42,448 nt of DNA, taken from positions 1 to 42,448 of IMG/VR virus record IMGVR_UViG_3300046467_003052. One strand, written 5' to 3'. The notes under the pieces were generated by a model. That model searched no databases, was not told the DNA's origin, and saw only the letters and a program-made list of their open reading frames with translations. Origin of the DNA: a virus. Taxonomy: Duplodnaviria > Caudoviricetes. Both the position numbers and the translations under genes were made by a program. Each line of letters opens with the position of its first letter. Positions within the stretch are counted from its first letter, which is position 1. Below are positions 1 to 42,448 of the stretch, piece by piece.

Positions 1-12
1 AAAATAGGTAGA

Positions 13-246
13 ATGCGTTTAATGATGCTTAAACCTAGATCAACTATAAGTTGGCATAGAGATCCTGATAAAAGAATACATATTCCAATAACATCTAATG
101 CAGGTTGCAGGCATATTATAGAAGATAAGATAAAACATATTCCTGCCAATGGCCGAGCATGGATTCACGACGATACTAAATATCATACAGTTACCAATGG
201 AGGCGAAACTCCAAGAGTATCTTTAGTTACCACCCTTTTAACTTAA
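13..246 (+). CDS. Aspartyl/asparaginyl beta-hydroxylase-like 2OG-Fe(II) oxygenase (probably the C-terminal part of a gene starting before the window)
   Basis: RLMMLKP..ISWHRD (HxD), RIHIPI, HTVTNGG..RVSLV pattern typical of the AspH-like family; the reading frame is open back to position 1. Confidence 0.75.
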   Translation: MRLMMLKPRSTISWHRDPDKRIHIPITSNAGCRHIIEDKIKHIPANGRAWIHDDTKYHTVTNGGETPRVSLVTTLLT

Positions 247-249
247 TAT

Positions 250-966
250 ATGATAAGAAAAATATTTGGCGAAAGTATAGGTGTATACACCTTACCTAAT
301 GCAGAATTATATAACGACGAATTTATTAAATTTGCATACTATTCTAAAGATTTAGTTGAAAATACAGATATTTTCAAGTTAATGAAAGAGTCTAACGCTC
401 CAAAAGATATGAATGATTATATAGAACCTTTCATACATAGATCACATCTCATACCTGGTTATCCTTTAAAATTTTTAGATGATGTAATGTGGACATTAAA
501 AGAATATACAAAGGAATTGGGTTCTGAATTTAATCAACACAACTTTCCTTATTTGGCACCATATGTATCGCGAGCATGGACTAATATAACTCCTCAGGGA
601 AATTATATAGGATCGCATGATCATAAAAGATTTGATGCTAAGTTTAGTGTATCGTATTATCCTAAATTTTTACCAGAGCAAGGAGATTTACATATAGAGA
701 ATACAGATTTAAAAGTAAATAAAAGAATATATCCTTGTAATGAAGTTCCTGCAAGAGAAAAGATTCCAGGCAATGCAGGACAAGCAATAATATTTCCTGG
801 TTACTTAAAACATCATACGGAAATGAATAAATCAACTGAAGATAGAATATCTACTTCATGTGATATTAAATACTTAGGAATTAATAGTGATCTTCCTCCT
901 GCAAAATTAGTAGAAGATTTGGCTTCAGCATTTCAACAAGAATTAACAACAAATTTTAAATTATGA
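250..966 (+). CDS. 2OG-Fe(II) oxygenase-like protein, TIGR02466-type
   Basis: AWTN..P...HDH...SVSYY..GDL...IIFPGYLKH..EMNKS.EDRIS signature (HxH...H...R). Confidence 0.75.
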   Translation: MIRKIFGESIGVYTLPNAELYNDEFIKFAYYSKDLVENTDIFKLMKESNAPKDMNDYIEPFIHRSHLIPGYPLKFLDDVMWTLKEYTKELGSEFNQHNFPYLAPYVSRAWTNITPQGNYIGSHDHKRFDAKFSVSYYPKFLPEQGDLHIENTDLKVNKRIYPCNEVPAREKIPGNAGQAIIFPGYLKHHTEMNKSTEDRISTSCDIKYLGINSDLPPAKLVEDLASAFQQELTTNFKL

Positions 967-1409
967 TAGATAAAAATACAATAGATGAAAAATGGACTAT
1001 AAAACGTATTCTTTGGTTTTCACTTGGTATGTTTTGTTTAGGCCTGGCTTATATAGGTGTTGTAACACCAGGCATACCGTTTAGTATATTTTTAGTAATA
1101 GCCGCATATAGTTTTGCAAAATCTAGCAAAAAATGGCATGACTGGATTTACAATCACAAATATTTTGGACCGTTCTTAACTAATTGGGTAAATTATCGAG
1201 TATTTCCGCTTTATGCAAAATTTTCTATGATTATTGTTATGTCGTCTACACTTATTTTTACCTGGTATATGCTTCACAATTTGAATATGATATTGTGGAC
1301 AGGAGGGTTTATGTTAAGTGTTGCAATATGGGCATGGCGTTATCCTAGCACAAAAGAAGAACATGCTCGTCGACTAGAAAATGGCAAAAAAATTGGTTGG
1401 ATTCGTTGA
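963..1409 (+). CDS. YbaN/DUF454-family inner membrane protein
   Basis: LGLAYIGVVTPGIPFSIFLVIAAYSFAKSS..WHDWIYNHKYFGP matches the DUF454 pattern. Confidence 0.85.
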   Translation: MIDKNTIDEKWTIKRILWFSLGMFCLGLAYIGVVTPGIPFSIFLVIAAYSFAKSSKKWHDWIYNHKYFGPFLTNWVNYRVFPLYAKFSMIIVMSSTLIFTWYMLHNLNMILWTGGFMLSVAIWAWRYPSTKEEHARRLENGKKIGWIR

Positions 1410-1434
1410 CAATATTTAAAATAGATGTTATACT
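1406..1434 (+). promoter_or_regulatory. Sigma70-type promoter with extended -10
   Basis: TTGACA (1406-1411), 17-nt spacer, TG-n-TATACT (1429-1434). Confidence 0.8.
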
Positions 1435-1440
1435 ATATAC

Positions 1441-2103
1441 ATGAATCTAATAGAGAAATACGACTATCCGTCCTTAGACAGATTTAATAATTCAGGAAAA
1501 AGATTATATAACACCCCATCTGGTAATCTTCCTTCAGTAACTACAATCTTAGATAGAACCAAAGATAAAACATTTCTTGTAGAATGGAAAAAACGAGTAG
1601 GGGAAGACGAAGCAAAGCGTATAACAAAAGAAGCATCGGGATTGGGTACCTTGTTTCATAAACATTTAGAAAATTATATATTAGGCGAAGAACGACCCAA
1701 TGGTAACAATGTTGTTTATAAGTTAGCAGAAGAAATGAGCAATGTTGTTATAGAAAAAGGATTAATTAATGTGAATGAAATATGGGGCTCAGAAATAAGC
1801 CTGTATTATCCAGGTTTATATGCAGGTACTACTGATTTAGTTGGTATGCATAATGGTACACCGGCAATAATGGATTATAAAAGTACAACTAGACCTAAAA
1901 AAGAAGAATGGGTTGAAGATTATTATTTACAATGTTGTGCATATGCATTAGCTCATAATGAATTATTTGAAACTAAAATAAATAAAGTCGTTATTATAAT
2001 GTGTTCACGAAAAAAACAATATCAGGAATTTATATGCGAAGGCAAAAAATTTGAAGATAACTGTGAAAAATGGGCCGAACGATTAGACGAATATTATAAA
2101 TAA
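1441..2103 (+). CDS. Phage PD-(D/E)XK exonuclease (Cas4/lambda-exo-like family of T4-like phages)
   Basis: LPSVTTIL, WKKRVG, GTLFH..LE, E..LY..YAGTTD, IMDYKS, YYLQCCAY motifs. Confidence 0.85.
   Translation: MNLIEKYDYPSLDRFNNSGKRLYNTPSGNLPSVTTILDRTKDKTFLVEWKKRVGEDEAKRITKEASGLGTLFHKHLENYILGEERPNGNNVVYKLAEEMSNVVIEKGLINVNEIWGSEISLYYPGLYAGTTDLVGMHNGTPAIMDYKSTTRPKKEEWVEDYYLQCCAYALAHNELFETKINKVVIIMCSRKKQYQEFICEGKKFEDNCEKWAERLDEYYK
2095..2102 (+). promoter_or_regulatory. T4-type late promoter box
   Basis: TATAAATA about 45 nt upstream of the RNR start, which has an AAGGAG RBS. Confidence 0.55.
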
Positions 2104-2145
2104 AAAACTAGCCGATAACACAAAAGAAACTCAAGGAGAACAAAC

Positions 2146-4482
2146 ATGAAGCCATCTTTTTTCCCCAATGTTAGGGCATTTCATCCTGGCATGGGGCAAG
2201 CTGTAGCCGAACGAACAATACTTAGAAAAAAACCCAACGGAGAATGGGAAAACTGGCATGATGTTGCTAATAGAGTAGCAATGGGCAATAGTTTGCTTTG
2301 CCCAAAAGAAAATGACAAAGATAGAGAATTTAGATTATTAAAGAAACATATAGCAAAAGCAACGTTATTAATGAGTGGCAGGCATTTACAACATGGCGAT
2401 GAAAAACAGCCAGAACGAAACATGGAAGTGTTTACAAATTGTGCTACTTCTAGCACAAGTTTTTTACTTTTTTACTTATTATTAAATGGTTCTGGGGTTG
2501 GCAGATGTTATGATGATGACATGATCCTGGTCGATTGGAATAATGCACCCCAACTACGATGTGTATTAGCCGAAAGCCATCCAGATTTTGATTATTCGGC
2601 ACACACATCTTTACGAGATGGAAAACACAAATATGGACAAGGGACAAATACTCTCTGGTATGAAATACCTGATTCACGCGAAGGATGGGCCCAAGCACTA
2701 GAACTTTGGGAAAATGCCGCATTTGAAAAAATACACAAAGATAAAATGTTGGTATTTGATTTTAGTAAAATTAGAGGAAAAGGATCTCCCATTGGAGGAA
2801 TGCAGAATAGACCGGCAAGTGGACCGGTATCTTTATTAAATGCCTTCGAAAAATGTGCAACCATCAAAGATGCTGGCATGGAGCCATGGAGACAGGCCAT
2901 GTATGTTGATCATTATATGGCAGAATGTGTGCTTGTCGGTGGCGCAAGACGTGCCGCTAGAATGAGTACAAAAACTTGGAAAGATAAAACTGTAATGGAT
3001 TTTATTACAGTTAAGCGACCTATTGAGTATCTTGGATTAAACATGGATGATATAGTTCGATATAATAAAGAATCTGCTTATCCGCCTATGGGTTTCTTAT
3101 GGTCTAGTAATAATTCTGTTACAACAGATAAAGAGTTTTGGGGTAAACTTAATATAAAGCGTGGTGACACTAGATACAACGATGATTTAACAAAACACGC
3201 TAGAGGGGTGTTTAAACTACTCACAGAGGCCGCTTACGCCGACGGAACAGGCGAACCTGGCATACTTAATTCCGACATGCTAGTCCAAAACGACGAAGGA
3301 TGGGATGATCTTAATCGTGGTGATTATGCAGGTAGTAAAAAATATCAACTTCGTGAAGATACACAAATATTAATGAGTCGTTTAGCAAAACGTGCTAAAA
3401 AGAAAAAATATCATACAATTACTAATCCATGTGGTGAAATTGCACTTAATGTACTAGGAGGATTTTGTGTTATTGCAGACGTAGTGCCATTTCATGCGGA
3501 CACACTAGATGAAGCAGAAGAAGCCTTCCGTGTTGCTACAAGGGCCTTATTGCGTGTAAACGGCATGAATAGTATATATGGTAAAGAAGTCAAACGCACA
3601 AATCGTATTGGTGTTGGCATGACTGGTGTTCACGAATTTGCTTGGAAGTTTTTTAAATTGGCTTTTAGGGATTTAATTAATGAAGAAAAAGCTAAAGACT
3701 TTTGGATGACAATGGCTCGATTTAATAGAGCAGTTAAAGATGAAGCAACAACATATTCTGAGTATTTGGGACAATCTGTACCACATACAATGACAACAAT
3801 TAAGCCTGCAGGAACAACAAGTAAATTATTTGGACTTACAGAAGGCTGGCACTTACCAGCCCTTGCTTGGTATATGCGTTGGGTACAATTTAGACATGAT
3901 GATCCTTTGGTAGAAGCATATAAGAAAAACGGCTATCCGCATAAAGAGCTAGTTCAATATAGTGGTACAACTATTATAGGATTTCCAACTGAACCAGTTA
4001 TTGCTAGTTTAGGGTTAGGAGATGCATTTGTAACAGCAGGCGAAGCCACTCCTGAAGAACAATATCAATGGTTAAAATTAGGAGAAAAATATTGGATTCG
4101 AGGTGTCGATGAAGCCGGAAAACCAACCAAGGATGTTGGGAATCAAATTAGTTATACACTAAAATATATTCCTGAAATAGTAAGTTATAAACATTTTAAA
4201 AATATGATTTTACAGCATCAATCTGCTGTAAGAGCCTGTTCGGTGATGCCACAGACAGATGCTTCTGCATATGAATATCAACCAGAAGAAGCAGTTTCTA
4301 AATTTAAATATGAGGAAATTAGTAGAGCAATTGCACATGCAATGACCGAAGACATAGGCAGAGAACATCTTGATTGTGGGGTAGTTCCGGGTGGTTGTCC
4401 GATTGATTTTGATGAAGAAGAAAAACAATGGAAACTTGAAGAAGAAGACCTCAAAACAACATTGTTAAAAGAAGTTGCATGA
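2146..4482 (+). CDS. nrdJ: Ribonucleotide reductase, probably class II (B12-dependent)
   Basis: FTNC, GSGVG, PASGP, RRAARM, GEPG, TNPCGEI radical cysteine, TTIKPAGTTS and a C-terminal Cys pair (CGVVPGGC); no beta subunit adjacent. Confidence 0.85.
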   Translation: MKPSFFPNVRAFHPGMGQAVAERTILRKKPNGEWENWHDVANRVAMGNSLLCPKENDKDREFRLLKKHIAKATLLMSGRHLQHGDEKQPERNMEVFTNCATSSTSFLLFYLLLNGSGVGRCYDDDMILVDWNNAPQLRCVLAESHPDFDYSAHTSLRDGKHKYGQGTNTLWYEIPDSREGWAQALELWENAAFEKIHKDKMLVFDFSKIRGKGSPIGGMQNRPASGPVSLLNAFEKCATIKDAGMEPWRQAMYVDHYMAECVLVGGARRAARMSTKTWKDKTVMDFITVKRPIEYLGLNMDDIVRYNKESAYPPMGFLWSSNNSVTTDKEFWGKLNIKRGDTRYNDDLTKHARGVFKLLTEAAYADGTGEPGILNSDMLVQNDEGWDDLNRGDYAGSKKYQLREDTQILMSRLAKRAKKKKYHTITNPCGEIALNVLGGFCVIADVVPFHADTLDEAEEAFRVATRALLRVNGMNSIYGKEVKRTNRIGVGMTGVHEFAWKFFKLAFRDLINEEKAKDFWMTMARFNRAVKDEATTYSEYLGQSVPHTMTTIKPAGTTSKLFGLTEGWHLPALAWYMRWVQFRHDDPLVEAYKKNGYPHKELVQYSGTTIIGFPTEPVIASLGLGDAFVTAGEATPEEQYQWLKLGEKYWIRGVDEAGKPTKDVGNQISYTLKYIPEIVSYKHFKNMILQHQSAVRACSVMPQTDASAYEYQPEEAVSKFKYEEISRAIAHAMTEDIGREHLDCGVVPGGCPIDFDEEEKQWKLEEEDLKTTLLKEVA

Positions 4483-4754
4483 ATGTAACCATTTACACTA
4501 TTGATAATTGTAAATTATGCGATCATGCAAAATTAATAATGAAAGAACGAGGTGTAGAATACGATGAAATTCGTATAGGTATAGACATCCCAAAAAAAGA
4601 ATTTAAAGAAAAATATAGTGCAGATAAAGCTCCGCTTGTTTATTATGGTAATTGGCGGGTAGGCGGAGCCGCAGAATTATGGAAAGCAATTTATAGAACA
4701 AATTTAATTCCTGTTAAAATATCCGCAGTAGACCAACTCCTAAAAAACAAATAA
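4479..4754 (+). CDS. Glutaredoxin
   Basis: VTIYT..NCKLC (CxxC), APLV, VGG; coupled to the RNR gene by an ATGA overlap. Confidence 0.85.
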   Translation: MNVTIYTIDNCKLCDHAKLIMKERGVEYDEIRIGIDIPKKEFKEKYSADKAPLVYYGNWRVGGAAELWKAIYRTNLIPVKISAVDQLLKNK

Positions 4755-4756
4755 AT

Positions 4757-5050
4757 ATGTTAGTAGAGACAAGAAAAAAAGGCGATGTTGTTACATTAAA
4801 ATTAACAACTTCGGAAGAGTTAATAGGCTCTTACCAAGAAGACGACGCTGATGCATATACAATTGATAGGCCATTCATGATAGCAATGAGCCAACAAGGT
4901 ATTGTATTAATGCCATGGTTACACGCAGTAGATGTGCAATCAAGCAAAGCAGTAAAGATTAATAAAACACATATCGTTGCAATTGCTGAACCAGTAGCAA
5001 GTATAGCAAAAGAATATAGTTCACAAATGAGCGGTATAAAATTAGTATAA
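4757..5050 (+). CDS. Conserved phage protein, Sm/LSm-like fold predicted
   Basis: GDVVTLKLTTSEELIG...PW...EY....SGI pattern common in large myoviruses. Confidence 0.55.
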   Translation: MLVETRKKGDVVTLKLTTSEELIGSYQEDDADAYTIDRPFMIAMSQQGIVLMPWLHAVDVQSSKAVKINKTHIVAIAEPVASIAKEYSSQMSGIKLV

Positions 5051-5060
5051 GGAAATATGA

Positions 5061-5639
5061 ATGCCAGCCGCAATGACAGAATTAACAAAACCTCCAAGCA
5101 AAGTTTGTGTAGCAAACGGCTTGGAAATGATGGATTACAGTCGAATAAATTTCATCCCAAATCCTACGGTAAAATGTAATGATAAACCTATATCATTACA
5201 TCAGACAGTTCCTGATACATCATATCAAGATGCAATAAAAACAAGGGATTCACTTCAGCCCTCACATAGAGTTAACACCCCAAAAACATGTTTTATAGAT
5301 GGTAATAGTGCCGCCAATGAATCTGATATGGAAATGTGGCATAACTTACGTCAAAAATATGGTAGCGGAGGGTCAACTCCCTCTAGTAATACTTGTGCCG
5401 GAGCCGGAGCAGGTAATACAACAAATGGAGTACCACCCGACTATCAATGGTATTTGCCTTCAATAGAAGCAAATCCAGGTGATGCAGATTGGGACAAGTG
5501 TAATAAAACTGGATTGGATTTAACTAAAACCCCGCCAAGTAATCCTAATCCGTTGCAAAGTTACTATGGTATATATGATAGTGCAATTAAGAAAAAATTA
5601 GAAAAAATGGTTTCTCCTAATGTTAAGATAGGTGGATAA
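5061..5639 (+). CDS. Divergent PAAR-like spike-tip protein (putative)
   Basis: Starts MPAA, contains TVKCNDKP and CFIDGNSA repeats, ends SPNVKIGG like PAAR termini; precedes a large virion-like gene. Confidence 0.45.
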   Translation: MPAAMTELTKPPSKVCVANGLEMMDYSRINFIPNPTVKCNDKPISLHQTVPDTSYQDAIKTRDSLQPSHRVNTPKTCFIDGNSAANESDMEMWHNLRQKYGSGGSTPSSNTCAGAGAGNTTNGVPPDYQWYLPSIEANPGDADWDKCNKTGLDLTKTPPSNPNPLQSYYGIYDSAIKKKLEKMVSPNVKIGG

Positions 5640-8062
5640 TGGCATACAGTGATTTTAGAGATAGTTTAACTACATTTGATAATTATATTTCAGCCGAAAA
5701 ACACTCCGTAGGACTTGAAGGTACGTATGGTGACAACGCGGTAGTGCGAGCAGAAATAGGCGGAAATATGAAAACCATGATCTGTAATTTACTTGCAGGT
5801 AATGGTCTTAAACCGATGCCCCAAATACAAATTTGTTTAGATATGAATCTAAATGAATTATTGGGGCTTGCCGCCGGAAATGCAATTTTAATGGGTGCCT
5901 TGGCGTCTTGTCGAACTGCTCTTCAAGCATTTAATACCCACACAGGTTTATCTGCTACATTAATGAGACTTAATGCAGTTATAGGTGAAGCCGCGGCAAT
6001 AGCAAGTATGATTAATTTTTGTGCAAAACCAATTAATCCTAAACCTATCCCAAACTTATTAGAATCAGTAATGGGATCATTCTTGGGTAAGGGTGAAGGA
6101 ATTTTAAATAAATTAGGAAGAGTTATACCTGATAGAGCATCTGTTTGTTTTGATTTTTCCACTGGAAAACTTAATACAGATGCTTATATAGATGGCGGTT
6201 TATTACAAGAAATTCGAGATTCTTTAGAAGCAGGTATAGATATTAGTGCATTATGGGAAGATTGGGTTGCACAATTAATGTCTATTGCAGATGATTTTAA
6301 AAGAATTGTACAATTTGAAAATGACATAGCAAATGCGGCTATGGAACAAAACGGATTAGGCGGCGGGACCGGCGATAGCCTTAAACCTGTAACATTACCT
6401 GATAGTAATCCGGATGTACAAATATTTCAATCAGGATATAGCTCTGTGCAATTTGCCGCAGATGGTACAGAAGTAACACCTATAATAGTTACAAAAGTAA
6501 ACAATGCAACAAATACCACATCAACAAAAGTTACATTAGATGTTCTTATTAAGTTTACAGAAAAAATGGATCATGCGTCACTTACTTGTCGATTACCTGA
6601 TTCATCGCCTCCTAGTTCAGGATACTATGGAACTATAAGAGTATTAGGCGGACCAGATGTTAATGGTAGCAATGAACGAGTATGGAATGCATCGGGGGTG
6701 CAGGCAATAAACCCCAAACCGGACGGCGACGGAGATACAATATTTGGTGGAACAATTATCTTAGATACTTCAACTTATCAAAGTTCAACATTTACATTTG
6801 CAGTTGGTTCTACAAACCATGATACTACTCCTCTTAAACCTACTTCAATTTCTGGTAAAGAAATGCTTTCAGTAAGAGCAATTCAATTTACTTGTGCAGA
6901 AGCGGCGGCAGGAGTAGGAGCAACAAATTTTATTGGTACAGCATTACCAAACCAATCAGCAGAACAACAACAAAAAGCAATAGCAAATTATACAGATATG
7001 CCTACTGCAATTAATAATGCTCAAAATATATTAACCATATGGAATCAATTAGCAGGCTATCCTGTTCAACGAACAGATGGAACAATTTTAACTAATATAT
7101 TTGATGCATTCTTAGATGATGATTCAATTGCATTAGCGGCGTCAGGCGAATCATACATTGCCCCTGTTTATACTCGAGTTGAAGAAAAGGATTATTGTGG
7201 TAATGTAATTGGATACAAATATGAATTTACTCAAGGATCATTGCAAACACCAGATGCTATTGCCGCAGGAACAATAACAACATTGGCTTCGGAACGACCA
7301 AGAGTTTTAGAAATAATTCCTAGTTCAGGTGACATAACAGTAGTAATAGATTCTACGATTCAAGTACGATTTAACCAAGATATGGATTTTAGTACATTTA
7401 CTTTAGGTGATACTCGAACTACATGGGATGCAACCAAAACATATTCTATAGGTGACTTAATAGAATACATAGGAGCAGAATATTCGTCTGTTGTAGATAA
7501 TAACACCAATCAAATACCACCTACTAGTTCTGGGTATTGGTCAGCCGTTGTAGGTAATGAAGCAATATTAACGGCAGGTAGCGGTTCTGTTAAATTTAAA
7601 AATACAACTACCAATGAATTCGAAACAGGCGGAACGGTATCTTATAGTAATAAACTATTAACCTATATGCCGCCAAACAATTTAATAGCAAATAACGTAT
7701 ATCAATTAACTATTGTTGGACAAAATACATCTTCAATGTATCCCGGAATAGGCACATCAGTAGATAAAGTGTCACCTATAGAAAATATTTCAGGTATTAC
7801 TATGGCAAGTACATTTTCATCGTCTTTTACAATAAATGCCGCAGGTAATTCAACTGCTACATTAACAGTAACATCAGCGGCAGGTACAATTAAAACACCT
7901 AGTTATACAGTTGCGGAATTAAATGCTTTAGCGGCATTTTATACCACCAATGATCAAGGGTCGCAAGCATGGTGTTCAAATGAAACAGGCGGTGCTTGTA
8001 TGGTTGTTTTTAATGGCACCAATTGGGTAAGAATTGATAATAGTAACATAATTGCAGAATAA
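5639..8062 (+). CDS. Large virion/baseplate-associated protein with an Ig-like (Big_5/SbsA) domain and a CBM5/12-like module
   Basis: RPRVLEIIPSSG..VVIDSTIQVRFNQDMD (Ig-like); WDATKTYSIGDLIEY...W (CBM5/12-like); C-terminal PSYTVAEL...SNETGG...NGTNW tail-fibre-like motif; Thr/Ser/Gly-rich. Confidence 0.6.
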   Translation: MAYSDFRDSLTTFDNYISAEKHSVGLEGTYGDNAVVRAEIGGNMKTMICNLLAGNGLKPMPQIQICLDMNLNELLGLAAGNAILMGALASCRTALQAFNTHTGLSATLMRLNAVIGEAAAIASMINFCAKPINPKPIPNLLESVMGSFLGKGEGILNKLGRVIPDRASVCFDFSTGKLNTDAYIDGGLLQEIRDSLEAGIDISALWEDWVAQLMSIADDFKRIVQFENDIANAAMEQNGLGGGTGDSLKPVTLPDSNPDVQIFQSGYSSVQFAADGTEVTPIIVTKVNNATNTTSTKVTLDVLIKFTEKMDHASLTCRLPDSSPPSSGYYGTIRVLGGPDVNGSNERVWNASGVQAINPKPDGDGDTIFGGTIILDTSTYQSSTFTFAVGSTNHDTTPLKPTSISGKEMLSVRAIQFTCAEAAAGVGATNFIGTALPNQSAEQQQKAIANYTDMPTAINNAQNILTIWNQLAGYPVQRTDGTILTNIFDAFLDDDSIALAASGESYIAPVYTRVEEKDYCGNVIGYKYEFTQGSLQTPDAIAAGTITTLASERPRVLEIIPSSGDITVVIDSTIQVRFNQDMDFSTFTLGDTRTTWDATKTYSIGDLIEYIGAEYSSVVDNNTNQIPPTSSGYWSAVVGNEAILTAGSGSVKFKNTTTNEFETGGTVSYSNKLLTYMPPNNLIANNVYQLTIVGQNTSSMYPGIGTSVDKVSPIENISGITMASTFSSSFTINAAGNSTATLTVTSAAGTIKTPSYTVAELNALAAFYTTNDQGSQAWCSNETGGACMVVFNGTNWVRIDNSNIIAE

Positions 8063-8068
8063 TAGGTG

Positions 8069-8104
8069 TTGACACAAATTTTTTTATATGTTATAATATA
8101 AATA
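8069..8104 (+). promoter_or_regulatory. Consensus sigma70 promoter overlapped by a late box; drives the tmRNA
   Basis: TTGACA (8069-8074), 17 nt, TG-n-TATAAT (8092-8097); TATAAATA at 8097-8104. Confidence 0.85.
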
Positions 8105-8450
8105 TTAATGTTGTTAATGACTCTTTGTCGAAAGCGACTGGACATGGGTGCGATTCCCATCAGCTCCACCAAAGGAAGTTATGGAAAAATCATTTATGTG
8201 GATTGCAATAATTATAATCCTTATATTGATAATAACATACGGCGTTTTATATTTTGGATATGACTTTCGTTGATGGGGCTGAAATAGATTTCGACACCGT
8301 GGGAAGCAAAGACGAGACGACATTGAACTTAATCGCAAATAATAACGATTATACTTCCGCACAGATTGCCCTCGCGGCATAACCTGTAGCCGAGTTAGAG
8401 GATGGTCCTCTTGGGGGGAGTCACTTGGGAACAGAAGAATTCCCCCCACC
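8104..8450 (+). ncRNA. ssrA: Circularly permuted two-piece tmRNA: acceptor piece about 8104-8171, intervening segment 8172-8274, coding piece 8275 to about 8450
   Basis: T-arm ATGGG-TGCGATT-CCCAT and CAGCTCC-A-CCA (to 8171) lie upstream of GGGGCTG-AAATAGATTTCGAC (8275); the acceptor stem has G3:U70; tag frame 8335-8382 encodes ANNNDYTSAQIALAA*. Outer ends are approximate. Confidence 0.92.
8181..8273 (+). CDS. 30-aa single-TM peptide encoded in the tmRNA intervening segment (MEKSFMWIAIIIILILIITYGVLYFGYDFR)
   Basis: AAGGAAG RBS directly after the CCA, ATG 8181, TGA 8271-8273 ending 1 nt before the coding piece. Confidence 0.6.
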   Translation: MEKSFMWIAIIIILILIITYGVLYFGYDFR

Positions 8451-8479
8451 ACACACACAGACACACAAAGGAGAAAATT

Positions 8480-8710
8480 ATGTCTAGTAATCCATATGAA
8501 CTTAGGTTCAGACTACTTGAAATGGCCCAAGGCTATCTTCAAGATGAATACTCAAGAAAAGAAAACTTTGTTTATCAAGCATGGGATCATGCAAAAGAAC
8601 AAGGTGAAGCAACATCGAAGTTATGGAATGAACTTCAACCTGAATCTTATACCATTGATGATATTAAGACGAAGGCTACCGAACTCTATGAATTTGTAGA
8701 GAAGAAGTAA
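8480..8710 (+). CDS. Phage hypothetical protein (76 aa, MSSNPYELRFRLLEMAQ...)
   Basis: Strong AAGGAG RBS at ATG 8480, so the ORF-track start at 8402 is too far upstream; followed by a terminator. Confidence 0.75.
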   Translation: MSSNPYELRFRLLEMAQGYLQDEYSRKENFVYQAWDHAKEQGEATSKLWNELQPESYTIDDIKTKATELYEFVEKK

Positions 8711-8719
8711 ATAACCTAA

Positions 8720-8763
8720 AAGGGGAGTTATTTGCTAAAACAAAAAATTCCCCTTATTTTTTT
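8720..8763 (+). terminator. Rho-independent terminator
   Basis: AAGGGGAGTT...AATTCCCCTT stem followed by a T-run. Confidence 0.7.
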
Positions 8764-8883
8764 AAATTATAGTAATAGTTAACAACCAAAAAACACTGAA
8801 AAGTGGCCAAAACAACCAATTATACCAAAAAACCAGGTAAATATACTAGTGATTAGAAAATATCACAATAGGAGAATAAAACT

Positions 8884-9111
8884 ATGGATATTATTAAAAA
8901 TGTATCTGGCTGGATCAGGGGACTTACAGAAGTAGGTCTTTCGGTTATAGCATTAGGCATTGTCTTCCAAATTATTTTCGGAGCAAATGTAGTATTCCTT
9001 CCAATCGACATCCTAGGTAATGTAATCAGTTTCGTGAAAGCATTGGGTGGTGAAGGTCTTGTTGGCTTAATTGCATTGTGGATTCTTTGGGGAATCTACG
9101 ACAAGAAGTAA
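8884..9111 (+). CDS. Small membrane protein
   Basis: AGGAG RBS; two hydrophobic helices; GGEGLVGLIALWILW. Confidence 0.75.
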   Translation: MDIIKNVSGWIRGLTEVGLSVIALGIVFQIIFGANVVFLPIDILGNVISFVKALGGEGLVGLIALWILWGIYDKK

Positions 9112-9237
9112 CAAGGAATTCTAAACTAGTCCCTGTCTTAATTCACGACGATCCTAGGCAGGGCTAACCTTTAGCTTACTCGGAACCAAACAATGAATAA
9201 AAAAATCTAATATAAAAATATAAAGGAAACTTATAGT

Positions 9238-9846
9238 ATGAAAAAACTTATACTAATAACCTTGTCATATCTTTTTTTTATGAGTATGGCATTATCAAGC
9301 CAAGGCAGTTTAATAGAAGATGCTACAAAGCAAATACAGCAACATACAGAACCTAAATTTCGAAATACCTTTATGGTTTTTTCGAAAGAAGAAGTTGAAT
9401 GCCTTGCTTTAAATGTATACCATGAAGCTCGGAACGAAAGTTTATCAGGAAAAATTGCAGTAATTTTAGTCACAATGAATAGAGTTGCAGATGAAAGATT
9501 TCCTGGAAGTATTTGTGAGGTTGTCCGCCAAGGAAAACATTATTTTCATAAGACACTTAAGAAAAGATTTCCTGTTAAAGATATGTGTCAATTTAGTTGG
9601 TATTGTGATGGTTTAACCGATGACCCAAAGAATATCCGAGCATGGGCGTATTCTAATGCATTAATAGAATACTTTCTTAAACGATCTATGTCATTTATAG
9701 ATTTTACAGAAGGTGCTACCCATTATCATGCAGGATATATAGCTCTTCCTAGATGGGCAAAAGATAAAAATTTTATAAAAACAGTAACAATAGATACACA
9801 TTTATTTTATCGATGGAAGGCCAGTAAACTGCTTGCAACACGATAA
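9238..9846 (+). CDS. Cell wall hydrolase (SleB/Hydrolase_2 family) with signal peptide
   Basis: CLALNVYHEARNE, VTMNRV.D.RFP.SICEVV.Q, CQFSWYCDG, GATHYHA, HLFY. Confidence 0.92.
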   Translation: MKKLILITLSYLFFMSMALSSQGSLIEDATKQIQQHTEPKFRNTFMVFSKEEVECLALNVYHEARNESLSGKIAVILVTMNRVADERFPGSICEVVRQGKHYFHKTLKKRFPVKDMCQFSWYCDGLTDDPKNIRAWAYSNALIEYFLKRSMSFIDFTEGATHYHAGYIALPRWAKDKNFIKTVTIDTHLFYRWKASKLLATR

Positions 9847-9854
9847 ATATTTGT

Positions 9855-10529
9855 ATGATTGTATGCGAAGTAACTAAACCTTATGCTTATAAAAAATTAC
9901 GCTCTTATTTGGAAGCAATGGAGCCTGATATTGTTGGGCAACGGCTAGACAAATATAAATTAGTAAGTTTAATAGATAATGCATTAGATATATTACGAGT
10001 AGAAGTTGATTTTGAGAATACATCAAGAGTTCCAAAAGATGAAATAAATATGAATGCTGGTTATTCGCAAGGGATAGATAAATGGAAAGATCCAGATATG
10101 TATCCCACGACATTAACTTTGTTATTCAATGATAAACAACGAACTTATAGTTTTTCTAAAGAAGGATTCGATGAGTTAGTTAATAGAATTAGTGATGCAA
10201 TAGGCCATGAAAGGATTCATCAAGGACAAGCCAGAAAAAGAAAATTACAGCATCCGGGGTCAGAATATACCGGACCAGGAAAAGGTAAAACAGAAAGAGA
10301 TTATTTAGGAAAACCCGACGAAGTAGAAGCTTTCTCGTACAACATAGCAAGTGAGTTATTACGTCGGCATGATAAAGAAACTATCATAAATGCATTTAGA
10401 ATAGGCGATTTAAGTATTCTAAAAGACAGCATAAATTTTATTGCATATCTTGCTAGTTTTGAAGATACAGATAATAAAACTATGCGGAAACTGATTAATA
10501 AAATTTTAAAGTATATAGAACAGTTATAA
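9855..10529 (+). CDS. Hypothetical protein with HExxH zincin-like motif
   Basis: AIGHERIHQGQ followed by YLGKPDEVEAFS. Confidence 0.55.
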   Translation: MIVCEVTKPYAYKKLRSYLEAMEPDIVGQRLDKYKLVSLIDNALDILRVEVDFENTSRVPKDEINMNAGYSQGIDKWKDPDMYPTTLTLLFNDKQRTYSFSKEGFDELVNRISDAIGHERIHQGQARKRKLQHPGSEYTGPGKGKTERDYLGKPDEVEAFSYNIASELLRRHDKETIINAFRIGDLSILKDSINFIAYLASFEDTDNKTMRKLINKILKYIEQL

Positions 10530-10540
10530 AGGATACATGA

Positions 10541-10900
10541 ATGTACGAATACAAAGCACGGCTTGTACGAGTTATAGACGGTGGCACAATTGATGCAGAT
10601 ATTGATATGGGATTTCAAGTTCATATTGGCCAACGCATTAGATTATTTGGGGTAAATGCACCCGATGCTAAATCACGTGATAAAGTTGAACAAGAAAAAG
10701 GCCTAGCATCAAAAAATAGGTTAATCGAAATTTTACCAAAAGAAATAGTAGTACAAACGATGTTAAATAAACGAGGTAAAATAGGTAGAATATTAGGAAT
10801 AGTTCTTGTTAGAGAAGAACACGGCGAACTTACAAACATAAATGACTTAATTATAAAAGAAGGATTTGCTACCCGCTATCCAACAAATGAAGATAAATAA
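10541..10900 (+). CDS. Thermonuclease (SNase)-like protein with degenerate active site
   Basis: MYEYKA..VRVIDGGTIDADIDMGF, RIRLFGVNAPD, GKIGRILG, NDLIIKEGFA. Confidence 0.8.
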   Translation: MYEYKARLVRVIDGGTIDADIDMGFQVHIGQRIRLFGVNAPDAKSRDKVEQEKGLASKNRLIEILPKEIVVQTMLNKRGKIGRILGIVLVREEHGELTNINDLIIKEGFATRYPTNEDK

Positions 10901-10923
10901 TTAAAACACTAGGAGTAATATAA

Positions 10924-11646
10924 ATGTCACAAGAACGATTTACAATAACAACCCCAGCATATGGATCAGATGGATCTTCGACCCAAGGTAAAACAAATGG
11001 GTCCGGCGAAGATCATGTCGGAGCAACATTTTTAAATAATCCATTAACAGTTAATAGTACTACAAATATTTCTAATTCAAATGCTGATGGTGCCGCTACT
11101 CCTAAACTATATGAATATGCTATTACTACAGGAACTATGACTGCTACCAGTACTAATGGAACTGTTGCAAGTGCAGATAGTTCAGCATATGCTTCAGGTA
11201 ACGTAAACACAGATGCTAAAGCAGAAGCAGTAGAACGAAGTAACATGCGTTTTCATAACATGCTTGCTAGATTAGGTGAAACAGAAGAAATTGTACGTTT
11301 TGAAATCGATAGTGAAACCTTACCTGCCGCAACAGGTACTCCTACGGCATCAAGTACATTTACAGTAACATATGCAAAACAACCAACTCATCCAACTGCA
11401 ACTTATACTACCGGAGCATTGGCAGTAAAACGATTAGCCGCCGAAGGAATATCCTTTAATGGTGTTGCAACCACACAAATGAGACATGTTTATTATCCCA
11501 ATAAACTATCAACTGGATCTGTTAATAAAGTTTATACTGCACGAAAAGATATCACAGTACCGATATTAGATACGGATGTAGCCACATTATATGGAAAAAT
11601 GGGCTGTACCGAGACTATCGTAAATGCAACGCATAGTTCACCATAG
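10924..11646 (+). CDS. Hypothetical, probably virion structural protein
   Basis: AGGAG RBS, upstream ATAAATA late-type box, Thr/Ser/Ala-rich composition. Confidence 0.5.
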   Translation: MSQERFTITTPAYGSDGSSTQGKTNGSGEDHVGATFLNNPLTVNSTTNISNSNADGAATPKLYEYAITTGTMTATSTNGTVASADSSAYASGNVNTDAKAEAVERSNMRFHNMLARLGETEEIVRFEIDSETLPAATGTPTASSTFTVTYAKQPTHPTATYTTGALAVKRLAAEGISFNGVATTQMRHVYYPNKLSTGSVNKVYTARKDITVPILDTDVATLYGKMGCTETIVNATHSSP

Positions 11647-11649
11647 TGT

Positions 11650-12438
11650 ATGACAGTACCAAACAAACAAGTTATTAAAAGACAAATACACGAACCATTC
11701 GGATATAGAGTGGGCGTATATGATCTAGATTGTACCCCTTCTACAAATCAATGGTTAATAGAAAAAGCATATATCCTTGATAAATTTTCACGAGAAAATG
11801 CAGGTGTTTTTAAGAAAATACCTGGCGGTGAGACCGGTGTTAGAACAAAATATAATGATAACAATGAATCATTTATAGGAGCTCACACATGGATCATGAA
11901 CAGGTGTCATAATTTTCCAGGATTCCCTCAAGAATTGTTAGGCAAAATAATGACATGTACATATGATTATGCAAAGTATATAGGGGTTAGATTTCCTACC
12001 CCAAGTAATTGTGCATTATATATAGATCGAGGGTGGTCAACAATAACAAAACCCGGCGATGTAATTAAAGGACATAACCATGCAGTTCATACGTTTTCTT
12101 CGGTATATTATCCTAAATTATTACCCAAACAAGGAAATCTTTGGATAGATAGAGGACACAATGACACAACAGACCGTATAATATACAACGCAAACAAAGG
12201 ACCAGCAGACCGTATTCAAATGGAAATAAAAGCAGGACAATTTATAATATTTCCGTCGGCAATCTTACACGGAACAAATAAAAACAAGTCAGAAGAAGAT
12301 AGAATTTCTTATTCATTTGATTTTAATCCTATAGGATATGATTATCACCTACCTCCTCCTAACTTAGTAGATAAAGCATGGGAAGAGTTTAATTCAACTT
12401 TAAAAGATATAGGACTAACGGAGGTATTATCGGAATGA
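11650..12438 (+). CDS. 2OG-Fe(II) oxygenase-like protein, TIGR02466-type
   Basis: GWST.TKPG...HNH..FSSVYYP...IIFPSAILHG..NKSEEDRISYSFD; paralogue of 250..966. Confidence 0.75.
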   Translation: MTVPNKQVIKRQIHEPFGYRVGVYDLDCTPSTNQWLIEKAYILDKFSRENAGVFKKIPGGETGVRTKYNDNNESFIGAHTWIMNRCHNFPGFPQELLGKIMTCTYDYAKYIGVRFPTPSNCALYIDRGWSTITKPGDVIKGHNHAVHTFSSVYYPKLLPKQGNLWIDRGHNDTTDRIIYNANKGPADRIQMEIKAGQFIIFPSAILHGTNKNKSEEDRISYSFDFNPIGYDYHLPPPNLVDKAWEEFNSTLKDIGLTEVLSE

Positions 12439-14000
12439 TTTTTGGTTTGGTTGTGCTATTTACGGCATTATTAATATCAGGGGTAGCCGCTTGGTATTCT
12501 ATTGTTGGATTAATGGCTATTTTTAGTGGAGCCGCTCTTGCTATTGCAATTATGGGCGGAGTATTAGAAGTAGGTAAATTAGTTACAGCAAGTTGGCTTT
12601 ACAACTACTGGAAAGTAGTACCTAAGTTTCTTAAAATATATCTTACAAGTGCAGTTGTAGGTTTAATGTTTATAACTTCTATGGGTATTTTTGGCTTTTT
12701 GTCTAAAGCACATTTAGAACAAACAGCAATGTCCGAAGAACAAATAGCCCAAATATCTGTACACGAAGGAAAACTAGTTAGATCTAACGCAAAACTCCAG
12801 CGATGGAATGATGACATTGGGCGACTTAATAGAGGTGAAAATGTTAGAGTAGATCTTCTTATTAAAACTGAACAAGAACAATTAAACATTATATATGATA
12901 GAATTAAAGATGAAAAAGCACAACTAAAGGTAATAGCCGATGAACAAGTTGTAGTACAGGAAAATAAATTAACAGAATATGCAGAGCGTACTAAAACCGA
13001 TTTGGCGTTATTACAACAACGACCTGATGGAAAAATTGATGAGGAAACAGGCAAAACAGAAAAAGAAATAGCAATAGATAAAGTACGTAAAAGAGACAGA
13101 GGCGTTTCGTGGGTTGCACGAGATAAAATGAGAAAGATAAGTGAGCAATTACGTAAAGACTTTGATAAAATAGGTAACGATTATGCACCCCAAATTGGAA
13201 CTATTAACACACGAATACAAGAATTACGACAGCAAGCACAATTAAAAACAGAAGATCTTGATGCAAAAATTATACAACTTGAAGGGTTTATTGAAAAAGA
13301 ACAAGATATAGTTGATGACATTAGAGAAGATAAGTTAGTATTAGAACAAGCATATAGAGAACTTGAAGTAGAAGTGGGACCAGTAAAATATATTGCAGAA
13401 TTTATATACGGCGATGATGCAGTAGGTATGTTAGATAATGCAGTCAGAGGAGTAATTTTATTGTTAATTTTTGTGTTTGATCCACTTGCAGTATTATTAA
13501 TTATTGCAGGAAATATGACTATACGACAACATATACAGTTAAAACCTTTAAAAATGCGTAATGAGAAAGATGATGATGTTATAGTTGAACAAGAAGATGG
13601 AGCCGATTTGGTAATACCTGCAGATATTAAATCATCTGCACCTAAGCCAGTTGAGGATGTTACTGAACAAAAAGAGGAAAAACGTATTCCCAAAGGAACT
13701 GCTGTACGATCACACGAAGAAGGTATTGCTGGAATAATTCATTCAAAAACAGAACCAGAAGAATTAGACCAAAATATAAAAGAAATATTAGAACAAGCAA
13801 ATCCTGAAGTAAGAGAAGAAGTAGCAAAAGAATTGGAAAAAGATGTAAAAGAAGAATCAGTATCGGTATTGGTCGATAAAACAAATAAAACAATATTAGA
13901 ACCACTAGTAAATAAAGGAAGATCATTATTAAAATCATTAGCATCTGGCAAAAGCAAAAAAGTAAGTTGGATTGATACCCCACATGAACCAAAACACTAA
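12435..14000 (+). CDS. Membrane-anchored coiled-coil phage protein
   Basis: N-terminal TMs (AAWYSIVGL, LEVGKLV, ITSMGIFGFLSKAH), long coiled coil, EVGPVKYIA, IFVFDPLAVLL TM and an acidic tail. Confidence 0.7.
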   Translation: MIFGLVVLFTALLISGVAAWYSIVGLMAIFSGAALAIAIMGGVLEVGKLVTASWLYNYWKVVPKFLKIYLTSAVVGLMFITSMGIFGFLSKAHLEQTAMSEEQIAQISVHEGKLVRSNAKLQRWNDDIGRLNRGENVRVDLLIKTEQEQLNIIYDRIKDEKAQLKVIADEQVVVQENKLTEYAERTKTDLALLQQRPDGKIDEETGKTEKEIAIDKVRKRDRGVSWVARDKMRKISEQLRKDFDKIGNDYAPQIGTINTRIQELRQQAQLKTEDLDAKIIQLEGFIEKEQDIVDDIREDKLVLEQAYRELEVEVGPVKYIAEFIYGDDAVGMLDNAVRGVILLLIFVFDPLAVLLIIAGNMTIRQHIQLKPLKMRNEKDDDVIVEQEDGADLVIPADIKSSAPKPVEDVTEQKEEKRIPKGTAVRSHEEGIAGIIHSKTEPEELDQNIKEILEQANPEVREEVAKELEKDVKEESVSVLVDKTNKTILEPLVNKGRSLLKSLASGKSKKVSWIDTPHEPKH

Positions 14001-15216
14001 ACATTTTATTTGTAGTTTTTGTTATAAAACTAGAGATGAAGTTAAAAAGTTAATTCAAGGCCCCGATAATGATATCTTTATTTGTGATGAATGCATTAAA
14101 CTTTCTTTTAACATTATTCAAGATGAAGAAAGCGAAATTAACGAACATTATGTTTACACCCCAAAAGCAATTTATGACCATTTAACTGAATTTGTTATAG
14201 GTCAAGACGAAGCAAAAAAAGTCCTAGCGGTGGCAGTATATAATCATTATAAGCGAATTAATCATGTAGCAACAGACATAGAATTAGATAAATCTAATGT
14301 ACTGTTATTGGGTCCTTCTGGATCAGGCAAAACATTATTGGCGAGTACAATAGCAAAAATATTAGATGTTCCTTTTGCAATAGCAGATGCAACGACAGTA
14401 ACAGAGGCCGGTTATGTGGGTGATGATGTTGAAAACTTAGTAACCAAATTATTGTCTGCCGCAGAATATGATATAAATCGAGCAGAAAAAGGTATTGTTT
14501 ACATTGACGAAATAGATAAAAAAGGACGAAAATCTGAATCTGCAAGTGTTACTAGAGATGTATCGGGCGAGGGTGTACAGCAAGCATTATTAAAAATGAT
14601 AGAAGGAGCAGAAGTCAGGATACCCCCCGGAGGAGGTAGAAAGCATCCCCAATCAGAAATGGTGGAGATAAACACAAAAGATATATTGTTTATATTGGGC
14701 GGCGCCTTTATAGATTTAGAGAAACATATCAAGAAACGGTTAAACAAAACAAAGTCTATAGGATTTGGAGCAATAATAGATGAAAGACACGATGATACCA
14801 ATTATTTTAATTTAGTAGAACCAGACGATTTAGTTGAATACGGATTAATACCAGAACTTGTTGGTAGAATACCTATACGTGTTGGTCTCAAGGAACTTAC
14901 ACACAATGAGCTTGTAAAAGTATTAACAGAACCCAAAAATAGCATTATAAAACAATTTCAACGAATATTTGAAATGGATAATGTTAAATTAGAATTCACA
15001 GACGGAGCATGTGAAGAAATTGTAAAAATTTGTAGTGATACAAAAGTAGGCGCAAGAGGATTGCGTTCAGTTATAGAAAACACATTATTAAATGTGCAAT
15101 TTAATTTACCAACATATGAAAAGAAAGGCATAGAAAAGGTAGTAATAAATGAAGACACAATCAAGAAACGACAGAAACCGTTCCTCGTTTACGGGAAAAA
15201 ACAACAGAAAAAATAA
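13984..15216 (+). CDS. clpX: ATP-dependent Clp protease ATPase subunit ClpX
   Basis: Zn finger CSFC/CDEC, Walker A GPSGSGKT, GYVG pore loop, Walker B YIDEIDK, RDVSGEGVQQ, RKH, IGF loop, GARGLR. Confidence 0.97.
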   Translation: MNQNTKHFICSFCYKTRDEVKKLIQGPDNDIFICDECIKLSFNIIQDEESEINEHYVYTPKAIYDHLTEFVIGQDEAKKVLAVAVYNHYKRINHVATDIELDKSNVLLLGPSGSGKTLLASTIAKILDVPFAIADATTVTEAGYVGDDVENLVTKLLSAAEYDINRAEKGIVYIDEIDKKGRKSESASVTRDVSGEGVQQALLKMIEGAEVRIPPGGGRKHPQSEMVEINTKDILFILGGAFIDLEKHIKKRLNKTKSIGFGAIIDERHDDTNYFNLVEPDDLVEYGLIPELVGRIPIRVGLKELTHNELVKVLTEPKNSIIKQFQRIFEMDNVKLEFTDGACEEIVKICSDTKVGARGLRSVIENTLLNVQFNLPTYEKKGIEKVVINEDTIKKRQKPFLVYGKKQQKK

Positions 15217-15694
15217 TTATATAAGCCACCCTATGTTAAGGCTTATAGATGAAAATGGCGAACAACTAGGTGTAATGGAAACTAGAAGAGCCATTAGCAT
15301 AGCTCGTGAACGAGAATTAGACGTTGTTGTTATATCTGAAAGTGTGTCCCCTCCGGTGGCCAAAATTGTAGATTTAAATAAATATCATTACAAAGAACAA
15401 CAAAGGAAGAAAGCTCAGGCAAAAAATGCCCGCGCAAGTCGAACCGAATTAAAAGAAATGCAATTTAGACCAACAATTGGTGACCATGATTTTGTGGTTA
15501 AAGCAAACAAAATTAAAAAGTTTTTAGATAAAGGTGATCAGGTAAAAATTGTAATTCGGTTTAAAGGGCGAGAACGACACATATATAAAGAGTCTGGATT
15601 AGAATTATTTGATAAGTTATCAAAAAGTTTAGAAACAGAGTATGTGACTGAGCCTAAATTTGTTGGTTCGAGCATCATAGCAATATTAAAATGA
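15149..15694 (+). CDS. infC: Translation initiation factor IF-3
   Basis: RLIDENGEQLGVM, PPVAKIVD, KEMQFRPTIGDHD, GDQVK.VIRFKGRE; start uncertain because it overlaps the clpX end by 68 nt. Confidence 0.93.
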   Translation: MKTQSRNDRNRSSFTGKNNRKNNYISHPMLRLIDENGEQLGVMETRRAISIARERELDVVVISESVSPPVAKIVDLNKYHYKEQQRKKAQAKNARASRTELKEMQFRPTIGDHDFVVKANKIKKFLDKGDQVKIVIRFKGRERHIYKESGLELFDKLSKSLETEYVTEPKFVGSSIIAILK

Positions 15695-15903
15695 TAACAA
15701 TAGAAGTACGAAACAATAATGCCGATAAAGCAATTAAAATGTTAAAGAAAAAAGTAAACGCAGAAGGTACTTTAAAAGACTGTCGTGATAAACAGTTTTA
15801 TGAAAAACCGACAGATAAAAGACGTAGAAAGAAAGCTCAAGCTATTCGTCGTATTGAGCGAAATATAGAAAAATTATATGACGAAAAAGAAAAAAATTAT
15901 TGA
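15691..15903 (+). CDS. rpsU: 30S ribosomal protein bS21
   Basis: IEVRNNNADKAIKMLKKKV..EG...FYEKPTDKRRRKKAQAIRR. Confidence 0.93.
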   Translation: MITIEVRNNNADKAIKMLKKKVNAEGTLKDCRDKQFYEKPTDKRRRKKAQAIRRIERNIEKLYDEKEKNY

Positions 15904-15939
15904 CATTTATATTATAACCTGTTATAATATATATAAATA
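15900..15939 (+). promoter_or_regulatory. Consensus sigma70 promoter plus late box upstream of hsp20
   Basis: TTGACA (15900-15905), 17 nt, TG-n-TATAAT (15923-15928); TATAAATA 15932-15939. Confidence 0.85.
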
Positions 15940-16008
15940 ATAATGAAGAGAAAGTTAATGCCACATAAGGGTTAACTTCCCTCTGTCTTGCTTATAAAGG
16001 AGAAAATT

Positions 16009-16476
16009 ATGACTAGCAGACATCTCACAACCGCCAATCTAGGCGATTTCATTACATCGTTAACACCATTTACTGTAGGAATGGACAGAATGTTTAGGGA
16101 CTTAGAGCAGTTCTCTAATTCATATGTTGATTCATCTACCGGGTATCCACCCTATAACATCGAGCAAATTGATGAAGGTAAATGGGTAATTTCAATGGCC
16201 ATTGCTGGCTTTGGAGAAGACGATATTACAGTTTCACAAAAAGAACGCAATCTTACAGTTAAAGGTAAAATTGAAAGCAAAGACGACGAGAAGACATGTG
16301 TAGATCATTTTGTCCATCGTGGTATTGCTAATCGTTCTTTTGAAAGAACTTTTCGTTTAGGTGAACATGTACTCGTTAAAGATGCAATTCTTAAAAACGG
16401 CATGTTAACTATAGATTTGGAACAGGAAATTCCAGAGGCAGAAAAGCCTAGGGAAATTCCTATCACGGTTAATTAA
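16009..16476 (+). CDS. Small heat-shock protein Hsp20 (IbpA-like)
   Basis: GYPPYNI, MAIAGF, HRGIANRSFERTF.L, A.LKNGMLTI.L...IPE..KP; AAGGAG RBS before ATG 16009. Confidence 0.95.
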   Translation: MTSRHLTTANLGDFITSLTPFTVGMDRMFRDLEQFSNSYVDSSTGYPPYNIEQIDEGKWVISMAIAGFGEDDITVSQKERNLTVKGKIESKDDEKTCVDHFVHRGIANRSFERTFRLGEHVLVKDAILKNGMLTIDLEQEIPEAEKPREIPITVN

Positions 16477-16486
16477 ATAACATTAT

Positions 16487-16517
16487 GCGGCGCATGATGG
16501 TGCGCCGCCTCTATTTT
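16487..16517 (+). terminator. GC-rich hairpin, probable terminator after hsp20
   Basis: GCGGCGCA-TGATGG-TGCGCCGC followed by CTCTATTTT. Confidence 0.6.
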
Positions 16518-16543
16518 AACTAAATACAGAAAAGGGTTTGCTA

Positions 16544-16852
16544 ATGCCTGAAATTGAAACTATAGTCGAAAAAGATACTAAAACAATTCAAAATGTAAAA
16601 GAACCAGAAAAATATCAAGTTATTTTTGTTAATGATAACTTTACACCAATGGAATTTGTTGTAGAAGCATTAATGGCCATTTTTCATCATTCTAAAGCCG
16701 TCGCGGAAAAAATAATGGTTGATATTCATGAAAAAGGTAAGGGAACTGCCGGGGTATTTTTTTATGAAATTGCAGAACAAAAAGCATTAGAAACCACACA
16801 TCTAGCAAGATCAAAAGGCCATCCATTAAACGTAGAAATTGAGGAATCGTAA
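16544..16852 (+). CDS. clpS: Clp protease adaptor ClpS
   Basis: YQVIFVNDNFTPMEFVV, IHEKGKG.AG, YEIAEQK, GHPL. Confidence 0.95.
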   Translation: MPEIETIVEKDTKTIQNVKEPEKYQVIFVNDNFTPMEFVVEALMAIFHHSKAVAEKIMVDIHEKGKGTAGVFFYEIAEQKALETTHLARSKGHPLNVEIEES

Positions 16853-17414
16853 CATTGTTGTTATAGGTAACGGTATTAGTAGAAAAAACATAGACCTTTG
16901 GCAATTAAAAAAACATTATATAGTGTATGGGTGCAATGCAATATACAGAGAATATCAACCTGATATCTTATTTTGCGTCGACGATAGAATGTGCAATGAA
17001 CTTCATGTAAGTGGATATTCAAAAGTACATACCGTAATTACACCTAATAAATATAGTTGTCCTTCGGCAACACATATTAAAATAAACAGTAATTGGAAAA
17101 AATGGAATTGTGGTGCATTGGCATGTCTTAGTGCCGCAACGCAAGAACCAAAAACAATATATCTTATAGGATTCGACATTGGCGGAGAAGAAGGGTATAG
17201 GAACATGTACGAAGGATCTATCCACTATCCTGGTAGAGGGACCGAACGCCATTTTACAGTGGAATCTGTTACCAAAAAACAACTTCTCTGGACCTTTCAT
17301 TCCTTTTCCGATATCCAATTTAGAAGAATTGGCGGAGTGGGAATACAAGAATTCGATAGATGCAGAAATTATAAACGAATAGAAAAACTGCCATATGAAA
17401 ATAAAAACAATTGA
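16839..17414 (+). CDS. Rossmann-like protein (DUF115/MptE/glycosyltransferase-like)
   Basis: VVIGNGISR, YGCNAIYRE..PD.L..VD, IYLIGFD. Confidence 0.55.
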   Translation: MRNRNIVVIGNGISRKNIDLWQLKKHYIVYGCNAIYREYQPDILFCVDDRMCNELHVSGYSKVHTVITPNKYSCPSATHIKINSNWKKWNCGALACLSAATQEPKTIYLIGFDIGGEEGYRNMYEGSIHYPGRGTERHFTVESVTKKQLLWTFHSFSDIQFRRIGGVGIQEFDRCRNYKRIEKLPYENKNN

Positions 17415-18525
17415 TTACACAAGACATGTTATTGGAGATAATGTTGCATTATCTTTTGATGATTTTTATGAAGATTTAACAGAATTAAGACAAAACTGTC
17501 CTATCCATAGTGTAGATGCAGATTATCCAAAATATGATAATGAATATTTAGAAAATTCTTGTGAATCAGATAAACTAAGATGGGAACTGGATACCAGATT
17601 AGTTTTGGAACAAGAAATGAAAGATAGATTATATCCTCGACTATTGCCTCAAAGCCCCGCCGGTACAGTATCTAAAATTATTTCAAATAATCACGCTTTA
17701 GATATACTTAATCCTATTATTAAAGAAGTATATGATAAAGATGTAACAAATGCAAATTCCCAATGTATTAGTTCTACTTTTTGGGATTACGAAAATCATA
17801 TAGATGCTTGGAATGTATCAAATGATAATGTTATGTCTGCTTATTGGGATGACTGTTTTGAACAAGGCGAAAAATGCCTTGCTAATTCATCTATTGCTGA
17901 TCCTAACCGTTGGGAAGAAGCAAACGCATGGGTTAAGGAACTTAGAGCATGTCCACCAAGAGACCATAGTAGCATTGCATCCATTGAAGAGGCATGGGCC
18001 GAGCGACCAATGTCCTCGGAGGGGTTAAATAAAGATAAATTCTTTTATGAATATTTGCCAAAATCAACAAGATTAAAATTACAAAATCATCCAAATCGAC
18101 CACAATGGTTACCAGAAGGTAGTTTTGTTTGTATTGTCTTTTTAGATTTTAATATGGATCCTACATGGGAAGAGATACCTAACATTGAATTTTGGAAACA
18201 TAAACCAATGGCCCCTTCAGAAGACGGTAAATACAAAATTACAGAAAAAGATTTATTACAAAAAGAAATAATATCTCAGTTATTTTATTATGAAACATGG
18301 CATTATAGTAGAATGACAGAGGCCGTCAAATACATGAAAAATATGCAATTATCTGCCTCTGTGTGGGACAAATATCATTCAGAAGTGGAATATAATTTAA
18401 TTAATTCTATACAGGGTAAAATTAATAATTGTATATTATTTCCTGGAGAATATTTTCACAAAATTGCTTTTCCTAGAGCATACATGGAACAACCAATGAG
18501 AACACAAATAATGGTATTGGAATGA
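17395..18525 (+). CDS. Hypothetical protein with a divergent 2OG-oxygenase-like C-terminus
   Basis: FVCIVFL...IEFWKHK...GKINNCILFPGEYFH...MRTQIM echoes the DUF6445-like genes in this window. Confidence 0.45.
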   Translation: MKIKTIDYTRHVIGDNVALSFDDFYEDLTELRQNCPIHSVDADYPKYDNEYLENSCESDKLRWELDTRLVLEQEMKDRLYPRLLPQSPAGTVSKIISNNHALDILNPIIKEVYDKDVTNANSQCISSTFWDYENHIDAWNVSNDNVMSAYWDDCFEQGEKCLANSSIADPNRWEEANAWVKELRACPPRDHSSIASIEEAWAERPMSSEGLNKDKFFYEYLPKSTRLKLQNHPNRPQWLPEGSFVCIVFLDFNMDPTWEEIPNIEFWKHKPMAPSEDGKYKITEKDLLQKEIISQLFYYETWHYSRMTEAVKYMKNMQLSASVWDKYHSEVEYNLINSIQGKINNCILFPGEYFHKIAFPRAYMEQPMRTQIMVLE

Positions 18526-19280
18526 ACATAACTCCACATAATATATTTCCAACACATATTACATCCTTTGATATATCTGATGAGCCTGTGTTTGAGTATT
18601 TTTTAGACTTAAATAACCGATTACCAGATGAAATATCGGAAGAAGAAAATACAACAAATTCTTTAGGTAATACTTCGTCATATAAGACATACCAACGTGG
18701 TATAAAAATGATTGATAATTCTGTTGCCTATGCATACGAAGATGAAGAATGGATATGTGTACGTAATGAAGTTAAAAAATTTTTAAATCATTTGGGAAAA
18801 TTATATGTTGAGATGCATTTTAATATGGCTACGAGTTGGGTTAAAACACGAAAATTTGACATTGCAAATTTATGGATAGTACGATATATGGAAGGAGATT
18901 ATCAATCATTTCACACTCATCCCAATTCTGCTTTATCTGGTGTTGTGTTTTTGGAAGTGCCAGACGGTATAAATGAGGAAACATTTCCTGATGGTATGTT
19001 ACATTTATTAAGTAATGGAATATATGATGAAAAAACATTAGAAATAAACAAATCATATTATATAAAACCTAAACCAGGATTAGTGGTATTGTTCCCATCT
19101 TCGATTGGCCATTTAGCATATCCATTTAACGGTCCAGGCAGACGAACAACAATATCATTTAATTTAGATGATGATCAGATTATGTCTGGTACTAGGTTAG
19201 ATAAACAAACTGGAAAATATTTACTTTCTGGTCCAAATAACAAGGTTTACGAGTTAACAGAGTATATTGGTGATAAATAA
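18522..19280 (+). CDS. 2OG-Fe(II) oxygenase-like protein, TIGR02466-type
   Basis: LWIV...GDYQSFHTH..SALSGVVFL, VVLFPSSIGH.AYPF..PG.RTTISFN. Confidence 0.8.
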   Translation: MNITPHNIFPTHITSFDISDEPVFEYFLDLNNRLPDEISEEENTTNSLGNTSSYKTYQRGIKMIDNSVAYAYEDEEWICVRNEVKKFLNHLGKLYVEMHFNMATSWVKTRKFDIANLWIVRYMEGDYQSFHTHPNSALSGVVFLEVPDGINEETFPDGMLHLLSNGIYDEKTLEINKSYYIKPKPGLVVLFPSSIGHLAYPFNGPGRRTTISFNLDDDQIMSGTRLDKQTGKYLLSGPNNKVYELTEYIGDK

Positions 19281-19283
19281 TTT

Positions 19284-19500
19284 TAGGCGGACAAATATAG
19301 TCGCTTAAACAGGAAGAACTGATCTAATCAACTTAACTGTAAAAAGGTAAACTTGATCAAGGTGTGTTTTAACTGACAATAAAGTCCGCCTACCTATGGA
19401 AACAGGATGTTACAAAGGTTCGGTTCGCTCTAAATAACCTCTGCTGTTCGATAAGAAGGCATGTTAAACATTTATCGTAGCCGGTACAGACTATGCGAAA
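19284..19500 (+). ncRNA. Candidate structured non-coding RNA of unknown class
   Basis: 350-nt gap in a dense region; TAGGCGGAC (19284-19292) pairs with GTCCGCCTA (19384-19392) around a long imperfect hairpin, further hairpins follow, and an ATAAATA box lies immediately upstream. Confidence 0.45.
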
Positions 19501-19629
19501 TCAACAAACCGTAATCAACTCGCGATATGATTGCTAACAAAAAGATTTTGCTTTCGTTCTTAATTGAGTATATGGTAATAATACCGCTGATTACATGTTT
19601 TATTTTTTTAATATACTACGAGATACGGT

Positions 19630-19875
19630 ATGCAAAAATTAAAGGAAGGCACAACCTATAAGACAAGCAAAGAGGATTATGTCGCTGTATCTTTGAACAT
19701 AAGGGATAGAGATCATTTCTATGCTATTGTTCACTACCTAAATAGAACGTTAGGTAGAACCGGTTGGAAGGCCCAAAAAAATACCCTTAGAAAATTTAAA
19801 CAAGGGCGATTAAACGTTAAACGTCTTTTTTGGCTTTCTGATCCTTCGGTTTCTATAATATTAAAACTCCTATGA
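19630..19875 (+). CDS. Hypothetical protein (basic)
   Basis: ORF coupled to the next gene by an ATGA overlap. Confidence 0.6.
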   Translation: MQKLKEGTTYKTSKEDYVAVSLNIRDRDHFYAIVHYLNRTLGRTGWKAQKNTLRKFKQGRLNVKRLFWLSDPSVSIILKLL

Positions 19876-20132
19876 TTAATGACGTATTAACTGAACTTCA
19901 AAAAGTAATAGACAGTTTTAATGAAAACATTAAAAGTGAATCAAATGTAAGTGAATTTATTAAGCAAAGTAAACTAGAAATAGTTACGCACGATAATATT
20001 TGTTTTGAATTTATTGTAAACTATATTGAAGATGGCACGTTAGAAAAAGAAATATCAGTATCACAATTAGAAAAAAATGATCCAGAAGATTTATTATCAA
20101 ATTTAGTTCCTGAATCTAAGTTATTAAATTAA
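19872..20132 (+). CDS. Hypothetical protein (acidic)
   Basis: ORF in operon context. Confidence 0.6.
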   Translation: MINDVLTELQKVIDSFNENIKSESNVSEFIKQSKLEIVTHDNICFEFIVNYIEDGTLEKEISVSQLEKNDPEDLLSNLVPESKLLN

Positions 20133-20133
20133 T

Positions 20134-21705
20134 ATGAGAGATATAAAAATAAAAGATATAGTTATTGTGGGAGGCGGAGCCGCAGGCTGGCTTGCCGCTA
20201 TATTTTTAATGAAAAGACAATATAATGTTACAGTAATAGAAGCTAAACACATACCTTCCATAGGAGTAGGTGAAAGTATTCAACCAGCAGTTTCTGGTTT
20301 TTTAAATTTTGCAGGTTACAAAGCAACAGATTGGATGCCATCTGCCAATGCTACATATAAAGTGGGAACAATATTTGATGGTTGGTCAGATAATCAATTT
20401 ATAGTTGATAGCGAATCAGCGGCATTTAGTATATTAGATACAACAGAATATGGTTCCTATGGTACCCATGATGCCGCAATAGCAACAGGTATGGATCCCA
20501 ACGAATGGTCCAACTGGTTTCCCCCTTATAGAATGGCAATAAACAATATATCACCAAAAATGGGGAAAGAACGATTTAACTATCTTAATGGCCACATGGA
20601 ACCCCCGCCCAATGCAGTACAATGGGATAATATTGCAATAATAGATTTTTTAAAACAAGAATGCCTAAAACAAGGTGTTAACCATATTGTTGATAAAGTT
20701 GTAGATGCAAATTTAGATGAAGAAGGATATATAAAAGAATTAATTTTAGAAGATCGAACAGAGAATATTTCAGGAGATATATATATAGATTGTTCAGGGT
20801 TTCATTCTATTTTGTTTGATGTTATATACAAATGCCCTTGGCATTCAGTTCAAGATTTTTTACCAACAAATAATGCCATAGCAATAAGAAAAAAATACAC
20901 TAATCCTCAAAAAGAATGTCATCCTTACACAAAATCTACTGCAATGAATTCCGGATGGATGTGGACAATACCAACATACAATGATTTAACATACGGATAT
21001 GTTTACAGCGACCAATATATAGATAAAGATGATGCAGAACAAGAATTACGAACAAAAATAAATGAATGGGATGCTCCGGCAAAGCATGTACCTTTTAAAT
21101 CAGGAACACGAGATACAATAGCATTTAAAAATGTATATGGCATGGGGCTTTCAGCAGGATTCTTAGAACCGTTAGAAGCAACAAATTTGGTATTTACTGT
21201 ACTTGCAATAGGTAATTTAGGAAAATTGTTATATGAAACAGGCGATATGTACAATGAAAATATGGGATTTCATATAAGCAAAATGTTCGGTGCGGCTGTA
21301 GATGAAATAGTAAATTTTATATATATGCATTATAAAATGTCTACAAAAGATGATACATTATTTTGGAAAGAAGTAAAAGAAAAACCAATACCTGATAACA
21401 TTGTACCTATATATAATGCAATAAAAGATGGTCCTATGTCCCAACAAGCATTTCAAGATATGATGACAAAAAATATGCCAGGATTTAGGTTTAATGAATC
21501 TAACGCACCAATATTTGCCTCAGGGCATTGGTGGCAATTATTAAAGGGGTGCGGCCGATACGAGAATATTAAAAGATCGTATAGCGATGATTTTATAAAA
21601 TATAGTAAAATGGTATTAGATATTCATTCAAATAGAATGGATAATGTATTAAAAACTTTCCCCAACCATTATGATTATTTGACAGAATGGTACGAATCGA
21701 TTTGA
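20134..21705 (+). CDS. Flavin-dependent (tryptophan halogenase-family) halogenase 1
   Basis: GGGAAG, IGVGES, ATYK (catalytic Lys), IDCSGF, WMWTIP, FLEPLEAT. Confidence 0.9.
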   Translation: MRDIKIKDIVIVGGGAAGWLAAIFLMKRQYNVTVIEAKHIPSIGVGESIQPAVSGFLNFAGYKATDWMPSANATYKVGTIFDGWSDNQFIVDSESAAFSILDTTEYGSYGTHDAAIATGMDPNEWSNWFPPYRMAINNISPKMGKERFNYLNGHMEPPPNAVQWDNIAIIDFLKQECLKQGVNHIVDKVVDANLDEEGYIKELILEDRTENISGDIYIDCSGFHSILFDVIYKCPWHSVQDFLPTNNAIAIRKKYTNPQKECHPYTKSTAMNSGWMWTIPTYNDLTYGYVYSDQYIDKDDAEQELRTKINEWDAPAKHVPFKSGTRDTIAFKNVYGMGLSAGFLEPLEATNLVFTVLAIGNLGKLLYETGDMYNENMGFHISKMFGAAVDEIVNFIYMHYKMSTKDDTLFWKEVKEKPIPDNIVPIYNAIKDGPMSQQAFQDMMTKNMPGFRFNESNAPIFASGHWWQLLKGCGRYENIKRSYSDDFIKYSKMVLDIHSNRMDNVLKTFPNHYDYLTEWYESI

Positions 21706-21730
21706 CTTTATTAATTGTTTATGTTATAAT
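21702..21730 (+). promoter_or_regulatory. Sigma70-type promoter with extended -10
   Basis: TTGACT (21702-21707), 17 nt, TG-n-TATAAT (21725-21730). Confidence 0.8.
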
Positions 21731-21736
21731 AGTTAC

Positions 21737-22279
21737 ATGAAGAATCATTTAATGATAGACCTCGAGTGCCTTAGTACTCGACCCGATGCGGCCTTATTAA
21801 CGTTTGGTGCAATACGTTTTAGACCTACAGACAACGATGTAGAAAACGGGCCATTTGATATGGAACATTTTTACAGACGGATTGATCCCGAATCATGTAC
21901 AAACATGGGTTTACAAATAGATCAACCGACAATGGAATGGTGGGCAAAACAAGATGAAGAAGTTAAAGTAGAAGCATTTGATCCTGAGGACAGACACGAT
22001 GTTGCAGATGTATTAAAAGATTTTTACATGTTTTGTAAAGGCTGCGATCATTTTTGGGCGCATGGGTCTATCTTTGATATAATGATAATCGAAACTATAA
22101 ATAGAATATTACAACGAGGTAATCCATGGAAGTATTGGCAAATACGGGATACACGAACGTTGTTTGGTCTCGTAGACATGGTACTTCCAAAAACTGCTAA
22201 ACATCATAGCTTATATGATTGTTATAATCAAATATTGGGTGTACAAGCATCATTTTATTCATTGGGATTAACTAAATGA
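21737..22279 (+). CDS. DEDDh 3'-5' exo(ribo)nuclease (Rv2179c/DUF5051-like)
   Basis: HLMIDLECL, TMEWWAKQ, WAHGSIFD, WQIRDTRT, HHSLYDC..Q. Confidence 0.85.
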   Translation: MKNHLMIDLECLSTRPDAALLTFGAIRFRPTDNDVENGPFDMEHFYRRIDPESCTNMGLQIDQPTMEWWAKQDEEVKVEAFDPEDRHDVADVLKDFYMFCKGCDHFWAHGSIFDIMIIETINRILQRGNPWKYWQIRDTRTLFGLVDMVLPKTAKHHSLYDCYNQILGVQASFYSLGLTK

Positions 22280-22365
22280 ATTTTTATGTAATGTGTTGCA
22301 TAATTATTTTAACTATTATGGCTGGAATAATAGGAGGCAAAATATTAGCAATACTCTATTTATGA
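22276..22365 (+). CDS. 29-aa hydrophobic peptide (MNFYVMCCIIILTIMAGIIGGKILAILYL)
   Basis: ATGA overlap with the upstream stop; fills the gap before the next gene. Confidence 0.45.
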   Translation: MNFYVMCCIIILTIMAGIIGGKILAILYL

Positions 22366-22380
22366 AATGAAAAATATAGT

Positions 22381-22788
22381 ATGGAGGGGCAGTACAGAAT
22401 GGGAAAAATTATAATTGCAATAGTAGTAGTATTGTTTCTTAGTTTGCCGTTAGCCTGTATGAGTTTATTAACTGATAGTTATGGAACATCGAAAGAATCA
22501 GAAAGTATAAAATATCCATCAGATGTAATACATGGATTTATTGAAGGGTGTTATCTTGCATTTGAAGATCAAAGATTTATGTCAGACGGATTATGGCCAA
22601 CTGATTTAAAAGAAATTTGCGGATGTGTAATGGATGGTATTAGAGAAGCAGTACCTTTGCATGATTTTATCAAAGATTGGAATGGTGAATTAACAAAGGA
22701 ACAAGAATCAATGGCAAATATGTTTGGTATGATATGTACCGAACAAATTATAAAAGAAAGATTAAAAAATCAAAAGGATCCAGCATGA
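22381..22788 (+). CDS. Hypothetical exported/membrane-anchored protein
   Basis: N-terminal hydrophobic helix; GC...C.C.MD..R...C cysteine pattern. Confidence 0.6.
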   Translation: MEGQYRMGKIIIAIVVVLFLSLPLACMSLLTDSYGTSKESESIKYPSDVIHGFIEGCYLAFEDQRFMSDGLWPTDLKEICGCVMDGIREAVPLHDFIKDWNGELTKEQESMANMFGMICTEQIIKERLKNQKDPA

Positions 22789-23315
22789 GCAAAATAACTT
22801 TAGGAAATAAATCGCCAAGAGTATACAAATACAATAGCACCAAAGAATACGTTGACAAGTTTCCGTGTGCATATAGACAATACAAGGCGGATAGTCATTG
22901 TAATGTTATTCATGGTTATAGTTTTACTATGAGATTCTTTTTTGGTTCGGATCAATTAGATGTTAGAAATTGGGTTGCTGATTATGGTGGTATGGGAGAA
23001 CTTAAAAGTTTTTTAGATGAGCAGTTCGATCACACATTATTGGTAGCAGAAGATGAACCAGAAATGGATCTTTACAAACAACTAGAAAAAGCAGGAATAG
23101 CAAAACTTACTATATTACCAAAACTTGGTTGTGAAGGTCTTTCTTCTATGCTATACAAATATATGAATGGCGTATTCATTCCTGATATGTGGGGTCCAGG
23201 AGAAGCCGAAAGGCTTTGGTGTTATAGAGTAGAAGTACGCGAAACACAAACTAATATGGCTTGGCGTGAAGGCCATCGAGAATGGGGCGAAGACTTATTC
23301 GATGTAGATGAATAA
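22785..23315 (+). CDS. queD: 6-carboxy-tetrahydropterin synthase / PTPS (QueD-like)
   Basis: CAYRQ..ADSHCNVIHGY, NWVADYGG, FDHTLL, GCE, VEVRET..N; start moved to ATG 22785 (AAGGA RBS). Confidence 0.85.
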   Translation: MSKITLGNKSPRVYKYNSTKEYVDKFPCAYRQYKADSHCNVIHGYSFTMRFFFGSDQLDVRNWVADYGGMGELKSFLDEQFDHTLLVAEDEPEMDLYKQLEKAGIAKLTILPKLGCEGLSSMLYKYMNGVFIPDMWGPGEAERLWCYRVEVRETQTNMAWREGHREWGEDLFDVDE

Positions 23316-23320
23316 TAGAA

Positions 23321-24016
23321 ATGATAGAACAACCTAGAATACCGAAAATTATTGATAGTAATATCTTTAATGTTGATACAAGCAAAGAACGTGACATTAA
23401 AATAACCGACATAGATATAGAAGATCAGTTTCCTCTCAGAGTAATAGAAGTGCCTGATGTATACGAAGATTATGTTTCTGTAAGACAGTTTGCATTAGAG
23501 CTTCCTTGTATGTTTGCTCAAGATTTACAGAAGAATGCTACAAATTATCCAGGTTATAGAGGTAGTTATCTTTGCGATCAAACTCCGTTATGGACATTGG
23601 TAAATTATATTTTATTAAAACATTTTTCTGAAGAATGGGGCGGTCGTTTTACTAAACCGATATATTTTCCATTTGTTACGGGTATAACGAACACAAAGCA
23701 TATTCAAAAAAATGCAGGCAACAAGGCGCCGTTAGCCTCTTTATTACCACACAGAGATAGGCTGCCTCCATCACCGGGTTACTTTGCAGGCGTTGTGTAT
23801 TTAAATTTACCAGACGAATGTGCCGGAGGAACAGGATTTTATACAAGCAAATCGGTTGATGGTCAACTTATGCACGAAACAAAAATGGTACCAAATACTA
23901 TGGTATTATATCAACAAAGAATTCCGCATTCTGCGGAAATAAAGTACGAAGATTATTTAGAAAGATTTAGAATTACTCAAAATTTTTTTATAGGCGATAA
24001 ATATTATTGGTTTTAG
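23321..24016 (+). CDS. 2OG-Fe(II) oxygenase-like protein (DUF6445-like)
   Basis: YPGYR, LPHRD, FAGVVYLN...GGTGFY, N.MVLY...PHSA, RITQNFF. Confidence 0.75.
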   Translation: MIEQPRIPKIIDSNIFNVDTSKERDIKITDIDIEDQFPLRVIEVPDVYEDYVSVRQFALELPCMFAQDLQKNATNYPGYRGSYLCDQTPLWTLVNYILLKHFSEEWGGRFTKPIYFPFVTGITNTKHIQKNAGNKAPLASLLPHRDRLPPSPGYFAGVVYLNLPDECAGGTGFYTSKSVDGQLMHETKMVPNTMVLYQQRIPHSAEIKYEDYLERFRITQNFFIGDKYYWF

Positions 24017-24032
24017 ATTAGAAAGGAATCAT

Positions 24033-24413
24033 ATGGCATACAGCGAAAAAGTTATAGATCATTATACAAATCCACAAAATGTTGGAAGTTTTGATAAAAA
24101 CGATCCAACTATTGGAACGGGACTTGTAGGAGCACCAGAATGTGGTGATGTGATGAAACTGCAAATTAAAGTGGGCGATAATAATAAAATTATAGACGCT
24201 AAATTCAAAACATTCGGTTGTGGTTCTGCAATTGCTTCTTCAAGTTTGGCCACAGAATGGATTAAAGGTAAAACCATAGAAGAAGCAGATACTATTAAAA
24301 ATGTAGAAATTGTTGAAGAGTTATCTTTACCTCCTGTAAAGATTCATTGTTCGGTATTAGCCGAAGATGCAATTAAATCTGCAATACAAGATTATAAAAA
24401 TAAACAATTATAA
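24033..24413 (+). CDS. iscU: Fe-S cluster scaffold IscU
   Basis: MAYSEKVIDHY.NP.NVG, APECGDVM, FGCGSAIASSS, LPPVKIHCS. Confidence 0.97.
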   Translation: MAYSEKVIDHYTNPQNVGSFDKNDPTIGTGLVGAPECGDVMKLQIKVGDNNKIIDAKFKTFGCGSAIASSSLATEWIKGKTIEEADTIKNVEIVEELSLPPVKIHCSVLAEDAIKSAIQDYKNKQL

Positions 24414-24423
24414 AAAAGGTAAT

Positions 24424-24732
24424 ATGTCATTTTTTAAAAGATTAACAAACTGGCTTGCCGGTACACCCACACCTGTTGCTCATAATGAAGCACAAGCAAT
24501 GACAGGTACAATGCCTAACTACGAACCTATAGAGGTTCCTGCTAAAGGCGAATCAAAACCTGCTAAGTCTAAGAAAACAAGCACAAAACATACAAAGGCT
24601 TCGTTAAAGAAAATGACGAAAAGCCAATTAGAAGCATTAGGTAGAAAAGAATTCAACATCGAGTTGGATAAACGCAAAACAAAAGCGAAATTAGTAACTG
24701 AACTTTTGAACACCGTCAAGAAAGTGAGGTGA
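24424..24732 (+). CDS. Hypothetical basic protein with a Rho-N/HEH-like C-terminus
   Basis: LKKMTKSQLEALGR...IELDKRKTKAKLV; start at ATG 24424 (AAGGT RBS). Confidence 0.6.
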   Translation: MSFFKRLTNWLAGTPTPVAHNEAQAMTGTMPNYEPIEVPAKGESKPAKSKKTSTKHTKASLKKMTKSQLEALGRKEFNIELDKRKTKAKLVTELLNTVKKVR

Positions 24733-24738
24733 GTATCA

Positions 24739-25092
24739 ATGCCACAAAAACATTGGGATAAAGGTAGACAAGGTAAACATTTAGGTCACGATGATATAGA
24801 AGGTATGAATATGGGCGAATTATTAGAACACCTCATACAGTGGTATAATGTAACAGATATTAAACCTACCATAGATATTACATCATTCAATAGGCCACCT
24901 TGGACTTTACCCGGCGATCCGTATATTCATAATGCATTAGAATGTTGGAATGATGCAATTAACGACGACGACGGAGATAATAGACACTTTGATGACAGAG
25001 GACATTTTCATCTTTCAATAATGATAAAACGAAAAGATGTTGTCCAACATTTAACTGCGGCGGCCGACGGAGATTTCACTCCAACATGGTAA
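24739..25092 (+). CDS. Hypothetical protein
   Basis: GAGGTGA RBS; His/Asp-rich. Confidence 0.6.
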   Translation: MPQKHWDKGRQGKHLGHDDIEGMNMGELLEHLIQWYNVTDIKPTIDITSFNRPPWTLPGDPYIHNALECWNDAINDDDGDNRHFDDRGHFHLSIMIKRKDVVQHLTAAADGDFTPTW

Positions 25093-25460
25093 CATTAACA
25101 GAACAAGCCGCGACGGTATTATTGGGTATCATGAAAGATCAAACAGTTGACGTCAACACAAAAGTGAGAGTTGGTGTTAAAGGCGGCGGTTGTTCGGGTT
25201 TTACTTATACGGTAGATTTTGAAACCAAAAAAAGCAGATTTGATTTAGAATTTGCGTCGTTTGGTCTTAATGTTTTGGTAGATAAAAAAAGCCACCTATA
25301 CATTAACGGAACAGTAATAGATTGGTCAAATGATTTAAACGATCGTGGGCTTAAATTCAACAATCCTTCAGCCAAAGGTTCATGTGGTTGTAGGACATCA
25401 TTTATGTACGAACATATGGAGACAAACAATGGAAATACCCCAAGCTGGATGCGAGCTTAA
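25086..25460 (+). CDS. iscA: A-type Fe-S carrier (IscA/HesB family)
   Basis: RVGVKGGGCSGFTY, VLVDKKS..Y..G..ID, FNNP.A.GSCGC. Confidence 0.93.
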   Translation: MVTLTEQAATVLLGIMKDQTVDVNTKVRVGVKGGGCSGFTYTVDFETKKSRFDLEFASFGLNVLVDKKSHLYINGTVIDWSNDLNDRGLKFNNPSAKGSCGCRTSFMYEHMETNNGNTPSWMRA

Positions 25461-25845
25461 AATAACAGAAAAAGCCGCTGTAGAATTTACAAATATGTGT
25501 TTAGATGAAGATAGAAATCTAGATAAGGCATATCTTCGAGTAGGTGCAAATTCTGGTGGTTGTTCAGGATGGAAATATAGTTTAGATTATGAAGATAAAG
25601 TTGAACCATCAGACTTGATTTTTGAGCAATATGATGTTAAACTAGTAGTAGACGAATACCTCCTTAATGATATAATCGGAGATGTGGAAGTAGATTATAA
25701 AGTGGGTAATTTGGTTGAGCAAGGTTTTATATTTAAAAGACTTAAATATGAACATGTTTGTGGATGCGGAGAAAGTTTCACACCAATAAAAGATATTCCT
25801 GCAGACGGTAAACAGCAGTTAGGCTGGAAAGATCATTTCAAATAA
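25429..25845 (+). CDS. Second A-type Fe-S carrier (IscA/ErpA/HesB family)
   Basis: LKITEKA, LRVG..SGGCSGWKY, CGCGESF; start at ATG 25429 (GGAG RBS). Confidence 0.9.
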   Translation: MEIPQAGCELKITEKAAVEFTNMCLDEDRNLDKAYLRVGANSGGCSGWKYSLDYEDKVEPSDLIFEQYDVKLVVDEYLLNDIIGDVEVDYKVGNLVEQGFIFKRLKYEHVCGCGESFTPIKDIPADGKQQLGWKDHFK

Positions 25846-25851
25846 AATTTA

Positions 25852-27504
25852 ATGCAAATCAACAAAATAATAATATTAGGTGGTGGTTCATCTGGGTGGA
25901 TGACTGCCGCAGGTCTTATCTGTAGATTTCCTGATAAAGATATTACATTAATAGAATCAAAAAATATTAATACAATCGGCGTAGGTGAAAGTACATTATC
26001 CGAAATAAATGATTTTTTAAAAATGCTAGGTATAACTGAAAAGGACTGGATGTCTTTTTGCAAAGCAACATTTAAATTATCAATAGATTTTACTAATTGG
26101 GACGGCAAAGGTACACGATTTCATTATCCTTTTGGTTTTTATCCTAAATATTTAGAAGAAAAATCCCCTCTTGAAAGAAAAGATCAATGGTTTCAACGAA
26201 AAATATTATGCGATGCTCCGCCTACAGAATATGCTGAGTTTCTTTGGGACACAATTGAATTAATAGAGCATAATAAATTTACCCTAAACGAAGATAAATT
26301 CTTTGATAATTTTCATGCATCATCTCTTGCTGGGGAAAGAGGGGACATTTCTGATCGTGCATATCATTTTGATGCCACTAAATTTGGAGAATGGCTAAAA
26401 ATTAATTATTGCCTGCTTCGCGGAGTTAAACACATTGAAGGTACATTTACAAATGCAGTCCAAAAAGAAAATGGTTATATAGATTATATAAAATTAGTTG
26501 ATGATGAAGAACATTATAAGGCAGATCTTTTTGTTGATTGTACTGGATTTAATAGTGTTCTTCACGAAAAAGTTTTAAATGTTCCTTTTACTTCCTTTGG
26601 TTCAATATTAATAAACAACAAAGCATTAGCAACATCCATTCCTTATACACATAAAAACATTGAAATGGAAACCAATACCAATGCAACAACAATGAATGCT
26701 GGTTGGTGTTGGAATATCCCATTATATGATAGAATTGGTACAGGATATGTTTATTGTTCTGATTTTATTTCAGATGACGAAGCAGAAAGAGAATTTAGAG
26801 AATATTTGTTAAAACATAGAAAATCTGTTGCAGGAAAAGAACCAATACAAGACATTATTAATATAGATATAAAAACAGGTATTAGGGAAGAGCCGTGGTG
26901 CAAAAATGTTGTTGCAGTAGGGTTAAGTTGTGGATTTATTGAACCATTGGAAAGTACGGGATTGGTACTTACACATAAAACTATAACAAATTTGTGTAAT
27001 ATAATTGACATGGGAGATGATGGCGAAAATGTGACAGGATATTTAAAACAATGTTTTAATGCATGGATACATGCAGATATGTCATTTGCATCTTTTGTAA
27101 TGTTTCATTATGCTTTTTGTAAAAGAAATGATACAGATTATTGGAAATATGTTACCAATGACGTACAATATGATGGGAATATTTTTCCATCATGTGAGGC
27201 ATTAAATTATTATAAAGATAAAGTGCTAGGCCCACATGTATTTTTAGAAAACCCATATAAGAGTTTCCAACCACAAGAAGCACTTAGTGTTATTATGGCA
27301 GGAATGGATTTTAATCCGATTCATTTGCGGGATTTACAAGAACAACATATTAGAAGAAAAGAAGATATTAGCCAAACAAAAGAATTTTTACAAAGAATGG
27401 ATAAATGGTTGGCTGAAAAAAGATCAAGAAATTTAAATTATGTGAAAACATTACCAACACAGTATGAATGGTTAAAACAAAATATACATAACGGAGAAGA
27501 ATGA
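25852..27504 (+). CDS. Flavin-dependent halogenase 2
   Basis: GGGSSG, IGVGEST, ATFK, AYHFDA, FVDCTGF, WCWNIP, FIEPLESTG. Confidence 0.92.
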   Translation: MQINKIIILGGGSSGWMTAAGLICRFPDKDITLIESKNINTIGVGESTLSEINDFLKMLGITEKDWMSFCKATFKLSIDFTNWDGKGTRFHYPFGFYPKYLEEKSPLERKDQWFQRKILCDAPPTEYAEFLWDTIELIEHNKFTLNEDKFFDNFHASSLAGERGDISDRAYHFDATKFGEWLKINYCLLRGVKHIEGTFTNAVQKENGYIDYIKLVDDEEHYKADLFVDCTGFNSVLHEKVLNVPFTSFGSILINNKALATSIPYTHKNIEMETNTNATTMNAGWCWNIPLYDRIGTGYVYCSDFISDDEAEREFREYLLKHRKSVAGKEPIQDIINIDIKTGIREEPWCKNVVAVGLSCGFIEPLESTGLVLTHKTITNLCNIIDMGDDGENVTGYLKQCFNAWIHADMSFASFVMFHYAFCKRNDTDYWKYVTNDVQYDGNIFPSCEALNYYKDKVLGPHVFLENPYKSFQPQEALSVIMAGMDFNPIHLRDLQEQHIRRKEDISQTKEFLQRMDKWLAEKRSRNLNYVKTLPTQYEWLKQNIHNGEE

Positions 27505-27905
27505 AATTAAATGATTATACACAATTTGTTGATTCGATTACAAGTAAAGAATCTACATCGTATCCTGTCTTTTTGCATAAATTGGCAGAATTAGAAGCAT
27601 CAAAAACAAGTATTAATATACCAAGACTTATTACTGCCGCATTTGGTTTGGTATCAGAGGGCGGTGAGTTCACTGAGCAAGTGAAGAAAATTTTATTCCA
27701 AGGCAAACCTTTAAATGACGAACTCCGCACAAGATTAATAAAAGAATTAGGTGACGTAGCATGGTACTGGGCAAATGCCTGTACAGCATTAAATGTAGAT
27801 CCTAATGAAGTATTACAAATAAATGCAGATAAACTCAAAGCAAGGTTTCCCGAAGGACATTTTACCGCTGAACGTAGCGAAAATAGATTAGATGGGGATA
27901 TATGA
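27501..27905 (+). CDS. mazG: MazG-like nucleotide pyrophosphohydrolase
   Basis: GLVSEGGEFTEQVKKILFQGK, KELGDVAWY, N..KL..RFP.G.F. Confidence 0.88.
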   Translation: MKLNDYTQFVDSITSKESTSYPVFLHKLAELEASKTSINIPRLITAAFGLVSEGGEFTEQVKKILFQGKPLNDELRTRLIKELGDVAWYWANACTALNVDPNEVLQINADKLKARFPEGHFTAERSENRLDGDI

Positions 27906-28627
27906 GTGAAGATAGCAAAAACACCGTTAAAATTTATATTGGTGGTTATGGGGGCGAATTTGTATTAGGCAACATCACCGAAGAACAACACGAATATTGG
28001 ACAGCATTAGGTAGTGAGGAATTAGAAAAATATTGTTGGGATGCTTGTGATTATGTAGAAGAAAATAGAATTCCAGAAGACATGGATTTTTTAGAAGGCG
28101 AAGGCTGGCACGAATGTGATAACATAGAACATTGTTATGGTTGTGATTTAGAAAATGCATACATAGATATAGATTTACCTGGAGGAGAAGAAACTATTAA
28201 TTATGACGATGCTTACGCAATTAGAGATAAATATGAAGACGCAGAAGAAAATGCTTTTGATGATATAGGTAAAGACTATTGGCTCGAAGACGAAATGATT
28301 CGTGAAGGAAAAGAAATCTATACCAGTGAAGGCAATAATTATTGTTATGAACCCGGTCATTATTTTACTGCATATAGTAGTGAAAAAGGTGGATTCATTG
28401 ATTGTGAATTTGAACTGCCCGAAGGACACGAATTTGATGAAAGACGATTGGTGTTCAACACAATTGATTTAGATGGAAATGATTTTTTGAATACTATCAG
28501 TTATATTATGCCTGATGATGATCCAAAAGATCCAACTGAATTAGACAGTATGGGTGGTGACACCACCGGAAAAGGATGGGAATGTAACATGTTTGAAATA
28601 ACCCGCCCCGTGGAGGACGATGAATGA
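27902..28627 (+). CDS. Highly acidic hypothetical protein
   Basis: GYGGE, WHECDNIEH, SSEKGGF and DTTGKG blocks; strongly Asp/Glu-rich. Confidence 0.65.
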   Translation: MSEDSKNTVKIYIGGYGGEFVLGNITEEQHEYWTALGSEELEKYCWDACDYVEENRIPEDMDFLEGEGWHECDNIEHCYGCDLENAYIDIDLPGGEETINYDDAYAIRDKYEDAEENAFDDIGKDYWLEDEMIREGKEIYTSEGNNYCYEPGHYFTAYSSEKGGFIDCEFELPEGHEFDERRLVFNTIDLDGNDFLNTISYIMPDDDPKDPTELDSMGGDTTGKGWECNMFEITRPVEDDE

Positions 28628-28707
28628 CATAGATAGGCAACCCGCCACTAAAAATAAGAAACATAAAAAAACACAAAGTGTAAATTAAGAGATAAGGTAT
28701 AAACAAG

Positions 28708-28944
28708 ATGAAAAAGCTATTATTAAGTTTTATTATAATGGCGACATGGATGGTTGTAGGATGTGAAACAGTAAGACAAGTTAAAGCAGGATGTTGGGGT
28801 CATTGGGTGGAATCAAACGATGGAGCCCGAAGCGGACACAAGAAAGGTACAATTTGGTCTAATCGACATAATGTTAAACCATATCGACAATGTGTGGATG
28901 AAAAAGCACCACATATAGATTTAGAAAAAAGGCCATATGGGTGA
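28708..28944 (+). CDS. Small lipoprotein
   Basis: MKK, hydrophobic stretch, VVGC lipobox. Confidence 0.6.
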   Translation: MKKLLLSFIIMATWMVVGCETVRQVKAGCWGHWVESNDGARSGHKKGTIWSNRHNVKPYRQCVDEKAPHIDLEKRPYG

Positions 28945-29174
28945 AGTTAATGAAAAATATAAAAGCAATTATGCTTGTGGTATTTTTCTTAACTGCAAGC
29001 GCATCTTGTTCTTCAACAAAAAGTAATTGGCCTAACGGCATGACACCATTTTTTGCAGAATGCGAAGGAGAAGGTGGAACTTATACAGACAAGGAATATG
29101 CTAAAAGAAAGCAATCACCTTGTCATGGTGGCTGGAAATTTTACGATAGAGGCGAACCCACTTTAACTAATTAA
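28941..29174 (+). CDS. Small lipoprotein-like protein
   Basis: Hydrophobic signal ending ASASC; GTGA overlap with the previous gene (alternative ATG 28950). Confidence 0.55.
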   Translation: MKLMKNIKAIMLVVFFLTASASCSSTKSNWPNGMTPFFAECEGEGGTYTDKEYAKRKQSPCHGGWKFYDRGEPTLTN

Positions 29175-29185
29175 ATAAAGAAATA

Positions 29186-29488
29186 ATGGGTATTAACAAA
29201 ACTATAAATAGATATTGGAAAGACTGGGCAGGATTGGTTTATCTGTTTATATGCCTAGTTGATTTTTTTGTTGCACCATTGGTGTGGAATATAAAAATGG
29301 AAGAGCATTGCAATGATAAAGAACGATATCCAGTTGGTGTTAAATGTGATGCAACTCGTTGGGAACCAATGACATTACAAATGGGCGGAATGTTTCATAT
29401 GTCTTTTGCCGCTATCCTAGGAGTAGCAGGATGGAAGAAGAAAGAAGAAATGGAAGTAGCACATAAAATGAATGGAGAAAATGTTTAA
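29186..29488 (+). CDS. Holin-like membrane protein (GTA 3TM-holin-like)
   Basis: W...AGLVYLFICLVDFFVAP..W...WEPMTLQMGGMFHMSFAAILGVAGW pattern. Confidence 0.55.
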   Translation: MGINKTINRYWKDWAGLVYLFICLVDFFVAPLVWNIKMEEHCNDKERYPVGVKCDATRWEPMTLQMGGMFHMSFAAILGVAGWKKKEEMEVAHKMNGENV

Positions 29489-29526
29489 TCCTTTCTTTGA
29501 CATAAAAATGTTAGAAGAATTTTTTA

Positions 29527-30258
29527 ATGTACAATAGATTCTTTGCATTTGGGTGTAGTTTTACGAATTATATTTGGTATACATGGGCCGATATAATCGC
29601 TTATGATTTCGGTATCCCTTTTCAAAATTGGGGGATTGCTGGCATAGGAAATGTAGGAATTCATGCAAGATTAATTGAATGTGATATTAAAAATAAATTA
29701 ACAGAAAAAGATTTAATCATTGTGCAATGGTCTAGTTGGCCACGTGAAGACAGATATATTAATAATAGATGGCAAGCTGGCGGCAATATTTTTAATAGTT
29801 TGAATAAAAGATATGATAAAATGTTTTTAAAAAAATATTGGGATGTTAATAATGATATAATACAAAATTCAACTGCAATAATATCTGCTCAATGGCTACC
29901 TATTACCTTTCAATTATCAGTTTCTTTAACACATGAATCTATATTAGGACTTAAAGGTATTAATGAAGAAATGTATACAACATATAAAACTGCTTTGCCT
30001 GAAGATATTTTCTATATACCCGAGCACAAAAGCCAATATCCAGACGCTCATCCCGATATTTTAAACCATTTAGATTTTGTAAAACATATATATAAAGAAA
30101 TAGGATTTGAAATAAAAAAAGAAACAGTAGATTATTTTAGTAAAAAACATGATAATATTATGACTGCTATAAAAGAAGTAGGAACAGATGATTGGCAGCG
30201 AGCCAAGCAATTTCCAAAGCCTTTCCGCAATCACAGAGTTAATTACGGTTGGAGTTAA
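29527..30258 (+). CDS. SGNH hydrolase-like phage protein
   Basis: FAFGCSFT, NWGIAGIGN, IIVQWS...RED, DAHP. Confidence 0.6.
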   Translation: MYNRFFAFGCSFTNYIWYTWADIIAYDFGIPFQNWGIAGIGNVGIHARLIECDIKNKLTEKDLIIVQWSSWPREDRYINNRWQAGGNIFNSLNKRYDKMFLKKYWDVNNDIIQNSTAIISAQWLPITFQLSVSLTHESILGLKGINEEMYTTYKTALPEDIFYIPEHKSQYPDAHPDILNHLDFVKHIYKEIGFEIKKETVDYFSKKHDNIMTAIKEVGTDDWQRAKQFPKPFRNHRVNYGWS

Positions 30259-30260
30259 AA

Positions 30261-30488
30261 ATGTTTAATCCTTTTGTTGATTTTTCAAATTTAACTATAG
30301 AACAACTCACTGAAAAGAAAATAGAGTTAACAAAGAAACTTATGGGTATTCAAAACCTACGAGTTAGAGATCAAATATACGGAATTCTTAATCAAATTGA
30401 TTTATTAACACAAGAAAAATCTGAAGCACGATCTCGTAAAGAATACGAAGAATCAGAAGATTATAACGACTCTCTATCAATTGGCTAA
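30261..30488 (+). CDS. Hypothetical helical protein
   Basis: GGAG RBS before ATG 30261; coupled to the DnaE fragment by a TAATG overlap. Confidence 0.65.
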   Translation: MFNPFVDFSNLTIEQLTEKKIELTKKLMGIQNLRVRDQIYGILNQIDLLTQEKSEARSRKEYEESEDYNDSLSIG

Positions 30489-31012
30489 TGTGGTACGATA
30501 ATTATATAGATAGTAACGGCGAAATTATACTTGATGATAAAGCAGTATTTAATTTACTGTATAAAGGAGCCGATTTAGATAATGTTAAGTGCAAGAGGTC
30601 GGGGGATTTAGAGATATATAATAGTATAATAGATGAATACGATCTAAATATATCTAAACTGCAATTTGCAAGCAGTACCGATAATAAAAAAGAATTTATA
30701 CAAAAATGTTTAAATAATTGGTTCGTACCAGAAAAATATACACATATGGATCCGTATCATTACATACGAAATTTAACCAAAACACAACAAGAAAAAGATA
30801 GAGTAGAATTAGAAATACAAATGTTTGAAGAACGTAATATGAAAAATGTATTACGTTTTATGATATTTTTTATAAACTTTATGCGTGAAAATAATATTGT
30901 CTGGGGTGTAGGCAGAGGTAGTTCTGTTGCCAGTTATTGTTTATATCTATTAGGTGTGCATAAAGTAAATAGTTTACATCACGACTTAGACATAAAGGAG
31001 TTTTTAAAATGA
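30488..31012 (+). CDS. dnaE: DNA polymerase III alpha (DnaE)-like fragment covering the GRGS region, without the catalytic PDIDxD
   Basis: RVELEI..F, MRENNIVWGVGRGSSVASYCLYLLGVHKVNSL, ends DIKEFLK. Confidence 0.8.
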   Translation: MWYDNYIDSNGEIILDDKAVFNLLYKGADLDNVKCKRSGDLEIYNSIIDEYDLNISKLQFASSTDNKKEFIQKCLNNWFVPEKYTHMDPYHYIRNLTKTQQEKDRVELEIQMFEERNMKNVLRFMIFFINFMRENNIVWGVGRGSSVASYCLYLLGVHKVNSLHHDLDIKEFLK

Positions 31013-31407
31013 CAATAACAGCAAGAGGTAAAGAAATTAATATGGCATCGTTAATTGCCTCCAATGATACGGCAATTGCCGTTAGTAATGTTAAAATGAA
31101 TGCTAGGGGCGACATATTAGGTCCTGGTGGGGAAATAAAAGTACCAGCCCAAGACGTACAAAAAGAATATTATGAAGAAAAATTAACTGCTCCGGCTGAA
31201 ACAGTTAAAACATTGGATGATTTACAAGAAAAAGTTACTGGTAAAAACCAAAAAACAAAAAAAGAAACAGTAATAGAAGAAAAAGAATGGGAAGTAATTG
31301 CCGAACGTAAATTTAACCGGGATGGCAAAGAGTTTATTGAGTACGAATACTCAGATGGTTCAATTCAAGAAAAGGAGTTATATGCAAATAAGACCACTAA
31401 GAAGTAG
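31009..31407 (+). CDS. Phage hypothetical protein
   Basis: AAGGAG RBS; ARGKEINM...AV.N.KMNARGD.LGPGG motif. Confidence 0.7.
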   Translation: MTITARGKEINMASLIASNDTAIAVSNVKMNARGDILGPGGEIKVPAQDVQKEYYEEKLTAPAETVKTLDDLQEKVTGKNQKTKKETVIEEKEWEVIAERKFNRDGKEFIEYEYSDGSIQEKELYANKTTKK

Positions 31408-31720
31408 AGTGTTAGCAAGTTCGTGTGAACTTGGTGCAAGAAAAACCGAAAGCGGAGTTCATTTATTAGATGATGATGGAAAAGAAGACGGTATTAGACC
31501 TAGATGGTTTATGACACGAGCAATAGGACCAGAACAAAAAGATGTTGTACCTGGACAATATATTTTAGTTTCGCATGGAAGATGGACATGGGCCGCTAGT
31601 GTTCATGATACAGCAAATGGCGAATTCGTTGATGATATTCGCATGATAGACGAAAATGATATATTGGCAGTTTCTGATGAAAGACCAAAAGAATTAGACC
31701 AATATGAAATTACTCATTGA
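31382..31720 (+). CDS. groES: Co-chaperonin GroES-like
   Basis: IRPLRSRVL, RKTESGVHL, AIGPEQKDV.PG..ILV, MIDENDILAV; AAGGAG RBS before ATG 31382. Confidence 0.85.
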   Translation: MQIRPLRSRVLASSCELGARKTESGVHLLDDDGKEDGIRPRWFMTRAIGPEQKDVVPGQYILVSHGRWTWAASVHDTANGEFVDDIRMIDENDILAVSDERPKELDQYEITH

Positions 31721-32558
31721 ACACAATGGTGGATTAGGAGATGCAATAATAGATACTGCATTTATCAAAAAGTTAAAAGAAAAACACCCCGAATATGAAA
31801 TAGATTTATTCACATATTTTGATAATGCAGAAATATTTTATGATGCTGGGTATTTAAACACTATAATTCCTGCACCGAAAAATTACAATCATATACATAT
31901 AGGTGATCAACTTAAAAATAAGTATGATAAACATATTTGTATTACAGGTCTTTTAGGCTGGGCATTTTTTACAAAACAAAAAACCCTATTTCAACAACGA
32001 AGCGAATTATATAATGTTGATGCTTCACCAGATGATATGGAAATATTATTAGATAATGATAAATTGCCTGATAATATTCTTAACGATTTTAATACAATAA
32101 TAGTATTTTCTGCTCCAAAAAACCAATCATTCCAATCTGGTAAAACTATTCACAAAGAAGTTTGGGAACAAATTTTTGACACATATAAAGATCTTGCATT
32201 TTTACAAATAGGAACTAAAGATTACGATATAGAATTTGATAAACGAGACAATGTAATTGATTTAATGGATCAAATATCTATTAGACAAGCATTATCAACT
32301 ATTCCGTTAGCAACTTTTATAATAGGATGTGATAATTTTTTAAATCATGCAAGCAGGGTTTTCAAAAAAAGAGGAGTATTTCTTTGGGGAGCAAACGATC
32401 CCAAACAATATGGTTGGGATCAAAATATAAATTTATATAATAAAAAACATTGTTCGCCATGTTTAACCAGTCACAACGATCATACATGTTGTTTTGCTGG
32501 AGGCATAGATAACATACCTTTTAATGAAATAAAAAAAGCAATAGACGAATTAAAATGA
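31704..32558 (+). CDS. Glycosyltransferase family 9 (heptosyltransferase-like)
   Basis: GGLGDAI, LQIG, IDL...SIRQ....I..A.FIIGCDNFLNH, VFLWG..DP...GW, CSPC. Confidence 0.8.
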   Translation: MKLLIEHNGGLGDAIIDTAFIKKLKEKHPEYEIDLFTYFDNAEIFYDAGYLNTIIPAPKNYNHIHIGDQLKNKYDKHICITGLLGWAFFTKQKTLFQQRSELYNVDASPDDMEILLDNDKLPDNILNDFNTIIVFSAPKNQSFQSGKTIHKEVWEQIFDTYKDLAFLQIGTKDYDIEFDKRDNVIDLMDQISIRQALSTIPLATFIIGCDNFLNHASRVFKKRGVFLWGANDPKQYGWDQNINLYNKKHCSPCLTSHNDHTCCFAGGIDNIPFNEIKKAIDELK

Positions 32559-34189
32559 TAAAAGATATAGTAATAGTAGGCGGAGGTTTTTCCGGATACA
32601 TGACAGGATTATTAATCAAACATGCATTTTGTGATGACCTTTGGCCCGAAATAGCAATTACAATTGTGGAATCTTCTAGTATAGGTACAGTAGGTGTAGG
32701 TGAGTCTACTGCTCAAAATGTTCCAATGCTACTTGCCAAAGTAGGAATAGATCCATTTAAATTTATGAAAGAATCAAACGGAACATTTAAGATGAGTGCA
32801 AGATTTGATAACTGGAATTATGAAGGAGAATCATTCCATCATATGCTTCATTCACTATCTCTTATATTAGACTTGAAATTAGAAAAGAAAAAAATAAATC
32901 TTTTTGATTTTTTTAATCCTTATACCGAAATAGGTGTTGACATATTACATTATCTTGCCAATGAAGATTCAGGAGAATACGGATTCGATAATTTATGTTT
33001 AGAAAATAAAGTGCCTTTTATTAAAACAAACGACTATTATGAAATTCAAAGAATAAAAGCAGGAAATCTGCGAATGGACACAATGGTGGGGAACGATTTA
33101 TCATCGGCATTAGGTATGCATATGGATGCTAATTTATCTGTAGATTTCTTAAAGAAAAAATGTCGTGCTCGAGACATTAGAGTTATAGATGGCAAAGTAA
33201 CAAGTTGGAAACAAAATAAAAAAACAGGAAACTTAACAGAATTAAAATTAGATACAGGTCGAAAAATAAAAGGTGATTTCTTTTTTGATTGCACAGGATT
33301 TAGAAGATTAATATTAGGCGATGTGTTTAAAGAAGAATTTGTAGATTACTCAAAATGGCTTCCACAAAATGCAGTATCATTAATCGATGGTGGAGTAAAA
33401 TATAAAGAAGGCGAAGACCCTAATGTATATACAATATTAGATGCACAAAAACATGGATACATGTTTAAAATACCGCTACGAGATAGAATAGGGTCAGGAT
33501 ATGTTTATTCAGATCGTTTTATAGACAAAGAAACAATTCAAAAAGAGCAATTAGAACATTGGAATAATCAAGGATACGATCCTTCAATAGGTAATCAATT
33601 ATCATGGACACCAGGTAGATATAAACGATCATGGGTTAAAAATTGTGTAGCAGTAGGATTATCGGAAGGATTTTTAGAACCATTAGATGGTAGTGCGTTA
33701 ATTTTGTCATTGGGTTTATTAACACAAGTATTGTTTCCGATGTTTAATAAAAATATGGCGTTTGAAGGATTAGATGTAGACTATTATAATAAACAAGTAA
33801 ATATAGCATACGAACATACAACCGATTATATTTGTTATTGCCATCTTCAAAAAAGAAAAGACTCTGAATATTGGAAATATTTTAAAGAAGATAATAATAT
33901 TCCCGATTCGCTTAAAGAAAAAATTTGGACATATGCACATAGACCTCCGCGTGGATATGAACACTTATCAGATCGCGCAAAACCCTTTGGAGTAGGTTCT
34001 TGGGCAACAATAGGTAAACGATCAGGATTAGCAGGAGGGCATAATGCTCGGAGAGATTTACGCAATTTTAAATTAGAAGAAACAGGCAAATTAATTAAGG
34101 GCATTTGCAACGAAATTAAAAAAGAAGTTGCACAAGATGCAATTACACATAAAGAAATATTAAATTACGTTTATAACCAATATCACTAA
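32555..34189 (+). CDS. Flavin-dependent halogenase-family protein 3 (divergent motifs)
   Basis: GGGFSG, VGVGEST, GTFK, FFDCTGF; YMFKIP replaces WxWxIP; FLEPLDGS. Confidence 0.85.
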   Translation: MIKDIVIVGGGFSGYMTGLLIKHAFCDDLWPEIAITIVESSSIGTVGVGESTAQNVPMLLAKVGIDPFKFMKESNGTFKMSARFDNWNYEGESFHHMLHSLSLILDLKLEKKKINLFDFFNPYTEIGVDILHYLANEDSGEYGFDNLCLENKVPFIKTNDYYEIQRIKAGNLRMDTMVGNDLSSALGMHMDANLSVDFLKKKCRARDIRVIDGKVTSWKQNKKTGNLTELKLDTGRKIKGDFFFDCTGFRRLILGDVFKEEFVDYSKWLPQNAVSLIDGGVKYKEGEDPNVYTILDAQKHGYMFKIPLRDRIGSGYVYSDRFIDKETIQKEQLEHWNNQGYDPSIGNQLSWTPGRYKRSWVKNCVAVGLSEGFLEPLDGSALILSLGLLTQVLFPMFNKNMAFEGLDVDYYNKQVNIAYEHTTDYICYCHLQKRKDSEYWKYFKEDNNIPDSLKEKIWTYAHRPPRGYEHLSDRAKPFGVGSWATIGKRSGLAGGHNARRDLRNFKLEETGKLIKGICNEIKKEVAQDAITHKEILNYVYNQYH

Positions 34190-34198
34190 GGAGAAATT

Positions 34199-35014
34199 AT
34201 GGTTAACGAAGGAGATACACTTCCAGTTGTAACTTGGAATATGTATAGAAGAGAAAGAGGAGTTAATGGTCCAATTGGATACGAGGCAGCCGGGGATAAT
34301 CGACCTCCTCAAACTTGGCAAGAATTTAAATCCGACGAACTGTTCAACGATAGATGTATAATAATTGGTATACCAGGAGCATGGACTGTAAATTGTACAC
34401 ATCAAATGCAAATGTTTGATGGTCAGTTTGATCAGTTGTATACGAAATGTATAGAAAATGTTTATTTTCTATCTGTCAATGATAGTTTTTGTATGCAATC
34501 GTGGATTTGGGCTCACTATGCTATTAAAGTAGATTGGGTAGCCGATGGTAATGGTGAGTTTACAGAAAAAATAGGCATGTTAGTTGACAAATCTGATTGT
34601 GGATATGGAAAACGATCATGGCGGTATGCTATGGTGGTGGAAGATAATAAGGTTGAAAAATTATTTGTTGAAGATGGTATGGCAGATAATGTTGGTGTTA
34701 CCGTTGATCCTTATAAAGAATCACATTACAATAATATTTACTCATATTTGAGGACAACTGGTAGAAAACAAGATCCACCAGACGACTCCCGATGGTATTG
34801 GGATGTTCCTTCGGCAGAAAAAGTGACAAGACCGGAAGATGACATAGGATTTAAAGAAAGGCTTAAACTAACTGCTAGAGAACGAGTAGAGCATAATCAA
34901 GAAAATGCTGATTTTATTAATTTTGATCCAAGTAGAGATTCTATCGCACACAAAGAAAAAGAAGAACAGGACAAAAAAGATAAAGAGATGGAAGGCGGTA
35001 TGTTGGGTACCTAA
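34199..35014 (+). CDS. Peroxiredoxin (Prx5/redoxin-like) with a charged C-terminal extension
   Basis: GIPGAWTVNCT, SVNDSF.M..W, ADGNGEFT, G.RSWRYAMVV. Confidence 0.88.
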   Translation: MVNEGDTLPVVTWNMYRRERGVNGPIGYEAAGDNRPPQTWQEFKSDELFNDRCIIIGIPGAWTVNCTHQMQMFDGQFDQLYTKCIENVYFLSVNDSFCMQSWIWAHYAIKVDWVADGNGEFTEKIGMLVDKSDCGYGKRSWRYAMVVEDNKVEKLFVEDGMADNVGVTVDPYKESHYNNIYSYLRTTGRKQDPPDDSRWYWDVPSAEKVTRPEDDIGFKERLKLTARERVEHNQENADFINFDPSRDSIAHKEKEEQDKKDKEMEGGMLGT

Positions 35015-35565
35015 TGAAATCATTAGACTGTATTGTGGGAGATATAGTACATAAATTAATTAACAAAGAAATAGGTGCTATCTTTCAAGGAAAATTAGAA
35101 TTGGGGCCTAGAGCATTGGGCAATAGATCTATTATTGCCGATGCTAGAATGGACGATGGTAAAGATAGAGTTAATATAGTTAAAAATAGAGAATGGTATA
35201 GGCCATTTGCATGTAGTATATTAGAAGAACACGCACATGATTGGTTTAAAATGGGACGACTTAACTCTTCTCCTTGGATGAGTTATGCTATACCAGTAAA
35301 AGAAGATAAACGGAAACAGATACCTGCTGTTATACATGAAGATGGTACTTGTAGATTACAAACTGTAAATAAAGAACAAAATCCTCTTTATTATGATTTA
35401 ATAAGTGAATTTTACAAACAAACAAATATACCGCTAATACTTAATACAAGTTTTAACTTGGCTGGCCAACCTATTGTTTTTAATCCTGCCCAGGCAGTAG
35501 ATGTTTTTTTAAGTAGTGAATTAAATTTTGTTTATTTTCCCGAAATAAAAAAGGTAATAGTATGA
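35014..35565 (+). CDS. Carbamoyltransferase C-terminal (YrdC-like) domain, stand-alone
   Basis: FQG..ELGPRALGNRSI, VK.REWYRPFA, PAVIH.DGTCRLQTV, LNTSFNLAG.P. Confidence 0.9.
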   Translation: MKSLDCIVGDIVHKLINKEIGAIFQGKLELGPRALGNRSIIADARMDDGKDRVNIVKNREWYRPFACSILEEHAHDWFKMGRLNSSPWMSYAIPVKEDKRKQIPAVIHEDGTCRLQTVNKEQNPLYYDLISEFYKQTNIPLILNTSFNLAGQPIVFNPAQAVDVFLSSELNFVYFPEIKKVIV

Positions 35566-36722
35566 GAATTTTAGGATTAGGCGTTGCCCACGATTCACAG
35601 GCAGTAATATTAAATGACGGTAAACTAGAATCTTATATTAAAGAAGAATCATTAACTTCCAAAAAGCGGGATTCTAATCCAATGAAGGCCGCATTACATT
35701 GTTTATCACTGGGTAGAATGGATTTTGTTGCATATTCATCACCTACTGCCGATATTGCAGAATTATTTGCTACTAATTTTTGGAAAATATTTGCAGAAAA
35801 AATGGCAGAAGCTGAATCAACAGATTTTGCCGGACAACATCATTTATGTCATGCATCTCTTGCTTTTTATGACTCAGGGTTTGATGAAGCATATTCTGTT
35901 GTTGTGGATTCGCAAGGATCAATAGATTACAGAGAAGAACAAGATTGTTTTGTGGGCAGAGAAACAGAAACTATATTTGAAGCATCGTATCCTGCTAATT
36001 TTAAAAGCATAGCACATAATCCTGTTCATTGGTTTGGTATTACTAGATTATATTCACTTATAACAAATTTAATAGGGGAAACAGATTTAGAAAATGGTAA
36101 AACTATGGGGTTAAGTGCCTACGGAACCATAGACGAAAGTTTACCTCCGTTTTTTCAAGGATGGGTTCCATCACGATATTCTAATAGTTTTGGTTGTACA
36201 ATACCATTTAATGAATATAATAGAATACAAACGGCATCAGAATCAAAAGGTGAAAATTTTAGATACGAAATTAAACCCGAAATTGATTTTACACTAAACG
36301 AAATTATAAAAGATGTCGATTGGTTGCAGAGAGGCGAACTGAACGAACTTAAGGAAAAATATCATGATTATGCAAATTTAGCAAAGAAAATGCAAAAAGA
36401 AAGTGAAGATGCTGTCTTAAATTTTGTGTTTGATAATTGTGATTTTGATGCCTGTAAAAACATTTGTTTTAGTGGTGGTTATGCATTAAATTGTTTAGCA
36501 AATTTTAGATATACACAAGAACTACCACCTGATGTAAATATATTCATAGAACCTGTTGCAGATGATGCAGGAATTGCCATTGGAGCCGCAAAACATTTAT
36601 GGCACACAAAAAGTAAAGATATGACTAAACGACCATTAACTAACATTTATCAAGCAAGCCCAAATTGGGATTTAACAAACTTTGAAGAAAACATAAACTT
36701 AATAGAGAGAGAAAATGAGTGA
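35562..36722 (+). CDS. Carbamoyltransferase N-terminal (Kae1-like) domain, stand-alone
   Basis: ILG...HDS, HHLCHA, GKTMGLSAYG, SGGYALNC.AN, EPVADDAGIAIGAA. Confidence 0.9.
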   Translation: MRILGLGVAHDSQAVILNDGKLESYIKEESLTSKKRDSNPMKAALHCLSLGRMDFVAYSSPTADIAELFATNFWKIFAEKMAEAESTDFAGQHHLCHASLAFYDSGFDEAYSVVVDSQGSIDYREEQDCFVGRETETIFEASYPANFKSIAHNPVHWFGITRLYSLITNLIGETDLENGKTMGLSAYGTIDESLPPFFQGWVPSRYSNSFGCTIPFNEYNRIQTASESKGENFRYEIKPEIDFTLNEIIKDVDWLQRGELNELKEKYHDYANLAKKMQKESEDAVLNFVFDNCDFDACKNICFSGGYALNCLANFRYTQELPPDVNIFIEPVADDAGIAIGAAKHLWHTKSKDMTKRPLTNIYQASPNWDLTNFEENINLIERENE

Positions 36723-36966
36723 AACAATTTTATACACACATGTAAAAGTACCAGACTGTTCTTTTTGTAATAAAGCAAAAGAACTACTTGAGGAGAATAA
36801 CATAAAGTTCACTATGCAAACTGTAGGTCAAGATTTAACACCAAGGGACCTTTACAACAAAATAGGATCATATAAAATATTTCCGCAAATTATATACGAA
36901 GGCAATCATTTAAAAGGTGGTTATCCAGATCTTGTTGGTTTATTAGGTGCGGCAGAAACTAGTTAG
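36715..36966 (+). CDS. Glutaredoxin
   Basis: CSFC, AKELL, FPQI, GGYPDL. Confidence 0.88.
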   Translation: MSETILYTHVKVPDCSFCNKAKELLEENNIKFTMQTVGQDLTPRDLYNKIGSYKIFPQIIYEGNHLKGGYPDLVGLLGAAETS

Positions 36967-37192
36967 TTTTTTGTGTTCCGATAACGCAGATGATGAACCT
37001 TGGCATCAAGAAAAAGCCGCAGAATTATTAGAAAAATATAAAATTTGGTTTGATGGTACAAAATTTAAATATGAAAAAGATTATCGATATGTTCAAATGT
37101 ATACACCAGAACATGAGATGCTGAAATTTTATATATTTGCAGATATTACTAATCCCAAACTAAAAGTACTATTCAAACTTCGCTGGTCATAA
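36947..37192 (+). CDS. Hypothetical protein
   Basis: GTG-start ORF coupled on both sides; ends LFKLRWS. Confidence 0.6.
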   Translation: MRQKLVSFLCSDNADDEPWHQEKAAELLEKYKIWFDGTKFKYEKDYRYVQMYTPEHEMLKFYIFADITNPKLKVLFKLRWS

Positions 37193-37854
37193 TGATACAC
37201 GAAATATTTCCACACAAGATTTATCACGTTAATATTAACAAAGATAAATCGTTTCATAACCAAATATTAGACGAAGCCAAAAGAACAATGGATCTTGATG
37301 TCCCATTTAAAGATGGAGCAAATATAAATTACAAAGGATATTCGTCAGTTCAAAAACGGTTTTGGTCTAACTCTCCCACATACGGAAAAGAATTTAAAAA
37401 TCCTGTATTTAAAGAAGTCTTTGACTTTATTAATAGAAGTGCAGACTATTTTATTAAGCACCTACAAATTGATACGACCTACCAACAAATAAAAATGACA
37501 AATGCATTCTTAAATTTTGGTAATAGTACAGGGTCAGGATTGCATGATCATGAAGGTGCATTATTTAGTTATACATATTATTTTCGCTTAGAAGGCACTC
37601 TTCCTAGTTTATGGTTTTTAAGTCCGATATATAACGGACCTAAAGGATTATTTCCTTGGAATGGTCTTCAATACACAAACGAATGGCGACACGAATATGA
37701 AGTTCAGCCTATCGTAGGTGATCTTTTTTTATTTCCTGCGTACATGTTACATGGTACAAATGATATTAAAGAAGATTATAATCGTTGGTTATTTAACGGA
37801 GATTTTTTTGTTTTTTCTAATAATATACCCAACTTTCCTCCATTAATTGATTGA
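37192..37854 (+). CDS. 2OG-Fe(II) oxygenase-like protein, TIGR02466-type
   Basis: HEIFP, HDH.GALFSYTYY, P..GDLFLFPAYMLHG, R. Confidence 0.75.
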   Translation: MIHEIFPHKIYHVNINKDKSFHNQILDEAKRTMDLDVPFKDGANINYKGYSSVQKRFWSNSPTYGKEFKNPVFKEVFDFINRSADYFIKHLQIDTTYQQIKMTNAFLNFGNSTGSGLHDHEGALFSYTYYFRLEGTLPSLWFLSPIYNGPKGLFPWNGLQYTNEWRHEYEVQPIVGDLFLFPAYMLHGTNDIKEDYNRWLFNGDFFVFSNNIPNFPPLID

Positions 37855-37912
37855 CCATCATGCATGTAGATGTTATACTATATGTGTAGGCCAATTCTAT
37901 AACCTATAAATA
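37851..37912 (+). promoter_or_regulatory. Sigma70-type promoter plus downstream late box
   Basis: TTGACC (37851-37856), 17 nt, TG-n-TATACT (37874-37879); TATAAATA 37905-37912. Confidence 0.7.
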
Positions 37913-37920
37913 ATATTAAT

Positions 37921-38187
37921 ATGTATAGATTAAAATTAATTACAGAAGAAAGACCCCAAGGTGGAATTAGGGTCAGAACAAGTGAATTTGAAACTTTGCT
38001 TGAGGCTTCTAGTCGGCTTAAAAGTCTTTTATTTAAAGAGGCAAAAGCTGAATTAGATTATGAAATTATTGATTATGAAGTAGAACACGCCGAGAAAATT
38101 ATTTCTATGGGCGATATTGATAACCTTCTTAAAGAGAGAAAAACCGATGAAGGAATCGAAAAAGGACTTAGTAAAAAAGTTGCGTGA
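37921..38187 (+). CDS. Hypothetical protein
   Basis: ORF directly downstream of the promoters. Confidence 0.6.
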   Translation: MYRLKLITEERPQGGIRVRTSEFETLLEASSRLKSLLFKEAKAELDYEIIDYEVEHAEKIISMGDIDNLLKERKTDEGIEKGLSKKVA

Positions 38188-38302
38188 TGCTTTTTATAAA
38201 GTTAAACATGCACGAACAGTAGAAGATTATTATTACTGGCAGGATAGAGTAGAACATACTGCCTACGCATTAAAAAAACTAGAATTTGCGAGATCACGGT
38301 AA
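38147..38302 (+). CDS. Hypothetical protein (51 aa)
   Basis: ATG 38147; TAATG coupling to the next ORF. Confidence 0.5.
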   Translation: MKESKKDLVKKLRDAFYKVKHARTVEDYYYWQDRVEHTAYALKKLEFARSR

Positions 38303-38610
38303 TGGCAAAAGAACAATATAATAGAGATCGAGCATTAGAGCGTTCGCCTCAATATAGACATATGGTTAACCTTGAAAACAGGGAGCGCCGTGTAAAAGAG
38401 AAAAAACGGGATAAACACGGGGGCAAGAAAATTGGTAAAAGACTCCCCGATGGTACCTATACAGAAGTATCAACTTCTGATTGCGATTGGCATGAACGAT
38501 GGCAAAACCCAGATATTGAAGCAATTATTGAACATGCTAGAAAATCTGGAAACGCCGACAAGCACAATGACGCATCTAAAAAATTAAAAAAAGATATTAC
38601 ATTTAAATAG
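38302..38610 (+). CDS. Hypothetical basic protein
   Basis: ORF in operon context. Confidence 0.6.
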   Translation: MAKEQYNRDRALERSPQYRHMVNLENRERRVKEKKRDKHGGKKIGKRLPDGTYTEVSTSDCDWHERWQNPDIEAIIEHARKSGNADKHNDASKKLKKDITFK

Positions 38611-38622
38611 GAGCAAATACTT

Positions 38623-38698
38623 GCTGACGTAGCTCAGTTGGTAGAGCACCTCATTTGTAATGAGGGTGTCGGGGGTTCAAATCCCTCCGTCAGCTCCA
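38623..38698 (+). tRNA. tRNA-Thr(UGU)
   Basis: GCTGACG/CGTCAGC acceptor, CCTCA-TT-TGT-AA-TGAGG anticodon arm, TTCAAAT T-loop, encoded CCA. Confidence 0.95.
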
Positions 38699-38720
38699 CG
38701 GATCCATTAGAGAAATTATT

Positions 38721-39389
38721 ATGAGATTAAGTTCTATAGTATATGAAAATTTTTATCCCGACCCTTTTGCAGTTAGAAATAGGGTATTAAAACAAGAGTT
38801 TTATCCGCCAGATTATTTAGAAAATATTATTAGAGTAGAAGGAATGGAAAGCGATGAGGTGTACGAAATATCCAAAATAGGAAATTTTTGTGGAGAAAGA
38901 ACAATACGTGCTACAAAGATATTACCTGAAGAGGATGAACATACGAAAAATTTTGTAAAAAATGTTTGTAAATTTAATGATGATACAAAATTAGAAGTAG
39001 AAACATACTTTACAATGCAATTAGGAGAACATGATTTAGTTAACAAAAGTATTCACCAAGATACAGATCCTATTATGGCTATTGTTGTTTATTTAACACC
39101 CAATCCGGAACCAGCTAGTGGTACTATTTTTTATGCACATAAAAAAACAAATTGGAATGGTGTAAACAATGATAGAGTACCAGATAGAGCATTTGCAGAC
39201 ATTTATCCTGATAAAAGAGCAGATCAAAATAAATCTAATTTTCAAGTAGAATCTATAGTAGGAAATGTTTTTAATAGAATAGTATTATATGATAGTAAAT
39301 TATTACATGCTCCAGGTACTTGTTTTGGTAAAACTAAAGAGGATTGTCGGTTAACTCAAACATCTTTTATATTTAAGGTGGCACAATGA
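38721..39389 (+). CDS. 2OG-Fe(II) oxygenase-like protein (DUF6445-like)
   Basis: ENFYPDP..VR, G.F.G.RT, IHQD, VVYLTP.P...SGT.FY.HK, NVFNRIVLYDS..LH, RLTQ. Confidence 0.8.
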   Translation: MRLSSIVYENFYPDPFAVRNRVLKQEFYPPDYLENIIRVEGMESDEVYEISKIGNFCGERTIRATKILPEEDEHTKNFVKNVCKFNDDTKLEVETYFTMQLGEHDLVNKSIHQDTDPIMAIVVYLTPNPEPASGTIFYAHKKTNWNGVNNDRVPDRAFADIYPDKRADQNKSNFQVESIVGNVFNRIVLYDSKLLHAPGTCFGKTKEDCRLTQTSFIFKVAQ

Positions 39390-40002
39390 ATTATAGATTA
39401 ATGATATATGATAATTTCTTTGAAAAGCCTGATGATGTTCGAACCAAAGCACTAAAACAAGATTTTTATTATTGTGATGAATTAGATAATGTTGCAGTAG
39501 CAGATAACGAAGACGACGAAATATTAGAAATTTCTAAAATAGGAGGACAATTTCCCGGACAGCGATCTTTGTTATGTGAAACAATTTTACCTGATATATA
39601 TAAAGAATTTTATAAAAAAATATCATCTTTTATGCCCAATGATACTGTTATAGTAAATGCATTATTTCAAAAACAAACAAAAGATGATTTTAGAAATATA
39701 CATCAAGACGAGGAACCATTTTTGTCGGGTTTAATTTATTTAGATAATAAACCAGTAGTAAATACCGGTACTTGTTTTTACAAGCATAAAGAAACAGGAT
39801 GGGACGGAACTACCGAAATGCCCAAAGATTCTAATACAGAAGAATGGGAAATAAAAGAATTTCAAATGGCTAATGATAATTTTGAAAAAGCTAGTATTGT
39901 TGAAAATAAATTTAATAGAATGATTATGTACGATGCAAATATGTTGCATAGTGCTGAGGGTGCCGAAGAGGAAAGACTAACTTTGGCATTTTTTGTTTAC
40001 CC

Positions 40003-40012
<10 letters not shown>
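39386..40012 (+). CDS. 2OG-Fe(II) oxygenase-like protein (DUF6445-like), tandem paralogue
   Basis: DNFFEKPDDVR, FPGQRS, IHQD, GLIYL, GTCFYKHK, NKFNRMIMYD..LHSA, RLT; the stop codon lies inside tRNA-Pro. Confidence 0.8.
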
Positions 40013-40079
<67 letters not shown>

Positions 40080-40202
40080 ATATTTTCTATATCATCCCTT
40101 ATTACAACATGATATAGAAAAGATGAAACTGCAGGTGTGTTTCCCCCTAAGCAAACGAGCTGGGTTTTTTGGCACCAAAGCAGGGAATAGCGTTCCCTGA
40201 AC

Positions 40203-40276
40203 TAGAATGGACTAGGCTTACTACTTGCAAGATAGAGGAGGTCGCTCCGAGGCATGTGCTAGTAAGGTCCATTCTA
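40203..40276 (+). ncRNA. Candidate small structured RNA between tRNA-Pro and tRNA-Asp
   Basis: Perfect 10-bp TAGAATGGAC/GTCCATTCTA, 7-bp CTTACTA/TAGTAAG and an apical GGAG-GTCG-CTCC hairpin. Confidence 0.45.
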
Positions 40277-40280
40277 TTTT

Positions 40281-40357
40281 GGTCCCATCGTCTAGGCGGC
40301 CTAGGACACCGGCCTGTCACGCCGGCAACATGGGTTCGAATCCCATTGGGACCGCCA
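40281..40357 (+). tRNA. tRNA-Asp(GUC)
   Basis: GGTCCCA/TGGGACC acceptor, CCGGC-CT-GTC-AC-GCCGG, TTCGAAT, G73, CCA. Confidence 0.93.
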
Positions 40358-40549
40358 GTTTATAATATAGAGAGTTTGAAAATGAAACACACACAGACAC
40401 ACAATTTTGCTCTTACCCAAGAAGAATTAAAAATTATCATTCAGGCGATAGAATGTTTTATTGACCCTAAAAAACCTCGATGGGCAAAAGATGAAGCGAC
40501 GGATAATGATATTATTTTGCTTTTAAATAAAGTCAAATTGGGACCGCCA
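40345..40549 (+). repeat. 13-bp direct repeat of the tRNA-Asp 3' end (ATTGGGACCGCCA at 40345-40357 and 40537-40549)
   Basis: Exact duplication flanking a 179-nt AT-rich insert. Confidence 0.8.
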
Positions 40550-40570
40550 CACAGGGGTTTAGCTCAGTAG
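40382..40570 (+). CDS. Small hypothetical protein (62 aa, MKHTQTHNFALTQEELK...)
   Basis: ATG 40382 after AGAGAG; reads through the repeat and stops at a TAG inside tRNA-Val. Confidence 0.5.
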   Translation: MKHTQTHNFALTQEELKIIIQAIECFIDPKKPRWAKDEATDNDIILLLNKVKLGPPHRGLAQ

Positions 40571-40628
40571 GGAGAGCGCCTGTTTTACACGCAGATTGTC
40601 ACTGGTTCGATTCCAGTAACCCCTACCA
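40553..40628 (+). tRNA. tRNA-Val(UAC)
   Basis: AGGGGTT/AACCCCT acceptor, TT-TAC-AC loop, TTCGATT, CCA. Confidence 0.92.
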
Positions 40629-40629
40629 T

Positions 40630-40704
40630 TCCTCGGTAGCTCAGTGGTAGAGCAGATGACTGTTAATCATCGGGTCGCTGGTTCGAATCCGGCCCGGGGA
40701 GCCA
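40630..40704 (+). tRNA. tRNA-Asn(GUU)
   Basis: TCCTCGG/CCGGGGA, GATGA-CT-GTT-AA-TCATC, G73, CCA. Confidence 0.95.
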
Positions 40705-40706
40705 AT

Positions 40707-40783
40707 GTTGATAGTAGCTCAGTCGGTAGAGCATTTGGTTGTGGTCCAAAAGGTCGAGGGTTCGAACCCCTTCTATCAACCCA
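40707..40783 (+). tRNA. tRNA-His(GUG)
   Basis: Encoded G-1 opposite C73, TTTGG-TT-GTG-GT-CCAAA, CCA. Confidence 0.95.
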
Positions 40784-40785
40784 GT

Positions 40786-40862
40786 AGGGGAGTAGCTCAG
40801 TTGGTTAGAGCAATGTTCTTATAAGGCATAGGTCCTGGGTTCAAGTCCCAGCTCCCCTACCA
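40786..40862 (+). tRNA. tRNA-Ile(UAU)
   Basis: AGGGGAG/CTCCCCT, ATGTT-CT-TAT-AA-GGCAT, TTCAAGT, A73, CCA. Confidence 0.9.
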
Positions 40863-40863
40863 T

Positions 40864-40940
40864 AGGCGTGTAGTTTAGCTGGTTAGAACGCCACTCTGAT
40901 ACGGTGGAGATCGTTGGTTCAAATCCAACCACGCCTACCA
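40864..40940 (+). tRNA. tRNA-Ile(GAU)
   Basis: AGGCGTG/CACGCCT, CCACT-CT-GAT-AC-GGTGG, TTCAAAT, CCA. Confidence 0.93.
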
Positions 40941-40984
40941 TAAAAAAATAAATACAGTTATATTAATCATTGGGGGTAGTATGA

Positions 40985-41398
40985 ATGCCACAACACAAAC
41001 ATTTATTAGTTCGAGCAGAAGTTAATAACCCTATTAAAGAAGAAAAAATTCTTAAAAAATGGCTTAAGGATTTAGTTAAAAAAATTGATATGAAAATTAT
41101 CAAAGGGCCGTACACAGCATATGTAACCAAAGAAGGTAATAGAGGTATAACAGGTATTGTAGCAATCGAAACTTCACATGTTGCAATTCATATATGGGAC
41201 GAACAAACACCTGCGTTAGTACAATTTGATGTATATTCTTGTGCTAACTTTTCAACACACGAAGTTATAATGCATACGAGATCAATGGAACCAACAAAAG
41301 TAGAACATTTATTAATAGATAGAGGCAAAGAATTTGATCTCGGTAATATAAATAAATGGTCGGGATTAAGAGAAGTAGGGTCTACGGAGGAAACATGA
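40985..41398 (+). CDS. speD: S-adenosylmethionine decarboxylase proenzyme-like (pyruvoyl-dependent)
   Basis: HKHLL, GITGIVAIETSHVAIHIWDE, FDVYSC, IDRG. Confidence 0.85.
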   Translation: MPQHKHLLVRAEVNNPIKEEKILKKWLKDLVKKIDMKIIKGPYTAYVTKEGNRGITGIVAIETSHVAIHIWDEQTPALVQFDVYSCANFSTHEVIMHTRSMEPTKVEHLLIDRGKEFDLGNINKWSGLREVGSTEET

Positions 41399-41622
41399 TG
41401 AATATTTGGGTTGAATATTTTATAAATGAAGATAACCGAAGTCATCTCGAAGGTAGTCATGCCCAAATGAGAGAACAAGTAAAATGGGTCAATCCTGATC
41501 CAAAAGATGTACATAAACGATTTTGTCAAACTAGAGAAGACGCCAATCGATTTGCAAAAAGCATGAACGATCGGGGATATCACGCAACAATCAAAACAGA
41601 CGGATATGGAAACATTAATTGA
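41395..41622 (+). CDS. Hypothetical protein
   Basis: GGAGG RBS before ATGATG at 41395; ATGA coupling to speD. Confidence 0.65.
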   Translation: MMNIWVEYFINEDNRSHLEGSHAQMREQVKWVNPDPKDVHKRFCQTREDANRFAKSMNDRGYHATIKTDGYGNIN

Positions 41623-42448
41623 AGGTAAAACAAAACAGATAGAGTCTTTGGACGATCCTAGCATAGTACGGATTAGAACTAAAGATTCCCTTACGGCAAA
41701 TGATGCCGCAATACAAGCAGACCTACCAGTAGCACAAGATAAAACTACACAAAATTGTAATGTAATGTTTTATTTAAAAAAAGCAGGCGTGCCTGTAGCA
41801 TATAAAATGCGAAATGATTTAACATCATTTATAGCAGAAAAATGCGAAATGATTCCTATTGAATGTGTAATACGTAGGCGAGCATTTGGTAGTTATTTAA
41901 AAAGAGAACCAAGCAAAACATCAGGTGACATATTTGATCCATTGCTAACAGAATTTTTTCATAAAAATGCAATAGTTGGTAATGAGATGATGTCAGAAGA
42001 TAAAGCACGAGAGTTATATCTACGTGACGGAGAATGGACCGGTAAAGTATATACAGATCCATTAATAGAACCATCAACCGATACGTGGATGCTTTTTCCG
42101 CCAAAAGAACCGCGATATGATATGCAACCATTAAAGTATATTCGACCAGAAGTTGATCCAGTAACATTAGAATATATTAGACGGTCTTTAATGATACCTT
42201 GTTTTGAAATATTAGAAAAAGCATGGAAAAAGTTTGATGTAGATTTAATTGATATGAAAATAGAAGTAGGAATTAATCAAAATAAAGAAATAGTTATAGC
42301 AGATGTAATAGATAATGATAGTTGGCGTATTTGGCCAAATGGTGACCCTAAAAAGCAACTGGATAAACAATCATTTAGAGACGGTGAGAAATTAACCGAA
42401 GTTCAGAAAAAATATGCTATAGTAACTGAGTATACTAAAAAATTTTAA
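41606..42448 (+). CDS. purC: SAICAR synthetase (PurC)
   Basis: LIEGKTKQI, KDSLTA, CEMIPIECVIRR.AFGSYLKR.P, LIDMKIEVG, IADVIDNDSWRIWP, DKQ.FR. Confidence 0.92.
   Translation: METLIEGKTKQIESLDDPSIVRIRTKDSLTANDAAIQADLPVAQDKTTQNCNVMFYLKKAGVPVAYKMRNDLTSFIAEKCEMIPIECVIRRRAFGSYLKREPSKTSGDIFDPLLTEFFHKNAIVGNEMMSEDKARELYLRDGEWTGKVYTDPLIEPSTDTWMLFPPKEPRYDMQPLKYIRPEVDPVTLEYIRRSLMIPCFEILEKAWKKFDVDLIDMKIEVGINQNKEIVIADVIDNDSWRIWPNGDPKKQLDKQSFRDGEKLTEVQKKYAIVTEYTKKF

What the first reader, a model, noticed from the sequence alone, without database searches (positions are those of the whole stretch)
8172..8274. Protein-coding gene hidden in the tmRNA intervening segment
Seen: the 103-nt segment that must be excised is filled almost exactly by an RBS (AAGGAAG right after the CCA) and a 30-codon ORF, MEKSFMWIAIIIILILIITYGVLYFGYDFR*, whose TGA ends 1 nt before the coding-piece 5' G. 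It has one TM helix, and 5 of its 8 Ile codons are ATA. I know of no described coding function for permuted-tmRNA spacers. Inference: maturation releases a mini-mRNA for a small membrane protein (toxin-, exclusion- or regulator-like), or translation of this AUA-rich ORF couples tmRNA processing to the phage tRNA-Ile(UAU). Caveat: AT-rich random ORFs are often hydrophobic.
Basis: partly seen in the sequence, partly recalled or inferred. Interest (0 to 1): 0.85.

Follow-up and report, generated by a model that had tools for sequence, protein, structure and literature searches.

The report
Membrane-peptide gene inside phage tmRNA spacer
The spacer predicted to be cut out of this marine phage's two-piece ribosome-rescue RNA (tmRNA) holds a conserved 30-codon gene under protein-level selection, predicted to make a membrane peptide and likely translated only before the precursor folds shut; other phages fill the same spacer with many unrelated small genes.

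Summary
Observation confirmed. A permuted tmRNA (RF04321) has a 103-nt spacer (8172-8274) filled by AAGGAAG plus a 30-codon hydrophobic ORF. The ORF is under selection: dN/dS 0.24 over 61 unique relatives, none with a stop, and all 80 homologues found protein-first lie in a tmRNA spacer (2 truncated). The spacer is a swappable slot. Near-identical tmRNAs carry this peptide, unrelated basic proteins, or nothing; 55 of 65 long spacers in other phages hold ORFs (4.4 expected; bacteria at chance). Five cargo families sit free-standing just upstream of ssrA in other phages. Cultured phage Melnitz has an unannotated spacer ORF. Best model (55%): translation from the nascent precursor competes with folding and processing; an excised mini-mRNA is the main rival (25%). 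The AUA/tRNA-Ile idea is unsupported (5 of 8 versus 52% window-wide). Translation and peptide function are untested. Not found in ten literature searches; closest precedent is 23S rRNA IVS ORFs. This scan noted the same arrangement earlier on other DNA.

The parts
8069..8097 (+). Sigma-70-type promoter, TTGACA-17-TATAAT with extended -10 TG; predicted to drive the tmRNA precursor and hence the spacer ORF
   Evidence: 12 of 12 consensus matches; function inferred
8109..8171 (+). Acceptor piece of the permuted tmRNA (T-arm, acceptor 3' strand AGCUCC, discriminator A, encoded CCA at 8169-8171); 5' end approximate
   Evidence: RF04321 alignment
8172..8274 (+). Intervening segment (spacer), 103 nt
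8172..8183 (+). 5' arm of the spacer-closing stem; contains the SD-like AAGGAAG (8172-8178) and the AUG (8181-8183)
   Evidence: MFE and centroid folds; covariation over 27 distinct arm pairs, 10.5 of 12 paired against 8.2 after swapping arms, 0 of 5000 swaps as high
8181..8273 (+). 30-codon ORF with stop, predicted single-pass membrane peptide (hydrophobic core about codons 5-25)
   Evidence: dN/dS 0.295 on 27 sequences and 0.24 on 61; 2 of 1281 residues at positions 5-25 charged or strongly polar
8259..8274 (+). 3' arm of the closing stem (codons Y27-R30) and the UGAU that pairs back to ACCA; dual-use sequence, RNA stem and end of the ORF
   Evidence: codons 27-30 almost free of synonymous change (TAT 72, GAC 69/GAT 2, TTT 71, CGT 71 of 73)
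8275..8446 (+). Coding piece of the tmRNA; G1 at 8275 is the expected RNase P site; 3' end approximate (end of RF01849 match)
   Evidence: the cleavage site is inferred from known tRNA-like processing
8335..8382 (+). Tag reading frame ANNNDYTSAQIALAA*
   Evidence: sequence and alignment to the tag region of RF04321

Best explanation
The spacer of this phage's two-piece tmRNA gene carries a small protein gene under purifying selection, predicted to encode a single-pass membrane peptide, and it is likely translated from the nascent or still-unfolded precursor before the spacer's ends pair and processing enzymes cut it out. Shown: the ORF, its selection, the stem that buries RBS and AUG, and the exchange of spacer contents among near-identical tmRNAs. 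Inferred: (1) the consensus promoter makes an abundant early transcript; (2) ribosomes load in the interval before the 3' arm, about 80 nt downstream, is made, and a ribosome at the last codons keeps the stem open; (3) once ribosomes clear, the stem and acceptor helix close, RNase P cuts at 8275 and the spacer is trimmed from the CCA, so each transcript yields a few peptides and then one tmRNA; (4) the loop is a tolerated slot behind a strong promoter, filled by capture of neighbouring small genes; (5) the peptide most likely acts by binding a host or phage membrane protein through the face L16-Y20-L23 (accessory takeover or exclusion role), not as a pore-forming toxin. Probability that the ORF is a real gene is about 0.93; the confidence below is for the whole route.
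For: Selection: omega 0.295 against omega fixed at 1, lnL -743.8 vs -761.5, while the stop-free +2 frame gives 1.38; omega 0.24, lnL -1129.9 vs -1173.5, 0 of 61 with a stop; only codons 2-26, outside the stem, were used. L16, Y20 and L23 are invariant in 61 of 61 while their codons vary. Context: 78 of 80 protein-first hits have both tmRNA flanks and 2 are cut by contig ends. Stem. Opening cost is higher in the full precursor than in the nascent prefix for 48 of 49 clade spacers and 48 of 51 others. Coding spacers have weaker stems (median -9.8 and -9.0 kcal/mol) than non-coding phage (-12.1) or bacterial ones (-12.2). Slot: identical 180-nt tmRNA flanks with a 103-nt coding spacer (L020) or a 25-nt empty one (five contigs); 25 changes of spacer class on the tmRNA tree, minimum 7, shuffled mean 30.5; 55 of 65 other-phage spacers of 133-209 nt hold ORFs against 4.4 expected; five cargo families occur free-standing directly upstream of ssrA, one 59% identical to Melnitz QZI94817.1.
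Against: For this allele the excised spacer opens more easily (3.5) than the nascent prefix (5.6), and a local hairpin with the acceptor strand leaves the AUG mostly paired even in the prefix (P unpaired 0.03-0.06). SD-to-AUG spacing is short and many alleles lack a core SD (36 of 51 have one). The weaker-stem result is confounded by lower GC and by relatedness. The nascent-versus-full difference follows from any closing stem. Prefix folding is equilibrium, not kinetic. Mosaic tmRNA/spacer combinations could partly be assembly chimeras. No family, partner or structure was found for the peptide, so step 5 rests on analogy.
Confidence: 0.55

Rival explanations
1. Maturation releases the spacer as a free mini-mRNA with a 9-nt leader, which is then translated; peptide output follows tmRNA processing.
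For: Excision lowers the opening cost against the full precursor (family median 6.9 vs 12.0; this allele 3.5 vs 8.9 kcal/mol). The ORF, with RBS and stop, fits wholly within the spacer in 51 of 51 clade cases.
Against: The excised RNA still folds its RBS and AUG into the stem. It needs a clean endonucleolytic cut right after CCA; 3' trimming would remove the stop codon first. In Coxiella the excised 23S IVS loses its SD and is rapidly degraded (PMC4990558, passages). 19 of 55 cargo ORFs in other phages, and the Melnitz one, have no stop before G1.
Confidence: 0.25
2. Type I toxin-like or self-sensing circuit: the message is kept shut by 5'-3' pairing and opened by 3' trimming, which also removes the stop, so the product is tagged by tmRNA and accumulates only when rescue fails (ArfA-like logic).
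For: Size and hydrophobicity resemble type I toxins; SD sequestration, including a transient nascent hairpin, parallels aapA3 (PMC6733600, abstract; hairpin). The anti-RBS arm and the stop coincide here. 17 long spacers of other phages read through G1 in one frame.
Against: The stem is present in non-coding phage and bacterial spacers too, so it is a processing element. No antisense promoter faces the ORF. Empty spacers and an internal deletion allele exist (L023/L106). Cargoes include soluble proteins. Read-through tails vary in length (12-96 nt) and differ from stop-bearing cargoes by the first base of one stem codon. No hit to ArfA or toxin families.
Confidence: 0.1
3. Translation of AUA codons in the ORF ties tmRNA processing to the phage tRNA-Ile(UAU), like a leader-peptide sensor.
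For: Ile at codons 10 and 12 is ATA in 56 of 57 and 68 of 68 alleles; the window encodes tRNA-Ile(UAU).
Against: ATA share equals the genome's (5 of 8 here; 122 of 213 in the membrane-peptide spacers; 52% window-wide). Other synonymous sites are equally invariant (GCA 50 of 50, AAA 60 of 60, ATT 47 of 49). L028 has 0 of 5 ATA. Residue-level selection on the peptide is not needed for a codon sensor.
Confidence: 0.05
4. The ORF is a chance or decaying frame in an AT-rich structural loop and is not translated.
For: The RBS and AUG are paired; the Coxiella IVS ORF is apparently not expressed; short spacers and a deletion allele show that it is dispensable.
Against: omega 0.24-0.35 with large likelihood gains; no stop in 61 alleles while frame +1 is closed in 27 of 27; non-coding spacers of similar length show ORFs only at chance (12 of 66 vs 14.4).
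Confidence: 0.05

Closest known systems
Circularly permuted two-piece tmRNA genes (Rfam RF04321, RF01849); phage examples Melnitz, HTVC008M, Mosig, phiCbK (PMC9004378)
   Same: Gene order acceptor piece, spacer, coding piece; tag frame; marine phage setting.
   Different: The spacer holds a selected protein gene. The 2025 database paper (PMC11915505, main text read) reports a tRNA-Ala gene and a repetitive element in spacers but no protein gene. HTVC008M and Mosig spacers are short; phiCbK and Bajun have no SD-led ORF; Melnitz has one that its GenBank record does not annotate.
23S rRNA intervening sequences carrying S23p ORFs (Leptospira, Coxiella, Xanthomonas, Brucella; PMC4990558)
   Same: Sense-strand ORF in the loop of a stem-closed segment excised from a stable-RNA precursor that then works in pieces; SD lies in the closing stem.
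   Different: Host RNA is tmRNA; expected nucleases are tRNA-end enzymes, not RNase III (untested); cargo is a 30-aa membrane peptide and one of many unrelated families rather than one four-helix family; selection is purifying here, whereas the Coxiella ORF is reported as decaying.
Type I toxin mRNAs (aapA3 of H. pylori, PMC6733600; hok, recalled)
   Same: Short hydrophobic peptide; SD held shut by RNA pairing.
   Different: No antisense antitoxin evident; the pairing is a general tmRNA-processing stem; no sequence match; toxicity untested.
arfA nonstop-mRNA feedback on trans-translation (recalled)
   Same: Processing could turn the message into a nonstop substrate of tmRNA, directly so for read-through cargoes of other phages.
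   Different: This ORF has its own stop inside the spacer in 73 of 73 alleles; no cargo matched ArfA in Pfam or NCBIfam.

Membership tests
Permuted two-piece tmRNA gene | Match to RF04321 above the gathering score, with acceptor piece before coding piece | tested here: met
   87.2 bits vs 47
Permuted two-piece tmRNA gene | 7-bp acceptor stem with G-U pair and CCA; open tag frame ending in ALAA-like residues | tested here: met
   compensatory acceptor variants among relatives
Permuted two-piece tmRNA gene | Precursor is cut into two pieces and tags proteins in vivo | not testable with these tools
   RNA runs are contigs only
Protein-coding gene (spacer ORF) | Purifying selection and an intact frame across homologues | tested here: met
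   omega 0.295 and 0.24; 0 of 61 with stops
Protein-coding gene (spacer ORF) | Translation shown | not testable with these tools
   no Ribo-seq or proteomics available
23S rRNA IVS / S23p element | Lies in 23S rRNA and encodes an S23p four-helix protein | tested here: not met
   lies in tmRNA; no such Pfam hit
23S rRNA IVS / S23p element | ORF in the loop of a terminal-repeat stem | tested here: met
   (works-like only)
23S rRNA IVS / S23p element | Excision by RNase III | not testable with these tools
   needs an in vitro assay
Type I toxin-antitoxin module | Peptide under 60 aa with one TM helix | tested here: met
   30 aa, KD19 2.88
Type I toxin-antitoxin module | Cognate antisense RNA | tested here: inconclusive
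   no minus-strand consensus promoter that would transcribe across the ORF in 7900-9300; a consensus scan cannot exclude one
Type I toxin-antitoxin module | Similarity to a known toxin family | tested here: not met
   no Pfam hit above cut-off, no PHROG, NCBIfam or PADLOC hit; atlas best 0.83 to YoaK, lead only
Type I toxin-antitoxin module | Toxic when expressed | not testable with these tools
   bench test
ArfA-type nonstop feedback | Processed message lacks a stop codon | tested here: not met
   TGA inside the spacer in 73 of 73 alleles; lost only if the 3' end is trimmed

The most novel reading that the evidence does not exclude
Phage pre-tmRNAs are dual-use transcripts with a switch: ribosome traffic on the spacer gene gates folding and maturation of the rescue RNA, and processing then silences the gene or turns it into a nonstop substrate of the same tmRNA. 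Phages would use this slot as a plug-in expression module that doses or times dozens of unrelated small proteins according to the state of ribosome rescue.
Probability: 0.2. Interest if true: 0.88.

Novelty: new variant of a known kind. Interest (0 to 1): 0.7.

Why it matters
The spacer of two-piece tmRNA genes is treated as discarded RNA, and annotation hides genes there: the cultured phage Melnitz has such an ORF unannotated under its tmRNA feature. If translated, one transcript serves first as mRNA and then as precursor of a ribosome-rescue RNA, a layout with precedent only in rRNA intervening sequences. It exposes a hidden set of phage small proteins (31 sequence clusters in this sample alone) and gives a natural system for asking how translation and stable-RNA processing compete on one molecule. 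Melnitz on OM43 strain H5P1 makes it testable.

Tried and rejected
AUA enrichment: rejected. Family assignment of the peptide: Pfam only sub-threshold membrane-segment hits; PHROGs, NCBIfam, PADLOC none; ESM atlas best 0.83 with low recognition score; profile search of 1.84 billion representatives gave 7 proteins, all short look-alikes. ArfA identity of the basic clade cargo: no hit despite 531 homologues. Cultured relatives of this tmRNA: none in 50,697 phage records; L236 cargo none. Expression: 6 RNA runs hold part of the stretch; all 6 were laid over two calls. One contig in X17 covers most of a relative's ORF and crosses G1 with no mismatch, but DNA carry-over was not controlled and contigs give no ends or levels, so nothing is concluded. 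Melnitz spacer ORF vs L256 cargo: no alignment. Whole-spacer folding is not better than shuffles (z -0.59); the support for the stem is covariation. The short peptides printed for 25-42 nt spacers are not used. PMC516066 was not held; searches on pre-tmRNA processing gave no paper, so RNase P cleavage and 3' trimming rest on PMC11915505's statement that tRNA-processing enzymes cut the precursor and on recalled knowledge. No structure or complex prediction was run, as no partner is proposed.

Full report
OBSERVATION. The window is the whole of a 42,448-base virus record; runs that hold the locus are seawater, marine or vent metagenomes. Rfam places a permuted tmRNA at 8109-8382 (RF04321, 87.2 bits) and the alphaproteobacterial model at 8065-8446, behind a 12-of-12 sigma-70 consensus promoter at 8069-8097. 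The ATA count is right but ordinary: 52% of Ile codons in 51 window genes are ATA, P=0.41.

IS THE ORF A GENE? A scan of viral contigs anchored on the coding-piece 5' end plus the last four spacer bases returned 97 loci. With the window, 95 of 98 matches were permuted genes, giving 57 unique spacers; the other three lacked an acceptor piece in the DNA held. Six spacers are short (25-42 nt) and empty. All 51 long ones (96-205 nt) are filled by an ATG ORF starting 7-15 nt after CCA, against 6.2 expected from shuffles that keep the terminal TGAT: 43 membrane peptides of 27-30 aa, 7 basic proteins of one family, 1 of another. On codons 2-26, outside the stem, omega is 0.295 for 27 unique 103-nt alleles (lnL -743.8 vs -761.5 at omega 1; MG model 0.353), and the stop-free +2 frame gives 1.38. 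A protein-first scan of metagenomes confirmed 90 relatives and kept 80: 78 lie between CCA and a coding piece (65 by strict pattern, 13 read by eye) and 2 are cut by contig ends. With these, 61 unique alleles give omega 0.24 (lnL -1129.9 vs -1173.5), none has a stop, and L16, Y20 and L23 are invariant while their codons vary. No library names the peptide.

Spacer bases +1 to +12 pair with -5 to -16, continuing the acceptor helix across ACCA/UGAU. Over 27 distinct arm pairs 10.5 of 12 positions pair, against 8.2 when arms are swapped between loci (0 of 5000), with changes on both sides at +6, +7 and +8; related sequences inflate this somewhat. The stem is also in non-coding phage spacers and bacterial ones, so it is a processing element. 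Here its 5' arm is the RBS and AUG and its 3' arm is Y-D-F-R, whose codons barely vary: the conserved C-terminus is RNA constraint. Opening the start region costs a median 4.3 kcal/mol in the nascent prefix, 12.0 in the full precursor and 6.9 in the excised spacer (49 of the 51 clade spacers had enough flank); for this allele 5.6, 8.9 and 3.5. A local hairpin with the acceptor strand pairs the AUG even in the prefix. Coding spacers have weaker stems than non-coding ones (-9.8 and -9.0 vs -12.1), confounded by GC and kinship.

A SWAPPABLE SLOT. On a tree of the tmRNA without its spacer (59 rows) spacer class changes 25 times, minimum 7, shuffled mean 30.5; identical flanks hold a coding or an empty spacer. 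Chimeric assembly may add to this. Bacterial spacers of 91-147 nt found with an alpha-type pattern gave 6 of 42 (9.3), none with an SD. 103 cargo proteins fall into 31 single-linkage clusters (from the 81-107 nt class only 5 of 12 were included); these are sequences, not independent events. Five families also occur as the free-standing gene directly upstream of ssrA in other phages, which points to capture of neighbouring genes. 19 of the 55 have no stop before G1. Of five cultured phages checked, Melnitz has an unannotated SD-led spacer ORF; HTVC008M, Mosig, phiCbK and Bajun do not.

MECHANISM. Shown: ORF, selection, stem, exchange. Inferred: ribosomes load before the 3' arm is made and hold the stem open while they finish; the RNA then folds and is cut, giving a limited burst of peptide per tmRNA (0.55). 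The excised mini-mRNA is the main rival (0.25) and is favoured by this allele's own energies. A toxin-like or nonstop feedback circuit (0.10), an AUA sensor (0.05) and a non-coding frame (0.05) follow. The peptide is dispensable in sister lineages and has one invariant helical face, so an accessory membrane modulator is my best guess; this is analogy only. Metatranscriptome contigs were inconclusive.

LITERATURE. PMC9004378: passages and part 1 of 2 of supplement 2; 'intervening' does not occur in its main text. PMC4990558: passages. PMC6733600: abstract and outline. PMC3978253, PMC10117765, PMC4131195: passages; the S. meliloti tmRNA sORF is the tag frame, not the spacer. Ten searches (seen as listings) showed no report of a spacer-encoded protein; Keiler 2000, Sharkady 2004 and Mao 2009 were not read, and subscription journals are not covered. 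hok and arfA regulation are recalled. This scan's notes record the same arrangement in other genomes (32 findings hold the search words, 8 shown; 4 look-alike windows); my reading was stated before seeing them.

VERDICT. A real nested gene, and one case of a wide phage habit; a new variant of the ORF-bearing intervening sequence known from 23S rRNA. Interest 0.70.

Noticed in passing
L421:1078-1261 (MZ577097 about 46077-46260): Cultured phage Melnitz: 142-nt tmRNA spacer with GGAG and an ATG ORF that crosses G1 in frame and stops 42 nt inside the coding piece; not annotated in the record.
   Followed up: partly
L421:781-981: The gene directly upstream of Melnitz ssrA (QZI94817.1) is 59% identical to the spacer cargo of L355.
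   Followed up: yes
L018, L019, L034, L040, L058, L076, L104 spacers: Basic 50-59 aa cargo ending in a W-D-x-D-L-W-D motif (shifted frame in L040); 531 homologues, no family name.
   Followed up: partly
L157, L190, L195, L229 and L232, L239, L242, L271, L285, L316 spacers: Two groups of four-cysteine mini-proteins, both reading through G1; the first has weak sub-threshold hits to Bfd.
   Followed up: partly
L023, L106 spacers: 42-nt spacer that is an internal deletion of the membrane-peptide ORF with both stem arms kept.
   Followed up: yes
L095:636-806 (minus strand): The basic cargo gene, 3' arm and coding piece follow another gene with no acceptor piece in the 600 nt upstream; natural rearrangement or assembly chimera.
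   Followed up: partly
L409:301-451: Permuted tmRNA with a phage-like coding spacer on an 8-kb contig of an Opitutia MAG; possibly a misbinned phage contig.
   Followed up: no
window 8480-8710 and 8884-9111: A 76-aa gene follows the tmRNA here and in several relatives, then a 75-aa hydrophobic gene; neither has a family hit.
   Followed up: partly
window 13984-16852 and 24033-25845: By sequence look the phage carries host-like ClpX, IF3, Hsp20, ClpS and Fe-S assembly genes; names recalled, not scanned. ClpX is of note beside a tagging RNA.
   Followed up: no
window 38623-40940: Eight tRNA genes including both tRNA-Ile(UAU) and tRNA-Ile(GAU) in tandem.
   Followed up: no
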